Sequence record: OR539219.1
Strand: one strand, 5' to 3'
DNA from: Escherichia phage vB-Eco-KMB39
Length of the DNA: 64,000 bases
Shown here: piece after piece, positions 1 to 64,000 of the stretch
How the letters are laid out: every line of letters begins with the position of its first letter
Numbering within the stretch: position 1 is the stretch's first letter
Translations under genes and position numbers: made by a program
The notes under the pieces: generated by a model
What the model was told of the DNA's origin: nothing
What the model saw: only the letters and a program-made list of their open reading frames with translations
Databases searched by the model: none

Positions 1-1
1 A

Positions 2-2179
2 TTAAGCCGCAAGGGCCTTCATAGTTTTAGCGATTTGGGAAACTTCATCATCACTTAAAGAGTTGCGATAACCGATGAAGTCGGAAACAATACGGAATTT
101 CTTGGTAAACTCAGCAACCATTTTATCACTATTTTTTGAAGCATTACGTGATAATTCATCAAAAAGATTAGTTACTGTCCAGATGTCATGACCGATGGTA
201 TCTTTTCCACCATTAAAATATACACCGCGCAATGAACTAACTATATTAGCGAGTCGTGTATATTCTTCAGAAACTTCATCTGTACTGAAGTACTTCATCA
301 TAAAATCTAGTTCAGGATACTTGATAATTTTATCAATATATCGTTGAGCTGAACTTGAATAACCTACATACTTATCATAATCTACATCATCAAAAGCATC
401 TACATATAAATCACGCAAAGCTTCAAAAATACATTGGCACTGACCAAGTTCTTTTACCTTTTTCTGTAAAAGCGGACGAATAACATAAAATTCATTAATG
501 CCAATAAGATTAGCCATACGAATCAAAATATTCATAGATGGATGACAAAGTGATGTAGTACCATCCATAGAGAAAATATCAGAACGATGCATATACGCTA
601 CATAACCAGTAATTTCATCTGCTTCTGATGTAAGTGTAAACAGTTCCTCTTTTTCCCAGCGCCCGTCTTTAATTTCAAACTTAAACGCAGTAGCAGCTTT
701 AGGACGAGGAGCTTTACTTTTAACTGCCTTCGGAATATAACTTTTAACTAAAGCTTCAATTTCTGACAAATAATGAATGTTAACTTCATCACTTTCAAAC
801 ATTGCCATAATATCAGGAAGTAAATCAATCTGCGATTCTACTTCCGGATTAATAAACAGAAGACGCTCATTATGATGAATATTCAAAGTGTTATTAAATT
901 CACTATCATCTAACGCATGTGCTAATCCACGGACAATATTAACACGATTTTTAATATTATCAATAACGATATTAATTTTTGTTGCATTAATACCAAACAG
1001 ACGATAACTTGATGCAACGGCTGAAGTTTCATGACTTTGCTTAATGCGCTTCAGTCGAGGGTCAAGATTTACTTCATACACAACTCCTGCATTGCATAAC
1101 TTACTATCAGGTTCAAACATGCTTTGCATCTTCTTATATGACAGATTTTTAGTCGTAAATTTGACTGAATTACTAATCATATAATCTCGAGCAGAATACC
1201 CCATCTTCATCAATTCACGATATGTATGACGGGGAGATGTGGATTCTTTAAATCGTTTTACATCTTCATTAAATGCTTTCTCACTGAGTTCTTTAACTCG
1301 TTCAATAATATTTTTACGAGTACGATCATCCAGTGAAAGAGCCTCGCGAGATGGAGCAATATCAAGTGAACCCATTGGAAACTTAATGTAATTCACTTCA
1401 TTGCGAATGCTTAGCCAGTTACGGTCTCTAATAACACCATCGATAGGATAAACAATACCGCCATAGATAGCATATAATCCACCACGATCTGGCCAGTATC
1501 TTTCTGGATTTACGCCATAATAATCATCAAAATCCGGAAAATAATCAATTTCGCGGTCAAGACCATTAATGATAGCCAAATCTTTGAACGGTCGCATGAT
1601 ATAAGAAACTTCATAAGCAAAGTTTCTAAAGTCTTTTTCTTCAACTGGAACTACGATTTCAATACCAGTTTTATCATCTGGACCCATTTCTTTCACGAAT
1701 GTAGGTTTAATTTGTGGACCATCGCCATCCATGTAAGCTACATAACCACGAATTTCACCTTTATGATACGAAGTAATACTAAATGTATCAGTATAACTAA
1801 ACGGAGATTTAGAACCTAAACCAAATCCGCCAATGAAATCGTTAGATTCAGCCTTAGATGAACTGAAGTATGAATTATACAAACCAGGAGAATTATCATC
1901 ACCCTGAATATCAAAATCACTCATACCCGGACCAAAATCTCGGCAAACAAATCGTGGATCTAAACGTCCAGGAACTTGAATGATAAATTTTTCAGGATTT
2001 CCATTGAGAGCATGGGCATCAATCATGTTGGTAATCAATTCACGAACAACTGCGCGAATTTTGTTTGTATACAAATCAGATGACAGAATTTTAAATACTT
2101 TAGGAGATGCTGTGATGCTAAATGCTTTTGATTTAGAACCATTACCAAGAATTGTTTCTTTTTCAGTGGTGATAATCAT
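2..2179 (-). CDS. rIIA: rIIA membrane-associated protein (725 aa, N-terminal HATPase-like fold)
   Basis: 725 aa equals T4 rIIA length; first gene of the T4 map; stop codon tta at 2-4. Confidence 0.85.
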
Positions 2180-2189
2180 AATTTCCTCA

Positions 2190-2393
2190 TTAATTCATAT
2201 TACGCTTAATAACTTCAGCAACTTCTAGTAGTTCATCTTTAGTTGCAGTGTCGGATTGAATTTTATCTCTAATATCTTTAAAGCGGTTTTTAAATTCTTC
2301 GGCTTCTCCCATATCGAAAAAGCGTTGAATGATTCTATATTCTCGATGAACTGCTTTATCAAAAAGTTCTAAATTTACTTTATATGATTTCAT
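2190..2393 (-). CDS. small protein upstream of rIIA (rIIA.1 position)
   Basis: 67 aa ORF between early promoter and rIIA; synteny only. Confidence 0.45.
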
Positions 2394-2418
2394 TCCAATA
2401 TCCTCATTTGCCCAATTA

Positions 2419-2448
2419 ATTATACCACATCCTTGTGGTAAAGTAAAC
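2419..2448 (-). promoter_or_regulatory. T4-type early promoter upstream of rIIA.1/rIIA
   Basis: minus strand GTTTAC - 17/18 nt - tggTATAAT; approximate coordinates. Confidence 0.6.
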
Positions 2449-4268
2449 TACTGGCTCATCCATTCTTTGCGAAGGTCAGCATTATCTCCCATGAGCATTT
2501 CAAAAAGCTCTTTCCAGTTCTCAGGAAGTTTAACAACATCATATACTGGATTTTGAATCATCTCACGATATTCAGATTTTTCCAAAGAGCCAAGTCCTTT
2601 AATATAACGGATGCTATGTTTAGGTAGAGCATCTTTGGCACTCTCATATTCAGCGACTGTATAAAACCATTCTTGTTTTTTACCGACCTGAGCGATGATT
2701 ACAGGAGTTTTGACAAAGCGAATTCTTCCTTGTTCAAACAGTTCTGGCCAATTACTAAAAAATCCGAGCAGAGAAGGATAAATGCTTCCTAGACCATCAT
2801 GGTCAGCATCAGTCATAATAGCAATATTATGATAATTCAAGTTTTCGGCTTTTTCACCAAGAACTAATCCAGTGATTGCGCAAATATCAAACAGCTCTTT
2901 GTTTTTAAGCATATCAGCATATGACATACCCCAGCTGTTAAGAACTTTACCACGCAATGGATAACCGCCATGAAGTTCTTTATCACGAACATCAATAAGA
3001 TATCCGATAGCAGAATCACCCTCAGTCAAGAAAAGAGTAGTGTCAGCATCTTTACCGCAAAGATTCGCTTTAATATGTTTGTGAACCTTAGCTTTAGAGG
3101 CCTTTTTAGCTGCTTTAGTTTCTGCTGCTTTTTCTGCCGCCAATTTACGAGCCAAAGCAGCTTCAATGATTGGCATTAAAATTGCTTCATTATTCAAAAT
3201 AGCACGTGAAATCTTTTTAGCATCAAGCTGAATATGACTACGGATTTCACCAAATGGAGAAGTCAGACGCTCTTTAGTTTGAGAATCAAATCGCATGTTT
3301 TTCATATCACGAACAAACATAACAATAGTCAAACATTCTTTAACACGTGCTTTAGTTACATCAATTTTGAATTTACGCTTGATTTGCGGAATAAGGTCTT
3401 CACAAATATCATCCATAACACAGTCAATGTGATGGCCACCATTCTTAGTATGAATGTTATTGACGTATGTTAATTGACGAAAACCATCCGGTGAACGACC
3501 AACCGCAATAGAACAATTTTCTTGTTCTTGAACAATAGCATGTTCATCATATTGGCGTGCATATTTCTTAAAATTACCCTGAACCTTTTTACCATTAAAG
3601 GTAAATTGAATATCAGGATAAACTACCGCAAGTGTCTGGAGACGATCTAGTGTAATGTCAAGATAAACTTGAGATAGCTCATTAGTTTCAAATGACATAA
3701 AATCAGGAATGAAAGTAACGCGAGTTCCTTTCCATTTTCCAGGAATATCTTCCCACGATTTATTTTCCATGCCATTCGAGCAGCGAACTACAATATTATT
3801 TTGACCGTCGCCAGTTTCACCGACAAACATCACAGAAAAAATGTTAGTTAAACTAGAACCAACACCATTCATACCACCGGTGACACGTTCTTTATCATCA
3901 CCAAAGTTACCACCCGCTTTTGGAATAGTCCAAGCAGCAACTGGACCAGGAATTTCTTCACCGGTAGGTGTTTTAACCATCGCTTGTGGAATACCACGAC
4001 CGTTATCTTCAACTGTTACTTGATTGTTTTTGATAGTAACATTAATTTTATTTGCGAATTTAAACTTAGTACGAATACCTTCATCTACTGAGTTATCGAT
4101 AATTTCATCAATAAGCTTAACAAGACCAGGTACATACTGAACACTTTCCCATTTACCAAACAGAAAGCGCTCATGCATTTCATTAGCAGAAGAGCCAATA
4201 TACATGCCGCTACGCTTTTTGATATGTTCAATATCGCTCAGAATTTTAATTTCATTCTTAATCATCAC
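2448..4268 (-). CDS. 39: DNA topoisomerase II large (ATPase, GyrB-like) subunit, uninterrupted form
   Basis: 606 aa with GHKL ATPase motifs (EDNGRGIP, GGMNGVGSS); single ORF, T2-like fused 39+60 arrangement. Confidence 0.9.
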   Translation of the reverse strand: MMIKNEIKILSDIEHIKKRSGMYIGSSANEMHERFLFGKWESVQYVPGLVKLIDEIIDNSVDEGIRTKFKFANKINVTIKNNQVTVEDNGRGIPQAMVKTPTGEEIPGPVAAWTIPKAGGNFGDDKERVTGGMNGVGSSLTNIFSVMFVGETGDGQNNIVVRCSNGMENKSWEDIPGKWKGTRVTFIPDFMSFETNELSQVYLDITLDRLQTLAVVYPDIQFTFNGKKVQGNFKKYARQYDEHAIVQEQENCSIAVGRSPDGFRQLTYVNNIHTKNGGHHIDCVMDDICEDLIPQIKRKFKIDVTKARVKECLTIVMFVRDMKNMRFDSQTKERLTSPFGEIRSHIQLDAKKISRAILNNEAILMPIIEAALARKLAAEKAAETKAAKKASKAKVHKHIKANLCGKDADTTLFLTEGDSAIGYLIDVRDKELHGGYPLRGKVLNSWGMSYADMLKNKELFDICAITGLVLGEKAENLNYHNIAIMTDADHDGLGSIYPSLLGFFSNWPELFEQGRIRFVKTPVIIAQVGKKQEWFYTVAEYESAKDALPKHSIRYIKGLGSLEKSEYREMIQNPVYDVVKLPENWKELFEMLMGDNADLRKEWMSQ

Positions 4269-4308
4269 TTATCCTCGTTTGGTTTCGGGAATATTATACT
4301 CCGGTAAT

Positions 4309-4326
4309 CATAAAGCTAAAGGCCCG
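4309..4326 (-). terminator. UUCG-tetraloop hairpin between 39.1-position gene and gene 39
   Basis: minus strand GGCC-UUCG-GGCC stem-loop then UUUAGCUUU. Confidence 0.4.
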
Positions 4327-4334
4327 AAGGCCTT

Positions 4335-4607
4335 TTATTTAAAACGAATAGTTGAATCCTTAAAGAACAGCCCAGAACATACTGTTCCTTCTACTTTCTG
4401 CCCAGTAGATCCAACAGCACGAAATCCAGTATGTTGGAAATCATTTTCAGAGCAACCGAACCAGTTATATCCAGTGATTTCAATATTCGTAAAACCACTT
4501 GATGATAAAATTTTAGTTGCATTATCAGCATCAGTGCATCCTACTAAAGATACTGCTAATACTAATGCTGCGATAGAACGATTAACATATTTCATAATTT
4601 CACTCAA
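4335..4607 (-). CDS. putative lipoprotein (39.1 position)
   Basis: 90 aa; signal peptide with lipobox LVGC near N-terminus. Confidence 0.45.
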   Translation of the reverse strand: MSEIMKYVNRSIAALVLAVSLVGCTDADNATKILSSSGFTNIEITGYNWFGCSENDFQHTGFRAVGSTGQKVEGTVCSGLFFKDSTIRFK

Positions 4608-4971
4608 ATTTAATGGCTTGAAGGAGACTAATAATTCTCAAGCGACTTCTTTCATCTTTAACTGTAAAAGAAAGAGGATCGCCGGATTTCATAGTAATAG
4701 TACATTCAAAATTAAAATCTTCGGAAACTTCTTTGAAGAAGTCAAATTCTTCATCATAAATTAGAACATTACTCTGACAACTATGAAGAATTTTTCCATC
4801 ATTTCCAGATGCTGTACTAATCATTGTAACATTATGACCTTTCATATCTTCAACGATAAATTCGCTAGTCAATATTACAGCATTAATAGAACTATTCCTA
4901 TTACTAGCAGAAAGTAGATATTTCTGTTCTTCACCTTCGCGAATACGATATTTCTTACCGATTTTAAACAT
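4600..4971 (-). CDS. hypothetical protein (39.2 position)
   Basis: 123 aa ORF, tightly packed with neighbours. Confidence 0.4.
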   Translation of the reverse strand: MFKIGKKYRIREGEEQKYLLSASNRNSSINAVILTSEFIVEDMKGHNVTMISTASGNDGKILHSCQSNVLIYDEEFDFFKEVSEDFNFECTITMKSGDPLSFTVKDERSRLRIISLLQAIKFE

Positions 4972-4973
4972 AA

Positions 4974-5150
4974 TTACCCTTTAAGTAAGTCGTAAAAACC
5001 ACCATTTACATGCTTAGGAGCAGAAGGCCGACGAGTAGACAAACGATGACATTTAGGGCAAACATCATTTTCTCGTTCAGAAATCTTTTTAATTTTTTCA
5101 TATTCATGCCAGCAATCTTCGGATTGGCATTTATAATCATACATTGGCAT
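4974..5150 (-). CDS. small zinc-ribbon protein (two CxxC pairs)
   Basis: 58 aa ORF read by eye (MPMYDYKCQSEDCWHEY...CPKCHRL), below the 60 aa track cutoff; fills gap between flanking genes. Confidence 0.4.
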   Translation of the reverse strand: MPMYDYKCQSEDCWHEYEKIKKISERENDVCPKCHRLSTRRPSAPKHVNGGFYDLLKG

Positions 5151-5152
5151 AA

Positions 5153-5572
5153 TTATTCCTTAAAGTGTGCTTTCAACATCTGATACAAGGACCATGCCTG
5201 TTCATTATTTTCAATAGTAACTTTCATGACTGGGAATTCTGTGAAATCTTCTATTTGTTCTTGCTCTTCCTGCTCTTGTTCTTCAGCTGCCTGGTATGGA
5301 TTTTCCACTTCATCAAAGAACTCAGCTTCGTTAGTAGAGAGCCAGATAAAGTTTTCGTCAAGGATATCACCATGTGTTGCATATCCAACTGTGCCAGTAG
5401 ATGTCACAATTTTAGTAGGACGACCAAGATGGTCAACATCTAAAATTTTAAAAGGTTCCATACCTAAACGTCGTGCATAGATTCCGTTCTCAGTATGGTC
5501 TTTAATAAAATTTTCTTGAGCCTGTTTATTTTTAAATTGATACCATTTATTAACTTCAAATCTAATAGCCAT
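5153..5572 (-). CDS. hypothetical acidic protein (goF position in T4)
   Basis: 139 aa, E/Q-rich acidic stretch; synteny only. Confidence 0.4.
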
Positions 5573-5787
5573 TAATAAATTTCCTTCCAGTAAGTTGTGC
5601 CATCTTCAGTAATTTCACGAAATACACCGTAAATTGGTTGTTTATCACCAACCTTTTCATACACATAAACCGAAGTCAAGTGAGTAAACTTAACAGTATG
5701 TTCCTTTTGAACTACTACCAAATCTGGATTGAATAATACATCTTCAAATTCGTCATTAGTGCAATTCTGAACAATTTTACGTTTCAT
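5572..5787 (-). CDS. hypothetical protein (cef position in T4)
   Basis: 71 aa; start overlaps stop of upstream gene. Confidence 0.35.
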
Positions 5788-5800
5788 TACAATTTCCTCA

Positions 5801-6082
5801 TTAATTGAACAGTGGAGAGATGCGTTTCAGAAGAGTAGCAGCACCTTTAGCGAATTTTACATCATGAAAAACAGTTTCTTCTTCCGTTACAACACGAGCT
5901 TTAATGTTTTCACAATCCCAATTTTTGCGAACAATCTTCAAAAGCTGCAGTAAATCTTTACATTCAGCAATATCGATAACACATCCACGAGAATCTTCCA
6001 TTATCGCACGATAACCGTAAGCCATACCATAATCATTGAAAGATTGCTCGATGATAATTAAATTTTCCATTTTATTCTCCAA
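5801..6082 (-). CDS. hypothetical protein
   Basis: 93 aa ORF directly downstream of promoter-leader cassette copy R1. Confidence 0.4.
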   Translation of the reverse strand: MENKMENLIIIEQSFNDYGMAYGYRAIMEDSRGCVIDIAECKDLLQLLKIVRKNWDCENIKARVVTEEETVFHDVKFAKGAATLLKRISPLFN

Positions 6083-6094
6083 GTTGTTTTCTGT

Positions 6095-6160
6095 ATCAGT
6101 AGTTGATATTGATATAGTACCATAATCAACTACTGATGTATATAGTTTTATGAAAAAATT
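6095..6160 (-). promoter_or_regulatory. promoter-leader cassette copy R1 (weaker -35)
   Basis: minus strand tggTACTATatcaatatcaactactgatacag...ggagaataaaATG; shares leader with R2-R5. Confidence 0.4.
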
Positions 6161-6167
6161 TTAAACT

Positions 6168-6659
6168 TTATGCATAGCGAGCTTTGCTATAGTGTTTAAT
6201 CCAACTTTCAGGAATGACTTTGTATGTTCCTAAAAATACCGCGTTGTATAACTTAACGCCATCTTCTACCCATTGATCAGTAATGTATGCACACATAGCG
6301 CGAGTACGGTTAACAACACCTTCCTCACCTTCAGTAAATTCAAACTCATAAGGAGCAACGAACTTAATAGCCTGACCGAGTTTCCACTTAAAGTCTACAC
6401 CTACATGCGAAGTATCAATCGTTTCAATTCCTTTAGCAGGAACAGCTTTCAAAAACGCAGACTCAAGAAATTTCGCACGAACATAGCCAAACTGAGGTTT
6501 AGACTTTCCATCTTTAGGAATGATACGCACTTTTACTTCAGAATCTTCATCTTTAACACCATGTTTAAGCTGAATGCTTACAATTTCGACCAATTTTCCT
6601 GCTGCTTTAGAACGTGATTTATCAGATACACGAGCAATTTCACCAATATTAATAATCAT
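6168..6659 (-). CDS. motB: MotB-like protein
   Basis: 163 aa (T4 MotB is about 162 aa); position before dexA; two early promoters upstream. Confidence 0.5.
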   Translation of the reverse strand: MIINIGEIARVSDKSRSKAAGKLVEIVSIQLKHGVKDEDSEVKVRIIPKDGKSKPQFGYVRAKFLESAFLKAVPAKGIETIDTSHVGVDFKWKLGQAIKFVAPYEFEFTEGEEGVVNRTRAMCAYITDQWVEDGVKLYNAVFLGTYKVIPESWIKHYSKARYA

Positions 6660-6703
6660 AGTTATCTCTCACTTGTTAAAAAGATTTTATACTCCACAGG
6701 ACC

Positions 6704-6733
6704 ATTATACTCTGGTCCCAAGAGTTTGTAAAC
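6704..6733 (-). promoter_or_regulatory. early promoter upstream of motB
   Basis: minus strand GTTTACA - 17 - TATAAT. Confidence 0.55.
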
Positions 6734-6856
6734 TATTAATTCAAAATAGCTACCACTGCACTACGAGGTACTACGCTAAAATCACCTGCATGAACAACGT
6801 TCAGGAAGTTCAACACGATAAATTTTCATTTTATTATCCTCAGTAGCTATGGTGTT

Positions 6857-6886
6857 ATAATACCATAACTAACCGAGGAAGTAAAC
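6857..6886 (-). promoter_or_regulatory. early promoter downstream of dexA
   Basis: minus strand GTTTACT - 17 - tggTATTAT. Confidence 0.5.
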
Positions 6887-6892
6887 AACTTT

Positions 6893-7576
6893 TTATCGTT
6901 TTGTTGGAAGGGATAGAGGATCGCAATCTTCCTCTGACGGAGCATCTTCAAGACCCATAGCATATCGCAAAGCATACTTCATCATCAGGATGTCTTTCGC
7001 ACAGTCATGAATAGAATCATGTGCAACGAATCCATCTAAAGTTCCCTTTGGAAGAGGACACGTGGTCATATCACGAACAAGGAGAAGTGCTTCAATTCTG
7101 GTACGAATATCACGCTGATTCCAGAATTTACATGGTTCTAACTTAAATGTATCAAGCTCATTCTCAGAAACGCCATTAAGACGTTGAATATCGCGAATGA
7201 GATCGACTAAAATTGGAAAATCAAATGACATTCCACGGCACCAGCCTTGAGATTTCCAAGGATCGATGTTATGTGCATTGATGTAATCATTAAATTTTGC
7301 AATACCATCGATAGTGCTTACATCTTCATCTGATGGCGCAATATTTTTTCGAGCTTCAGGAGACTGATTTTTCCACCATTCGATAGTGCTTTTAGTAAAA
7401 AGACGATGTCCTTTTTGGCTTTTTAAATCAAACTTGATTTTAATGCCGCGTGAAACTAATTCATCAAAGGATTCAACTACTTCTGGGTTAGGGTCAAAGG
7501 CAATAACAGCTAAGTCAATAACAGCTGCTTTTTCACCGCTTCCCATTGTTTCAAAATCTATAATAAAATCAAACAT
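6893..7576 (-). CDS. dexA: exonuclease A (DnaQ-like 3'-5' exonuclease)
   Basis: 227 aa equals T4 DexA; N-terminal FDFETMG exonuclease motif. Confidence 0.8.
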   Translation of the reverse strand: MFDFIIDFETMGSGEKAAVIDLAVIAFDPNPEVVESFDELVSRGIKIKFDLKSQKGHRLFTKSTIEWWKNQSPEARKNIAPSDEDVSTIDGIAKFNDYINAHNIDPWKSQGWCRGMSFDFPILVDLIRDIQRLNGVSENELDTFKLEPCKFWNQRDIRTRIEALLLVRDMTTCPLPKGTLDGFVAHDSIHDCAKDILMMKYALRYAMGLEDAPSEEDCDPLSLPTKR

Positions 7577-7851
7577 TAAATTTTCCTCGCTAAATCGCGA
7601 ATTTGACCTACAGTATAATCTTGGATATAAACTTTATTAATGGGCTCATCAATAAATTTTGCCATAGATTCAATATCTTTTTGTATCTCTTCAAGACTGT
7701 ATACTATCTTTAAAGCTTTTTCGCGAATAGTAACATTATCAGGTCCTGAATTTTCTTGAATGACAGCTTTAACATTTGTCATAAGAGATTTAAACTGCTG
7801 CAAACTTAATTCAATCATTAATAACCGCCTTATAAAGATGGCTAATTTCAC
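7576..7851 (-). CDS. hypothetical protein (dexA.1 position)
   Basis: 91 aa ORF. Confidence 0.4.
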   Translation of the reverse strand: MKLAIFIRRLLMIELSLQQFKSLMTNVKAVIQENSGPDNVTIREKALKIVYSLEEIQKDIESMAKFIDEPINKVYIQDYTVGQIRDLARKI

Positions 7852-8071
7852 CTAAAACATAATCACTGATTGTAACAGTTTTCACTTCACCGCAAAAGAA
7901 TTCTAACGCAATCAAATCTCGTTCAATTTCTTCCAATTGAAGCATTAACTTACCTGATTCAATTTTTACATTTTTGCGATTTTTACTATAAGCTATTTCA
8001 TAAATTTCGCTCACTTTATCTTGAAGCAGATAAAACTGGTCTTTAGTTATTTCCACGAATAGCTTCCTCAA
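7811..8071 (-). CDS. hypothetical protein (dexA.2 position)
   Basis: 86 aa ORF. Confidence 0.4.
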   Translation of the reverse strand: MRKLFVEITKDQFYLLQDKVSEIYEIAYSKNRKNVKIESGKLMLQLEEIERDLIALEFFCGEVKTVTISDYVLGEISHLYKAVIND

Positions 8072-8077
8072 ATTTAA

Positions 8078-9397
8078 TCATACATAAAACACATCATAAC
8101 GACCACGAGTGACACCAACATAAAGAAGCTGCTGAGCTAGTTCAGCATCTGCATAATGGATACAAGGCGTATAAATAAAAGCACGGTCTACAGACATGCC
8201 CTGAGCTTTGTGGAATGTTGATGCAGGAAGTGCTTTCACTTTACTAAACTGTGATTTAGCATCCCAAAAATCGCTCCACGGAGCTTTTCCGCCTTTGTTC
8301 CAATTTTTATAAGTTTCTGCTGTTTTACCTAAAAATAGGTTAAACTTATACAATTCTTCATCAGATGAAATTATTTTAATCTTTTCACGATAATATTCAT
8401 CATCGCCATAAGTTTCTACTGTTAAATCCCAATGACGAATTAGATATTCTCCAGAAACACCACGAGCTTTAACAAATGTTGATGTATACTCTGCTTCTAT
8501 AATACGAACTAATTGTCCGTTATTAAAAATAATTTCTGACACAGGCTTTCCATCAATTTTATATGTTTTAATTAATGGTTCCTGCATTACAATAATTTCA
8601 CCGACAATAAAATCTTTATCAGTTTCAAAAATCTTTTTGCGAATAATGCTATTTAACTTGTCAACAGATTTATTCGTAAATGCCATTACACGATTTTCAA
8701 ACAAATCATCTAGTGATTTTACGATTGAAAAATAATTTACCATAAAATCGCGTAAAGCGGTATCACCAGTAAATCCACGTACTCCGTGTCCGTCAACAAT
8801 TTTATCATAAATCCACTTACCATTACGAACATCAGTAGCTACATCAATAATAGGAGCATTACTGCGTTTAACTTCAGTGAGTTCACACTGATAAAAATCT
8901 TTGTGCGTAAAGAACGGACTGATATAAGCAGTGTTTTCTCCTGGGTCAACAGGTCTAATTTGCTTATTATCGCCTATTCCAATTATAGTACACCACGGCG
9001 GGATAGTTGAAAGCAGAATTTTAAATAGCTTTCTATCATACATTGATACTTCGTCGCAGATTAATACTCTGCATTTAGCTAAATCCGGTACTTCTTTTTG
9101 CTCAAAAAGAACGTTTTCTTCGTATGTTACTGGGTTAATTTTAAGAATACTGTGAATAGTACTCGCTTCTTTCCCTGACAGTTTTGAAAGAATCTTTTTA
9201 GCTGCATGTGTAGGAGCTGCTAAAATAATGCCAGTTTCGCCTGTAGATATTAAGGCTTCAATGATGAACTTAGTAAGAGTAGTCTTACCAGTACCAGCAG
9301 GTCCATTAATAGTTACATGATGTTTCTTTTCTTTAATAGCCCTCATAACGATGTTAAAGGCATTTTTCTGGCCTTCTGTCAAATCATCAAATGTCAT
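8078..9397 (-). CDS. dda: Dda DNA helicase (SF1B)
   Basis: 439 aa equals T4 Dda; Walker A GPAGTGKTT. Confidence 0.9.
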   Translation of the reverse strand: MTFDDLTEGQKNAFNIVMRAIKEKKHHVTINGPAGTGKTTLTKFIIEALISTGETGIILAAPTHAAKKILSKLSGKEASTIHSILKINPVTYEENVLFEQKEVPDLAKCRVLICDEVSMYDRKLFKILLSTIPPWCTIIGIGDNKQIRPVDPGENTAYISPFFTHKDFYQCELTEVKRSNAPIIDVATDVRNGKWIYDKIVDGHGVRGFTGDTALRDFMVNYFSIVKSLDDLFENRVMAFTNKSVDKLNSIIRKKIFETDKDFIVGEIIVMQEPLIKTYKIDGKPVSEIIFNNGQLVRIIEAEYTSTFVKARGVSGEYLIRHWDLTVETYGDDEYYREKIKIISSDEELYKFNLFLGKTAETYKNWNKGGKAPWSDFWDAKSQFSKVKALPASTFHKAQGMSVDRAFIYTPCIHYADAELAQQLLYVGVTRGRYDVFYV

Positions 9398-9705
9398 CGT
9401 AAATTCCCTGCAATTGGTATACTAACAATACGCCCAGTATCTAAAATTCGCCGATATAATCTTTGTGTGTCTACATCAGGCTTAACATGTTTAACTTCTA
9501 TTTTATTAAACCAAAACTTGCGTGGAGTCTCAACTAATCTCGGAATTCCCATACCTAAAGCTAGTCGATACTGCTCTTTAAGAGTTGTAAAAACTTTATC
9601 GGCAATCTCCCTTTCAAAAAATACAGCAGGACGATGTTCATCAAGAGGAACAGGCACCGCAAATCCATCTTTATCTCTATACACTATCGCATATACATAA
9701 AACAT
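9394..9705 (-). CDS. hypothetical protein (dda.1 position)
   Basis: 103 aa ORF. Confidence 0.4.
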   Translation of the reverse strand: MFYVYAIVYRDKDGFAVPVPLDEHRPAVFFEREIADKVFTTLKEQYRLALGMGIPRLVETPRKFWFNKIEVKHVKPDVDTQRLYRRILDTGRIVSIPIAGNLR

Positions 9706-9706
9706 A

Positions 9707-10453
9707 TTATCCTCGGATAAGTTTAAAAATTGAACAATTTAGCGGGTATCCTCTTTTCAGTTTAAGTTTATCAATAAAAGACAAGTTTTGATACCGCTCT
9801 ACACCTTGAATAATTTTATCACACATATCATATTGCATTTCTGCTTCTGACAACTTTTTCACAGTTTTCCAATCCGAGCCTTTAAGAAGAACGTTCAATT
9901 TAACAACTTCAGCGCCTTCTGCTATACGAGAACCATCAATACGAGCTTTGAGTGCTATAATCGTTAGCTTAACGTCAGAAGTTTGTTTTGATTTAGAAAG
10001 CTGAGAAATGTGCTCAATTCGGTTTTCACGTTTTTTCTGTATAGCTTTAATTTGATTATAAGTCTTTTTGATTTTAGCCCATTTCTTTTCATCTAAATTT
10101 AGTTTATGAACTTTTTTCGCAGATGAACGACCAATTCGCAAAGCAAATAAATCACGCTTTTCAATCAGCTCTTCTAAAGTATAATCAGAACGAAATGTAT
10201 TATACTTTTTCTTTACTGCAATAACATTCCCTTTAATGTATCCAACGTTATTATCAAAACGTTCTAACGATAATTTCTCTCCTTCAATACGATTATCAAA
10301 AGGTTCTCCTGAGTAAGCGCAAACTTTCTGATCTAAAATGTTCTTAATGTAATTGAAGTCTAAGTTAAAATCTTTAGAACGTCTTTTAGCTGATGCCTGA
10401 GTGTGCTCTAAACGACGTGTAATTTTACGAATTTGATTTTTAGACAGTTTCAT
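9707..10453 (-). CDS. basic protein at the srd position with HNH/His-Me-finger-like motif
   Basis: 248 aa; motif CAYSGEPF...LSLERFDNNVGYIKGNVIAV; early promoter upstream; Srd assignment from synteny and size only. Confidence 0.45.
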   Translation of the reverse strand: MKLSKNQIRKITRRLEHTQASAKRRSKDFNLDFNYIKNILDQKVCAYSGEPFDNRIEGEKLSLERFDNNVGYIKGNVIAVKKKYNTFRSDYTLEELIEKRDLFALRIGRSSAKKVHKLNLDEKKWAKIKKTYNQIKAIQKKRENRIEHISQLSKSKQTSDVKLTIIALKARIDGSRIAEGAEVVKLNVLLKGSDWKTVKKLSEAEMQYDMCDKIIQGVERYQNLSFIDKLKLKRGYPLNCSIFKLIRG

Positions 10454-10483
10454 ATTTTTCTCACGGACGGTTAACTACTTATA

Positions 10484-10512
10484 CTATATCATTTTTACTT
10501 CAGCTTGTAAAC
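10484..10512 (-). promoter_or_regulatory. early promoter upstream of srd-position gene
   Basis: minus strand GTTTACA - 17 - TATAGT. Confidence 0.5.
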
Positions 10513-10568
10513 AACTTTATGAAAAATGCTTTAAAACTTTCATGGTATAATGAATCTAAGTCCTTCCA

Positions 10569-11171
10569 TTATAGATTAAATCCTTCAAAATCAAGAGTAT
10601 AGATAGTGTATGTTGAATACTTTTTATACTCATATCTATCCGCAATTCTAAATACACTTCCAGCTGGTATCATTACTTCTTGTTCATCTGAAACTAATTC
10701 CATATTACGATAGCGATGGCTATCCGGAAACTTAAAACTTGGACTGTATTCTTTACAGCGTAGAGCTTTTATAGCATACTCCTGGAAATTAAATACCATA
10801 GGAGCTTTGAATTCAAAAATAACTTGTGTGTTGTATTCTAATCCAGAAGCAAAATGTAGAGCTATATTTTTATCATATGAAGCTGATACTACTTTATCAA
10901 ATGTAATAATATCAATTCCTTGATTTAACACTTGCTTAGTCTCAACTGGAACACCTCTCCAAAGAGGTTTATCGTTTGGTTCCAAACGAGATTTGATTAT
11001 TTCATTTAACCAAGAGTGGTCGTCTGGCTTATTAGTAATACAATGAATTAAAAGTTCAATTTCGGATAAATTAAATCCTTCAGAAAGTAATTCTTCACGA
11101 ATAGAAGCACGCACCGATGCATCCATTGATTTGATTTTAAAATCTTTTAATTGCATTGCTGAATATTTCAT
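10569..11171 (-). CDS. modA: ADP-ribosyltransferase ModA
   Basis: 200 aa equals T4 ModA; paralogue of adjacent ModB. Confidence 0.7.
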   Translation of the reverse strand: MKYSAMQLKDFKIKSMDASVRASIREELLSEGFNLSEIELLIHCITNKPDDHSWLNEIIKSRLEPNDKPLWRGVPVETKQVLNQGIDIITFDKVVSASYDKNIALHFASGLEYNTQVIFEFKAPMVFNFQEYAIKALRCKEYSPSFKFPDSHRYRNMELVSDEQEVMIPAGSVFRIADRYEYKKYSTYTIYTLDFEGFNL

Positions 11172-11803
11172 TCAACTACCTCAATATCATACACTTTAAA
11201 TGTTCCAAATGAATCGTGTAATTTTTCTTTTGAAATAGAAGTTATTTTATACTTTCCAATTGGAATCATCCATTCTTGTTCACGCACAATCATCATTAAG
11301 TTATCAGTACGTTCTGAATCTAATCCATCAGTATCTTCATATGTATACTTAAACTCAGTATTAGGAGAAGAAAGTATAATATCGCTGATATGGTCAGAGT
11401 AATTAAAAGCTTTATCAGTTTTTAAGCGAAGTACTATTTCAGTGAAATATTCAGCATAAGAAAAAGAACACGCTGTATGCAAACTAGTAGTAAATGAATC
11501 TACTCTGTTCGTTGAAAACACTTCTCCAACTTGTAAATCTTTAATGAGTTCTTTTGTCGATTTTGATATACCACGATATAGCTGATAAGGCGATTTAGTT
11601 AAATGCTTTTTAATGATTTTATTCAACTGCCGATGAAGAGCTTCATTCTTTTTGGCTTCCATACATTGCCAAAGAACTGACTGTTCAAAGTCAGTAAATT
11701 TTTCACAGACCTTTTTATACATATCATATTGAAAATCAACGCTTTCAGCTTTTATAGATAACTGTTCAACATCTGCAAGATTAATAATCATGATAGCCTC
11801 CAT
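11168..11803 (-). CDS. modB: ADP-ribosyltransferase ModB
   Basis: 211 aa; YRG...STN ART-like motifs; early promoter upstream. Confidence 0.7.
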   Translation of the reverse strand: MEAIMIINLADVEQLSIKAESVDFQYDMYKKVCEKFTDFEQSVLWQCMEAKKNEALHRQLNKIIKKHLTKSPYQLYRGISKSTKELIKDLQVGEVFSTNRVDSFTTSLHTACSFSYAEYFTEIVLRLKTDKAFNYSDHISDIILSSPNTEFKYTYEDTDGLDSERTDNLMMIVREQEWMIPIGKYKITSISKEKLHDSFGTFKVYDIEVVE

Positions 11804-11819
11804 ATACTTCAGAAGCTAT

Positions 11820-11848
11820 CATATCATTGTTAGAAAGGAAAGTAAACA
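11820..11848 (-). promoter_or_regulatory. early promoter upstream of modB
   Basis: minus strand GTTTACT - 17 - TATGAT. Confidence 0.5.
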
Positions 11849-11858
11849 ACTTTTTGAA

Positions 11859-12041
11859 TTATTTTGCCCAGGGAGCCCAGGGCGGAGGGTCAAGATGGTA
11901 TGAAGCTAGTTCTTCTAGAAGAGCATCTGGGGCTTCAATTCCATAATTCTGTAATACTATACGGTACTCTTTCTTATAATCACTAGAATCATTCTGGATA
12001 TTCGTAGAATGATTATCTTCTAACATCTCAAATAAATCCAT
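11859..12041 (-). CDS. hypothetical protein
   Basis: 60 aa ORF. Confidence 0.3.
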   Translation of the reverse strand: MDLFEMLEDNHSTNIQNDSSDYKKEYRIVLQNYGIEAPDALLEELASYHLDPPPWAPWAK

Positions 12042-12049
12042 ATTAATTC

Positions 12050-12520
12050 CTAGCGATAAAAACCAAAATAACGATTAGTTTCAATAATCTTTCTTTCTTC
12101 TTCGGACATTCTCCAGCGTAGTCCAACATCAAAATGAGCCCAGACCATCTTAACAAATGCATTTATATCTTTAATATCTTCAATAATGAATGTTTTACTT
12201 TTAGAAGGTTGACTAACTAATTTAACTTTATCGTCTTCAAACAGGTCAAAAAGACCATATTCATGAGCTCTTTTATAGCCTTTAATAGTTAAAGCTTCAG
12301 AAGAAGAAAATGGTGAATCAGTATTCTGCAAAATATCTTCAGTATGCTTTATAATTAGAATAACATTTTCTGGATATTTTCTTTCTTTTATATCTTTAAT
12401 TAAAAGATCCGGATTTTCTGCTAAAGGAATAATTAATGAGCACTTTTTATCAAGTGTATTTACTGATTTACCTTCTTTGGACATAAATTCTATTGAATAA
12501 TGTTTTGCTACTTCAATCAT
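12050..12520 (-). CDS. hypothetical protein (mrh region)
   Basis: 156 aa ORF. Confidence 0.4.
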
Positions 12521-12673
12521 GTGATTTCCTCTTGCCTACTAATGGGCCGTCAGGAATTTTGTTTTCCTGGATATATTTCTCATTTTCTTCCATCATTTTA
12601 CTGCCAATTTTAAGAAGCAAATCCAATGCTTCATTTGCTTTAGCCTTGGCCTCTTCTAGCGTCATATCTCTGT

Positions 12674-12877
12674 TCACGATTTATCCCCATAGATGTCTCT
12701 CATCAATTTAAGCGCTGAGCGTTCTAATTTCTTTTCTTTCTCAACGCTAATCATTGATTTCATCCATTCTTCTGATTCGTTCTGCATTTCTTTATTTGCT
12801 TGTTCAACCCAACCATCATCAATGTACATTGAGTTTGGTCTATTGAACCATTCAAACATTTTCTTCAGAACTTTCAT
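12674..12877 (-). CDS. hypothetical protein
   Basis: 67 aa ORF. Confidence 0.3.
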
Positions 12878-13349
12878 TTGTTTTACCTAAAACAACAGTA
12901 GGAGCATCATCAAATTCATGAATTTTTAGCAAATTTGGATGTAAACTATTCCACACAGAAGAAATAAAGTATGATAAAGCATCTTCGTCCACAATTATAA
13001 ATTTATTTCCTTTATCTATTTTCCAACTATATACTGAATCGTACGAATAAAAAGATAAAGGTTCATCATTATATTTTTCTGTGTTAACATTAATGTATTC
13101 TGATTTAGTAAATGCTTCAATTGCTCTAAACGGAATATTTGGTACAGTTTCAATAATACCAATCTTTTTAAGTTTTATTTCAGCATCTTCTGGAACTGGC
13201 ATTGAAACGAAATTTTCTACGAGATACATAGGGTTACGATAACCCTTATCAATCATTACGGCTACAGTAATTGGAACATCTTTAGCAAACGACATGCTAT
13301 TACTGCTAATATACATTTCAAACAAAATCGCTTCCATAATTTTCCTCAA
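12852..13349 (-). CDS. hypothetical protein
   Basis: 165 aa ORF. Confidence 0.4.
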
Positions 13350-13678
13350 TCACAAGATGTAGATGAACAACTAGAATCACAAGAACTTCCACATGAATCG
13401 CCCGCCCATACATGAACAGGAACATTAGTGTCATATGAATCAGAACTAGACTGTGTATTAGATGATGTAGTAGGTGTTGACCAGCGCCAAGGATTTTTAT
13501 AATATTCCTGGGCTTCTTCATAAGTCATAGTAACTGCTTCTACTGTTCCATCTCCCATATAAACATATTCAACTACAGTTAAAGGAAGGTAGTCATTTGA
13601 AATAGGAACTACACCTTCTCCGGGAGTTGTAGAGAAAAAATCCGTAAAGAAATTTTTAAACCAATTAAAGATAAACAT
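13346..13678 (-). CDS. hypothetical protein with Cys/Ser-rich C-terminal tail
   Basis: 110 aa; C-terminus [18 protein letters not shown]. Confidence 0.4.
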
Positions 13679-13884
13679 TACAAAAAGCCTCTCTTGAATT
13701 CAACTTGCTTCTCGCCATAATCATATCGAATCTCTGCATTAAATTCGACAGAACCATCTGCGTACATCATAAATGAATGCACAACAACTTCTGTAGACCA
13801 TGGCTGTAGTTCATATTTCTTCATTACATGTCGTGAAATGATAATATCTAAATCTTCATTTGGTTTAATCCAGCGATTTAACAT
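13678..13884 (-). CDS. hypothetical protein
   Basis: 68 aa; early promoter directly upstream. Confidence 0.4.
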   Translation of the reverse strand: MLNRWIKPNEDLDIIISRHVMKKYELQPWSTEVVVHSFMMYADGSVEFNAEIRYDYGEKQVEFKRGFL

Positions 13885-13909
13885 AGTGCTCTCCTCTATA
13901 AGATAATTC

Positions 13910-13940
13910 TATTATACCATACTCATTTTGGAAAGTAAAC
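13910..13940 (-). promoter_or_regulatory. early promoter upstream of 13678-13884 gene
   Basis: minus strand GTTTACT - 17 - tggTATAAT. Confidence 0.6.
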
Positions 13941-13950
13941 TGTTTAAATG

Positions 13951-13974
13951 AAAAAAGGACTCCCGAAGGAGTCC
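13951..13974 (-). terminator. intrinsic terminator after soc
   Basis: minus strand GGACUCC-UUCG-GGAGUCC followed by U6. Confidence 0.7.
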
Positions 13975-13981
13975 TTGAATT

Positions 13982-14227
13982 TTAACCGCCAGTTACTTTC
14001 CACAAATCTTCGTTTGCAGCAATCCATTCAGTACGTTGATTTTCTTCATATACAGTAGTATATGCTGCTTTTTCTGAAGGGAATGTCTGGTAATGAGCGC
14101 CAGAAATTTTGTGAACGTCAGAATAAAGAGGGAAAGCTACAGAAATTTCCTTTCCTTCAATTTTCTTATTTCCATCTAATTTCTGCTCAAACGTTTTGAT
14201 ATTAACATAACCGCGAGTACTAGCCAT
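13982..14227 (-). CDS. soc: small outer capsid protein Soc
   Basis: 81 aa beginning MASTRGYVNIKTFEQ, matching T4 Soc as recalled; late promoter upstream, terminator downstream. Confidence 0.85.
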   Translation of the reverse strand: MASTRGYVNIKTFEQKLDGNKKIEGKEISVAFPLYSDVHKISGAHYQTFPSEKAAYTTVYEENQRTEWIAANEDLWKVTGG

Positions 14228-14257
14228 GTAATTCTCCTTTTATTTAAATTACATGAT

Positions 14258-14265
14258 TATTTATA
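14258..14265 (-). promoter_or_regulatory. T4 late promoter upstream of soc
   Basis: plus tatttata = minus TATAAATA about 30 nt upstream of soc ATG. Confidence 0.65.
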
Positions 14266-14309
14266 ATAATTCTCGCGGCTTTTAAGTCGTCGTTTAAATA
14301 AACGAGCTA

Positions 14310-14828
14310 TTAATAACCTCGGTCTTGACGAGCGAAGTTTTCAGCATTTTTCAGATAATAAAGTTTAAAGATTTCTTCAGCCGTAAGACCAAGACCTTGG
14401 AACATGTTCAGAACGAAATGAAGAATATCAATCATTTCGAATTTAATTTCCAACTGGTCATGTGGAGACAAATCAGTAATCAGAGTTTCACGACGTTCAC
14501 CATGTTGAGCTTTCCAAGGCTTCCATACAGCAGATGCATCTTTTTCGCCATTGCTCATACCGCCAAGAGATGTCAGAAGTTCACGGAATTCATCGTCAAT
14601 ATAATCTTTCTGATTACGTAGCCAATCAACAACTTCACCAGCAGTAGCCAAATCATCAGGATGACGGTTATATTCAGGTTTATCTTTAGCTAAACGAACT
14701 TGCAGAGATTTTTGCATATCAAGCATAACTTGCAGCGGGTCTTTTTCATCACCGAGAATATCCCAGTATTCATTTTGAGCTTTATCAGCGCCTTCGATCA
14801 ATTGTGAACATTCATTAAAGTATGCCAT
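14310..14828 (-). CDS. 56: dCTP pyrophosphatase (MazG-like)
   Basis: 172 aa from internal Met MAYFNEC; track ORF 14310-14921 carries a spurious N-terminal extension. Confidence 0.75.
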   Translation of the reverse strand: MAYFNECSQLIEGADKAQNEYWDILGDEKDPLQVMLDMQKSLQVRLAKDKPEYNRHPDDLATAGEVVDWLRNQKDYIDDEFRELLTSLGGMSNGEKDASAVWKPWKAQHGERRETLITDLSPHDQLEIKFEMIDILHFVLNMFQGLGLTAEEIFKLYYLKNAENFARQDRGY

Positions 14829-14899
14829 TATTTTTCCTTTCAATTCATGGATTAGTAGATTAATTATACAATAAATATATAAAGCAATAAGGAGGACAT

Positions 14900-15100
14900 A
14901 TGGTACAAAAATTAATGGCACTTGTTAATGCCATCAAAGGTAATAAAAAACGTATAGCTTTTACTATTTCTGCTATGATAGGAATTTTACTTTGGAATTT
15001 TGTTTTATCACCAGTTGCTATTGCTCATGGCGTTAGTATTCCAGTAATTACTCTTGATACATTCGTGGATTTAGCATTTGCTTTAGTTGGGTTAATTTAA
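14900..15100 (+). CDS. small hydrophobic protein on the opposite strand
   Basis: 66 aa, two predicted TM helices; Shine-Dalgarno aaggagg 4 nt before ATG; sits where T4 carries dam. Confidence 0.4.
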   Translation: MVQKLMALVNAIKGNKKRIAFTISAMIGILLWNFVLSPVAIAHGVSIPVITLDTFVDLAFALVGLI

Positions 15101-16125
15101 ATCTTAGCATATTTAGATAGCCGCATTTTAGCCATCAACCCTTGGGCAATATTATTTTTCATATATTCCATAATTTGTTCAGGGGTTGCACCTTCCTTTC
15201 TAATCATATCATTAACATCTTTTGATTTCCAGGGAGATTTGTCCCAAAACATAACCCTTTCTCCTGCATCAACTAATTTAGTCATTCGTTTAATAGTGTC
15301 AGGGTGACGAGGTTCATTATCTAAAACCCATACACGTCTATCTTTAAATGGAACAATTTCTAGGTCTAATTGACCGCCTGTAATAGCTATACCATTTTCA
15401 ATAAAAAGCGAATCTATAGGTCCTTCTAGAACATATACATCGCCATCTTTAACCCGTTCAACACCATAAATTTTTGTTGCCTCAGGATAAGCTTTGATGG
15501 TGATATATTTTTGGGGAGCATCTTTCTTTAATGCACGTCCCTGAAAAGACTCAGCTTTTCCATTAGCATTATAAATTGGAATAACAAGACGAGGCTCAGG
15601 TATTTCCTTTTTATATGTTCCTGGTGCTATACTATTAACTAATTTAGGCCATTCAGTTGTAAACCAAAGATATTTCCATTTATCCTTTGGAATACAACGA
15701 GCTTTTACGTATTTTATAATTGGATGGTCTTCCGCCAGTTTATCTAATCTAATGCATGACGGAAGAGATTTAATTATTTTCTTCTCAGGTTGTTTAGGAA
15801 GTTCTTTAGGTTTTTCTACTGGACGACTTTTACCTTTTTCTTTTCTTATTTCAAAGATATACTCACGATATAAATCAGGTTCAAACTCCTTTAAATATAT
15901 TCCGATTGGTGCATGATAGTTACAGTTATAACAATGAATATTTCCTTCATTATTATCACCATAATACCATCCACGGGCTTTATTTTGGTCGGTTTTTGAA
16001 TCTCCACAAACAGGACATCTAAACCGTAATTTAAAAGTTGAACTATTATTTACTTGTGCGAATTTAGGTAAATGAGCTAGCGCACGATATGCAAACTCAT
16101 TATCAATCCAAGGTATTGATGACAT
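15097..16125 (-). CDS. 61: DNA primase
   Basis: 342 aa equals T4 gp61; N-terminal zinc ribbon CPVCGDS...HCYNC; TOPRIM-like core. Confidence 0.9.
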   Translation of the reverse strand: MSSIPWIDNEFAYRALAHLPKFAQVNNSSTFKLRFRCPVCGDSKTDQNKARGWYYGDNNEGNIHCYNCNYHAPIGIYLKEFEPDLYREYIFEIRKEKGKSRPVEKPKELPKQPEKKIIKSLPSCIRLDKLAEDHPIIKYVKARCIPKDKWKYLWFTTEWPKLVNSIAPGTYKKEIPEPRLVIPIYNANGKAESFQGRALKKDAPQKYITIKAYPEATKIYGVERVKDGDVYVLEGPIDSLFIENGIAITGGQLDLEIVPFKDRRVWVLDNEPRHPDTIKRMTKLVDAGERVMFWDKSPWKSKDVNDMIRKEGATPEQIMEYMKNNIAQGLMAKMRLSKYAKI

Positions 16126-16127
16126 TT

Positions 16128-16292
16128 TTACTCTTCTTTTTCTTTAGATTCCTCTTTTTTCTTTTTAGGAATCTGTTCAGGACCTTTATTTACTACAGCG
16201 CCTGACGTTGTTCCAGTAGAGATATTTTCAGGATTACCACCTGAATCTCCAGCTACCATATCTTCTTTAATAAATTCTTTATATGTTTTCAT
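16128..16292 (-). CDS. small protein with capsid-targeting-sequence-like N-terminus
   Basis: 54 aa ORF read by eye (MKTYKEFIKEDMVAGDSGG...); below track cutoff. Confidence 0.3.
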   Translation of the reverse strand: MKTYKEFIKEDMVAGDSGGNPENISTGTTSGAVVNKGPEQIPKKKKEESKEKEE

Positions 16293-16293
16293 A

Positions 16294-16920
16294 TTAACCT
16301 CTATTCATAAAAGCATTAAAAATTTGGTCATCAATAGAAACTTTTACTTTAAACTGTTTTTCCGATGGTAATTCATATCCGCATATTACAATTTTGTGAT
16401 CAATATCAAAATACACAGAAGCAATATGATTAATGGTGTTTTCAGTAAAGTCTAAATCAACATCAATATCTTTTTGACCACAACCCAAAGGATAAATAAT
16501 GCGAGTAATTCGATTATCTTTAACAAAGATTCCACCAATATACTCTGTGCTGCGTTTAAAGTCTACGCGCCGCCGAAATGAAAAATATTCAGGCTCTTTA
16601 TGAGCTCGGCTCATAGGACACAACGAGTAACTAGAGTAAGAGATGTCAAATCCTACGCCTTCGATATGAGCCAAAGTGTCACGATTAAACCAATTATAAT
16701 CGTACGCCAAGTCCATTAGATTATAATATGTAAAAGGCACCGGATTAACATCACTAGTCACAAGCACGTAATTAGCAACTGCTATAATTTCATTATTTTT
16801 AACAAATACAAATCTTGATTGATGCGAATGACCTGGACCTGCGTTTTCACGATTAATGATATAACACTGGGCACCTTTATATTTGTACGTGTCTTTGCAC
16901 TTGTGCATTTGATAGAGCAT
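16294..16920 (-). CDS. hypothetical protein (61.2 position)
   Basis: 208 aa ORF. Confidence 0.45.
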   Translation of the reverse strand: MLYQMHKCKDTYKYKGAQCYIINRENAGPGHSHQSRFVFVKNNEIIAVANYVLVTSDVNPVPFTYYNLMDLAYDYNWFNRDTLAHIEGVGFDISYSSYSLCPMSRAHKEPEYFSFRRRVDFKRSTEYIGGIFVKDNRITRIIYPLGCGQKDIDVDLDFTENTINHIASVYFDIDHKIVICGYELPSEKQFKVKVSIDDQIFNAFMNRG

Positions 16921-17213
16921 TATTCACCTACCACTTCAGCGATGATATTTTTGTTATTAAAGTTTTTATCGCAATACAGAACATAATTATACTGCATTAC
17001 ACCACCAGACTTAAGTTGTTTTTGCACTTCAGCTTTCATTTCAGGACGATCGCGCTCAACGATATTCATAATATCCGCTTCAATTTGAGTTTCAACCTCA
17101 GTCTGATCCGCAGTCATAGACCATTCGCACAAATCTTTATCATAACCTGCCATAGCAGGCTGAGCAGCACAAGAAGCTAAAGCAAAAATTGCGGCAAAGA
17201 TAAATTTTTTCAT
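16920..17213 (-). CDS. sp: spackle periplasmic protein
   Basis: 97 aa equals T4 Sp; cleavable signal peptide. Confidence 0.65.
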   Translation of the reverse strand: MKKFIFAAIFALASCAAQPAMAGYDKDLCEWSMTADQTEVETQIEADIMNIVERDRPEMKAEVQKQLKSGGVMQYNYVLYCDKNFNNKNIIAEVVGE

Positions 17214-17273
17214 GATAATCTCCTCAGTAGTTTATGTTTATATAGTATCTCAATTTCCAACAAAAGTAAACAG

Positions 17274-17576
17274 TTATTTTAAAACTTCTGCGTAATCACA
17301 TGTTACAAACTGTTTCTCTAGCTTGACGATTTTACGAAAGTATCTTTTACATTGACGAATCTGTCGCTTAGTAGGGCGCACAGCAAACTTAATAAATTCC
17401 ACTCGACCAAATGGAGGGCTTTCTTCTGATGGAATATCTAACACCAATTCCCACGTATCTGCAATAAGTGCTTTGAATTGAGTATTTTTCCTGACGTTAT
17501 ACGGAGTAGGTTTAAATAAAACCGTATGCATATTACCCTCGCCAATCAGATTCAAAAACTTTTTTATCATTAACAA
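17274..17576 (-). CDS. hypothetical protein (61.4 position)
   Basis: 100 aa ORF. Confidence 0.4.
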   Translation of the reverse strand: MLMIKKFLNLIGEGNMHTVLFKPTPYNVRKNTQFKALIADTWELVLDIPSEESPPFGRVEFIKFAVRPTKRQIRQCKRYFRKIVKLEKQFVTCDYAEVLK

Positions 17577-17724
17577 ATGCTTTAACTAAAGCTTTATTAA
17601 CTTCAGCAAGTTGTGAAGTGACCCATAGAATTTGATCTTTATCAGACACATCCATAGTGATTTCTTTGGTAAACATATTACCATTTTCAAACCAGCCAAT
17701 AAAAACAATCTTTGCTAATTCCAT
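17533..17724 (-). CDS. dmd: Dmd antitoxin (inhibitor of host RnlA/LsoA toxins)
   Basis: 63 aa; position immediately before gene 41 matches T4 61.5; early promoter upstream. Confidence 0.55.
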   Translation of the reverse strand: MELAKIVFIGWFENGNMFTKEITMDVSDKDQILWVTSQLAEVNKALVKAFVNDKKVFESDWRG

Positions 17725-17754
17725 AATAATTTCCCCAATTTAACCAACAAGACT

Positions 17755-17784
17755 ACTATACCATAGTCTTGTCAGATTGTAAAC
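17755..17784 (-). promoter_or_regulatory. early promoter upstream of dmd
   Basis: minus strand GTTTACA - 17 - tggTATAGT. Confidence 0.55.
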
Positions 17785-19211
17785 TAAAATTTTAATTCGT
17801 TTGCTAAAGCATCTAACTGGGCTCGAGTAGATTCATTTCTTTGATAGCGATTCTGCTCAGCTTGTATCTGTTGCGAACCTGCTACTTCGTTAACTTCAGT
17901 TGGAGTAGAATCTTGTTCAATTTCTACCCATTTCTGATTTCCTTTTTGAACACCCATCAAAAACTTATTCCATTTATTCTTATCACCATATCGTGATTTG
18001 ATTTGCTTAATGAGTTGTTGTTCAGCAGCTGCTAACTCCTCGGTTTCAATGACCGCAAGCATAAAATCGGCTGTTGCTGGAAGACCGGCAGATTCTGCAA
18101 TATCGCTCATGTTAACATCAGAAGAATCCCAAGCTTGCTTACCAACCTGTGCTGCAGTCCAAAGAATAGTTTCGGTTTCAACAGCCAGAGCACGCAATTC
18201 CTCTGCGATAGCTTTAACAGTTGTGTAACTATTTTCTGAGTAAACTCTGATGCGGCAAGATTTACAAATACCTAGATAGTCGACAATAATGATCGTTGGA
18301 ACAAAATTCTTCTTGAGCTTCAATTCGTTTAAAAGCGATCGAAATGTATTAGCGTCTGCTCCACCAGTAGGATACTGTTTAACGATTAAACGGCCGAGAG
18401 TAGATTTCTCACGCCATTTTTCCATTTTTCCTTTATATTCAGCGTAAGAAATATGCCCATCATCAATGTCATCAAGAGAAACATCGAGCATATTAGCGTC
18501 AATACGTTTAGCACAGACTTCTTCTGCCATTTCCATGGAAATGTAAAGAACATTATGTCCGAGCTGCAAATAATCTGCTGCCAATGAACACAGACCTAAT
18601 GACTTACCAACGTTAACACCAGCCATTAAAACGTTCAGTGTTCCAGTTTCAGCTCCGCCTTTAGTAATTTTATTTAGAATTTTGAGTCTAAATGGAACCT
18701 TACGAGCTTTATTCATATAAGATAGCCAACGTGCTTCGTAGTCATCCATCCAATCATGGCCAACGTAGCTATCAAATGAAATTGATAATGCTTGGCGCAT
18801 GATGTCAGGAATAGCACCTACATCTGGCATTTTCTTATTTCGTTTTTCTGGAGGAAGCTCAGCATTGGTTTGAATTTCAATTATTTTAGATGTGGCGTTA
18901 AACATCGCCCTTTGCTGAACATATTTTTCTGTTTCTTTTACTAACCAGCTGTGGTCTTCCGGAGAATCGGTTAGTTTTGAAATAAGTGTTTTTACACCAG
19001 AATATTCTGTTTCAGTAAATGAACTATTTTCTAATGCAACATTTAACGCATTAATAGATGGAACGCTATGGTACTCATTAACATGAGATTTAATTAATTT
19101 GAATGTATTTTTAGCTGGACCACTTTCAAAATATTCTGAATCCATATATGGCCAAACTTTTGAAAAATAAGCTTGATCAAATATGAGATGAGAAAGAATA
19201 ATTTCTACCAC
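17784..19211 (-). CDS. 41: replicative DNA helicase (DnaB-like)
   Basis: 475 aa equals T4 gp41; Walker A GVNVGKS. Confidence 0.9.
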   Translation of the reverse strand: MVEIILSHLIFDQAYFSKVWPYMDSEYFESGPAKNTFKLIKSHVNEYHSVPSINALNVALENSSFTETEYSGVKTLISKLTDSPEDHSWLVKETEKYVQQRAMFNATSKIIEIQTNAELPPEKRNKKMPDVGAIPDIMRQALSISFDSYVGHDWMDDYEARWLSYMNKARKVPFRLKILNKITKGGAETGTLNVLMAGVNVGKSLGLCSLAADYLQLGHNVLYISMEMAEEVCAKRIDANMLDVSLDDIDDGHISYAEYKGKMEKWREKSTLGRLIVKQYPTGGADANTFRSLLNELKLKKNFVPTIIIVDYLGICKSCRIRVYSENSYTTVKAIAEELRALAVETETILWTAAQVGKQAWDSSDVNMSDIAESAGLPATADFMLAVIETEELAAAEQQLIKQIKSRYGDKNKWNKFLMGVQKGNQKWVEIEQDSTPTEVNEVAGSQQIQAEQNRYQRNESTRAQLDALANELKF

Positions 19212-19220
19212 ACTTACTCC

Positions 19221-19583
19221 TTAAAAGAATTTAAATTTTTTCTTTGACCTTTTATTAAATGCATCTTGTAGTTGCATTGTAATACATTTTTCTACATGAG
19301 GAGCTAACTCAGCTTTTCTTTCTTGGTCAAGAACAGCAAAGTCCATTACTACTTTTCCATCAACCCAATCTAATTTTGTCACATACACAATGTGTGTAGA
19401 ACCATCTTCTAGTTTAATGACAATCTCCTGAATAACATTTTCCATGGCAGATTTAATTATCTTAAGAGATTCATTAAAAAGACGTTCTTTTCTTTCTTCT
19501 TCCCCCTCCGAAGAGGGGGACTCGTCAATAATTTCTAGATCTAAATCTAAATCATCTTTATTCATTAAATTCTTCCATATCAC
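19221..19583 (-). CDS. 40: gene 40-like protein
   Basis: 120 aa; position between 41 and uvsX. Confidence 0.45.
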   Translation of the reverse strand: MIWKNLMNKDDLDLDLEIIDESPSSEGEEERKERLFNESLKIIKSAMENVIQEIVIKLEDGSTHIVYVTKLDWVDGKVVMDFAVLDQERKAELAPHVEKCITMQLQDAFNKRSKKKFKFF

Positions 19584-20739
19584 TTAACTGATCTAGGTCA
19601 GTTTCTAAATCAGCTGCTGATTTGTTTTTACTTTCTGGAGATTTAAATTTTTCAACCTTTGAGTTAATCAATTCATCAACTTCAGCTTCAACAATTTCAT
19701 TACTATCAATAGCACCTAACTGATAAGCACGTTTAATAGCATCTCGGAATGGTTGATGCTTAAATAAAGGACCCCAGAATGTAGTGCAGTTGGTATCTTT
19801 TGCACGCCAAGATTTTTCTTCGCGAATCATCTCGCCTGTTTCTTCGTCAAGAAATTCACGAGCATACCAGCCATTTTTAGGTTTTACTACAAATCCTAAT
19901 TCAAGAGCCATATCTAACAATCCAGAATAAGGATCGATACCACCGTCAAATTTAACATCAATAAAGAATTTACTTTTTTCTTTAACGGTACGAGATTTTT
20001 CTACATTTAGAACAAATTGATACCCCTGAAGATCAGAACCATCTTTAATCTGACGCTTACCGATAATGAATACAGTATCAGCCGAATACATTACGCCTGT
20101 ACCACCTGTCATCACGGTTTTACTAAACATTTCAATTGTTTCAATTGTATGGTTAACCGCAACACACGGAATATTTTTAATACTAAAATAAGGAGTAACA
20201 ATACGGAATAATGACTTCAGTGATTTAGCACGAGTCATATCTGCCACAGATTTTTCATTCAAGGCATCTTCCGTTTCTTTCTTAGAAGCCATATTACCGA
20301 TTGAGTCGATGAATACAATAACCTTTTCACCGCGCTCAATAGCTTCAAGCTGATTCACCATATCAATTTTCAGTTGTTCAACTGACTGGATTGGTGTATG
20401 AATTACTCGTTCCGGGTCAACTCCCATGGATCGCAAATAAGCTGGAGTAATACCAAATTCGCTATCATAAAATAGACAAACCGCGTCAGGATATTTGTTC
20501 AAATACGCCGCAACCATAGTCAAAGACATATTTGATTTAAAGTGTTTAGAAGGACCTGCAAAAATGGTTAAACCAGACTGCATACCGCCATCAATCGCAC
20601 CAGAAATAGCAATATTAAGCATTGGGATTTTTGTACGAATTACATCCTTTTCATTAAAGAATTTAGATGTAGTCAGTTCAGCAGTCATTTTAGAAGTGGA
20701 AGCTTTAATCAAACGGGATTTTAAATCTGCAATAGACAT
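19558..20739 (-). CDS. uvsX: UvsX recombinase (RecA-like)
   Basis: 393 aa (T4 UvsX 391); RecA-fold ATPase motifs. Confidence 0.9.
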   Translation of the reverse strand: MSIADLKSRLIKASTSKMTAELTTSKFFNEKDVIRTKIPMLNIAISGAIDGGMQSGLTIFAGPSKHFKSNMSLTMVAAYLNKYPDAVCLFYDSEFGITPAYLRSMGVDPERVIHTPIQSVEQLKIDMVNQLEAIERGEKVIVFIDSIGNMASKKETEDALNEKSVADMTRAKSLKSLFRIVTPYFSIKNIPCVAVNHTIETIEMFSKTVMTGGTGVMYSADTVFIIGKRQIKDGSDLQGYQFVLNVEKSRTVKEKSKFFIDVKFDGGIDPYSGLLDMALELGFVVKPKNGWYAREFLDEETGEMIREEKSWRAKDTNCTTFWGPLFKHQPFRDAIKRAYQLGAIDSNEIVEAEVDELINSKVEKFKSPESKNKSAADLETDLDQLSDMEEFNE

Positions 20740-20816
20740 TCATTTTTTCCATAGGCATCATTATATTTTCCTCACTGGTTAAAGATAGGGTAATTATAAC
20801 ACAATAAATTTAGGCA

Positions 20817-21665
20817 TTAATCAACTGCTATTGGATGAATAGCATTAAACTTATGAAACGCTTCTGATTTTTCTTTGCGCGAAACACACATGCGAAGAAC
20901 CTTTAATGGCTCGTCTTCTTCACCCAACGATTTTCTCTTTTCAATATTAGAAGTTTTCCAACGAGCTTGCTCTGGAAATTCTTTATTGATTTGCTCAAGC
21001 GCTCTATTATGTTTAGAATTACTACGAATTGAGCTGCATCCACCAGGAGCTTGTGCTTTTCCGGATACAACCAGATATTTGAACAAGGCCAAATGCGGAT
21101 AACCTTGATTAATTAAATTGAGAAATGCATACATATCTTCGCATAAATCAATTTTTCCATACCCAATTTGTTCTGTCGTAAGTTTTCCAAGGTCATACCA
21201 TGTATTCGTGAATCCATATGAATTTTCACGATAATTACCCCAAGATGAAGTAATTTTAAAAATTGGTAGACGAGCATGGCCATGATAATACCCGCAATCC
21301 ATGGCATCTTCAACATATTGAATCAATTCATAGAACTGTTCACGGGTTAACTGATTAATTTTATCTACGCAGCGACGATCATCTTTCTTTCGCATTGAAC
21401 TCATACGAATAGTAGTATCATCATCGATCATCCAAATTCGCTGACCTGCATACATATCAGTAATCGCTTTACGAGTACCAGCAATTCCATTGACATCATC
21501 AGGAATAGTTATAATTTTAGCTCTAGACCCGTAAGCGTCATAATAAGCTTTTTCTTCATGTTCACGTACTACAATATGTGGTTCATAATCAGATGGAAAC
21601 ATATCAAGGGCAGAAACTGCCCCTACACGTTGATAGCTTGGAATTACGAATTGAATCATTTCCAC
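20817..21665 (-). CDS. putative glycosyltransferase, GT-A-like fold (DxD), at the beta-gt locus
   Basis: 282 aa; motif RIWMIDDDTTI; lies between uvsX and 42 where T4 has 351-aa beta-gt. Confidence 0.5.
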   Translation of the reverse strand: MEMIQFVIPSYQRVGAVSALDMFPSDYEPHIVVREHEEKAYYDAYGSRAKIITIPDDVNGIAGTRKAITDMYAGQRIWMIDDDTTIRMSSMRKKDDRRCVDKINQLTREQFYELIQYVEDAMDCGYYHGHARLPIFKITSSWGNYRENSYGFTNTWYDLGKLTTEQIGYGKIDLCEDMYAFLNLINQGYPHLALFKYLVVSGKAQAPGGCSSIRSNSKHNRALEQINKEFPEQARWKTSNIEKRKSLGEEDEPLKVLRMCVSRKEKSEAFHKFNAIHPIAVD

Positions 21666-22396
21666 TCACCATTATAATCTTTTTTCGCAATATGAGTTTC
21701 GCCAGTTTTCCACCAATGGTCAACCAAATAAAAATGACGAGAATACACATGAAGGCTTCCAACATTCCATATAATGGAACCTGCTTTATACTGACGAGTT
21801 GAATCACCTGCATTCAAATCAGATACTAATTTATCTAGTACGTATTTTTGCCATGCATAATCATTACGGAATCCAAAGACCACGTCATTTGAACGCATGC
21901 TTACTACTGCATTGACTTTCTTATCACGAATCAGGTACTGTACTGTATTCGTACACATGAAATCTGACATACCATCTTTATTGTAGTCAAACTGCATAGA
22001 TGGACGAGTATAAATCATGATACCACGTCGAGAATCAGGATTTTGACCAAGTTCAGATAAACACATATCATACTGAGCATAGTTATCTTCTGACCAGATG
22101 GCCCAACCATAATTCGAGTTAATTTCACCTTTAGAAGATGCTACCTGTTGCCAAATCTTTGGCGTTTCGCCTGGAATATCTTTAACAAACAAACTTTTAG
22201 ATTTATACCATTCAAGTTCACGTTGAATGTATTCATCATTAAGAGCACCAAAAATAAAAGGTTCATCTGCTACAAATGATGCGCCAATAATTTCAATAGT
22301 TTTAACACCAGTTTTATCAACTACGAAATCTTTTTCCTTTAATGCAAGCCCCAAATGAAGACGGATTTCTTCAACTGTCATAGAGTCACTAATCAT
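21656..22396 (-). CDS. 42: dCMP hydroxymethylase
   Basis: 246 aa equals T4 gp42; thymidylate-synthase-like fold. Confidence 0.9.
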   Translation of the reverse strand: MISDSMTVEEIRLHLGLALKEKDFVVDKTGVKTIEIIGASFVADEPFIFGALNDEYIQRELEWYKSKSLFVKDIPGETPKIWQQVASSKGEINSNYGWAIWSEDNYAQYDMCLSELGQNPDSRRGIMIYTRPSMQFDYNKDGMSDFMCTNTVQYLIRDKKVNAVVSMRSNDVVFGFRNDYAWQKYVLDKLVSDLNAGDSTRQYKAGSIIWNVGSLHVYSRHFYLVDHWWKTGETHIAKKDYNGEWK

Positions 22397-22403
22397 TTAA
22401 ACC

Positions 22404-22553
22404 TCAATTGATACATTCATATTTAACTTGTAACAGTAATAAACCCCAACCTAAAATAATAGTTGGAATCATAAGAGGAACTGCTACGCTATAGTATATA
22501 CTTATTATAATCATCAAGATTAAAAGCAATGCTGCTATAATTTTGCTTTTCAT
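22404..22553 (-). CDS. small membrane protein (imm.1 position)
   Basis: 49 aa hydrophobic ORF read by eye; ATG overlaps imm stop. Confidence 0.3.
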   Translation of the reverse strand: MKSKIIAALLLILMIIISIYYSVAVPLMIPTIILGWGLLLLQVKYECIN

Positions 22554-22801
22554 TCCTTCTCTCTGATGATAATTACTTGATTTGGTTGTGCAGACTTTTT
22601 AGTTTCACCCGCAATTGACCAAATAAATGTAATAAACCAACCAATGATTGACCAGTTAAACAGTAAAGATGTGAAAAAGATTCCTACTGTCGATTTTGAC
22701 CCACGCATCAAGGCGATAAACCATGGAAGCATGTATATAATAATAGCCAACACACCTGAAACTAAAACCATAAAAATTGAACCTGCTACTAAAGTTTCCA
22801 T
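22550..22801 (-). CDS. imm: immunity protein Imm (superinfection exclusion)
   Basis: 83 aa equals T4 Imm; two TM helices. Confidence 0.7.
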   Translation of the reverse strand: METLVAGSIFMVLVSGVLAIIIYMLPWFIALMRGSKSTVGIFFTSLLFNWSIIGWFITFIWSIAGETKKSAQPNQVIIIREKE

Positions 22802-22808
22802 CTTTTCC

Positions 22809-23189
22809 TCACTTAGTCAAATTTTTTACACATGAATTATAAGAATTTACTATATACTCCATCGGAGCATTTTTACCAGTACGCCATTGATAATTATTAG
22901 CCCAATTTGCCCAAAGTTCAGCGCAGTAGTTTTCAATTTTTTCTTCGCGTGTAATTACATCTGAATTACGATATGCTTGGGCAGATTCATCTGGACGAAT
23001 AGCTTCGTCAAAATTCGCCTGCATTTGTTCTACTGTCTGTTTTGGAGCTTCTTTATAACACTTGACATTAGGATTATAAAACTTGCTTGAACAGTTTACA
23101 ATTTTTCCTACATCAGACTGATTTACTACCGGTCCTTGAGCTACACAACCAGTAAGACCTAATGCAATAACCAAAATAGCGATTTTCAT
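22809..23189 (-). CDS. putative lipoprotein
   Basis: 126 aa from internal Met MKIAILVIALGLTGC (lipobox); track ORF extends through promoter and gp43 terminator. Confidence 0.5.
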   Translation of the reverse strand: MKIAILVIALGLTGCVAQGPVVNQSDVGKIVNCSSKFYNPNVKCYKEAPKQTVEQMQANFDEAIRPDESAQAYRNSDVITREEKIENYCAELWANWANNYQWRTGKNAPMEYIVNSYNSCVKNLTK

Positions 23190-23194
23190 TTCAT

Positions 23195-23260
23195 TCTCCA
23201 AATCTGTATCAGTAGTTGATAGTTGTATAGTACCATGGAAAAACGGGGATGTAAACCATT
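23195..23260 (-). promoter_or_regulatory. promoter-leader cassette copy R2
   Basis: minus strand GTTTACA - 17 - tggTACTATacaactatcaactactgatacagatttggagaatgaaATG. Confidence 0.55.
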
Positions 23261-23340
23261 TTGTGAAAAAATTTTTAATGAATTCCAGAGGTCCAGAATC
23301 ACCTATTTTTCCTAAGTATAGATTTATATTACTTGTATGA

Positions 23341-23360
23341 AAAAGGGACCCGGAGGTCCC
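23341..23360 (-). terminator. intrinsic terminator after gene 43
   Basis: minus strand GGGACC-UCCG-GGUCCC followed by UUUU. Confidence 0.65.
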
Positions 23361-23373
23361 TAGATTTATTCTA

Positions 23374-26070
23374 TCAGCCAAACAGGAAGTCTAACGAAGC
23401 TTTTTCTTCATAGTCCATACCAGCCGATTCACACATACCCGCAAGCGGTTTAACAAACGATTTTTGGAACAAAGTTGAGTAGTCAATCCAAGATAGTACA
23501 TCAGAACGAATTTCTTTTGGAAGTTCTGTACCTGATGGCCAAGCAATACACTTGTCACCAAATGGATTTCCTTCACGTAATGGAAGAACCATTACCTTAT
23601 TTCCATCCAAAATTGGAGCTACACCCAGACCACTAACAGCTCGACGATAAGTTAGCACACCACGAATATGGAACGGACATTTAAATCCTGGCCAACCTTT
23701 ATCATCATATTTCGCTATATCATTCGCAGTTTTTACTTCAGCAATAACTTTATAGTCAAGTTGACGATATTCTTTCTCGAAGTTTTTGTAATATTCTTGG
23801 ACAGACTCTTCACCTTCCTGAAGAATACGACGAATACTTTCTTCGAGAGCTTCTTGTACCGCCTTTGGTGTTGAACTCTGCTGAGTTTCCATACCCATGA
23901 TTTTTAGATGCGGTTCAGCAAATCGCTTATCTTCCATATCATAAACGTTCAGAGCATAACGCTTTTTCGCTTTCCAAAATCCACCAACGCCCTTTGAACC
24001 AAGCGGAGGGCAAGAAATAGCTTCACGGTCCATATGCATCAGATGCTCGCGGTTATTCATATAATCACATAACTCACGATATGCAACATCAATCATAGGT
24101 TCCATCTTTTTCTTACCAAACTGATTCATAAATTCAACTAAATCGTTCTGCTCTTTGAATCGGTCAAGACCAACTTTTTCAATAACTTTATCTACACAAA
24201 CATATACCGAATCAGTATCACCTGCTGCGATGAAATCTTCACCATTAGTTCCGCATACTTTATTCAGATATTCATTAATTTTACGAGCAATCCACTGAAT
24301 ACCGACTTGGCCGAAAATTGTGATAGCAGTAGCATTTCGCAAATCATAGTAACGGAAATGAATATTACCAAGAGCACCATAAAGACTGTTAATGAGAATT
24401 TTACGGTTCAGCTGATTTGTGTTAGCAAGTGTAGCTGCTTTTTCACATTCCTCGATCAGACTATTGAGAACAGATTCAGTATAATTCGGTAGTTCATTTA
24501 AGAAATCATCACTGAACTTAACATATCGTTCAACTTCTGGTTTAGTTGAACAAGACCCTGCGCCTTTCATAATAATCTTTTTAATAGCTTCGGCATTCAT
24601 TTCTTCAGCGAACATTTTCTTTTTCCAGTCTTTACGCTGGAAAAATACTTTAGCGATTTCCTTTGGAATGATACCTTCTTGATGCTTATCATACATCCAT
24701 CCATTCGGAGAACAAGAATATTCATCACTCGGTTTAGGAGCTGTTCCTGCGATATATTCATGAATTGGATGAACTTTGAACTGACCACGAATAGTTTCAG
24801 GACTAATGTTAACCTGACGAATAATGCTAGGATACAGAGACGTCAAGTCAAAACTCATAATATATCGACGAGCAATCGGTTTAGGTTCAAACACAAATGC
24901 ACCCGGAAAACTCTGTTTAACGTGCGAACCTTGTTGAGGAATAATCTTGTGTTCACCTTTCAACGAGTTAAAAATAATAGCATCCCAAGTTTTAATAGGA
25001 CTCATTACACCAGAAAAAGGCATTTTAGCGTAATAAGACATACTTAAAACTAGATCGATAAACCCGCGAATTTTATCAATTGCTTGAACTGATTCTACGT
25101 CAATAATATTATAACTAATGTATCGTTGATGATTAGTCTCACGAAGTTTATTAATAGGACCATCATATGGTAATTTACCTTTTTTGGTTTCATGTTGAGC
25201 AACTGATTCCAAAGAGAATGATGGCAAATTAGTAAATGCGAATTTCTTGTACAAATCTAAATAATCAAGAATAGATACGCCATCAATAGAATAAATTTCT
25301 TTGCTACCGTACATATTTTGAATTAGTTTAGATTTTACTCGACCGATTGGAGAGAAGCGTTTCATACTACGTTCACCGAGAACCATTTTAACACGATTCA
25401 TGATATACGGAACGTCAAATCCCTCAATATTCCAACCGGTAAAAATAGCAGGTCGTTTCTGTTCCCAGAGATTAATATATTCCATGAGCATATCACGCTC
25501 ATTATCAAATGGCATATAAATTACTCGGTCAAGAATTTCTTGAGGAACTTCATCACCACCTTCACAGTCAAGTTTAGCAGCTAACTTTGCATCCCATTTT
25601 GATACTGAACCGTACATTGAATTCAACAAATCAAAGACGTAAAAACGGTCGTCAATTGAATCATAATGAGTGATAGCATCAATTTCATATTCTGCTTTCA
25701 TTGGGTCAGGAAATTTATCACCAGTAACCTCAATGTCACAGTTAGCTACACGAACAAATTTTCGGTCATAAACAATTTCTGAACCATATGTATCACTGAT
25801 ATAAGCGAGTTTAAAATCGTTCATACCAAGAGCTTCGAGACCGATGTCTTCCATTCGCTTCATCCAATCTCGTGCATCTTTCATTGATGGAAATTTTTGA
25901 GGAGCACAGTTTTTACCGTAAATGTCTTTGTACTTTGACTCTTCCTTACAATGCCTAAACATAGTCGGAAGATATTCTACTTCGCGAGTACGTTCCTTTC
26001 CATTTTCATCAATATAACGTTCAACAATATTATTTCCGACTGTTTCGATAGAGATATAAAATTCTTTCAT
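23374..26070 (-). CDS. 43: DNA polymerase (family B)
   Basis: 898 aa equals T4 gp43; exonuclease and polymerase motifs. Confidence 0.95.
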   Translation of the reverse strand: MKEFYISIETVGNNIVERYIDENGKERTREVEYLPTMFRHCKEESKYKDIYGKNCAPQKFPSMKDARDWMKRMEDIGLEALGMNDFKLAYISDTYGSEIVYDRKFVRVANCDIEVTGDKFPDPMKAEYEIDAITHYDSIDDRFYVFDLLNSMYGSVSKWDAKLAAKLDCEGGDEVPQEILDRVIYMPFDNERDMLMEYINLWEQKRPAIFTGWNIEGFDVPYIMNRVKMVLGERSMKRFSPIGRVKSKLIQNMYGSKEIYSIDGVSILDYLDLYKKFAFTNLPSFSLESVAQHETKKGKLPYDGPINKLRETNHQRYISYNIIDVESVQAIDKIRGFIDLVLSMSYYAKMPFSGVMSPIKTWDAIIFNSLKGEHKIIPQQGSHVKQSFPGAFVFEPKPIARRYIMSFDLTSLYPSIIRQVNISPETIRGQFKVHPIHEYIAGTAPKPSDEYSCSPNGWMYDKHQEGIIPKEIAKVFFQRKDWKKKMFAEEMNAEAIKKIIMKGAGSCSTKPEVERYVKFSDDFLNELPNYTESVLNSLIEECEKAATLANTNQLNRKILINSLYGALGNIHFRYYDLRNATAITIFGQVGIQWIARKINEYLNKVCGTNGEDFIAAGDTDSVYVCVDKVIEKVGLDRFKEQNDLVEFMNQFGKKKMEPMIDVAYRELCDYMNNREHLMHMDREAISCPPLGSKGVGGFWKAKKRYALNVYDMEDKRFAEPHLKIMGMETQQSSTPKAVQEALEESIRRILQEGEESVQEYYKNFEKEYRQLDYKVIAEVKTANDIAKYDDKGWPGFKCPFHIRGVLTYRRAVSGLGVAPILDGNKVMVLPLREGNPFGDKCIAWPSGTELPKEIRSDVLSWIDYSTLFQKSFVKPLAGMCESAGMDYEEKASLDFLFG

Positions 26071-26131
26071 AGATATTCCTTAGTTTATAGCCCGAGTTAT
26101 TAGGCTCTTGATATATTATACTCCAAATAAG

Positions 26132-26150
26132 GGGCCGAAGCCCCTTGCTT
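26132..26150 (-). terminator. UUCG hairpin upstream of gene 43
   Basis: minus strand GGGGC-UUCG-GCCCC then UUAUUU. Confidence 0.45.
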
Positions 26151-26412
26151 AAATTAATACCATTTGTCGGTGAAAAATTGTTAATCCATCTGCATTAATT
26201 GACTTAACTACTGCGGTAAAGTGTTTTTGTTCTGGGTGAACTAATTTTTGAAATTCTATCTGAAATTTTAGTTGGAGGTTTTCTGGTAAATCAAAAAGTG
26301 TTTCTGTTGCAGAAAGATTATATTTTTCTTTAAGAGACGCCATGTATTCTTGCGGAGTTATAGCAGTCATATTAATTACCAATCGTGTATTTAGGAACGA
26401 GTTTCCATTCAT
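26149..26412 (-). CDS. hypothetical small protein between 43 and regA (uncertain)
   Basis: 87 aa track ORF overlapping regA 3' end by about 40 nt; may start at an internal Met or be non-coding. Confidence 0.25.
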   Translation of the reverse strand: MNGNSFLNTRLVINMTAITPQEYMASLKEKYNLSATETLFDLPENLQLKFQIEFQKLVHPEQKHFTAVVKSINADGLTIFHRQMVLI

Positions 26413-26740
26413 GTTTTTGTTTAAAGGAAATAACTCGGAAATTATTAGTTAAATCTTTCATAAAAGTTCTTTGACCGGGAGCGATTTCAATCAGCCCCCA
26501 ATCTTCTAACAGCCATGCGATTGAATCACGACGAACTTCATCTTCTTCTGTCATTTCAACCTGGCGACCATCCATACGAAGCATTTCTTTAAAATGAACG
26601 ATATAGTATAGTCCTTTTTTCTGGAGAATATGACAGGATTGATACAGAACTTTATCTTTATTATTAGCAATTCCCATACGAGTCAAAGTTTCTTTTACTT
26701 TCAGAAAATCTTCAGGTTTTTTAAGAGTAATTTCAATCAT
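26372..26740 (-). CDS. regA: translational repressor RegA
   Basis: 122 aa equals T4 RegA; position between 62 and 43. Confidence 0.75.
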   Translation of the reverse strand: MIEITLKKPEDFLKVKETLTRMGIANNKDKVLYQSCHILQKKGLYYIVHFKEMLRMDGRQVEMTEEDEVRRDSIAWLLEDWGLIEIAPGQRTFMKDLTNNFRVISFKQKHEWKLVPKYTIGN

Positions 26741-26741
26741 T

Positions 26742-27305
26742 TTACCATTCCAATGCTAGTTTTTTGAGTTGTTTCTGTTCTTTTACGTTCTTAGTCACTT
26801 CTTTCAAAAAATCATCCGTGACTAAACCTTTTAGTTCTTTTAATACTAAAGAAAGTTTTCCATTTTTAGTAAGAATTGATTTATAGTTAATTGCATCATT
26901 TGTATTAACTTGATACCGCTTAGCAAGTAACTTAATAATCAATACTTCGGTAGAATCTTCAACCAGTTTTGCCCATTTACCATATCTTTTACCCCGAGGA
27001 ACAGCAGCCATCAGATAATTAAAATGGGCTTCATCGCTTAAACCTGATCCAATTAAATTCATAGCATATACAGCTGGCATGCACTCCGGAAATTGTGATA
27101 ATGCATTCTCAACCATGTATTTTGAATAATCTTTTTGAGCAATAGAGCATTTAGTTTTATTATTGATAGCCCCAATTATTTCAAAAAATTCATTTTCAGC
27201 TTTTTCTTTAAAAGAATCAGCAGCAGATTGGACAGCTGTCCAATCTTTTGAATACCAAGCAACTTGATGCTCGTTTAATTGAATATCATCTTCAAATAAG
27301 CTCAT
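26742..27305 (-). CDS. 62: clamp loader small subunit
   Basis: 187 aa equals T4 gp62. Confidence 0.8.
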
Positions 27306-27306
27306 A

Positions 27307-28281
27307 TCACTTCCACTGCATTTCGCATGCCAATTGAATGAAAAGATATGCTAAATGTAATTCCGTATTAGCCGCAATTCCATGATACTGGTTATTTTCA
27401 CCAACAATTTCATACATACGAATAATACTTTGCGGAGTTACACGTGAATAAATTTCTTCGGCAAGTTTACCTACGAACCACGAATAATCAGCTGCATATT
27501 TTGGCGCTAAAGCTCTGAGCTGTTTAACATCTTTATTTTTGAGAGATTCAAGAACATCATCAATAGCACCACGATCGTTAGTAACCAGTGATAAAATACC
27601 AGCATCCAAAACACCTTTAGATGAATAACTATCGAGCTCACCAATAGTTTTACGAAAATCAGGAAAATTCTTTTTAACCAAAGCTGCTACAACTTTCATA
27701 TCAGCTATAGCAATTCCTTCACGCTTACAGATTTCAGTCAATCGACGAATCATCTGCTTCATCATTTCAATTTTATCTTCATCGGTTGGTTGACCGAATG
27801 TAATAACTCGGCAGCGTGACTGAAGAGGTTTAATAATACCATCAATATTGTTAGCAGTAATAATAATACTACAGTTTGAACTATAAGCTTCCATAAAGGA
27901 ACGAAGATGTCGCTGAGACTCTGCTAATCCTGAACGGTCAAATTCATCAATAACAATTACTTTTTGACGACCATCAAATGAAGCTGCACTAGCAAAATTA
28001 GTCAAAGGACCACGAACGAAATCAATTTTACAATCTGACCCATTCACAAACATCATATCAGCATTTACATCATGACATAATGCTTTTGCTACGGTTGTTT
28101 TACCTGTTCCTGGAGAAGGAGAATGAAGAATAATATGTGGAATCTTACCTTTACTTGTAATAGATTTAAAGGTTTCTTTATCAAAGGCGGGAAGAATACA
28201 TTCATCGATAGTAGATGGACGATATTTCTGTTCAAGAATGTGTTCTTTTTCATTTACAGTAATCATAATTTCCTCATTCAA
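27307..28281 (-). CDS. 44: clamp loader ATPase subunit
   Basis: 324 aa; Walker A SPGTGKTT; AAA+ clamp-loader motifs. Confidence 0.9.
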
Positions 28282-28295
28282 GTTTTAGTGTAAAT

Positions 28296-28316
28296 TATAA
28301 AGGGCCGAAGCCCTTT
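28296..28316 (-). terminator. UUCG hairpin between genes 45 and 44
   Basis: minus strand AAAGGGC-UUCG-GCCCUUU then AUAAUUU. Confidence 0.5.
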
Positions 28317-28317
28317 A

Positions 28318-29004
28318 TTAAAAATCGTGAGTAGAATCAGCTTCAAGAGCTACTACATAATTCGCATGTTCACCTTCAAATTTAGCAGCACCTTGTTTAC
28401 CTTTTGCCCAGAGCAGAAGTTTATAATTTCCTGGTTGCATTTTCATATTTGCCATATTGATAATGAAATTAAATGTATTTTCACCATCATAATCACCAAG
28501 AGTCAAAGAATATTTAACACGAGTCAAAGCAGAATCTTCTACTTTATTAAAACCGTTAATTACGATTTTACCTTCTTTTACTGTGATAGCAATTGTATCA
28601 ATCTGCAGACCGCGAGATACACGCAACAGCTGTTGAAGGTCTTCAGCTTTAATTTCAGTAACAACAGATGCTACCGGGAATGGAATTGGTTTATTAGGAG
28701 CAACTACTGTACTCGGATCGGCTGCTGGCCAAAAAATTGTTGAACGAGCATCAGCAATTTTAATATTACCATCTTCTGACTGGGAAATTTCTGCATCATC
28801 ATTAACTAGAGACAGAATACCGAGAAAACCGTTCAAATCGTAAATTGCTACATCAAAATCAATAGTGTCAGAAATATTTGCTTCCGCATAAGTTGTACCA
28901 TTAACCGCGCGAGTCATAATAAATTGACCGGATTTAAGCATAATACCAGAGTTAATAGTAGCGAAATTTTTAAGCAGAGCAGTAGTATCTTTAGACAGTT
29001 TCAT
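28318..29004 (-). CDS. 45: sliding clamp
   Basis: 228 aa equals T4 gp45. Confidence 0.9.
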   Translation of the reverse strand: MKLSKDTTALLKNFATINSGIMLKSGQFIMTRAVNGTTYAEANISDTIDFDVAIYDLNGFLGILSLVNDDAEISQSEDGNIKIADARSTIFWPAADPSTVVAPNKPIPFPVASVVTEIKAEDLQQLLRVSRGLQIDTIAITVKEGKIVINGFNKVEDSALTRVKYSLTLGDYDGENTFNFIINMANMKMQPGNYKLLLWAKGKQGAAKFEGEHANYVVALEADSTHDF

Positions 29005-29030
29005 GTAATTTCCTTCAATTCAAATGAGAT

Positions 29031-29060
29031 TTAATTTTATAACTAATTTAATAAAGCAAT
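29031..29060 (-). promoter_or_regulatory. candidate MotA-dependent middle promoter upstream of gene 45
   Basis: minus strand aaTTGCTTTA (MotA-box-like) followed about 10 nt later by TATAAAAT. Confidence 0.4.
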
Positions 29061-29449
29061 TAACGATTAAAATCAGCAGCAATTGTTTCCGCAACAATTT
29101 GAGCAGCAACAATTAGACGTTCATCTGCATTACCGCAATAATCATCTTCAAGGCGTTCACCACATGAAGTCATAATAAATTTAGCACCAGCATTTAGAGA
29201 TTCTGTCGTATGTTTGCGCATTAGTTCAATCCATTTATCACTCACTTCACGATCGATAGCTTCATAATACGCATGACGAGCAGGTGCAGATTTAATTTTG
29301 TTCTGAATAACTTCCATTGCGTTATCAGAAAGAGACAAAACCCATGCTCGACGAATTTTATTTTGGTTTTGCGGATTTGATTCAGAACGCACGTGTTTTG
29401 GCTGAATATCTTTTACGTCAACAGTATAATTCACAGTAATTTTAGTCAT
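29060..29449 (-). CDS. rpbA: RNA polymerase-binding protein RpbA
   Basis: 129 aa equals T4 RpbA; position upstream of 45. Confidence 0.6.
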
Positions 29450-29458
29450 AATACACCT

Positions 29459-29650
29459 TTAGTCATAATAATCAGTAACAGTCCAAGCTTCATTTCTATT
29501 GGACATTATTTTCGTATATTCTGCTTTAAATGCATTCTTAAGCATAGATTCAGTAACTATATGCTCTTCATTAGAAAAATTATTTCTCAGAATATATCGT
29601 TTTATTTCAGGAATAGTTAATAGATGCTGTCCAGTTGAATATTCTGCCAC
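29459..29650 (-). CDS. hypothetical protein (45.2 position)
   Basis: 63 aa ORF. Confidence 0.4.
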   Translation of the reverse strand: MAEYSTGQHLLTIPEIKRYILRNNFSNEEHIVTESMLKNAFKAEYTKIMSNRNEAWTVTDYYD

Positions 29651-29663
29651 AATTCCTCCGTAT

Positions 29664-29671
29664 AAATATGT
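29664..29671 (+). promoter_or_regulatory. T4 late promoter upstream of the HNH endonuclease gene
   Basis: plus strand TATAAATA about 30 nt upstream of ATG at 29702. Confidence 0.6.
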
Positions 29672-29701
29672 TTATCACTCGCTGTATCAAAAGGATATGT
29701 T

Positions 29702-30418
29702 ATGAATTATAAACTAATTTATGAAAAGTTAATCTCTAATGCTAAATCTCGAAAACTTGATTGCTATACTGAATCTCATCACATTATACCACGCTGTTTA
29801 AATGGCAGCGATGATGCTTCAAACTTAGTAGATTTAACACCAGAAGAGCACTATGTAGCTCATCAACTTTTAGTAAAAATTTATCCTTCTGAACCAAAAT
29901 TAGTCTATGCTGCTAACATGATGACAGTTTCCACGAAATACGCTAAACGCAACAATAAAACTTTCGGTTGGATTCGTCGTAAACTCTGGGAAATAGAAAA
30001 GAATAAAGAATTCTCCCAGGAGACACGAAAGAAAATGTCTGATGCAGTAGCTAATAAAGCAAGACTAACTTGTCCTCATTGCGGTAAGTCTGGATTAAGC
30101 GGGAATATGAATCGATGGCATTTTGATAACTGCCCGAATCACCCTAATCCTAAAGTTAGACCACCGATGTCTAAAGAACACAGAAATAATATCTCAAACG
30201 GGCTTAAAGCAATCATTCTTGAAGAAACATCCTGCGAATTCTGCGGAATGATAGGCAAGAAATGCGTTATCGCAGCGCATAGAAATTTCTGCAAGAAAAA
30301 TCCAAATGGACGCAAGAAAACTGAAAAGACTGGTACTTGCGTCCATTGTGGTAAAGTTACCACTTTCGGAAATTTATCAAGGTGGCATAATGATAACTGT
30401 AAATATAAACCTAGCTAA
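29702..30418 (+). CDS. HNH homing endonuclease with three C-terminal C2HC zinc-binding repeats
   Basis: 238 aa on opposite strand; HNH motif ESHHIIPRCLNGSDDASNLVDLTPEEH; repeats CPHCGK...RWHFDNC, CEFCG...HRNFC, CVHCGK...RWHNDNC. Confidence 0.8.
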   Translation: MNYKLIYEKLISNAKSRKLDCYTESHHIIPRCLNGSDDASNLVDLTPEEHYVAHQLLVKIYPSEPKLVYAANMMTVSTKYAKRNNKTFGWIRRKLWEIEKNKEFSQETRKKMSDAVANKARLTCPHCGKSGLSGNMNRWHFDNCPNHPNPKVRPPMSKEHRNNISNGLKAIILEETSCEFCGMIGKKCVIAAHRNFCKKNPNGRKKTEKTGTCVHCGKVTTFGNLSRWHNDNCKYKPS

Positions 30419-32099
30419 TCTTAGCTAAACTAAATCTACCAACTTTTTCCATTTGAATATGCTGACCATATTCTTGTGGGTCATGGTCTTTATGCGAAAT
30501 TATGAAGAAGTTGGTATCCTTTAAACCATCTAAAATTTTAGCTACATTTTTAATACCTTCAGCATCAAATGCACCGTCATACACTTCATCAAGAAATAAA
30601 CAACTTATTTTAACACCTGAAACTTTTTCAGCAATATCACGCCAAGTAAATAAAAGAGCAATATCAATTCGTGCTTTTTCACCTTGACTAAATGAAGCAT
30701 AACTAAAATCTTCACGACCACGGGATTTAATTGTCTCATTAAATTCTTCATCTAATGTAAACACATAATCCGCTTCCATTATTTTAAGATAATGGTTAAT
30801 CTGCTTATTAAATAATGGAATGTACTTTTTAATAATAGCACCTTTAATACCAGAATCTTTGAGCATATCAGTCAAAATTCCTCTATGGTATTTTTCCATT
30901 ACTAAATTAGTTTTTGTCTTAACAATTTTATCAAGTTCTTCTTGAAGCAGTGCTATTTCATCAGCATGGTCAATAAACTCGGATGATGCTTTTTCTATAG
31001 CCGCTTTAACTTTTTTAGCTTTATCTACCGTCGTGATTAGAGATTGCTTTTTATTGCGAATATCATTTGCCAACGTCTGCTGGGTTTTAATATTATCTCG
31101 GTATTCATCAACAAGAACTTTTAAATTATCACGGTGTGTTGAAAGCTGTTCAAATGAATGCGTACATTCAGAAACTTTATCTTTAATTTTAGAAACAACT
31201 TTATCACCGGAACTTAATTGTGACAAACAGGTTGGACATAATCCACCTTCGTGATACATATTAATGACTTTATTATACGAGTCAATTTTTGATTTAATTA
31301 AAAATGCTTCTTGACCGATTTTATTAAATGCATCAGTCGGGTCTTCATCCAAAACAATATTAACTAATCTTTCATTAGCTTCTTCTATTTCCGATTTTAG
31401 CGTTCTAGCTTCTTTTGCCAAATCGTCATACATATTCTGCAGACGAGTAAGGTTGTCACCAGACAATTTTTTCTGGCGTTCAACATTATCATTATATATT
31501 TTAATTTGTTGGATAATACTATCTTTTTTAACATCAAGCACTTGGTTTTGTGAATTTAATTCACGTATTAGTGCTTTATTAAGCTTATCCATTTCAGCTA
31601 ATGTTCCTACTTCGAGCAGGTCTTCGACAAGCTTTCTTCTTGCAGGAGTGGATAGGCCCATGAAAGGGGTATATCCAGCCGTGCCGAGTACGACGATCTG
31701 TTTGAAACTGGCGTATGACATTCCGATAAGCTGTTCAAATTCTGCTTGGAAATCTTTACTGCTGGCAGATTCATTAAGACGTGTACCGTTAACGGTGATT
31801 TCGAAAACATTTGGTTTTTGTCCTCTTTTAATATAGTATTTTTTCTCATCATATTCCATCCACAATTCAACTAAAAGTTCTTTCTTATTTGTACTGTTTA
31901 TTAATTGGCCTTTCTTTACATCACGAAATGGCTTGCCAAAAAGCCCAAATGTGATGGCTTCTAACATAGTAGACTTTCCACCGCCATTTCGTCCAGTAAT
32001 AAGAGTTTTTTGAACCTTATCTAATTGAATGTCAATAGGATTTCCACCTACTGACATTATATTTTGATACCTAACTCGGTTTAGTTTAAAATTCTTCAC
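30411..32099 (-). CDS. 46: recombination nuclease subunit (Rad50/SbcC-like)
   Basis: 562 aa; Walker A GRNGGGKST, coiled-coil, zinc hook CPTC. Confidence 0.9.
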   Translation of the reverse strand: MKNFKLNRVRYQNIMSVGGNPIDIQLDKVQKTLITGRNGGGKSTMLEAITFGLFGKPFRDVKKGQLINSTNKKELLVELWMEYDEKKYYIKRGQKPNVFEITVNGTRLNESASSKDFQAEFEQLIGMSYASFKQIVVLGTAGYTPFMGLSTPARRKLVEDLLEVGTLAEMDKLNKALIRELNSQNQVLDVKKDSIIQQIKIYNDNVERQKKLSGDNLTRLQNMYDDLAKEARTLKSEIEEANERLVNIVLDEDPTDAFNKIGQEAFLIKSKIDSYNKVINMYHEGGLCPTCLSQLSSGDKVVSKIKDKVSECTHSFEQLSTHRDNLKVLVDEYRDNIKTQQTLANDIRNKKQSLITTVDKAKKVKAAIEKASSEFIDHADEIALLQEELDKIVKTKTNLVMEKYHRGILTDMLKDSGIKGAIIKKYIPLFNKQINHYLKIMEADYVFTLDEEFNETIKSRGREDFSYASFSQGEKARIDIALLFTWRDIAEKVSGVKISCLFLDEVYDGAFDAEGIKNVAKILDGLKDTNFFIISHKDHDPQEYGQHIQMEKVGRFSLAKIS

Positions 32100-32359
32100 A
32101 AAAGATTCCTTTTAATGTATCTTTTAGACCATTCTATCATATCATCATAATCTAAAAAGTATTCATCAAATTCAGCCATGCAAACAACACCCTGTGCTGC
32201 TTTTGATGTGATATAAATTATTCCAACATATCTAGAATCTTCTTCGGTGTAATCAATATTTGCTATGAATTCATCGTTAATGTCAAATGTCGAAAACTTC
32301 ACAGTATGCATCCTTAATACAAGATACAGCCATATCTTGTAATGATTTAGGTGTGTCAT
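32096..32359 (-). CDS. hypothetical protein (46.1 position)
   Basis: 87 aa ORF. Confidence 0.4.
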   Translation of the reverse strand: MTHLNHYKIWLYLVLRMHTVKFSTFDINDEFIANIDYTEEDSRYVGIIYITSKAAQGVVCMAEFDEYFLDYDDMIEWSKRYIKRNLL

Positions 32360-32546
32360 TATCTAAAATGTTGAAGTTAAAAGATACAGCCCAGTCAGTG
32401 CAGACCGTAACCTTTTTAATACAATTATCTTCAACCTCTAGTGGTTCAAACCAGTATTCAATAATTTCTTTATGCCCAATATCATCTTTTACTTCGCATT
32501 CAAAATGCTGACTCATCATAACATTTTTAAATTCATCAAAAGTCAT
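32283..32546 (-). CDS. hypothetical protein (46.2 position)
   Basis: 87 aa ORF. Confidence 0.4.
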   Translation of the reverse strand: MTFDEFKNVMMSQHFECEVKDDIGHKEIIEYWFEPLEVEDNCIKKVTVCTDWAVSFNFNILDNDTPKSLQDMAVSCIKDAYCEVFDI

Positions 32547-33562
32547 TGTGTTGCCTCTACATATAACTGATTTGCATATTGAATAAGTGCTTCGCGATCA
32601 GAATCAGTGATGTCTGGAATTGCATTAATGTATTCTTCCATCAACGTCTGAAGAGATTGAACTTCAACCTCTTCGCTATCATCTGACTCGACAGAGTTAT
32701 CAATCTTTGACACAACTCGTAATGAATGCACAACTTTTTCTAGTTCAGATTCGAACTTCGTCAGATTTTTGTCTACCTCAGTTACTATAACACGTACTGA
32801 CAGATTTGTAAAATCTTTATAGTCAATTTTTCCCTTAAATGGATATTGAATTCGACGATGCCAGGTAGTGTTGTTTGGAATAAATTCCATTCGTTCTGTT
32901 TCTGTATCAAACATCCAGAACCCGCGAGGGTCATTCTCGTCACCTGCAGTTAGTGTCCATGGTGTCCCAATATATTTGACGTTAGCAGCCTCAGAGATAG
33001 TATGGAAGTGACCAGACCACACTTCTTTATAAGTCTTAAGGAAATCAGGTTCAAGACCGTGAGATTTCATTCCTTTATAAAAATAAAATCCATTCAGTTC
33101 CCAGTGACCAACACAAAAGGAAGCAGATGAAGTTTTAATATGTTCAAGAATTTCACCGGTATTTTCTTCACACATCCAAGGAATTAAATCAATCAAACAT
33201 CCGTCAAAATCTACTGTAGTAGGCTTATCATATACTTTAACATTAGGATATTTAGCCAAAAGCTCAGTAGAAGCATTTGGAGTTAAAGTATTTTTAAAGT
33301 GCATATCATGGTTTCCTACAACAGTATGTAGGGTAATACCAGCATCATCAAGCATTTGAACTATTTCACGTGCGAACTCCATAGTTTTATGCGTGATTGC
33401 TTTTCGCACATCAAAAATATCACCGTATTGAATCCATGTAGTAATTCCATTTTTCTTAGAATATTCTATCGCCTGCTTAATTCCATCCAGCTGGATTGAT
33501 TGAACCCACTCATCATCGGCTTTAACGCCTAAATGCCAATCACCTAAATTTAAAATTTTCAT
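32543..33562 (-). CDS. 47: recombination nuclease subunit (Mre11/SbcD-like phosphoesterase)
   Basis: 339 aa equals T4 gp47; metallophosphoesterase motifs GDWH, GNHD. Confidence 0.9.
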   Translation of the reverse strand: MKILNLGDWHLGVKADDEWVQSIQLDGIKQAIEYSKKNGITTWIQYGDIFDVRKAITHKTMEFAREIVQMLDDAGITLHTVVGNHDMHFKNTLTPNASTELLAKYPNVKVYDKPTTVDFDGCLIDLIPWMCEENTGEILEHIKTSSASFCVGHWELNGFYFYKGMKSHGLEPDFLKTYKEVWSGHFHTISEAANVKYIGTPWTLTAGDENDPRGFWMFDTETERMEFIPNNTTWHRRIQYPFKGKIDYKDFTNLSVRVIVTEVDKNLTKFESELEKVVHSLRVVSKIDNSVESDDSEEVEVQSLQTLMEEYINAIPDITDSDREALIQYANQLYVEATQ

Positions 33563-33699
33563 ATATCAAGAACCGTCATTGAAATGCAAAATAAAATTAT
33601 TGAAATAAATCCATCTGGAGTGCTAAAGAACCCAATCCAACATGCTCTAGTGAATAGATAAAATGCGAGAAAAAGTATCACATATCCAAGAAATATCAT
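33559..33699 (-). CDS. small membrane peptide (47.1 position)
   Basis: 46 aa hydrophobic ORF read by eye; stop overlaps gene 47 start. Confidence 0.3.
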   Translation of the reverse strand: MIFLGYVILFLAFYLFTRACWIGFFSTPDGFISIILFCISMTVLDI

Positions 33700-33718
33700 T
33701 ATATCAAACTCCGTATAA

Positions 33719-33737
33719 AGCTAAAGGGCCGAAGCCC
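33719..33737 (-). terminator. UUCG hairpin after alpha-gt
   Basis: minus strand AGGGC-UUCG-GCCCU then UUAGC. Confidence 0.45.
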
Positions 33738-33738
33738 T

Positions 33739-34941
33739 TTATTTTGTAATAATGTCAAACTGCTCTTTAAAGCAGAAGCTTGAATCTTGATGCTGATACA
33801 AAAATTCATAAGCTTTTTCGCGTTCACGGTCATAAAGAGCTCGGTCAGATGACAGTTCTTTAATATGTTCAAATGTTGATTCCATGTCATTTTCATCAAA
33901 CCAAACGATACCGCTATCGTGCGAAATTAATGGAGTATTATCAACACGGAATTTTAAATTTTCGCCAGTAGATTTCCAAAATACTGGAATTGTTCCACAT
34001 GCACCAAGCTCGAGATGAGTATATTCTAAAGAACGCTGTAGATATTTTTTATCTAATTTACTCAGCTGATAACCAAATCCGGATTTACTCATGCGTTCAA
34101 GCATTTCGCTATTTACATAACGGTCGAGAATTTGCGTCGGCAAATTAGGAGCAATTTTAATTTGGTCTACTTGATGAAGACGATAATACTCGTATGGAAT
34201 TCCTTTTTCTTTAATAGGAATGAACGCTGGAGAACGTTCCAGACCTTCCATAATAGTACTTAGTCCTGCAGGTTTAAGATGTTTTTCGTGAAAATCAAAC
34301 ATCTGATAAAAGCCTTTCCATGTAGTAGTACGACCAATCCAACGGTTGATATTCATGTTAATTTCAGAAACATCTTTCCAGTAAGTTGATCGAACCTTCG
34401 CAATATCCATAGGAGGCTGAAAGTTATATACAGTCGGTGCTTCTTCAATATCATCAAACAGTGAAACAGTTTCTGGATACCATTCTTTCATTAAAACTTT
34501 ATTAAAATCGCCATTATCAGAATGGCTAAAAATAACATCAGCTCGACGAACAGTTTCTTCTAATCCCAAATTTCGACGCAAAGAAAGAGAAGAATGGTCA
34601 TGCTGATAAACTACAACACGAACCGAAGGTTTAATGTTATCAATAATTTTTTTATAGTTATTAATCGTGTCTTCTTCAACTGAAGTAGCAGGAACTGAAT
34701 TGATAACTAGAATATCACAATCATTTACCAACTTAAGTGTTTTATCGTATTCTTTTGCCAATAAAACCGGAATTGAAAATGATTTATAATCATGCGCGCA
34801 ATTACGAGTAAATGATTTATCTTTAGCATAAACCAAAGTTACTTCATGACCATTTTTAATAAACCAATCACGCTGCTCAAGAGAAAATTTAGTTACACCG
34901 CAACCTTCAAGACCTCGAGCCATAAAAATGCATACTTTCAT
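33739..34941 (-). CDS. a-gt: DNA alpha-glucosyltransferase
   Basis: 400 aa equals T4 alpha-gt; N-terminus CIFMARGLEGCGVTKFSLEQ. Confidence 0.85.
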   Translation of the reverse strand: MKVCIFMARGLEGCGVTKFSLEQRDWFIKNGHEVTLVYAKDKSFTRNCAHDYKSFSIPVLLAKEYDKTLKLVNDCDILVINSVPATSVEEDTINNYKKIIDNIKPSVRVVVYQHDHSSLSLRRNLGLEETVRRADVIFSHSDNGDFNKVLMKEWYPETVSLFDDIEEAPTVYNFQPPMDIAKVRSTYWKDVSEINMNINRWIGRTTTWKGFYQMFDFHEKHLKPAGLSTIMEGLERSPAFIPIKEKGIPYEYYRLHQVDQIKIAPNLPTQILDRYVNSEMLERMSKSGFGYQLSKLDKKYLQRSLEYTHLELGACGTIPVFWKSTGENLKFRVDNTPLISHDSGIVWFDENDMESTFEHIKELSSDRALYDREREKAYEFLYQHQDSSFCFKEQFDIITK

Positions 34942-35184
34942 TTAATATCCTCATTGTTTTGGTTTATTTTACCAAAAATTTATAAAGCAATATAAGAGCC
35001 GAGGCTCCTATCCGCATAATACGCCATACAGAGGCTCATTAGAGCTTCTAAATTTTATGCGCTTATATGTTATAGTTCCTTCTGCTTTAGCTTTATCATG
35101 AGACTCTTTAAAGCGTCTCATCATTTCTACTTTAGAGGAACGAATTTTATTATAATCTATTTCAGAAGTCTGGGTGTTCATCTT

Positions 35185-35391
35185 TCACAGTTGCCACCAT
35201 TTTTTGACTTGATAAGAATCAACCCACACTTTCATATTAGGGTCTGCTCTTACAATAGGAGGATTAACTTCTTTAATTGAACTATCATGGTATTCTTTTT
35301 CAGAAATTTTCACACAAAGATGACCGTTCAAAGATTCAGTAAATCCTGCATTAATTTTAAGACGCTTGAATTTTACGTGTGTAAGCATCAA
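35185..35391 (-). CDS. hypothetical protein
   Basis: 68 aa ORF. Confidence 0.35.
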   Translation of the reverse strand: MMLTHVKFKRLKINAGFTESLNGHLCVKISEKEYHDSSIKEVNPPIVRADPNMKVWVDSYQVKKWWQL

Positions 35392-35674
35392 TCATATCCT
35401 CAATCTGCGATCTAGTAGTCTTCCAAAGAATACTAATGAGTTCATCATTATATGGCTGTTTTAGAATATCCCGACTTTTCTTGATAGCATATTCGTATTG
35501 AGCAAAATTATTGTTTTCAGCTGCAATTTGAGCGTGTTTATAAAGACGGTTCAGTTCGCATTTGTTTTTAGACAATAACTTATTTGCTTTTCTTTCTGCT
35601 TCAAGACGGTTCTTTTCTTCAATAGAAGAAATAAGCTTTTCCACTTCATCATTAATTTCGGGTTTATCAGTCAT
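35357..35674 (-). CDS. hypothetical protein
   Basis: 105 aa ORF. Confidence 0.4.
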   Translation of the reverse strand: MTDKPEINDEVEKLISSIEEKNRLEAERKANKLLSKNKCELNRLYKHAQIAAENNNFAQYEYAIKKSRDILKQPYNDELISILWKTTRSQIEDMIDAYTRKIQAS

Positions 35675-35675
35675 A

Positions 35676-35894
35676 TTATTTCTCTAATATAAAATAAAAA
35701 TCATCATCTGTTAAATGATACCGATAGTTTAATTCTACACCATTAGATTTAAAAGCGGTATCATACGGATTTTCTGGATCAATATCAATGTCAAGAGCTA
35801 AAACTTCCCTGAGATACATTTTAAGTAAATAGGGAATAGCTTCAACTTCAGGTATTTCTTCCAAGAATCCGGAGAGGTTAATCGTTAGCCTCAT
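35676..35894 (-). CDS. hypothetical protein
   Basis: 72 aa ORF. Confidence 0.4.
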
Positions 35895-36441
35895 ATAAAA
35901 AATCCAAACTAGGAGAATCGTCTACAACACTTTTCTTTTCAGCCCCCGGTGTTCTATAGGTTGATTCTTCGTAATGCGTCATTTTATCGTAGATGTCTTG
36001 AATAAAAGTTTCATCTACTAACGCAACCATATCGTCGTCACGACTGTCATAGACATTGTGAACGAAGTAACTATATTTCTTTGCAACTTCCTTACGTTCT
36101 TTTTTAATACGTTGGACGAATGCATTAAAACAAGCTTGAGTTATATATGCATGTGGGTTTTTATATTTCGTTTCATCAAAATTATGAAGTCCCTTAATAG
36201 AAGCTTCTATACCATCTGCAATCATTTCTTGTTTCCAAGACTGGGTGTATCCTGAAAAGTTGAAACGTTTAGATAAGCCTTCTGCAATAAGCATAATGGC
36301 TAATCCGATAGTATCATTCTGACGAACTACTTTATTTGGGTCTTTATTATTTGCTAATTCTGTTTTCCAATCAATAATAGCTTGTAAAAGCTCTTTATTG
36401 TTTACGTAATTATATTTAGGCTTAGTTTCTGACATTTTCAC
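35878..36441 (-). CDS. 55: late-transcription sigma factor
   Basis: about 185 aa; N-terminus [18 protein letters not shown]; start may be third codon of track ORF. Confidence 0.85.
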
Positions 36442-36513
36442 CTCTTAGCTCAATTCATAGATCTATTATATCATAATATTTGAAGATCTATCTTAAAGCA
36501 TAGAGGATATCAG

Positions 36514-36783
36514 TTATCTAAGTAAGCAGTATGCTTGGAATACTTTCTCCATCATCTTTTTAAATTCATGAATATCTATATAATGACTAGTTAAATCAGC
36601 ATGATATAAAAAGTCTAAAAACTTTTCATGTGTGCTAACATATTCGCTTTCATTTAATTCAGAAACATGGCTTTCCCAATATCCAACACCAGTCTTATTT
36701 GGGAAAAATGAAATTTTCATATATTGGTCAACATAGAAAATTCCATAATTTTCAATAGTAATAGAAATATTAATAAATTTCAT
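36514..36783 (-). CDS. hypothetical protein
   Basis: 89 aa ORF. Confidence 0.35.
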   Translation of the reverse strand: MKFINISITIENYGIFYVDQYMKISFFPNKTGVGYWESHVSELNESEYVSTHEKFLDFLYHADLTSHYIDIHEFKKMMEKVFQAYCLLR

Positions 36784-36995
36784 GCATTCATCAACTTAGC
36801 CGCTTCAAGAGCTGCATCTAGTGAATCAAATTGATCGACATATTCAATCAATTCGCCGTAATTAGCATATAACCACCATTGGCTAAATTCATACTCAAGG
36901 ATAAATCCATTTCCTTCAATTTGAGTTAAACCAATGCCATTTGTATTTACTTCATATCCGGCAAGACGCAAATCATTGATAAGAGATTCATTCAT
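36780..36995 (-). CDS. hypothetical protein
   Basis: 71 aa ORF. Confidence 0.35.
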   Translation of the reverse strand: MNESLINDLRLAGYEVNTNGIGLTQIEGNGFILEYEFSQWWLYANYGELIEYVDQFDSLDAALEAAKLMNA

Positions 36996-36997
36996 AA

Positions 36998-37324
36998 TTA
37001 TACCTTAGTAATTTTCAGATCAGCAAATTTTTTCTTGCGTTGATTTTTCATACGACGAATAGTTTTATCAGAAATTTCATGCTTTTGATAAGCTTTAGAT
37101 TCTACACCAAAAGCTTTAACATCAAATTCTGACAAGATATATTGAACCAACAATTCACGAATAGTATTTCGTCCAATTTTCTGATCATTCTGTTTCATCA
37201 TCTGATGAAGCTCTTTTTCCCATTTATCCAAAATTTGAGGAGTTACAATATCGCCTTTTTCTAGCAGAGAAACTACTTTATCATATGCATAAGAATTGAT
37301 GGCGTTTTTAATTTGAATAGTCAT
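36998..37324 (-). CDS. hypothetical protein
   Basis: 108 aa ORF. Confidence 0.4.
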   Translation of the reverse strand: MTIQIKNAINSYAYDKVVSLLEKGDIVTPQILDKWEKELHQMMKQNDQKIGRNTIRELLVQYILSEFDVKAFGVESKAYQKHEISDKTIRRMKNQRKKKFADLKITKV

Positions 37325-37361
37325 ACATTATCCTCAATTGCGTTAAAATTTTATTATCCAA

Positions 37362-37380
37362 AAAGGGCCGAAGCCCTTAG
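37362..37380 (-). terminator. UUCG hairpin terminator
   Basis: minus strand AGGGC-UUCG-GCCCU followed by UUUUUGG. Confidence 0.55.
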
Positions 37381-37577
37381 CTAAACTGTTTGGCGCCCTT
37401 CCAGCCTTCGTACATCATTGCGGCTGATATTAATATTGCTCCTGCGCATTTTGAATATTTGTGATTCCAAAACCAGTTCAGAAAAACTTCGTCATCAATA
37501 CCTTGGGCTATCATATTTTCAAAGAACTGACGACGAGCTTCGGCAATTCGTTGCGATAATTTAGATTCAGGATTCAT
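37377..37577 (-). CDS. hypothetical protein
   Basis: 66 aa ORF. Confidence 0.35.
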   Translation of the reverse strand: MNPESKLSQRIAEARRQFFENMIAQGIDDEVFLNWFWNHKYSKCAGAILISAAMMYEGWKGAKQFS

Positions 37578-37793
37578 TTAAATTTTCCAGTTACCATTTT
37601 CATCAATGAATTTAATCCAGTCATTTACTGACCACTTGGTCGTATCGCCTTTTGGAGCAACATTTAAAGTGTATAATCCTTGTTTAAAAAGCATTCGTTT
37701 GATATTCATATTTTCCTCAGCTGTAACGATAGCACTCGTTTGATTTGCGCTTAGCAACTCGTTGAGAAGTATTGTAATCAAAATCATCGTCAA
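37578..37793 (-). CDS. hypothetical protein
   Basis: 71 aa ORF. Confidence 0.35.
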   Translation of the reverse strand: MTMILITILLNELLSANQTSAIVTAEENMNIKRMLFKQGLYTLNVAPKGDTTKWSVNDWIKFIDENGNWKI

Positions 37794-38010
37794 TGTAAAC
37801 TGATTTTTTCAACTTTCTTACTTCACTACGTAATTGACGATTTAGCTCATCTTTAACTTCTGAATCAATGCCTTTCATTCTACGCCATTTATCAGAGCGA
37901 AAAATGTTTTCAACCATATCTTTATGACTTACACCATCAGGAGCTTTACGCTTTCCGAAATAGTCATAATCACGCACTTTTAAATCTTTACGACGATACG
38001 TTTTACCCAT
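37717..38010 (-). CDS. hypothetical basic protein
   Basis: 97 aa from internal Met MGKTYRRKDLK; track ORF has N-terminal extension overlapping neighbour. Confidence 0.35.
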   Translation of the reverse strand: MGKTYRRKDLKVRDYDYFGKRKAPDGVSHKDMVENIFRSDKWRRMKGIDSEVKDELNRQLRSEVRKLKKSVYIDDDFDYNTSQRVAKRKSNECYRYS

Positions 38011-38185
38011 GGAGTTTAATTTCCTTAGCAACTGAACTAAATACAGCACGATCACAAATCATCTGTTTATGTAACTTAAGTATAAGATAATAAACTTCAA
38101 AACCGTTTACATAAGTAACACGAACAACATTACCATTAATAAAATAATATTGTCCCTTTTTAATTTCTTTATCAACCACAACCAT
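38003..38185 (-). CDS. hypothetical protein
   Basis: 60 aa; early promoter upstream. Confidence 0.35.
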   Translation of the reverse strand: MVVVDKEIKKGQYYFINGNVVRVTYVNGFEVYYLILKLHKQMICDRAVFSSVAKEIKLHG

Positions 38186-38214
38186 ATCAAATCCTCAAAG
38201 GCAATTCATATGTT

Positions 38215-38245
38215 AATAATACCACAGTTTGAACTTCTTGTAAAC
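38215..38245 (-). promoter_or_regulatory. early promoter upstream of 38003-38185 gene
   Basis: minus strand GTTTACA - 17 - tggTATTAT. Confidence 0.55.
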
Positions 38246-38320
38246 AACTTTGTGAAAATTATTTTAGGGAATGATAAGAAGTGAATGATAGTTAGAATGG
38301 TAATATACAGAATGTGAGAA

Positions 38321-38342
38321 AGAAAGGCCCAGAGGGCCCGTC
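38321..38342 (-). terminator. hairpin terminator after nrdH
   Basis: minus strand GGGCCC-UCU-GGGCC then UUUCUUUCU. Confidence 0.5.
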
Positions 38343-38666
38343 TTAGTCTTCTATGATATCTCTATCATATCCAAGTGAAATGAGAGTTTCTTTGAAGTGT
38401 TTAATGTTCTTTTGTCTAGAATCATTAATGAAAATGACTGGATAACGAATGTTAAGAGATGTGAATCCAGCGCGTTTAGCAAGAGATACAATCAGTGGAC
38501 GATCATACTCAATCTTGCCATTATTTGTAAGAACTTTATAGAAAGTAAAAGGAGCATTGAGCTCCTTTAGAAGTTTTGTAACTGATTGACATCCAGGACA
38601 ACGACCTACTTCTTCGGGGATGCCATAGATTTCAATCTTATTCTTTAAGTTCGAGTTTTGTTCCAC
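38343..38666 (-). CDS. nrdH: glutaredoxin/NrdH-like redoxin
   Basis: CPGC redox motif; likely GTG start at 38666; first 43 aa of track ORF 38343-38795 are other-frame read-through of upstream gene. Confidence 0.5.
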   Translation of the reverse strand: MEQNSNLKNKIEIYGIPEEVGRCPGCQSVTKLLKELNAPFTFYKVLTNNGKIEYDRPLIVSLAKRAGFTSLNIRYPVIFINDSRQKNIKHFKETLISLGYDRDIIED

Positions 38667-38949
38667 GAGAAATAATTCCTTGATAAGCCCAGTATGGCGG
38701 GTTAACAGAATCATCGCCAGAATTTTCTTCAGGAAAATAAACCTGGATAACAAATCCAGATGCATCAAAGGTAAAATAAACCGTAGGTAATTCACCTAAC
38801 AATTCAGCGCGGTTATTAATTTCTTCAAGTTCTCGTTCACGCCCAGCCCAAAAACTAGGATTTAGACTGCATTCATAAAAATAATAGTCATTACCGAACA
38901 TATCAAAACCCTTCCAACTCTCTACCACATACCGCTCAAAACTAATCAT
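38638..38949 (-). CDS. hypothetical protein
   Basis: 103 aa ORF. Confidence 0.45.
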   Translation of the reverse strand: MISFERYVVESWKGFDMFGNDYYFYECSLNPSFWAGRERELEEINNRAELLGELPTVYFTFDASGFVIQVYFPEENSGDDSVNPPYWAYQGIISRGTKLELKE

Positions 38950-38951
38950 AA

Positions 38952-39167
38952 TTAAGCCTTTTTATCAAGAACCGCATTCAGTTTGTTAGTAATTTTATCC
39001 AGACGCTCATTGAACTCACTAGAAGATAAGCCTTTTTCTGGAGAAATCAAACTAATCACGAAAAATATAGCAATAAAAGGAATAAGAAAAATAGCTCCAA
39101 CTGCCATAAACAAAAAGAACGTTACAGTTGTAAGAAAATCAGCTAAACCTTTACGAAATTTATACAT
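38952..39167 (-). CDS. small membrane protein
   Basis: 71 aa; two hydrophobic helices. Confidence 0.4.
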   Translation of the reverse strand: MYKFRKGLADFLTTVTFFLFMAVGAIFLIPFIAIFFVISLISPEKGLSSSEFNERLDKITNKLNAVLDKKA

Positions 39168-39282
39168 ATTTTACCCTTAATTGATTAACCAAGCATTGAT
39201 AAGTACTAAACTATACTGCGAATAAAATTCTGGACCAAAATGAAAAATCATATCATTTATAGTATCAATAATATAATTCAGT

Positions 39283-39753
39283 TTAATCATGTTTCCACAC
39301 CCCATCGGTATTTGACCAAAGTCGCTGATTATCTGAACCTCGCCACAGCTTTTTGGTCGGAAGATTTTTCTCATACTTCCCATCAATAATAACATCAACA
39401 TATTTAAGCATTTCTAGTTGTTTAATATCTTCAAATTTATATCCTGTCCACAACCAAATGCTTTTATTCGGATAAAGATTTTTTACTGTTTGAACCACAG
39501 AGTGAATCACGTCTCTGTTATCAGGATAAAGAGGGTCACCTCCGGTTATAGTTAATCCTTCTATATAATCATTATTCAAACATTCAATTAATTGTTCTAG
39601 TGTTTCATCAGTGAATGGAATACCATTTCTAGCATTCCATGTTGATTTATTATAACACCCTTCGCATTTATGCAAACAACCTGTAACGAAAAGAACGACC
39701 CTGCATCCAGGGCCATTCACAAAATCGCAAGGATAAAATCTATCATAATTCAT
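39283..39753 (-). CDS. nrdG: anaerobic ribonucleotide reductase activating protein (radical SAM)
   Basis: 156 aa equals T4 NrdG; Cys cluster GCLHKCEGCYN. Confidence 0.85.
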   Translation of the reverse strand: MNYDRFYPCDFVNGPGCRVVLFVTGCLHKCEGCYNKSTWNARNGIPFTDETLEQLIECLNNDYIEGLTITGGDPLYPDNRDVIHSVVQTVKNLYPNKSIWLWTGYKFEDIKQLEMLKYVDVIIDGKYEKNLPTKKLWRGSDNQRLWSNTDGVWKHD

Positions 39754-41567
39754 TGGTGTTTAACCCTATGCATGATTTCTTTATTTTTACCGAGATTAAA
39801 TCCGCGTTCGTTCGGATTTCCCAAATAACCACATGTTCTTCTTATTGTGTTCATCTTTTTAGGATCAGTTTCTCCACAAATAGAACAAACAAATCCGTTT
39901 TCAGTAGGAGTCATTTCATGGGTACTTCCACATGTAAAACATTTATCTACTGGCATATTAACACCAAAATAATCTAAATGTTGTGCAGCATAATCCCATA
40001 CGGCCTCAAGGCCTTTCAAGTTATTTTTCATATCAGGAAGTTCAACATAAGAAATGTGACCACCTGTCGCAATGAAATGATATGGCGCTTCACGAGAAAT
40101 CTTTTCAAACGGAGTAATATTTTCTTCTACTGAAACGTGGAAACTGTTAGTGTACCAGCCTTTATCGGTAACATCTTTTACACTTCCATATTTTTCTGTA
40201 TCAAGTTTACAGAAGCGATAACAAAGGTTTTCAGCAGGAGTAGAATACAAACTAAAAGCAAACCCAGTTCTTTCAGTCCACTGTTTAAGACGAGCATTCA
40301 TTTTAGTTAAAATTTCTCGTCCAATATCACGACCGACAAGAATATTCAATTCGTGAATACCAATGTATCCTAGAGACACTGAACTTCTACCATTTTTAAA
40401 TAACTCAATTATATCGTCATCAGGTTTAAGACGAACCCCGAATGCACCTTCTTGGTAAAGAATAGGAGCAACAGTCGCTTTAACTCCTTTTAAGGAACTA
40501 ATTCTACACATCAATGCTTCAAAACATAAATCCATTCGTTCATTGAACAATTCAACAAATTTCTGTTCATTGAACTGTGTTCCAATATAAGAATCTAACG
40601 CGATGCGAGGAAGATTCAGTGTTACAACGCCAAGATTATTACGTCCATCAAGAATTTCATTACCAGTCGAATCTTTCCATACACTCAAGAAACTACGGCA
40701 GCCCATTGGAGAAACTGGAACTGAAGAACCAGTAATAGCTTTATTATTCTTAACCGAAATAATGTCAGGATACATTCTTTTGCTTGCACATTCTAACGCA
40801 AGTTGTTTAATATCATAGTTCGGATCATCTTTATAAAGATTAACACCTTCTTCAACAAACATAACAAGCTTAGGGAAAATAGGAGTTATCCCATCACGAC
40901 CAAGACCTTTAATACGATTTTTCAGAATTGCTTTCTGAATCATTCGTTCAGTCCAGTCAGTTCCTGTACCAAATGTAATTGTTACAAAAGGTGTTTGTCC
41001 GTTTGAACTAAAGAGAGTATTTACTTCATATTCATAAGCTTGGAATGCATCGTATACATCTTTTTCTGTTTTAGATTGAGCATAATTCAACGCATCAGCG
41101 ATTTGCCATTTTTCTGCATCCTCAATATGTTTTGCATAGGTGCGTTTAACATAAGGAGAAAGTACTTTATCTACATTAGCAAAAGTCGTTCCGCCGTATT
41201 GATGGGAAGCAACCTGTGCAGTAATTTGTGCCATAATTGCAGTAGCAACACCGATTGATTTAGGAGTTTCAATCTGTGCATTACCAAGCTTAAATCCATT
41301 CTCAAGCATTCCTTTTAAATCTACTAAACAACAATTAGTAAATGGAAGAGCAGGGGAATAATCAATATCGTGGAAATGAATAATTCCGCTTTCATGCGCT
41401 TTCATAATAAAAGACGGGACCATATTTTTGGCAATGTGTTTAGACACAATACCAGCCATAAGGTCCCGTTGAGTTGGAAAAACACGAGAATCTTTATTAG
41501 CATTCTCGTTTAAAAGGTCTTTATTAGTTTTATGAATCAATCCTTCAATTTCTTTTTCAATTGTCAT
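39750..41567 (-). CDS. nrdD: anaerobic ribonucleoside-triphosphate reductase, uninterrupted
   Basis: 605 aa contiguous; C-terminal zinc ribbon and glycyl-radical region. Confidence 0.95.
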   Translation of the reverse strand: MTIEKEIEGLIHKTNKDLLNENANKDSRVFPTQRDLMAGIVSKHIAKNMVPSFIMKAHESGIIHFHDIDYSPALPFTNCCLVDLKGMLENGFKLGNAQIETPKSIGVATAIMAQITAQVASHQYGGTTFANVDKVLSPYVKRTYAKHIEDAEKWQIADALNYAQSKTEKDVYDAFQAYEYEVNTLFSSNGQTPFVTITFGTGTDWTERMIQKAILKNRIKGLGRDGITPIFPKLVMFVEEGVNLYKDDPNYDIKQLALECASKRMYPDIISVKNNKAITGSSVPVSPMGCRSFLSVWKDSTGNEILDGRNNLGVVTLNLPRIALDSYIGTQFNEQKFVELFNERMDLCFEALMCRISSLKGVKATVAPILYQEGAFGVRLKPDDDIIELFKNGRSSVSLGYIGIHELNILVGRDIGREILTKMNARLKQWTERTGFAFSLYSTPAENLCYRFCKLDTEKYGSVKDVTDKGWYTNSFHVSVEENITPFEKISREAPYHFIATGGHISYVELPDMKNNLKGLEAVWDYAAQHLDYFGVNMPVDKCFTCGSTHEMTPTENGFVCSICGETDPKKMNTIRRTCGYLGNPNERGFNLGKNKEIMHRVKHQ

Positions 41568-42037
41568 TTTAAACTCTTTCTAAGCTGCTTCTTAAATGAA
41601 GCTATTAATTGTGTTTTGGTGTCAGATTCATTATATTCAAATCCTCTTTGAAGCATCTCGGCCATCATTTCCTCTTTTCCTAAACGAGAAAATTCCTTTG
41701 ATTTATCTCCAACGAAGTTAGGGTGAATATTATTTTGGGTGTAATCGGATTTTAAATAAGTAAGTAAATTTTCTAACCATTCAAGATAATCAACGCCTTG
41801 TCCCTTTAAACCAGAGCGATTAAATTTATGTTTCATTTGACCTTCTGCAGCATTGCAGAGATTACAAAGCAATCCACGTACCTTTCCTGCTTTTGGTCCA
41901 TTTAATTCATGGTCATGATCGAGGTGATTAGCTTGAACATCAGGATTTAGTTCTCGTTGGCAAATTAAGCATTTACCGTTTTGTGCATCATAAAATTTCT
42001 GTTTTTCTTCTTTATATAATTTGCCAGTCAATAACAT
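41564..42037 (-). CDS. 49: endonuclease VII (Holliday junction resolvase)
   Basis: 157 aa equals T4 endo VII; zinc motif CLICQ...CNLCN. Confidence 0.85.
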   Translation of the reverse strand: MLLTGKLYKEEKQKFYDAQNGKCLICQRELNPDVQANHLDHDHELNGPKAGKVRGLLCNLCNAAEGQMKHKFNRSGLKGQGVDYLEWLENLLTYLKSDYTQNNIHPNFVGDKSKEFSRLGKEEMMAEMLQRGFEYNESDTKTQLIASFKKQLRKSLK

Positions 42038-42079
42038 AATAAAACCCTTACCTTAAATAGATAAGGGTATTTATTATTT

Positions 42080-42583
42080 TCAAGTATTGTAAAACATTTG
42101 ATGCAATCGCTTATATTGCCGAATCATTTGGTCAGAAAAAGAAATTTGAGTTTCAAGCCATTCAATGTATTCTGCCGCAGCTTGCATCAAATTTCCTTCA
42201 TAACCATCGTTATTTTCTTGCGCAGCCAATTTAGCTAATGCATATGAAATGCGTTCACCTTGAAAAGCGGCTTTAGGTTTATGAATAGCTTGATCAACTC
42301 GTTCTACAACTTCTTCAATTTCGCCATTTTCTACTGATTCAGTATTCCACAAGCACCAATACGTAATTGGCTTATCATAGATGTTAATAATCTTTCCGTC
42401 AGAAAGTTCAATTTCAATAATTCCAGTATCAGGTTCTATATCATCTTCGCATTCTTTTGCAAGTTCACGAACTTTAAAGACAGTACCTGCACTAAGTTCC
42501 GGCCAGTAATTACACAGCCCTTTATCAGCACGATTAATTCTAAACCACTTATCTACTGTAATCATGTCCCATCTCCATATCAA
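42080..42583 (-). CDS. hypothetical protein
   Basis: 167 aa ORF. Confidence 0.4.
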   Translation of the reverse strand: MIWRWDMITVDKWFRINRADKGLCNYWPELSAGTVFKVRELAKECEDDIEPDTGIIEIELSDGKIINIYDKPITYWCLWNTESVENGEIEEVVERVDQAIHKPKAAFQGERISYALAKLAAQENNDGYEGNLMQAAAEYIEWLETQISFSDQMIRQYKRLHQMFYNT

Positions 42584-42688
42584 TTATGTCATTTATTGTA
42601 GGTTCATTATATACTGTTTCTTCATCAGTGTAAACCGGTTCTTCCGGCTCTGGCTCTACTGTTTCCCATCTAGCCGCCCACCAAGGTT

Positions 42689-43009
42689 TTATAGCGTAAT
42701 CCATTCTCGTATTGTCTGAGTTACTACACGTTCACGGGGCTCGACTAATTCAACAGTCGGAACTGCATAATACCAGTCAGAATGGTAAGAACCTGAACGG
42801 CATTCATTTACGGAAACATGTACATTATGTTTTTGGCTAAAATAAACACACTGCCGATATTGACATTTGCCATCTTGTACCCAGTCTTCTATTTCGATAG
42901 GTTTAAGATAATCCGAAAAATCGAAATCATAGTTTTCTGAAAATGCATCATGGTCTTCAATGATTTCACTCAGAACTGCATCAACATCTAATTTATTTTC
43001 AATAGTCAT
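42689..43009 (-). CDS. hypothetical protein
   Basis: 106 aa ORF. Confidence 0.4.
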   Translation of the reverse strand: MTIENKLDVDAVLSEIIEDHDAFSENYDFDFSDYLKPIEIEDWVQDGKCQYRQCVYFSQKHNVHVSVNECRSGSYHSDWYYAVPTVELVEPRERVVTQTIREWITL

Positions 43010-43019
43010 TTTTCACCAA

Positions 43020-43229
43020 TTAATTTCGCAATTTATTAAGTTCTTCATAATCAATCCAGGATTCTAATCCTGATGGCAAATCAGATTCAATTTCCCAAAG
43101 AAGTTCTTCAATTTTATGAAGACGATCTAGTTCTTCAGCAGGAATAGTAACCATTGACGGAGCTCTTGCTACATTAATATCGTAAATCATATTTACCCCA
43201 GTTTGACCATACAATCGCCGTATTTCCAC
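43020..43229 (-). CDS. hypothetical protein
   Basis: 69 aa ORF. Confidence 0.35.
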   Translation of the reverse strand: MEIRRLYGQTGVNMIYDINVARAPSMVTIPAEELDRLHKIEELLWEIESDLPSGLESWIDYEELNKLRN

Positions 43230-43408
43230 TTAGAAATAGACTTTTCACCGTTAGAATAATAAACTTCAAGTTTAGCACGATTATTTTTAATTTGAATAAC
43301 CTTTGCTGTCATCAAAGTTCCATACCCATAATAAACTGCAACTTCATCACCTACATATACCGCGCTTCCGCGGTAATCGTGAATATAGTCAGTTCCTTCG
43401 AGCATCAT
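43193..43408 (-). CDS. hypothetical protein
   Basis: 71 aa ORF. Confidence 0.35.
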   Translation of the reverse strand: MMLEGTDYIHDYRGSAVYVGDEVAVYYGYGTLMTAKVIQIKNNRAKLEVYYSNGEKSISKWKYGDCMVKLG

Positions 43409-43668
43409 TTAAAATATTCTCGCAGTTGGTCAAATCCACCAATATGACTTCCATCAGGAGCAAATACTTGTGGCATTGTCAAACCAATTTGAGTATCACG
43501 ACCTAGTTTAGCCAGAAGCTCAGCGATTTTCTCATCATCAAAAACACCTTTTTCCGGCATAATGTTGATAAATTCAAACGGCTGTTTCTTCACGGTCAAA
43601 AGACGTTTTGCATTATCGCAATACACACATTTATGAATGTTGCTATCATAACCATATACTTTAAACAT
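43405..43668 (-). CDS. nrdC: thioredoxin (glutaredoxin-like)
   Basis: 87 aa equals T4 NrdC; redox motif CVYC. Confidence 0.8.
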   Translation of the reverse strand: MFKVYGYDSNIHKCVYCDNAKRLLTVKKQPFEFINIMPEKGVFDDEKIAELLAKLGRDTQIGLTMPQVFAPDGSHIGGFDQLREYFK

Positions 43669-43669
43669 A

Positions 43670-43912
43670 TTATTCCTTAATTCCTAGTACTCGTTTAAAA
43701 GTCTCGTCGTAATCAAGACTTTGGCCCGTTTGTTCTTTATGTTTGTATATAATATCACTTACTTCTGATAGCATATTTTTATATGAACGAGTTAAAGCAG
43801 ATTTAAGCACGCTGTATCTATCAGGAAATTTACCATGTTCATTATAATACGCTATTGCTAATTCACGGACTGCCTTTTCAGCAGTCTCCATATATTCTTT
43901 ACGCTTTGTCAT
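43670..43912 (-). CDS. hypothetical protein
   Basis: 80 aa ORF. Confidence 0.4.
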
Positions 43913-43914
43913 TT

Positions 43915-44304
43915 TTAATCCAAAATATTATTAGGCATTGGTTGAACACTCACAAGTTCTTTAAAGAACTCAGTAGAATCAGGCAATTTAACCATTTCCG
44001 GAGCATGCTTACTGAATTTATGTTTACATTGACGGCATTTATATTCAAGCTCTGGTTTACGCCAGTTAATCAATTGAACTTGTTCAGTACCGCATTCAGG
44101 GCAATTAGGAACGTTTTTAGAAGCTCTTTCACGTCGTTCAACCATAGCCATAATAGCATCCCATGCTGGAGGTTTAAAATCTAAATCGTCGCAGCCGTGA
44201 ATCTTTCCACGCATTTCCATATCATCTTCCTCACCAGCCATAATAATTTTAATTAAACTGGAATTACTTGAAGCTGCAATGTCTTCTAATAAACGCTTTT
44301 TCAT
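43915..44304 (-). CDS. hypothetical zinc-ribbon protein
   Basis: 129 aa; CPECG...CRQC. Confidence 0.4.
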
Positions 44305-45230
44305 TTCAATACCTCAATAGCATTACGTAAACCATTTGCTTTTGCATTAAGAGCTTTTAACAATTTGGTGTGTTCTGCAATTTGGGCTTCAACTCCAATC
44401 AAACGGGCATTGAGATATTCACGTTCTTCACTCAGATTATCAACCTTTTCTACTTTAGGCTCTTTTACAACTGTCTTATATGTATTAGGGTTCTTCAGTT
44501 TAATTAGAATGCGTGAACTGTATAACATTGAACCATTATCTTCGGTTTCGTCATACATTTCCACTACGTCCATAATTTTTAACATCATGCGGAGTTTATA
44601 AGACAACGAACGAATAGTTTTGTTGTGCTTATTAATTTCTTTAGCTGTCATGGTGCCAAGATTACGTGAGTAATAATAAGGAACCTGGATATTAATTAAT
44701 ACTGATGAACCACCTGGCTTGTGTGTTACTTCATCAGCAATAACCCAGTCCTTAACATGAACTGTATTTGTACGGTCATCGCCCGCGGTAAATAGTTTGC
44801 GAGCATGCTTAAAAAGCATATTCACTTGGTCATTGAATTGACAAGCAAATTTATCAGCAAATTTAGTTTCAGGAATGGTAGAAAACCAATCAGCCAAATG
44901 AGTCTTTTTAACATCATTAACAATAGTAAATTCAACCAAATCGGTTATAGATGTCTCAGATTTAATGAAGCTCGGCTTCATAAAGTTTTTAATGTTCTCA
45001 TGAGCTACAGTAGAAGATAACATACGAGAACGTTTAAACCATTCAAGCAAATTGCCTAACGAATGAGAATAAGCGTTTTGAGTATCTTTACAGATATGAT
45101 TTTCCTGGCTAACATATTGAAGGAAATCACGAAGAATATTATTGATTACTGCTCTGTGTCCGATCTGATAATTACGATGTTTAGTAATAAGACTGTCAAA
45201 ATAATCAATATAATGTTTACGAGTTTTCAT
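44301..45230 (-). CDS. hypothetical protein with C-terminal coiled coil (tandem family member A)
   Basis: 309 aa; starts MKTR; heptad-like C-terminal 40 aa. Confidence 0.5.
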   Translation of the reverse strand: MKTRKHYIDYFDSLITKHRNYQIGHRAVINNILRDFLQYVSQENHICKDTQNAYSHSLGNLLEWFKRSRMLSSTVAHENIKNFMKPSFIKSETSITDLVEFTIVNDVKKTHLADWFSTIPETKFADKFACQFNDQVNMLFKHARKLFTAGDDRTNTVHVKDWVIADEVTHKPGGSSVLINIQVPYYYSRNLGTMTAKEINKHNKTIRSLSYKLRMMLKIMDVVEMYDETEDNGSMLYSSRILIKLKNPNTYKTVVKEPKVEKVDNLSEEREYLNARLIGVEAQIAEHTKLLKALNAKANGLRNAIEVLK

Positions 45231-45284
45231 GTTCTTCTCACTTGGTTAATGATTTATACTCCGAGCCATCCTTGGCTTTAAATT

Positions 45285-46316
45285 TTACTTAATTAACTGT
45301 AAAGCCTGTTCTAAACGATCAAGACGATTAACAGATTCTTCCCAAATCCTTTTAGCCTGCTCATATTCTTTCTGCGCTTTATTAGAAATTTCTAGAACTT
45401 CTTTATAAGCTTTTTCTAATGCAATAACTTCTGGACGAATTTCTACCTGTTCAGGTGAATCATCAAGACATTCCATTAGTTCCTCAAGGGTAGTTTCTTC
45501 TTTAGGAGTATTCACAATTTCATCACATTTTTGTTGGTAAATTTCTTTATTAGTCGGTGAGTACGCACACTTTACTTCACGAAGACTAATTATAATTTTA
45601 TATCCTTCCCATCCACACATATTTTTGAAAGGATATGTATGAATACTTTTTACAGTTTCCATACAGCCCAAAGCCGTCTCTAATTGATGAGTTATAGTGC
45701 TAGCAATTGAGAAAAATTTATTAATGTTCTTTTGATTAGCTGCTGGTGTAAAAAATCCATAATTCACAAAAATAGCTACTTTATTTTTATCAAGCTCATA
45801 TTCTTTTACGATAATCATATCAGAAGCCAAAGGATGAATTTGACGATAATCGCCATAACATAATTTAGAAGCTGATTTTAGAATTTGTCCTTTGAAAAGT
45901 CTGAAATTACTAATCCAACGACGAGTAAAAATATTCTCAGGGTCTTCTTTGATATTAAGATGATAAGAATTAACATCACCGAACCAATTATATCCTACTA
46001 CATCTTTGGTTCGTTTAATTTCTTTCCCAAAATTACCAAGAATATCCCGATTAACCAAATATGAAAGAAGACGAGATCCTTTAAAGGTTTTCTTAATGGC
46101 ATCTTTATTTGTACGACTAGAAATTTCATGAACTTCATGAATAAATTTGCCGGAAGAAACAATACTTGCATCAATATTATTGAGCCATTGATTGATAATA
46201 GAAAGAACACTATTTTGGCCAAACAGCGGTATAACTTTATCATCAATAACGCTATTGAATGATTTGATATATTCGTTACGAGTCATATTAATCTCCTCAG
46301 TAGAAAGTAAGAACAT
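45285..46316 (-). CDS. hypothetical protein with C-terminal coiled coil (family member B)
   Basis: 343 aa; early promoter upstream; C-terminal coiled coil. Confidence 0.5.
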   Translation of the reverse strand: MFLLSTEEINMTRNEYIKSFNSVIDDKVIPLFGQNSVLSIINQWLNNIDASIVSSGKFIHEVHEISSRTNKDAIKKTFKGSRLLSYLVNRDILGNFGKEIKRTKDVVGYNWFGDVNSYHLNIKEDPENIFTRRWISNFRLFKGQILKSASKLCYGDYRQIHPLASDMIIVKEYELDKNKVAIFVNYGFFTPAANQKNINKFFSIASTITHQLETALGCMETVKSIHTYPFKNMCGWEGYKIIISLREVKCAYSPTNKEIYQQKCDEIVNTPKEETTLEELMECLDDSPEQVEIRPEVIALEKAYKEVLEISNKAQKEYEQAKRIWEESVNRLDRLEQALQLIK

Positions 46317-46344
46317 TATACCACATCCTTGTGGCGAAGTAAAC
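46315..46344 (-). promoter_or_regulatory. early promoter upstream of coiled-coil family member B
   Basis: minus strand GTTTACT - 17 - tggTATAAT; near-identical to promoter at 2419-2448. Confidence 0.6.
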
Positions 46345-47363
46345 TAGTTCAGTGCATTTAGTGCGTTGTTCAGTTTAGAACGTTGCTTCGTGAGATTTTT
46401 GACTTTTTCTTGAGCTTTTTCTAGCATCTTTTCAGCTTCTAGCACTTCATTGGTCGCTTTAACGAGTTCATCATCTACTGCCTTGATAGACTTCTCAATC
46501 GCATCCGCGTGCCATTTTTCAACAGGTTTAAGACTCGGATTTTCAATAGGAAGAAAATTCACTTTATTGAATTTCCATGCATCTTTATTGCCTGAACTAT
46601 ACATCCAAAATTTAGGATCGTTTGATGAGTAATTAGATAAATTTAAGTTATCTTGCACTTCTTGCTTTTTCTCTTGCGGGACTTCATCCTTTCTCAAAAA
46701 ATCGTATTTAAATGAAACGATCATATCAAGTTCATATGTTGTTGTATGTTCCCAATTTCGCTCAAAACGAGGTAAAATCTTAGAATGAACAGCGGCAACA
46801 ACATCCATATACTTAAATGCTTCTGTCAACTGCGATTTAAGGCATTCGCAAATTGAAAGAGAATTTTTTGTATTAGGTTTAAAGCTAATTCGTGCAGTTC
46901 TATTATTTTCTTTTAATGGTCTTACTTCCATCTGAAGAGTATAACCATCAAATTTCAGGTTCTTTAAGTTAATGTCAGAACCTTTTAATCGACTAGCCGT
47001 CGACAAAATTTGCTTTAATTGTTTACGGAATAGAGCAATAAATCTCCATTCAATACGATAATGATTTGGATTGAAAAATCCAGATGATAAATCGACCTTA
47101 CTCTGACCAACACCTTGAACAAACAGAGGATTTTTATAATCAATAGTTTTACAGAAATCGGTGAGCTGCTCACGAGCAGTCATTTGTGTAATATACCCCG
47201 CTTTACTAAAATGACGTAACCATTCACTGCTATTCATATATTTAAAGTGAATATCACGATTAACTTTATCAGGGTCTAAATTATTTTGGCACAAAAATGT
47301 CATAACATCACGAGTATAGCTGGCATTACGAACCATATCTTCAATTTGAGAACGAGTTTTCAT
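46344..47363 (-). CDS. hypothetical protein with C-terminal coiled coil (family member C)
   Basis: 339 aa; starts MKTR; C-terminal coiled coil. Confidence 0.5.
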   Translation of the reverse strand: MKTRSQIEDMVRNASYTRDVMTFLCQNNLDPDKVNRDIHFKYMNSSEWLRHFSKAGYITQMTAREQLTDFCKTIDYKNPLFVQGVGQSKVDLSSGFFNPNHYRIEWRFIALFRKQLKQILSTASRLKGSDINLKNLKFDGYTLQMEVRPLKENNRTARISFKPNTKNSLSICECLKSQLTEAFKYMDVVAAVHSKILPRFERNWEHTTTYELDMIVSFKYDFLRKDEVPQEKKQEVQDNLNLSNYSSNDPKFWMYSSGNKDAWKFNKVNFLPIENPSLKPVEKWHADAIEKSIKAVDDELVKATNEVLEAEKMLEKAQEKVKNLTKQRSKLNNALNALN

Positions 47364-47371
47364 GGTGTTCC

Positions 47372-48274
47372 TTAAGATTTAAGTAAATCAACAATTTTAA
47401 TTAACTTTTCACGCTCAGATTTAGCTTTACTACTCAATCCAGATAGTCTAAAGATTTCATCGTCATATTGTTGAATAGAAATATTCAGCTCTTCAATCTG
47501 CTTATTAAAATAATCAATTTGTTCAGAATGTTTTTCGTTACTACGAACTGGTATAGGTTTTGTAGGCAATTTAGTTGAACTGGATTCATCCGGGCGATAA
47601 ATTAAAATACAACTTGAACCAATCGGGCATTTTGCTCCAGATGAATATTCTAATGTTCCGGCTTCTTTTAAAACTTCAAAAGCTAAACAGAGATGATGCC
47701 CCATATTAACATAATCTGTAGAGCGAGCTCTGATATAATAATCATCGCCACGAGTACTAAATTTAAAGCATTTAAGGTCTTCTGTATTATTGGTCTTAAA
47801 AATCATTTGTTTATCTAGACCTTTAGCTAATCGAGCGCCTAATGCTAATAATCGTCGTTGATTTTCCCACAAATCCGCAATCATTTGATCGAATGACAAT
47901 TTCGGCATTAGTCGACCATAAAGGTCATATCCTTTATTATAATTGCGAAGGATTTCACTCGCGTTAATACGAGACAATGCTCCAATTTTATTAAGGGCTT
48001 TCATGATGCGATTAGATAAACCCATTCCAGACCCGTTTGTTCGTTGTAAATGTTTTTCTAATCCAAATCCAATATCAACTTTAAATTTATCTAAAATTTC
48101 AGCATGAACATCTCTGTCAATAACATTCAAATCCAAAGTTGGGTTAAATCTATGAAAAAATTTATCTGGCTCTCCACGACGAAGTACAGTCCATTCATTT
48201 AATTTTTTATTAACTAAAGATTTAATTACTGCATTGACATTATTAATTACTACTGACATATTTTTCTCACTCAA
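47372..48274 (-). CDS. hypothetical protein with C-terminal coiled coil (family member D)
   Basis: 300 aa; C-terminal coiled coil. Confidence 0.5.
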   Translation of the reverse strand: MSEKNMSVVINNVNAVIKSLVNKKLNEWTVLRRGEPDKFFHRFNPTLDLNVIDRDVHAEILDKFKVDIGFGLEKHLQRTNGSGMGLSNRIMKALNKIGALSRINASEILRNYNKGYDLYGRLMPKLSFDQMIADLWENQRRLLALGARLAKGLDKQMIFKTNNTEDLKCFKFSTRGDDYYIRARSTDYVNMGHHLCLAFEVLKEAGTLEYSSGAKCPIGSSCILIYRPDESSSTKLPTKPIPVRSNEKHSEQIDYFNKQIEELNISIQQYDDEIFRLSGLSSKAKSEREKLIKIVDLLKS

Positions 48275-48675
48275 TTTTCAATTTTACTAAATACACAGAA
48301 TATGATGGAAAAGACTATATAAGCACCGCATACAGATTGAACTAATACCATTCCAAAGAACCAAACAATATTATCAAACACTGTCTGTTTTACGTCGAAA
48401 GGACGTAAACTTACAGTAATATTATCGCCTTTTTCTATTGATGAATACATCTCTGGTGAAATATATTCACTAAATCTATAACCGTCTTTGAGTTCATATA
48501 CGGCAATAAACGATAAACTAGACCCCTTTCCTTGAGTTCCTGTAAGGGTATTAACTACAGTAACATCATAATCTTTATAATGCATATAATCATTAATTGC
48601 ATAATAACCATATGCAACTACTACACATAAACAACATATCAATAAATTCAATCTTTTAATTATCAACTGTTTCAT
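48271..48675 (-). CDS. membrane protein
   Basis: 134 aa; N-terminal and C-terminal TM helices. Confidence 0.45.
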   Translation of the reverse strand: MKQLIIKRLNLLICCLCVVVAYGYYAINDYMHYKDYDVTVVNTLTGTQGKGSSLSFIAVYELKDGYRFSEYISPEMYSSIEKGDNITVSLRPFDVKQTVFDNIVWFFGMVLVQSVCGAYIVFSIIFCVFSKIEN

Positions 48676-48730
48676 AATAATCTCAATTAAAAGGGCTTAG
48701 AACCATTATACCATCCTTGGTATAAAGCGG

Positions 48731-49258
48731 TTATGCGAGTACCGTCTTTAACCGTTCTTCAAACTTCCGAAGAGTATTTTGGCGTTCAGCTCTTTGCTTT
48801 TTGTAAGTTTCAATACGCTCTGAAATGAGATTGTATCGTTCATTTACTGATTCTTTCATAAAATCAGGAATTTCACGAGAAGCTTTAATCTCGTCAAATT
48901 TATCAATAACAGCTTGCTCTTCAGCAATTAAGTTATCATACATCAAAATATCTTTCTTGATGAACTCAATATCTTCTTGAGTTACACGAGATAATTTAGA
49001 TGCTTTATCCTTTTTGTACTGTTCGTTAGTATCACGAGACCAGTGTAATGTACGATTTTTATTCGTATTCTTGTAAATTTCTACAATACCAATCTCATCG
49101 ATAATAACGATCCAATTCCAACGAGATTTGTAAATTTGTCCTCCATCAACCGTGATTTCACCTCCAATTGAGATGTCATTAAAGAACTTGCTTTGTGCTT
49201 CTGATTTAAATTTACCATCATTGTAATTTACCAGGTTGAAAATATCTTTAGCGTTCAT
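48731..49258 (-). CDS. hypothetical protein
   Basis: 175 aa from internal Met MNAKDIF; track ORF extends through promoter-leader cassette R3. Confidence 0.45.
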   Translation of the reverse strand: MNAKDIFNLVNYNDGKFKSEAQSKFFNDISIGGEITVDGGQIYKSRWNWIVIIDEIGIVEIYKNTNKNRTLHWSRDTNEQYKKDKASKLSRVTQEDIEFIKKDILMYDNLIAEEQAVIDKFDEIKASREIPDFMKESVNERYNLISERIETYKKQRAERQNTLRKFEERLKTVLA

Positions 49259-49261
49259 TTT

Positions 49262-49310
49262 GTGTTCCTCCGTAGTTGATAGTTGTATAGTACCACAGAG
49301 GAACGGTCTT
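49262..49310 (-). promoter_or_regulatory. promoter-leader cassette copy R3
   Basis: minus strand GTTTACA - 17 - tggTACTATacaactatcaactacggaggaacacaaaATG; 7-bp inverted repeat gttcctc/gaggaac flanks it. Confidence 0.55.
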
Positions 49311-49318
49311 GTAAACAA

Positions 49319-49633
49319 CTAAAAGAAACTTCTTTCACAATTTTTTCCACTGAACCAAGCGCTCACTGCTTTCTTAGTCTCAGGAGCAGTGTTATCCATA
49401 AACCATTCAAAGGCAGCCTTTTTATGATTCTGGAGGGCTTCTCGGGCTTTAATCTGCTCACGGTCTATTAACACTAACATATGAGCCTTTCTTGTCACCA
49501 AGGGCTTCTTATGATTTTTTGAATACTCCCAATCATTTGTCCATCGCATCGTTGTTGCGAACTGAAATACTGCTTCTTTAATTTTAGTTTCGTAAATTTC
49601 ACGAGCCTTTGAGTATAACATTACTACCTCCAT
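49319..49633 (-). CDS. hypothetical protein
   Basis: 104 aa ORF. Confidence 0.4.
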   Translation of the reverse strand: MEVVMLYSKAREIYETKIKEAVFQFATTMRWTNDWEYSKNHKKPLVTRKAHMLVLIDREQIKAREALQNHKKAAFEWFMDNTAPETKKAVSAWFSGKNCERSFF

Positions 49634-49722
49634 TTACCAGTTTAATTCTAGTCATCTTTTTGATGGCAGTCCATATAATCTATTTCTGAACTGCCTTTTT
49701 ATCTTAGAAGGCCTCTTATGAA

Positions 49723-50691
49723 TTATTTCAGAAGAGTAACCTCAGCGATTTCTTCCCAACCGTCTTTATCGGTCATAATAAAGTCAGCAAGATAAAGAGC
49801 AGTACGCAGTGAAACATTGCGTAAACGATTAACATTGACTTTCATCCATGATAATGCTTTATAAGTTTCTTCATCAGAAAGACCACGCTTTTGCATCATG
49901 TCAGTTGAAAGAATAACATCTTCAACCCTGACCATAATTTCTTCATTAGTGTGAACACCCAAATCCAAATAAACTGAGCGGGACACTAATGCTTGTAAAT
50001 GTGGAGCAAGTTTAGTACCACGGTCTAATTCGCGGTCAATATCAACGTTTGTGATAAAAACAATCGTTCCTTTAAATTCAAACTCACGCTCAATGCCTTT
50101 TTCTTCTAAGTAAGAAGATGCGGTGCTCCAGCAGACTTTACGGGTCTCTCCAGTATCCAGAGCGGCTTTTAGAAGATTAAGAATGTCCATATCAGAGAAA
50201 ACATCCACATCATCAATCAAAAGGACAGAATTCTCTTCACGATTATTCCAAAGCTGTTCATAAAGACCGATACCGGAGATTTTACCATTAATGCTTTTAT
50301 ATTCAATGTATCCAATATCATTTGCTTTATTTAAAGCTTTATCTAAAGAATACGTTTTACCAATACCTGCTGCACCAGAGATAATTAATGAACGAATGTT
50401 TCCGTTAATAATACCATTCGTCATCATTCCCATAACATTAAATCTTTTATTAATGCGGGTTTTCATATCTTCATATGATTCTTTAACTTCTTCAACTTTT
50501 ACACCATCATATGAAATGTCTGATTTGTAAACCCAAACACCGCGACGTTTACCGTCAATTTCAACAAAAACTTTACCATCTCCTTGTGCATCTACCGGAG
50601 CATTATCTGGGAACCATTCGCCTAAGAGCTCAAAAGTTCCAGAGATTTCTTTACCGAAGTAGATACCCTTATTGATAGTTACAGTTTTCAT
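49723..50691 (-). CDS. AAA+ ATPase
   Basis: about 322 aa from internal Met MKTVTINKG; Walker A GAAGIGKT, Walker B VLLIDDVD. Confidence 0.55.
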   Translation of the reverse strand: MKTVTINKGIYFGKEISGTFELLGEWFPDNAPVDAQGDGKVFVEIDGKRRGVWVYKSDISYDGVKVEEVKESYEDMKTRINKRFNVMGMMTNGIINGNIRSLIISGAAGIGKTYSLDKALNKANDIGYIEYKSINGKISGIGLYEQLWNNREENSVLLIDDVDVFSDMDILNLLKAALDTGETRKVCWSTASSYLEEKGIEREFEFKGTIVFITNVDIDRELDRGTKLAPHLQALVSRSVYLDLGVHTNEEIMVRVEDVILSTDMMQKRGLSDEETYKALSWMKVNVNRLRNVSLRTALYLADFIMTDKDGWEEIAEVTLLK

Positions 50692-50695
50692 TTTA

Positions 50696-50765
50696 TTCTC
50701 CAAATCCGTATCAGTTGATAGTTGTATAGTACCATAAAGCTTTATGCTTGTAAACCGTTTTGTGA
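50696..50765 (-). promoter_or_regulatory. promoter-leader cassette copy R4 upstream of AAA+ ATPase
   Basis: minus strand GTTTACA - 17 - tggTACTATacaactatcaactgatacggatttggagaataaaATG. Confidence 0.55.
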
Positions 50766-50776
50766 AAAATTTTTGA

Positions 50777-50802
50777 AATAAAAAGGGAGCCCGAAGGCTC
50801 CC
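50777..50802 (-). terminator. intrinsic terminator after nucleotidyltransferase gene
   Basis: minus strand GGGAGCC-UUCG-GGCUCCC followed by UUUUUAUUU; directly upstream of cassette R4. Confidence 0.7.
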
Positions 50803-50804
50803 TA

Positions 50805-51818
50805 TCATTTATAATAACTTCGGTGGTTTTCAAGATAGACCTTCTCAAGGAAGTCATCCCAGAAACCCATGTCTACTTTTTGCTGCATACCGTTCTTAGA
50901 AGCTTCAGTAGATGCTGCTTCTACTTGATCGACCACATCTTCCAAAAACTCTTGAACTGTTTTAAATGGATGTTTACCCAACTTCACGTCGAGAATAAAT
51001 GGAGCGTCTTGAAGTGGATAAACTAAGTCACCAGTTTTGTAAATTTCCAATAGTTGAAGTCCACCACGACAGGCATGGCTCAGAGCTTTCCAGTCAATGC
51101 CTTCATTGGCTTCGGCCTTACGAGCACGTTCACCATATTCAGCATCTAATTTGTTCAGTGACTGCTTAAGCTCAATAAGAGAAAGCGTTGTCTGATATTT
51201 ACGACCCAATACAGTGTAGAACGTTTGTGGACCTGTTTTCTCATGATTATGGAATACCCATTCACAGAACTCGTTTTCTGGAAGACGATGCTTAATATCT
51301 TCAATTTTAGTGCGACGTTGTCCTTGTGTTCCATCTTCTCGGTAGACATTCCGTTGATCAGGAATTTGATTAACTACTTTCAATACATCACGTAATGCAG
51401 CCAAACGAGAACCCTTGACACCGTATTTAGAAGCTTGCTTGCGGACATATCCTAAATAGGATTTCATGTTAGTCGTATAAAAACGAGAACGGTTGTCTTG
51501 AATAAACTTCCACACATCAGGCAAATCAGATTTAACCACTAATTCAGGTGGAGTGTGAAGCATATCCAATGCTACAGTTTCACCATCTGCTGCTAATTTA
51601 AAGAAATATTTAAGACTGTATAGTTCATGGTCAATATCATCTTTAGTGTTTTTAGATGATGTGTTGTTAGTGTTTTTACTCATGTGCTCTTTGACATTTC
51701 CGATAAGAATATCGCGAGCAGGAGGAACAAAGATTTCTTTAAAATCTACATCAGATTCTGGGGTAGAAGTTCCATAAAGATGACTACCAAAATAGCTTTT
51801 CATTACTGTTTTCATCAT
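50805..51818 (-). CDS. Pol-beta-superfamily nucleotidyltransferase-like protein
   Basis: 337 aa; N-terminal motif GSHLYGTSTPESDVDF (GS...SDxD). Confidence 0.5.
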   Translation of the reverse strand: MMKTVMKSYFGSHLYGTSTPESDVDFKEIFVPPARDILIGNVKEHMSKNTNNTSSKNTKDDIDHELYSLKYFFKLAADGETVALDMLHTPPELVVKSDLPDVWKFIQDNRSRFYTTNMKSYLGYVRKQASKYGVKGSRLAALRDVLKVVNQIPDQRNVYREDGTQGQRRTKIEDIKHRLPENEFCEWVFHNHEKTGPQTFYTVLGRKYQTTLSLIELKQSLNKLDAEYGERARKAEANEGIDWKALSHACRGGLQLLEIYKTGDLVYPLQDAPFILDVKLGKHPFKTVQEFLEDVVDQVEAASTEASKNGMQQKVDMGFWDDFLEKVYLENHRSYYK

Positions 51819-52276
51819 TCAGCCTTATATTCAATAACAGGACATACTTTAGCTTTACGAGCTTTTAAAAATTCGACGATAATCGATTTCTTGGGTTGAA
51901 TAGGAGGTAAACCTTTATACGCTCTATCAATATTTTCTACGTGTAAAGCATAATCCTTTTTCCATTTATAATCTTTATATTTTTCACGCAAATGTGCAGG
52001 AATAACAAATGAACCGATAATAAGTAAAACAACCAAAAGCGCAAGTATAAATGCTGATGGAAGCAAAGTCCATAAACTGCCAAAAATAAACCAACGCTGT
52101 AGGCTTTCTGCACAAATAATTGTTAGCCCTACGAGTATAGCACATCCAAAAATAGAAACGAAAAATGTAGGAATGACAATAGACCAAAAATATGCGCATA
52201 ATGTCTTAGGTCGTTGCCATTCATCGTTAAACAATTTGAATAATTTATAGTGCCAAGAGTTTTCATTAATAATCAT
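51815..52276 (-). CDS. membrane protein
   Basis: 153 aa; 2-3 TM helices; stop overlaps start of nucleotidyltransferase gene. Confidence 0.45.
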   Translation of the reverse strand: MIINENSWHYKLFKLFNDEWQRPKTLCAYFWSIVIPTFFVSIFGCAILVGLTIICAESLQRWFIFGSLWTLLPSAFILALLVVLLIIGSFVIPAHLREKYKDYKWKKDYALHVENIDRAYKGLPPIQPKKSIIVEFLKARKAKVCPVIEYKAE

Positions 52277-52278
52277 AA

Positions 52279-52800
52279 TTATCCTTTCATTGAAGGCGTA
52301 ACGGTTGTTAAATACTTAATCATAGCTTCAGCTTCTGATTTTGATAATGAAATTTCTCCATTGTTTTGACGAATAGAAATAAAATCCGGATGACGGTCAC
52401 CACCAGCTTTTAAAACACACATATAAGTATCAACTTCGCCTTCAATATTTGAAATGATTGAAGCAGTTCCGCATGAATGCGGTTTTTGATAAATCAATAC
52501 AGCTTTTCTTCCACCATTTGACTGTTCATAGGCTTTTAATACATCAAACAAATCAGTTCTTTTATCAATAGCTAAAATGTTATTTTCATCTTCAATGTTA
52601 AATCCTTCGGATACTTCATAAAGTGTTACCCATAAATCACCGATGTCAATAACAGCATTTACGTTTCCACGGCTTTCAAGAGTATGACAAATTTTCTTGA
52701 TTTCATCATAACTCATTTTAATAATATCATCTCCTTGACTAAGAAAGATGTCATTTTTAAATTCAACGCGAATTAAACCACTTCCACTTGAAATAAACAT
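52279..52800 (-). CDS. hypothetical protein (paralogue of 52807-53361)
   Basis: 173 aa; C-terminus SKSEAEAMIKYLTTVTPSM resembles neighbour. Confidence 0.4.
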   Translation of the reverse strand: MFISSGSGLIRVEFKNDIFLSQGDDIIKMSYDEIKKICHTLESRGNVNAVIDIGDLWVTLYEVSEGFNIEDENNILAIDKRTDLFDVLKAYEQSNGGRKAVLIYQKPHSCGTASIISNIEGEVDTYMCVLKAGGDRHPDFISIRQNNGEISLSKSEAEAMIKYLTTVTPSMKG

Positions 52801-52806
52801 ATTTCC

Positions 52807-53361
52807 TCACTTTGAAATCATAGTTGGAATAACAGAATCAAGATAAGTCTTTAGTGCAATAGCTTCGTCTTTGTTTAATGTAATGATATGTGATCGAAAA
52901 TCGTCAATTTGACGAATAGATACTACATCTCCCTCTTCATAGCATTTTGAAACATTTAAAATAGTTTCATCATTCTGATTACAGGAGTTAGTAATAATAG
53001 CATTACATTTTTTAAACCATTTTAAATTATGTTTTCTTTTAGTAGAATCATAAAAATATTTAATGTTAGTTATAAAATTATCCCAATTATTAATTGATAA
53101 GCACATTGACTCGCTTTTAATATTAAATCCTGGGCATGAAGAATAAAAATGAATTTTATGCTCATCATTAATGCTTACAATTTTATCAGTGTAAGCATAT
53201 TCAATTTGGGTTAAACGAACAATTTCACTAGACGTAAAATATAACATATCATCTTCTTGCGTCAAACGATACATGTTATTTACTTTTTCTATAGCCAATT
53301 CACCAAAAAGCACACTATCTTCTAATACTAATCGTTTCATATTAATCCTTTTTATTGGCAT
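52807..53361 (-). CDS. hypothetical protein (paralogue of 52279-52800)
   Basis: 184 aa; C-terminus NKDEAIALKTYLDSVIPTM. Confidence 0.4.
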   Translation of the reverse strand: MPIKRINMKRLVLEDSVLFGELAIEKVNNMYRLTQEDDMLYFTSSEIVRLTQIEYAYTDKIVSINDEHKIHFYSSCPGFNIKSESMCLSINNWDNFITNIKYFYDSTKRKHNLKWFKKCNAIITNSCNQNDETILNVSKCYEEGDVVSIRQIDDFRSHIITLNKDEAIALKTYLDSVIPTMISK

Positions 53362-53620
53362 GAATTTGTTCTAAAATTTTAGAGTATTCCTTTGTATCAG
53401 ATTTACGTACAATCGATACACTATACGGCATACTATCGGTGTCTTTTATAAAGCGTTCCAAATGACATTCTAATAAAATTTCTGGATTATAAATCGTGTA
53501 CATCAAATTACCTGTTGCTCCACGATATTGACAGATTTCTACTGATTGAACACCATTCCATAATTTTGTTAAGACCAAATCACCTACTTCTAATTTAGGA
53601 AAGCCCATGTTATTCACCAA
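53342..53620 (-). CDS. hypothetical protein
   Basis: 92 aa ORF. Confidence 0.4.
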   Translation of the reverse strand: MVNNMGFPKLEVGDLVLTKLWNGVQSVEICQYRGATGNLMYTIYNPEILLECHLERFIKDTDSMPYSVSIVRKSDTKEYSKILEQIHANKKD

Positions 53621-53795
53621 TTAAAGTTTCAATATAAGAATCAAGATTTACTTTAGCTTCTTCCATAAGAGTTTTGTATTTAATCTTGTTGGCATGTCCG
53701 GAGAAAGCTGATTCATCAATAATTGTTGATGTATGAACAGCTTTACTATACGTCTCAATTAATTCTCTTAATTTAAAAGCCTGCTCACTTGTCAT
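53610..53795 (-). CDS. hypothetical protein
   Basis: 61 aa ORF. Confidence 0.35.
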   Translation of the reverse strand: MTSEQAFKLRELIETYSKAVHTSTIIDESAFSGHANKIKYKTLMEEAKVNLDSYIETLIGE

Positions 53796-53927
53796 TACAT
53801 ACTCCTTTGAATAATATCAATAATGTTGTTCACCAAATTATAAGTAAACATTGGGTAATTATATTGAATCATCACATACACAACAAACAAAACTTTCATT
53901 CTCTTCTCCTTGACAGTTGACAAGATT

Positions 53928-53957
53928 ACTATACCATAATCTTGCCAACTTGTAAAC
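53928..53957 (-). promoter_or_regulatory. early promoter
   Basis: minus strand GTTTACA - 17 - tggTATAGT. Confidence 0.5.
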
Positions 53958-54122
53958 CATTAAATGACGTTTTCGATAAAATTCTGAAGCTTTGTATGAG
54001 CATCAACCATGATTTTCAATTCTTCTTTAGCGAAAGCTGTGCCTCTTTCACGAGAAGAGCATTCATAGTCAGAAACTGCATTAGCATATTCTTCAATTAG
54101 TTTCATTAAAAACATCTGCTTT

Positions 54123-54317
54123 TCAGTTTTCATTATTCCACCTAATCATTTCAAGATATTGAACTAACTTAGCTTTAGATTTATCCAAATCCTTTTTAGC
54201 TGTTTCTATACCGTCGTATGAATATCCTTCACAATGCTCAACTGCTAATTGATATGAATCTATTTCAATATCACGTGCTAATTTAATGATTTTTTCAAAC
54301 TGTTCATGTGTTAGCAT
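54123..54317 (-). CDS. hypothetical protein
   Basis: 64 aa ORF. Confidence 0.35.
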   Translation of the reverse strand: MLTHEQFEKIIKLARDIEIDSYQLAVEHCEGYSYDGIETAKKDLDKSKAKLVQYLEMIRWNNEN

Positions 54318-54319
54318 AC

Positions 54320-54559
54320 TTAAACTCTCGTATTATGATCGATAATTTCATCAAGAAACATATCTAACGCTTCTAAAGCATTATCAACTTTAGTTTCAAA
54401 GTCTTTAATGCCTTTATTCGAAATACCCGATGAATACCAAGCAAAGTCAATCAGCTCTTCATCTGCTTTACGAATTGAAGCCACTAATTCCTTGATTTTA
54501 TCTGCTTGCTCTATACTAATCATTATTCCACCACATATGAAAGAGAGAATATTGCACAC
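54320..54559 (-). CDS. hypothetical protein
   Basis: 79 aa ORF. Confidence 0.35.
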
Positions 54560-54711
54560 GCCATGTGAGTTGCAACTTCATCACACATATTATAACGTTT
54601 CTTAAGAAATTCTACAAGTTCTTCACTAGTAACTTCATCCATGTCGACGAAAAAATCACCGTTAATGATGACGTAGATATTTCCTTCTTGATTGAGTGCT
54701 TCAATTTTCAT
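54523..54711 (-). CDS. hypothetical protein
   Basis: 62 aa from internal Met MKIEALN, downstream of promoter-leader cassette R5. Confidence 0.35.
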
Positions 54712-54714
54712 GAT

Positions 54715-54775
54715 GTTCTCCTCTTTATCTGATAGTTGTATAGTACCACAGCTCAAACGGAAAGTAAACCGGTAA
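54715..54775 (-). promoter_or_regulatory. promoter-leader cassette copy R5
   Basis: minus strand GTTTACT - 17 - tggTACTATacaactatcagataaagaggagaacatcATG. Confidence 0.5.
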
Positions 54776-54776
54776 A

Positions 54777-54802
54777 ATGAAAAAAGTCTCCCGAAGGAGA
54801 CC
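54777..54802 (-). terminator. intrinsic terminator after rI.-1-position gene
   Basis: minus strand GGUCUCC-UUCG-GGAGACU followed by U7; directly upstream of cassette R5. Confidence 0.7.
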
Positions 54803-54807
54803 TAATG

Positions 54808-55194
54808 TTATTCGAGGGAAAGAAGATACTTACTTTGGTAAAACATTCCAGTAATATCATCTATCGTGCTTTGGATGGCTGGAGGCATTTCTTTATAAAT
54901 GCTGTTAGATTGGTCTAGTATACGATCAATCATTTTAATTGTGTCGGTAGGAAGTTTACTGGCATCTGGAATAGAAGGCGTGTATTTTCTACCAGAATAC
55001 CCCAAATATTGCTCACCAAATTTATCAATCAAATCTGGCAATTCGGAGAAAATAAAATCGTATGCTTTGTGTCTAGCATAACTTTTAGTTTCAAAATGCG
55101 CAGAATGAAAATAAGCTTGTGCAGCCATTAATAAACCTAAGTATTCATCTGCCTTTGAAGGTTTTCCACTTTGTGAAAAGTCGCTGAATTTCAT
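54808..55194 (-). CDS. hypothetical protein (rI.-1 position)
   Basis: 128 aa; terminator hairpin after stop. Confidence 0.4.
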   Translation of the reverse strand: MKFSDFSQSGKPSKADEYLGLLMAAQAYFHSAHFETKSYARHKAYDFIFSELPDLIDKFGEQYLGYSGRKYTPSIPDASKLPTDTIKMIDRILDQSNSIYKEMPPAIQSTIDDITGMFYQSKYLLSLE

Positions 55195-55484
55195 TCAGTC
55201 TCCAATTTAATGTTCATAATTCTAGCGTATGATTGTGCCATCTCCGCGCCTCGTTCTATACATTCAAAATCAGAAGAGCACGGGTCATTTTTATAGGTCG
55301 TTCTCATAAAACTATAGAACTGTTCAGATGATTCTACGCTTTTATTTTCAAAAAGCATATAAACATGTCTAATACCAGATTCCATAAATTTATCAAAATG
55401 AGGATCGACATTCGCTTCAATCGATGGTGATAAAGCAAATGACAATCCTAGCATGGCAAATAGTGCCGTTGCTTTTAAGGCCAT
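55191..55484 (-). CDS. rI: lysis inhibition regulator rI (periplasmic)
   Basis: 97 aa equals T4 RI; N-terminal signal-anchor; adjacent to tk. Confidence 0.65.
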   Translation of the reverse strand: MALKATALFAMLGLSFALSPSIEANVDPHFDKFMESGIRHVYMLFENKSVESSEQFYSFMRTTYKNDPCSSDFECIERGAEMAQSYARIMNIKLETE

Positions 55485-55496
55485 AAAGGCCTCCTA

Positions 55497-55709
55497 TCAT
55501 TTTTGTCCTGTATTTACTTTATGCCGATGCACGGCCTTAACTTTATCAAGGTATTTTTCAAAATTTCGCAATCTAGTATAGTCTGCCGGAGATTGGTTGA
55601 GTGATACTTCTCGACGCAAAGCTGAAATGATATTTCCAACTTCCCTACGAATTTCATCTAATTGAAGCACAGTAAGATTGCGAAGTTGCTTTTCAGTTAA
55701 TTGTAGCAT
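55497..55709 (-). CDS. hypothetical protein (rI.1 position)
   Basis: 70 aa ORF. Confidence 0.35.
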
Positions 55710-55751
55710 ATATACCCCTTTAGTTAGATAAACCTATTTATAACTTTTGCA

Positions 55752-56333
55752 CTAACCGAGCTTTTTAGTTAATTCGTTCCAGTGTTTTCTACACAAAGAA
55801 ACATAAATTTCATCACCAATACAGATTTGATTACCTTCTTTAACTGGTGTTCCATCTTCCATTAATCGAGCTGTCATAATCGCTTTTTTGCCGCAATGAC
55901 AAACTGCCTTTAGTTCAATAAGTTTATCTGCAATCGCCAAAAGTTCTTTAGAACCTTCAAACAATTTTCCAGCGAAATCAGTCCTTAATCCATAAGCCAT
56001 AACAGGAACATTATATGTATCAACAATTCGGCTTAATTGGTGCACCTGTTCAGTTTTTAAAAACTGAGCTTCATCTACAAATACGCAATGAATATCTTTT
56101 TGTGCTTCAGCCCATTTATAGAACTCGAAAATATCCATATCATCTGTAATAATATTCGCTTCCTGCTTAATTCCAATGCGAGAAACAACTTCACAGACAG
56201 AATCGCGAGTATCAATAGCAGGCTTAAGAACTAATACACCCATTCCACGTTCTTTATAATTATGTGCAGCAGTCAAAAGAGAAGCAGATTTTCCAGCATT
56301 CATTGCTGCATAAGTAAAAATTAAACTCGCCAT
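55752..56333 (-). CDS. tk: thymidine kinase
   Basis: 193 aa equals T4 Tk; P-loop MNAGKSASL; zinc ligands CHCGK. Confidence 0.9.
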   Translation of the reverse strand: MASLIFTYAAMNAGKSASLLTAAHNYKERGMGVLVLKPAIDTRDSVCEVVSRIGIKQEANIITDDMDIFEFYKWAEAQKDIHCVFVDEAQFLKTEQVHQLSRIVDTYNVPVMAYGLRTDFAGKLFEGSKELLAIADKLIELKAVCHCGKKAIMTARLMEDGTPVKEGNQICIGDEIYVSLCRKHWNELTKKLG

Positions 56334-56342
56334 ATCACCTTC

Positions 56343-56528
56343 TTAAAGCGTATTCACATAAGCTATTAATTCATTTTCTTTCTTATCAAACCGATCAGCA
56401 AATTCTTCCTGCTGTTCGGGAGATAGCGGGCCGTATTCATCATAAAAGGTGTTTGCTTCTGTATGCTCATCTAGAAGTTCATGGATAAGCTCAAACAATT
56501 TATCTTTTTGTTCTTTACTCAGACTCAT
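56343..56528 (-). CDS. hypothetical protein
   Basis: 61 aa acidic ORF. Confidence 0.35.
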   Translation of the reverse strand: MSLSKEQKDKLFELIHELLDEHTEANTFYDEYGPLSPEQQEEFADRFDKKENELIAYVNTL

Positions 56529-56694
56529 ATATTAATTTCCAGGAGTTTTAAAATAATTCGCTTTTGCTTAAATATTTCCATAGTTAAATGATCAGTATCT
56601 TTTTGACCAATTCCAATGGCAAAACCTTTATTAGCAGCGAGTTCAATTAAATTATCAAGCTCACGTAACACTTCGTATTGTAACTCAAAACTAT

Positions 56695-56922
56695 TCATTT
56701 TGGTTTACCTTCTTTAACGAAATCTGGATAAGGATAAAATCCCGAATAAAATCCTTCACCTTTATGATTGATACATCCTTTATTAGAACAATAGCACCAA
56801 TAATCGAAATCACAAGTCATTTCATCGTTGCATAAAGCAAAAACAACCGGCCACTTACACTTTTCACAGTGGGCATTTTTAAGAATACTAGTTTGGCTCA
56901 TAACCATGTAACCTTTAAGCAA
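56695..56922 (-). CDS. hypothetical Cys-rich protein
   Basis: 75 aa; multiple Cys pairs. Confidence 0.35.
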   Translation of the reverse strand: MLKGYMVMSQTSILKNAHCEKCKWPVVFALCNDEMTCDFDYWCYCSNKGCINHKGEGFYSGFYPYPDFVKEGKPK

Positions 56923-57110
56923 TATTCTTCTACATGTTGTTTACGACCTTTCTTATCAATAAAGGTATATTCAACGAATGTTCCAATGTAGTCTTTATCT
57001 ACATCATGTGGACTATTAATTGGGCATTTAGTACGGCAAATGCGTTCCCATTGACGAATAATTACTGCTTTGTTTTTAGGATCAAACGGATGCGGGTAAT
57101 GCACTTTCAT
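56898..57110 (-). CDS. hypothetical protein
   Basis: 70 aa ORF. Confidence 0.35.
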   Translation of the reverse strand: MKVHYPHPFDPKNKAVIIRQWERICRTKCPINSPHDVDKDYIGTFVEYTFIDKKGRKQHVEEYCLKVTWL

Positions 57111-57561
57111 AATCCACCACTATTAAATCAATATCAGGAGTAAACATGTCGATTAATTTAGAAACCTTATCCCAATCGCCGCCAGCAATACCACAACCTA
57201 TGCGTGGAATGTAAATTACCGGTTTAAACAAAAGGGTTTCTGCCTGTAGATTTAATTCTATCATGCAGTTTACTAAAGCACCATAATCAAGATTAGGACC
57301 TGGTTCGTATTGCGTATACAGGTTATAGCATATACCAAATCCCGTAGGACTATGTTTAAAAACAATAGACATATCGCCTAATTTATCACGAGAACCGTAC
57401 TCAGTAGTGGTTTTATCTATTTCTAAAATTTTGGGATAGGCTCTTGCTAATTGACCCGCTACGCCTGAACCCATAGTATGAAAACAATTGCACCCGTGCG
57501 CAATAATATTACCTTGAAGAAATAGGGCGACAATATCGCCCTTGATATATTTTACAATCAT
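57082..57561 (-). CDS. macrodomain protein (ADP-ribose binding/processing fold)
   Basis: 159 aa; glycine-rich motif HGCNCFHTMGSGVAGQLARAYP typical of macro domains. Confidence 0.5.
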   Translation of the reverse strand: MIVKYIKGDIVALFLQGNIIAHGCNCFHTMGSGVAGQLARAYPKILEIDKTTTEYGSRDKLGDMSIVFKHSPTGFGICYNLYTQYEPGPNLDYGALVNCMIELNLQAETLLFKPVIYIPRIGCGIAGGDWDKVSKLIDMFTPDIDLIVVDYESALPASV

Positions 57562-57905
57562 CTAGTACTCAATCCTCGATTATAAGAATCTACTAAACGG
57601 TCAACCATTGAATGACAAGCGGCTTTATCTTTTTCCTCCGCAACTGAACATTCTAGGGTATTCCACTTTTTAGCATATCGTTTTAATAATGTATCGTTTT
57701 TGTATCTGCTTGATTTATCTCTTTCTCCGTCTTTATATGCATATATTAATTTCTGCGCAAATTCAGCTTGGCATGCTTTATTTTTCCCACAATAATCTGC
57801 CGCAGTGCGGTTCACATACTCCCTAATTTCAGTATATGATGTATCTGCTGACGCATAAGCAGAAAATGAAATTAATCCTATACATAAAACCAAAATTTTA
57901 GTCAT
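57558..57905 (-). CDS. vs: Vs protein (valyl-tRNA synthetase modifier)
   Basis: 115 aa equals T4 Vs; N-terminal signal peptide. Confidence 0.5.
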   Translation of the reverse strand: MTKILVLCIGLISFSAYASADTSYTEIREYVNRTAADYCGKNKACQAEFAQKLIYAYKDGERDKSSRYKNDTLLKRYAKKWNTLECSVAEEKDKAACHSMVDRLVDSYNRGLSTR

Positions 57906-58443
57906 TTACTATTTCCAAAAGTTTATTATTTTTAAGGTAATTAGCCTTTTCTAGGACTTCAGAAGCATATTTAGAACCTGCTTTAACATTCCATCCCGAA
58001 TTATAAGAGGATATTGCTTTTCTTATATCGCCCTTATGTATATTTAACCAATAAGAAAGTTCAATGTACGCCCAGGAAGCTGAATTGGATCGTTTATTCA
58101 ACATTCTTTTTATTTCAGCATCGGTCATATTATAACCAAGTTCCTTAACTCTCGCTCGCATAGTAGGCAAATAATTTTGGAACATTCCGTAAGCATGATG
58201 TTTTGGTTTAGATTTTAAATTAACTCCGCCAGAGCTTTCTTGCCATAAAATAGCAGCCATTATATGACCTAATCCGCTCTTGTGGATATTTTTGTGTGTT
58301 TTATATTTTCCATCCTTAGAAAATTGTTCCCCGAATTGATACGCGTAACGCATGTTATCGAGTTGGACATTACTGAAAGTATGCTCGGAGCTATGTGCCA
58401 TCATTGAAATGGCCAATAGACCAGCGAGTAGTGCTTTTCTCAT
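57898..58443 (-). CDS. secreted lytic transglycosylase-like protein (vs.1 position)
   Basis: 181 aa; signal peptide; SLT-like motif ILWQESSGG. Confidence 0.5.
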   Translation of the reverse strand: MRKALLAGLLAISMMAHSSEHTFSNVQLDNMRYAYQFGEQFSKDGKYKTHKNIHKSGLGHIMAAILWQESSGGVNLKSKPKHHAYGMFQNYLPTMRARVKELGYNMTDAEIKRMLNKRSNSASWAYIELSYWLNIHKGDIRKAISSYNSGWNVKAGSKYASEVLEKANYLKNNKLLEIVND

Positions 58444-58450
58444 GTTTACC

Positions 58451-58912
58451 TCATTGAGTTTTAATTACTGCTTTAGAAGCCTTTCCTGGTAAACGACGAC
58501 TGTTGATAATTGCCATCCTACATTGAAGTGACGGGTCTTTGAACTTCTCATTAGGTTTACAAACTGTAAATCCAAGCCAAAGATTTCCATCTGTAATTTC
58601 TAAACGTCCAGGACGATATTCAACTCCATCAATAAAATCCTCATCAATGTCAGGACGCGGAGGCATACTCAGGAATTCATTAACTTCTAAAACATGGTCT
58701 TTTATTTTATGGAATAATTCAAAAACATATGTCTCATCAATCTCCCGTTGAATTGCACGATCAAGAAGATGTTGAGAATATTTTAGATGAAACGATGAGA
58801 CCCCTGCTGCTTTTGATGCCTCACGAATCTCATTGTTAATTTGACGAAACTCCGACTCAAAGTGACGACGAAGCTTATTTCGACGGATAAAAACTTCTGT
58901 ATTGATAGTCAT
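58451..58912 (-). CDS. regB: RegB site-specific endoribonuclease
   Basis: 153 aa equals T4 RegB; strong early promoter upstream. Confidence 0.75.
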   Translation of the reverse strand: MTINTEVFIRRNKLRRHFESEFRQINNEIREASKAAGVSSFHLKYSQHLLDRAIQREIDETYVFELFHKIKDHVLEVNEFLSMPPRPDIDEDFIDGVEYRPGRLEITDGNLWLGFTVCKPNEKFKDPSLQCRMAIINSRRLPGKASKAVIKTQ

Positions 58913-58939
58913 GTTATTCTCCTCTTAACTGATAGAAAA

Positions 58940-58969
58940 ATTATACCACAGTCAAGAGGAAAAGTAAAC
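58940..58969 (-). promoter_or_regulatory. early promoter upstream of regB
   Basis: minus strand GTTTACT - 17 - tggTATAAT. Confidence 0.6.
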
Positions 58970-58971
58970 AG

Positions 58972-59292
58972 TTATTCTTTAAATCTAATCAATTTATTCA
59001 TAGACTTTGAAACTTCTGCACGAACCTCATGTAGATTTTTGAGCTGTTCAAGACGCTGCTCATAGTAAGCAATTTCATCTTCTTCGAGACAGTCCTGTGA
59101 ATCTTCTTTAAGATAACGTGCATAGTCCTGAAAAGCTTTACGGACTACTTCCTGGAAGTCATCAAGACTTTGAATTTTCTTAGGAGCGACAGATACACGA
59201 CGAGGTGCAGTATAATACTCATAACCAAACCCTGCACTTAATTGAGCCATTAGTATTTTTCCTCTGGTTGGAACACTGCACGACAAGCCCAC
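58972..59292 (-). CDS. hypothetical protein
   Basis: 106 aa ORF. Confidence 0.4.
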
Positions 59293-59552
59293 ATACTGGC
59301 TTCTTTGAGTTTCGTTTTAGCAATAGTTAACTGATCGAGGCTTTCAGCATAATTCTTCGCGAGTTCATCATCTTCACAGCTATCAAATGCTTCCCAAAAT
59401 TCATCGTATAAAGCATCAAAGATAAGTCCTAAACGAACTTCAGCGTCTTTGATAGCATTCACTTTACCGATTTTCTCTTCGGTATGCGGCTTATAACCCT
59501 TAATATCTTCAATCATATTTGACTTCCTCACCAGTACATAAATCATATTCAA
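59250..59552 (-). CDS. hypothetical protein
   Basis: 100 aa ORF; start may be internal. Confidence 0.4.
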
Positions 59553-59730
59553 CTAAACGAATAGGTTCATGAATGCCATATCCCTGAACAGAAATTTCTG
59601 TCGTAGGATAAATTCCATCAATATCACCCATATTCCAGGCTTCATTAAATTGCTGTTCGCCTGAATTACTAAACCACTCGGCGAAAGCATTTAGCACATC
59701 TTCAGAACCTTCAATAATTATCTTTGCCAT
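59509..59730 (-). CDS. hypothetical protein
   Basis: 73 aa acidic ORF. Confidence 0.4.
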   Translation of the reverse strand: MAKIIIEGSEDVLNAFAEWFSNSGEQQFNEAWNMGDIDGIYPTTEISVQGYGIHEPIRLVEYDLCTGEEVKYD

Positions 59731-60147
59731 TACAAACTCTCGGTGAAGGTACGAGCGATAACGTCGCGCTGCTGTTCCGGAGTCAGAGAGTTAAAGCGAA
59801 CTGCATAACCAGATACACGGATGGTCAGCTGCGGATATTTTTCCGGATGCTTAACTGCATCTTCCAGAGTTTCACGACGCAGAACGTTAACGTTCAGGTG
59901 TTGACCACCTTCAATTTTAACTAGTTTCACGACGCAGAACGTTAACGTTCAGGTGTTGACCACCTTCAATTTTAACTGTAGGTTGTGTTTCAATTTCAAT
60001 TTCACGGGCATGCAAACCGTAGAAAATTTCCGGGTCTACAAAAGAGTCCTCTTTAAAGGTTTTAGAGACAATAATTCGTGCTTGAATACCATCTTCAAAA
60101 TAAATAGTACCTTTATGTGTGCCTTCAAGAATTTGATATGCTTTCAT
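59730..60147 (-). pseudogene. autonomous glycyl-radical cofactor (GrcA/YfiD-like) gene split by a 55-bp tandem duplication
   Basis: track ORFs 59917-60147 and 59730-59930 both encode [18 protein letters not shown]; distal ORF ends [29 protein letters not shown]; joined frame restored by removing one repeat copy. Confidence 0.7.
59868..59977. repeat. perfect 55-bp tandem direct duplication (2 copies) inside the grcA-like gene
   Basis: unit agtttcacgacgcagaacgttaacgttcaggtgttgaccaccttcaattttaact seen twice back to back. Confidence 0.8.
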
Positions 60148-60154
60148 ATAAACC

Positions 60155-60481
60155 TCAATTAGAAAATAAATTTATCCAAGATTGTTCTTTAATTAAAAAC
60201 GGCTCAGAATCATATGCCATTAAACTTTGCGTAATTAATCCTTTAAAAGGTCCATCAATAAATTCCATGGTAAAATATGGAATTTTATTCATTAGCCGTG
60301 CATTAGGAGCAGTACATAAAACTCTGCATCCTTTGAATACACCTTTTTGTAATTTGTATTGCTTGGGATAAAATTCGCTCAAAATGTTATTATTTGCTAA
60401 AATTTCAAAATGATTCACCAATTTATTTTTAATAGTTTTTGGCGAAAAATAAAGATATTCGAAAAGTTGCGTATCTGTCAT
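60155..60481 (-). CDS. hypothetical protein
   Basis: about 108 aa from internal Met (MMTDTQ); track ORF start overlaps upstream gene by 55 nt. Confidence 0.35.
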
Positions 60482-61074
60482 CATTGCATTCCAATTACGA
60501 AAAACTGCGGACGAGTAATACCACCAATACAGCATTTACTATTGCAGCAATATTGCACAGTTTCAATATGAATATCGTAAATTTTATCCATATCAGGAGA
60601 TTTAACAGGCTCATCGATTATATACAAAATTCGAGAAAGCGATAAACCTCTGAACTTGCTACCTCTATTACCAACAAAACTACGGACAGAATCAGTAAAT
60701 AAACGGAATCGAATATCATCGCTAGAATAACGAGAAAATTCTTTTTTAATGCGGCCCACAGAAATTTTAGCGTAAGCTGAAGTATTAGAAAGAACAATAA
60801 CTGTTCCACCATCATACAACCAATTAGCGGCAAAATTAGTTACTGCAGTTGATTTACCGGATTGTCTGCCACCATCTAAACGAAGTGTACAATATTCTTT
60901 AAATAAATACGACGAATCAGGTACATAAAATCCACTATTACAAATTTCTTCTACTCTAGCGTCAGAATGGTGTGTAAAAGCATTCATCAGGGATAGATAA
61001 GGACCAGTTAAAAATGTTCTCATGTTATTTCTCTTAAGGTTTTTGGGCCATTCCGTGGCGCATGAATTGTCCAT
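60481..61074 (-). CDS. P-loop NTPase-like protein
   Basis: Walker A GGRQSGKST, Walker B-like ILYIIDEP; start may be internal Met at about 61023. Confidence 0.45.
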   Translation of the reverse strand: MDNSCATEWPKNLKRNNMRTFLTGPYLSLMNAFTHHSDARVEEICNSGFYVPDSSYLFKEYCTLRLDGGRQSGKSTAVTNFAANWLYDGGTVIVLSNTSAYAKISVGRIKKEFSRYSSDDIRFRLFTDSVRSFVGNRGSKFRGLSLSRILYIIDEPVKSPDMDKIYDIHIETVQYCCNSKCCIGGITRPQFFVIGMQ

Positions 61075-61167
61075 TTCTGTATTTACCCATTACCGCACTT
61101 GGGCTCGACCTTATTACAGGTTGGCGGGAATCCCTCATAGAATCATGAGGTCCAGGTTGTTCCCATA

Positions 61168-61641
61168 TTATTTGAACGATTTAACGTACTGAATAGAACC
61201 TTTACTATTTACAAAGGCAATTTTACCATTTTTATTATACATGGTAGCAGTACGCTGATAGCCATAAGTTTGCTTACCAGATTGATAACCAACTAATGCA
61301 AAATTATCTTCACCCATTTTATTCTGTTTAGCGCGAATGCGTTCATGACCATGTGCCATAAGAACCTTAGCATCACCAGTTACAATGGATCGACGAGTTT
61401 TTTCATCTTCAACTGTATTAACAAAGTCGTCAAATGAATCAAATTTAGCATGAGATTTATTATACAGTTTTCCATCTACTGCATAATTATATCCCTGTAC
61501 ATCCATCTCAACTTCTGTACCATCATCCAATACAGCAGTAATTTTCTGTCCTTTTTTAAATTTCAAAAGATCAGTAAAAGATTCAGCAATAATTTGAGAA
61601 TTAATAGCTGCTTCAGTGATAAATTCTTGATATGTTTTCAT
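61168..61641 (-). CDS. internal (capsid-packaged) protein with capsid targeting sequence
   Basis: 157 aa; N-terminus MKTYQEFITEA matches the T4 internal-protein targeting sequence cleaved after Glu; early promoter upstream. Confidence 0.65.
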   Translation of the reverse strand: MKTYQEFITEAAINSQIIAESFTDLLKFKKGQKITAVLDDGTEVEMDVQGYNYAVDGKLYNKSHAKFDSFDDFVNTVEDEKTRRSIVTGDAKVLMAHGHERIRAKQNKMGEDNFALVGYQSGKQTYGYQRTATMYNKNGKIAFVNSKGSIQYVKSFK

Positions 61642-61694
61642 GTGTTTCCTTTAAATATTTTAATTAGTAATTTGTCTCTTCAAGCAACTGTGAA

Positions 61695-61725
61695 TATACT
61701 ATCACAATTCTAGGAGAAAGTAAAC
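61695..61725 (-). promoter_or_regulatory. early promoter upstream of internal protein gene
   Basis: minus strand GTTTACT - 17 - TAGTAT. Confidence 0.45.
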
Positions 61726-61729
61726 AACT

Positions 61730-62260
<531 letters not shown>

Positions 62261-62716
62261 TTAAAAGAGGCTGTTCATTATTCGGTAAAGTGAAGGACCC
62301 ATCACATATTGCCACTGAGTACGAGGAATAAGAGCAAAAGCATCCATCTCTGGAATCATAACGCCATCTTTATTTTCAAAATAAGACTCGCAATGGCAAT
62401 TTCTGAACATCTCATGCTCTACTGGAATCGTATAATAAAATAACTGTAAGTCTTTATTACTAGAATATTTAAATACACCTAGGTCTTCTAGAAGGTCTGG
62501 ATTATAATTGCTAAAACCGGTCTCTTCTAAGCATTCTCTTTTTGCAGCTTCCAGTGCATTCAAATCAGAACTTTCTACACGGCCCTTTGGAATATCCCAA
62601 CGATGTGCCATCATTCCAGGCTTACGAGAACCAGTAACCCGACCCATAAATAAATCTTTATCTTCTGTCATAAAGATAATACCAGCTGATAGTGTTTTCA
62701 TTTTAATTTCCTGCAT
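62261..62716 (-). CDS. nudE: Nudix hydrolase
   Basis: 151 aa equals T4 NudE; Nudix box GRVESSDLNALEAAKRECLEETGF. Confidence 0.8.
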   Translation of the reverse strand: MQEIKMKTLSAGIIFMTEDKDLFMGRVTGSRKPGMMAHRWDIPKGRVESSDLNALEAAKRECLEETGFSNYNPDLLEDLGVFKYSSNKDLQLFYYTIPVEHEMFRNCHCESYFENKDGVMIPEMDAFALIPRTQWQYVMGPSLYRIMNSLF

Positions 62717-63186
62717 TCAGTGATAAAGTTATTTAAATTTTGAGTATATTTCTTTTCATCAAAAATCTTTTGTTGTCTGCGTAGCCGCCATGGCATTTCA
62801 ATGAACGTGTACCATATCCCAGATAATATTGCTGCTGTAAAAATATTAACAAGTATGGTTAAAAGAATCCAATCTCCTATTCTGTCCATTGGATTTTTTA
62901 TAAAAAAGTAAAATACGAATGATGTCACAGGAAGACTAATAATATACCACAGAATCATAATCTTATCTGTGAACCAATCAGCGTTCGTTAACTTAGCGCG
63001 ACCATTATAAATACACACGAATTTATCATCTGTTGCAGTAGATGGCTTAACTGGTTGATATCCCATTCTAAACTCCCTAATTAACAAATTTTTCATATCT
63101 TCGGAACAGCCATTCCAGTCAACTCTATCAACTGGAATGCCATCATCCCCATCATCTAAATCATACCAGCGAGTTTTTAAAATCAT
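62698..63186 (-). CDS. membrane protein (e.2 position)
   Basis: 162 aa; TM helices. Confidence 0.4.
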   Translation of the reverse strand: MILKTRWYDLDDGDDGIPVDRVDWNGCSEDMKNLLIREFRMGYQPVKPSTATDDKFVCIYNGRAKLTNADWFTDKIMILWYIISLPVTSFVFYFFIKNPMDRIGDWILLTILVNIFTAAILSGIWYTFIEMPWRLRRQQKIFDEKKYTQNLNNFITECRKLK

Positions 63187-63545
63187 TTAATTTTCCTGCA
63201 ATCGCTCACAAACTCTTTCATTGATTCATTTTCAATATAAGACATATAGTTATTATATTCTTTTAATTGTATTTTGTAATCCTTTTTTCTTTGCCAATTT
63301 ATTTTAAAATTATCATAATGAAAATATAGCATGGTGCCAAAGAATGAAAATAATGAAATCGCTATAGTAAAACGAAGTTCACTCCAAACCTCTGTTATAA
63401 TTGCTGAACCATCGATGTTTAAAATAATACAGTCAATCATTAATCCAATAAGACTACCAGCAAGAGCTGCAAATACTGACACGGCAAGAATTAATAGTGC
63501 CTCGGGAAACGAATATTTGACTTTATTTAGTTTTGGCTTTTGCAT
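63183..63545 (-). CDS. membrane protein (e.3 position)
   Basis: 120 aa; two TM helices. Confidence 0.4.
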   Translation of the reverse strand: MQKPKLNKVKYSFPEALLILAVSVFAALAGSLIGLMIDCIILNIDGSAIITEVWSELRFTIAISLFSFFGTMLYFHYDNFKINWQRKKDYKIQLKEYNNYMSYIENESMKEFVSDCRKIK

Positions 63546-63940
63546 CGTGATTCCTTAACAAATTTCATAATTTCATCAAATTCATGCATATCAAGTTTAA
63601 GCTGGTGTTCATTTTTAATCTTTTTACACTGAGCTTTCCATTCGCGTACACGTTTACGATAATGTCTTCCTTGATACCAGTATCCTACCCAATTTACAGG
63701 TACTAATAAAAATGGAACTACTAATGGAAGAATTAATACTGACAGAAATATTACACCAGATTCAATATCAGTCATAACGTCTATAACCATTCCAATAATC
63801 AATAGAATTACAAATGATATAGCTGTCACAGGACCTATTAATACATCGGTAGAAATTATCTGGTGCTTTGGTTCATACTTCAAAGGTTTACTTGGAAGGT
63901 ATAGTGATGGCTTTGACATATTCTCTACATTCCTTAACAA
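63527..63940 (-). CDS. membrane protein (e.4 position)
   Basis: 137 aa; TM helices; true start may be internal Met MSKPSLY. Confidence 0.4.
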   Translation of the reverse strand: MLRNVENMSKPSLYLPSKPLKYEPKHQIISTDVLIGPVTAISFVILLIIGMVIDVMTDIESGVIFLSVLILPLVVPFLLVPVNWVGYWYQGRHYRKRVREWKAQCKKIKNEHQLKLDMHEFDEIMKFVKESRCKSQN

Positions 63941-64000
63941 ATTTTTCTAGTAATAAATCGCTTTCAAAATTGGGATTTTCCACGAATTTATCAAAAAGAT
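63888..64000 (-). CDS. 3' end of a gene that starts beyond the window edge (partial)
   Basis: open frame from window end to stop near 63888 (...EKFVKECREYVKAITIPSK); read by eye. Confidence 0.25.
   Translation of the reverse strand, partial: LFDKFVENPNFESDLLLEKFVKECREYVKAITIPSK

Follow-up and report, generated by a model that had tools for sequence, protein, structure and literature searches.

The window, i.e., the whole 64,000-nucleotide stretch of Escherichia phage vB-Eco-KMB39 DNA analyzed here (OR539219.1), carries on its minus strand two adjacent predicted open reading frames of 126 aa (60155-60535) and 197 aa (60481-61074), the latter containing the motifs GGRQSGKST and ILYIIDEP. Both were correctly located by the initial annotation, and both frames as called are over-long at their 5' ends. 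Since the family alignments and the PHROG profiles begin at M18 of each frame, the genes are assigned to 60481..61023 (180 aa) and 60155..60484 (109 aa), respectively. The first is the orthologue of T4 vs.8 and encodes a stand-alone ASCE P-loop ATPase (Walker A DGGRQSGKS, Walker B ILYIIDEP), with 86% identity to the T4 protein (NP_049732) over 183 aa (E 3e-121). The second is the orthologue of T4 vs.7 (NP_049731), with 108 of 109 residues identical (99%). The TGA of vs.8 and the ATG of vs.7 share bases as ATGA, and Vs.7 is translationally coupled to Vs.8. On the same strand, an ip4-type internal virion protein gene of 157 aa (61168..61641) lies on the upstream side of vs.8, and vs.7 is followed by vs.6, a grcA-like glycyl-radical cofactor gene (59730..60147) considered here as context only. 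In this genome vs.6 is interrupted by a 55-bp tandem duplication (59868-59977).

The P-loop frame had been proposed to stand in place of denV and ipII. This assignment does not hold: the gene is an orthologue of T4 vs.8, which in T4 lies beside denV, and therefore does not stand in for either of them. In T4, vs.8 and vs.7 are found between vs.6 and denV, and the two loci share both the order e-ip-...-vs.8-vs.7-vs.6 and the ATGA stop/start overlap. The T4 annotation of vs.8 differs in having 39 extra N-terminal residues, which run through the RNA element described below, whereas here and in most relatives the protein has 179-181 aa. The same gene arrangement occurs in about 309 phage records (at least 80% of the query covered), and among 40 loci at least 32 have a vs.7 homologue as the next gene after vs.8; vs.8 and vs.7 are conserved T4 genes and not, as had been suggested, a lineage-specific novelty. 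The locus has the usual layout of a T-even early region, e - ip - [RNA] - vs.8 - vs.7 - vs.6, and the gene part of the finding is ordinary, correcting the earlier reading.

The Vs.8 protein of the window has the traits of its family: a length of ~175-185 aa, the start M(R/K)TFL, the motif DGGRQSGK, a Walker B region of the form I-I-D/E-E-P and the C-terminal FFVIGMQ. It matches PHROG 1488 (E 3e-77), and the synteny of its gene is also that of the family, with the ip/denV cassette on the upstream side and vs.7 directly downstream. In a 29-member alignment, the Walker A motif DGGRQSGK is invariant, as are I135 and E138 of the Walker B region, with I136 and P139 nearly so. Vs.8 is a minimal ATPase of ~180 aa, a remote relative of the terminase large-subunit ATPase domain. 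Terminase large subunits carry a C-terminal RNase H-like nuclease domain and reach about 450-650 aa in total; compared with the terminase ATPase domain (T4 gp17 N-terminal domain, PDB 2o0h), Vs.8 is one third of the size and without the nuclease domain. An identification of Vs.8 as a terminase large subunit was rejected, taking into account the Pfam Terminase_6N score of 16.3 bits, under the gathering cut-off of 22, and the AF2 model, which consists of a single RecA-like domain in 180 aa. Furthermore, terminases are absent among 55 Vs.8 profile matches in 1.84 billion proteins, the search against PDB sequences gave no match, and Foldseek returned only generic P-loop and helicase matches. Regarding Vs.7, the protein matches PHROG 2049 (E 5e-54) and is collinear with T4 Vs.7. 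Its homologues carry Pfam PF26834; the local copy of Pfam assigned no family to Vs.7 itself, and the structure prediction (pLDDT 45, only three usable homologues) is unusable. The P-loop protein is thus placed in the Vs.8 family, lately linked to the Avs2 immune sensor: a 2026 preprint reports toxicity of Vs.8 upon co-expression with EcAvs2, a defence protein of E. coli, and an anti-defence role, a possibility raised in the literature, may apply to it.

The ip4-type gene matches Pfam DUF7412 (E 2.5e-95) and PHROG 3155 "internal virion protein" (E 2e-101), and its counterpart in phage SA20RB is annotated Ip4. Its product begins with MKTYQEFITEA, an instance of the capsid-targeting sequence MKTYQEFI(A/T)EA, which is absent from Vs.8 and Vs.7; no evidence supports the suggestion that Vs.8 is an injected protein. 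The expectation that the locus is a replacement hot spot is, on the other hand, borne out. The T4 genes denV, ipII and ipIII (1,441 bp) are replaced here by the single ip4-type gene (441 bp), and no DenV-like sequence is detected in the whole 64-kb window (tblastn best E 3.8), in agreement with the lack of an endonuclease V match noted earlier. Homology to T4 ends at 61168 and starts again at about 61610: one breakpoint falls on the base that directly follows the upstream stop codon, and the other lies inside the shared capsid-targeting coding sequence. In 39 related loci, the DNA upstream of the spacer carries varying combinations of denV and ip genes; in the relative MLF4, denV is located between e and ip4. 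The presence of a conserved RNA element there would explain why the exchange always halts at the same base.

The spacer between vs.8 and the ip4-type gene is a structured, non-coding RNA, ~146 nt long and in the orientation of the genes. The initial annotation had rightly described 61075-61167 as GC-rich (47.3% G+C vs 34.4% for the window), and the 100-nt segment 61050-61149, at 47% G+C, is among the locally highest. The non-coding stretch is wider than had been reported, extending over 61024-61167, and the covariance-model match that defines the element (61024..61169, minus strand) runs two bases into the ip4 stop codon (61168-61170). The model was built solely from 22 copies of two sequence types not found in T4 or in this window. 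Searched against the 64-kb window, it gives a single match on the gene strand (99.4 bits, E 6e-30) and nothing on the plus strand, and each related locus contains one match. Covariation points in the same direction, so that the structured nature of the spacer is established well beyond what had been suspected. In the alignment, 91.9% of the cells are paired and 17 of the 33 pairs are changed on both sides; the helix covariation score is 0.252 vs ≤0.078 for slid controls, for helices set by hand and an alignment then fitted to them. The G.U pairs are consistent with the gene strand only. Of 39 T4-like loci, 38 keep the element, including those in which the identity of Vs.8 drops to ~40%, and the nucleotide conservation of the element exceeds that of the flanking protein Vs.8. 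L036 has vs.8 and no RNA.

Folded as a single sequence, the whole element reaches an energy no better than that of shuffles (z = 0.19), and minimum-free-energy folds are inconsistent between homologues. When RNAalifold was run on the raw MAFFT alignment, P4 was the only helix of the model that it recovered, together with a long-range non-model helix and two GC pairs in the region of P6, because the T4 sequence type is misaligned with the other two types in the 5' arm. Rfam 15 gave no relevant match for the window copy (901 nt around the element, E up to 10) or for 11 loci with diverged copies (E up to 1-5), and ARAGORN detected no tRNA or tmRNA at the element. A literature search found no paper on an RNA at the vs.8 locus; it is possible that PMC10690425 already lists the motif as one of its ~10,000 unnamed candidates.

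Four parts make up the element, all on the minus strand: the 5' arm (P1/P2), the pseudoknot, the invariant core (P3-P4-P4'-GGUAA) and, in T4-like phages only, a 3' domain (P5, P6). Along the RNA, the 5' strands of P1 and of the pseudoknot are followed by the P2 hairpin, the 3' strand of P1, the P3 helix enclosing P4 and P4' with GGUAA, a short joiner and the 3' strand of the pseudoknot. In the 5' arm (61126..61164), P1 pairs GGGAA (61160-61164) with UUCCC (61126-61130), and all five pairs covary, the variants being AAAGG/CCUUU, AAGC/GCUU and GGGAA/UUCCC. P2 is the hairpin already noticed in the initial annotation (cctcat/atgagg, 61133-61150), in which CCUCAU (61145-61150) pairs with AUGAGG (61133-61138). 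This hairpin is unremarkable alone, yet it is a conserved helix within the larger fold: compensatory changes include U.G in L003 and L004 and CCUUAU/AUAAGG in L118 (C-G to U-A), and a paired deletion converts CUCA/UGAG to CUA/UAG. No terminator-like site is found on the minus strand between 60000 and 62300; P2 is followed by GAUUCCC. The internal loop of the arm, CAACCUGGA, contains the 5' strand of the pseudoknot, CUG (61153-61155), which pairs with CAG (61077..61079). Columns 14-18 and 119-123 of alignment A6 were compared for this pairing, which is not fitted by the model. At the three central pairs, 39/40, 40/40 and 38/40 sequences are paired, and one position shows four pair types. Covariation scores 0.456 here, a value reached by none of 500 shuffles, vs ≤0.099 for slid controls, although the aligned sequences are related and shuffle controls consequently overstate the significance. 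In an unbiased search of single non-T4-like sequences, the proposed 4-6-bp pseudoknots are individually not significant (p 0.2-1.0), so that the pseudoknot rests on the aligned T4-like set and on positional consistency.

The invariant core (61087..61124) comprises P3, P4, a C, the segment GAGCCCAAGUGC (P4' GC/GC) and then GGUAA (61090-61094). Its nucleotide identity stays at 90-97% even in loci with a Vs.8 identity of about 40%. P3 pairs CCA (61122-61124) with UGG (61087-61089) and covaries, with the variants CCA/UGG, CCU/AGG, CCC/GGG and CUGG/CCAG; P4 has the form ACCU-GUAAUA-AGGU (61108-61121). The 3' domain (61047..61074) contains two GGA-bearing hairpins. In P5, AUGG (61071-61074) pairs with UCAU (61062-61065) and the GG lies inside the stem, whereas P6 (GCCA-CGGAA-UGGC, 61047-61059) presents GGA in its loop, as nearly all T4-like copies do. 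The P6 pattern occurs once in the window, and among relatives its stem shows a G-C/C-G swap in L015, and in L013 and L025 the A(N)GGA loop is carried by other stems. Three local resemblances were dropped: mimicry of the tRNA-Tyr anticodon loop by CUGUAAA in P4, for which the loop and stem geometry is unfit; the 16S 530 loop, which has only GCGGUAA in common; and a T4 early promoter, as GTTTAC is present in just one of the three T4-like sequence types.

The distribution of the element extends well beyond T4-like phages. The core matches more than 1,000 deposited phage genomes. This 32-nt core is shared by rV5-like and ~46-kb phages, by phage Ivi and by further virulent enterobacterial phages, all without vs.8. 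A partnership with Vs.8 similar to that of phi29 pRNA was discarded for this reason. Conservation of the element spans phage families that have no flanking DNA in common, and its ~105-nt body is a mobile RNA module common to unrelated virulent enterobacterial phages. Outside phages, 185,579 bacterial species genomes gave one chance-level match, and 5,426 complete E. coli genomes gave no blastn match. Among the non-T4-like loci from viral and phage collections, tRNA genes lie on the same strand within a few hundred bases in 10 of 14, and the same applies to 10 of 17 metagenome loci, several of which are too short to judge. In L081 and L136, a tRNA ends about 10 nt before the start of the RNA, and in L077 and L114 the RNA is embedded in a tRNA array. 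A terminator directly follows it in L081 and L086; in phage Ivi it is accompanied by an intrinsic terminator and, as read from the sequence, a putative promoter-like site. In T4-like phages, about 5 kb separate the tRNA cluster from the RNA, which always directly precedes a gene start.

As a whole, the observations are probably best explained by a T-even early region that contains a conserved structured RNA, with the action in trans proposed here. For the function itself, our preferred reading is tentative and carries somewhat less than an even chance: the element would be a stable RNA, processed in a tRNA-like manner and acting in trans, and in T4-like phages it would serve in addition as a homology anchor. 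According to this proposal, the RNA would be cut out of the early transcript, or persist from it, as tRNAs do, and its invariant core would target a conserved host factor involved in tRNA, translation or tRNA-directed immunity, e.g., by serving as its decoy or sponge. In T4-like phages, the conserved sequence would provide the fixed point of homology beside which ip/denV cassettes are swapped. A more specific form is possible, if doubtful, namely that the element represents an unrecognized class of mobile pseudoknotted phage RNA that travels with tRNA arrays and is either catalytic or a decoy or sponge against a conserved enterobacterial factor. If that factor were, for example, a tRNA-directed immune nuclease, an RNA-based counter-defence would be common to unrelated virulent coliphages. 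The role of tRNA arrays in evading tRNA-targeting defences is a current question, and T4 is among the best-studied genomes, yet in it this ~146-nt element is either unannotated or mis-annotated as the Vs.8 N-terminus. The function is directly testable, with a covariance model, exact T4 coordinates and a genetically tractable host available.

The position immediately upstream of a gene start would suit a cis-acting function equally well. A leader, riboswitch-like or a protein-binding operator, could govern translation or stability of the downstream vs.8-vs.7 or ip gene, and in one variant the GGA hairpins P5 and P6 would be putative loop-presented Shine-Dalgarno-like or CsrA-type sites. Several details fit such a function: the element stops 20-30 nt before the start codon in all T4-like loci, the A(N)GGA loop of P6 is retained despite the stem changes in L013, L015 and L025, and where an ip gene is inserted after the element (L019, L021, L023 and L027) a short copy of the GGA hairpin appears again before vs.8. 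The terminator in L081, within about 15 nt of the pseudoknot, likewise resembles an expression platform. However, the downstream genes are unrelated between lineages (vs.8, ip genes, small hypothetical ORFs, tRNAs), and in phage Ivi a promoter of their own apparently follows the terminator. Outside T4-like phages, the body is conserved and the 3' GGA domain is missing; vs.8 has its own weak Shine-Dalgarno sequence at conventional spacing, and in L036 this gene occurs without the RNA. Regulation in cis is rather unlikely.

A self-cleaving or processing ribozyme, trimming transcripts beside tRNAs, is improbable. The idea is drawn by analogy with the theta ribozymes of gut phages, reportedly described by Kienbeck and colleagues in 2024 and said to offer a precedent for trimming beside tRNAs, and it would agree with the nested double-pseudoknot topology, with the core of invariant unpaired nucleotides and with the location of the element, which directly adjoins the 3' end of a tRNA in L081 and L136 and is part of tRNA arrays elsewhere. 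Against it, the joiner has no conserved C at the J4/2 equivalent (GCU, GUG, GUU, UUUACAUA or UAAAUA, depending on the lineage), the first pair of P1 is G-C or A-U and never G.U, and conservation is strongest in the counterpart of the dispensable HDV P4. None of the Rfam HDV-like, hammerhead, twister, pistol and hatchet models matches the copy in the window, searched as 901 nt around the element (E ≤10), or the eleven diverged loci (E ≤1-5). A DNA-level element with no RNA function, i.e., a recombination or homing site or a recently exchanged segment, has a very small probability: such an element would account for the location at the exact boundary of the ip/denV exchange and for the tandem duplicates or chimeras in L017, L024, L037 and L131, but it leaves unexplained the compensatory pair changes in at least five helices and the pseudoknot, the one-strand G.U pairs and the conservation across phage families with no common flanking DNA. 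Finally, a protein-coding stretch can be dismissed almost entirely, even though T4 RefSeq starts vs.8 at an ATG inside the element (giving a Vs.8 of 219 aa with its N-terminal extension) and a 34-aa basic peptide (MRDSRQPVIRSS..., 61034-61138) could be read in this window, as stops interrupt all three frames in 38 of 40 copies (T4 being one of the two exceptions), the other two T4-like sequence types stop 7 codons past the equivalent ATG, the family-wide start of Vs.8 is the invariant M(R/K)TFL, and what would be wobble positions never vary, whereas changes come in pairs across helices.

Compared with known systems, the structured RNA for which we propose an action in trans shares with HDV-like and theta ribozymes the strand order P1-P2-P3-P1-P4-P2, under a helix mapping that is inferred, and a site near phage tRNA genes; it differs from them in having neither the conserved catalytic C in the joiner nor the G.U at +1, and no match to their covariance models. 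The T4 stable RNAs C and D (rnaC, rnaD) are small phage-encoded RNAs located in the tRNA gene cluster. Outside T4-like phages, the element is likewise a small phage-encoded RNA near tRNA genes, but sequence comparison reveals no relation to rnaC or rnaD, and in T4 the element matches at the vs.8 locus only, at about 64,800-64,940 on the minus strand. With the GGA hairpins of CsrB/RsmZ-type RNAs, it has in common A(N)GGA in the short loops of P6 or of alternative hairpins, with 2-5 motifs per element in T4-like phages. As putative CsrA sites these differ in that the repeats are few, the motif is also Shine-Dalgarno-like and the domain is absent in non-T4-like copies. We know of no earlier recognition of a structured RNA as the flank of an ip cassette. 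The locus otherwise resembles the polymorphic internal-protein (ip) locus of T-even phages, reportedly described by Repoila and colleagues in 1994, in that cassettes of ip and denV genes are exchanged between flanks that are conserved, one of them being the shared MKTYQEF coding sequence; the difference lies in the other flank, which here is a structured RNA gene.

The GC-rich, hairpin-bearing spacer singled out in the initial annotation is a real feature, and a larger one than described there. The 144 nt from the ip4 stop codon to the vs.8 start are near-invariant in T4, vB-Eco-KMB39 and three relatives. When the spacer is compared by BLAST with 35 IMG/VR loci, themselves found via the Vs.8 protein, identity is 77-86% over ~80-120 nt, though the protein is only ~40% identical, and a 32-nt core retains 90-97% identity across these loci. 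A covariance model built from 22 copies, exclusively of two sequence types absent from T4 and from the window, returns a single match in the 64-kb window, at 61024-61169 on the minus strand (99.4 bits, E 6e-30), which supports a structured RNA. The same model gives a single match, on the gene strand without exception, in every related locus but L017 and L024, which have two tandem copies, and L036, which has none.

The helices were derived by us from the stacked sequences. P1 is formed by AAAGG/CCUUU, AAGC/GCUU or, in the type shared by T4 and the window, GGGAA/UUCCC. The hairpin noticed initially corresponds to P2 of this larger conserved fold and displays a paired one-base deletion. P3 occurs as CCA/UGG, CCU/AGG, CCC/GGG and CUGG/CCAG, P4 as ACCU-GUAANA-AGGU, and a mini-helix, P4', is followed by GGUAA, with further helices P5 and P6. 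In the 40-sequence model alignment, which is biased towards the structure used to fit it, 91.9% of cells are paired, 17 of 33 pairs change on both sides, and the covariation score is 0.252 against a maximum of 0.078 with slid partners, a value reached in none of 500 shuffles. The pseudoknot is a stronger test than the other helices because it is absent from the model. Here, the internal loop of the P1/P2 arm pairs with the stretch just 3' of P3, as CCG/CGG, CGC/GCG, ACAC/GUGU, CCUG/CAGG, ACCA/UGGU or CUCGA/UCGAG, and as CUG/CAG in T4. Its three central pairs are formed in 39, 40 and 38 of the 40 sequences, with up to four pair types, and the covariation score of 0.456 (maximum 0.099 in controls) is again reached by 0 of 500 shuffles. 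Single-sequence folding thermodynamics give no signal for the element (z 0.19), ARAGORN finds nothing in it, and no Rfam family matches any of its versions. Collectively, the element is an RNA module of ~105 nt, non-coding and pseudoknotted, to which T4-like phages add a GGA-hairpin 3' domain; to judge from Rfam 15, the inspected deposited annotations and the searchable literature, it has not been described before.

A coding reading of the spacer is ruled out by stops in all three frames in 38 of the 40 RNA copies, T4 being one of only two exceptions. In T4 the element lies at 4799-4944 of locus L001 (NC_000866), about 64,798-64,943 of the genome. The RefSeq vs.8 CDS (219 aa) starts inside P2 and its frame passes through the element, so that in the annotation the 144 nt supply residues 1-39 of Vs.8. 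Since T4 has one of only two open frames among 40 copies, this N-terminal extension is, judged from sequence, probably an annotation artefact, and work using 'full-length' T4 Vs.8 may express RNA-derived residues.

The RNA is not restricted to T4-like phages. A blastn search with one copy matches 1,021 phage records, from phages of Escherichia, Klebsiella, Shigella, Enterobacter, Yersinia, Salmonella, Citrobacter, Erwinia, Edwardsiella and Serratia; the matches listed mostly have no annotation beneath them, and the weakest are the bare core, in Vequintavirus phages and the 45-kb phage Ivi. An exact-pattern scan for the core detects it in 53 IMG/VR and 40 metagenome contigs, including contigs of 38-148 kb, outside the T4-like size range, from several lineages: two rV5-like groups, a ~46-kb group, Ivi-like phages and the single loci L063, L077, L081, L086, L094, L112, L114 and L136. 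Among 185,579 bacterial species genomes there is only one match, at chance level (about 1.6 expected by our own estimate), and 5,426 complete E. coli genomes give no blastn match to the RNA. By inspection, the layout is unchanged in these other lineages and the helix sequences vary between them: P1 is GGGG/CCCC, GGAAC/GUUCC, GAAUG/CAUUC or GAGUG/CACUC, GAGGG/CCCUC or AGCGC/GCGCU, P3 includes GCG/CGC and ACC/GGU or ACU/AGU, and the pseudoknot is, for example, CUCCGG/CCGGAG (Ivi) or GCCAG/CUGGU (isim). The short helices of these copies, tested singly on single sequences, are not significant. The RNA is common to unrelated virulent enterobacterial phages and independent of vs.8.

Several loci depart from the single-copy arrangement. 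Two tandem RNA bodies are present in L017 (2211-2490), L024 (2218-2496), L037 (2240-2500) and L131; the first lacks the 3' domain, and the second is diverged, with a much shortened P2 and a covarying P4' (GCC/GGC vs GUC/GAC). In L019, L021, L023 and L027 (about 1920-2500), an additional ip gene lies between the RNA and vs.8, and a short copy of the GGA-hairpin region (e.g. GCCAAGGAAUGGC) recurs immediately 5' of vs.8, as though the 3' domain were part of the gene-start module. Of the loci that carry vs.8, L036 (2150-2500) alone lacks the RNA and has a 92-aa ORF next to vs.8 in its place.

The gene half of the initial finding is ordinary and already known. Every gene between 57 and 64 kb is on the minus strand, in the order of the T4 early region: e lysozyme (61730-62224), the internal-protein gene ip4/DUF7412 (61168-61641) and two ORFs, followed by grcA-like vs.6, small vs genes, regB (58451-58912), vs.1, vs and tk.4. 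The P-loop ORF (197 aa), thought to stand in place of denV/ipII, shares 86% identity with T4 Vs.8 over 183 residues (E 3e-121), and the 126-aa ORF matches T4 Vs.7 at 108 of 109 residues; T4 itself carries vs.7 (109 aa) and vs.8 between vs.6 and denV. The P-loop ORF is therefore orthologous to a T4 gene that is already known and conserved, which refutes the initial reading of it as a replacement. Since M18 of both mechanical ORFs is where the PHROG profiles and a 29-member alignment start, the true genes are shorter: vs.8 (180 aa, with the invariant start M(R/K)TFL) occupies 60481-61023 (-) and vs.7 (109 aa) 60155-60484 (-). The vs.8 TGA and vs.7 ATG overlap as ATGA, and a vs.7 homologue directly follows vs.8 in at least 32 of 40 loci; this conserved pair is probably translationally coupled. 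Some GenBank records label vs.1, vs.7 and vs.8 homologues 'endoribonuclease' (locus L002, ESCO58 OM386666; proteins P0005, P0006 and P0034), an identity unsupported by sequence or fold and probably carried over from adjoining regB.

The suspected absence of denV holds, none being found in the 64-kb window. Alignment with T4 is collinear over 60938-61168, as far as the denV stop codon, and homology resumes at ~61610, within the stretch of ipIII that encodes the shared MKTYQEF. Between these breakpoints T4 carries denV, ipII and ipIII (1,441 bp) and vB-Eco-KMB39 441 bp of ip4/DUF7412 internal-protein body. In the relative MLF4, denV is sited between e and ip4, and 39 related loci show many combinations of denV and differing ip genes upstream of vs.8; the difference from T4 is the classical ip-locus polymorphism. 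By megablast, 885 phage records match 60100-61700, 309 of them at >=80% query coverage, the best being Escherichia phages ECP52 and G4507 (99.9% identity). The glycyl-radical cofactor gene vs.6 (59730-60147, -) is broken into two ORFs, of 76 and 66 aa, by the frameshift that a perfect 55-bp tandem duplication within it causes (59868-59977; 2.0 copies, 100% match). The best 12 records listed, including ECP52 and G4507 (99.9%), span 226 bp against the 281-nt query and therefore lack the duplication; it is a mutation private to this phage or else an artefact of assembly.

Across the 29-member Vs.8 alignment, no change is seen in Walker A (DGGRQSGK), in R114 or R125-G126, in I135 and E138 of the Walker B region, where I136 and P139 are almost invariant, or in G178/Q180 at the end of the FFVIGMQ tail. 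AF2 models Vs.8 as one RecA-like domain (pLDDT 84.4); Pfam Terminase_6N stays below threshold, and PDB sequence profiles give no match. Among 1.84 billion representatives, Vs.8 forms a small family of 55 clusters at 50% identity. Its members measure 160-185 aa, except for truncated fragments and three longer proteins (at most 259 aa); homologues with a named source organism come almost always from T4-like phages. In a 2026 preprint, T4 vs.8 is described as an uncharacterised ATPase-like protein homologous to terminase ATPase, an anti-defence role being one possibility raised (bioRxiv 10.64898/2026.04.30.721860). For Vs.7, no informative family was found. By synteny with T4, the 100-aa ORF at 59250-59552 (-) is vs.4 and the 159-aa ORF at 57082-57561 (-) is tk.4, a macro-domain protein. 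vs.4 is the anti-CBASS cyclic-nucleotide sponge Acb2; the RNA and vs.8 thus have numerous host-takeover and anti-defence genes as neighbours.

In other lineages the RNA keeps different company. Same-strand tRNA genes lie within about 600 nt in 10 of 14 non-T4-like loci from viral and phage collections, and near the RNA in most informative metagenome loci as well; it starts about 10 nt past a tRNA in L081 and L136 and sits inside tRNA arrays in L077 and L114. A terminator follows it in L081 and L086, and in Ivi it lies between an upstream terminator plus a promoter-like TTGATA-17-GATTAA (our reading) and its own terminator. The 3' part of the Ivi copy (L041, PV841871) carries, at about 1575-1590, the sequence AUCACCUCCU, which matches the anti-Shine-Dalgarno end of 16S rRNA exactly; T4-like copies have Shine-Dalgarno-like AAGGA loops instead. 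In the ~46-kb group (L048, L056, L069, L074, L079, L097, L105, L121, L132), a conserved GTGCYNTTTCCGTTGTGRYGAA-like repeat flanks the RNA on both sides; it could serve as a promoter or regulatory repeat specific to the phage and set the RNA off as a separate unit.

The tRNA-array context suggests a role in tRNA, translation or tRNA-directed defence, and unpaired core nucleotides that are invariant in phage families with hardly any proteins in common point to a host rather than a phage partner. On these comparative grounds we tentatively favour a stable RNA that would be matured alongside tRNAs and act in trans on a conserved host factor. A cis-acting leader appears unlikely, and a ribozyme is more doubtful still; a DNA-level site has very little probability, and a coding sequence, given its stops, next to none. 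With respect to the ribozyme, the catalytic hallmarks of HDV-like ribozymes are absent from the element, although its strand order is the one that these ribozymes adopt.
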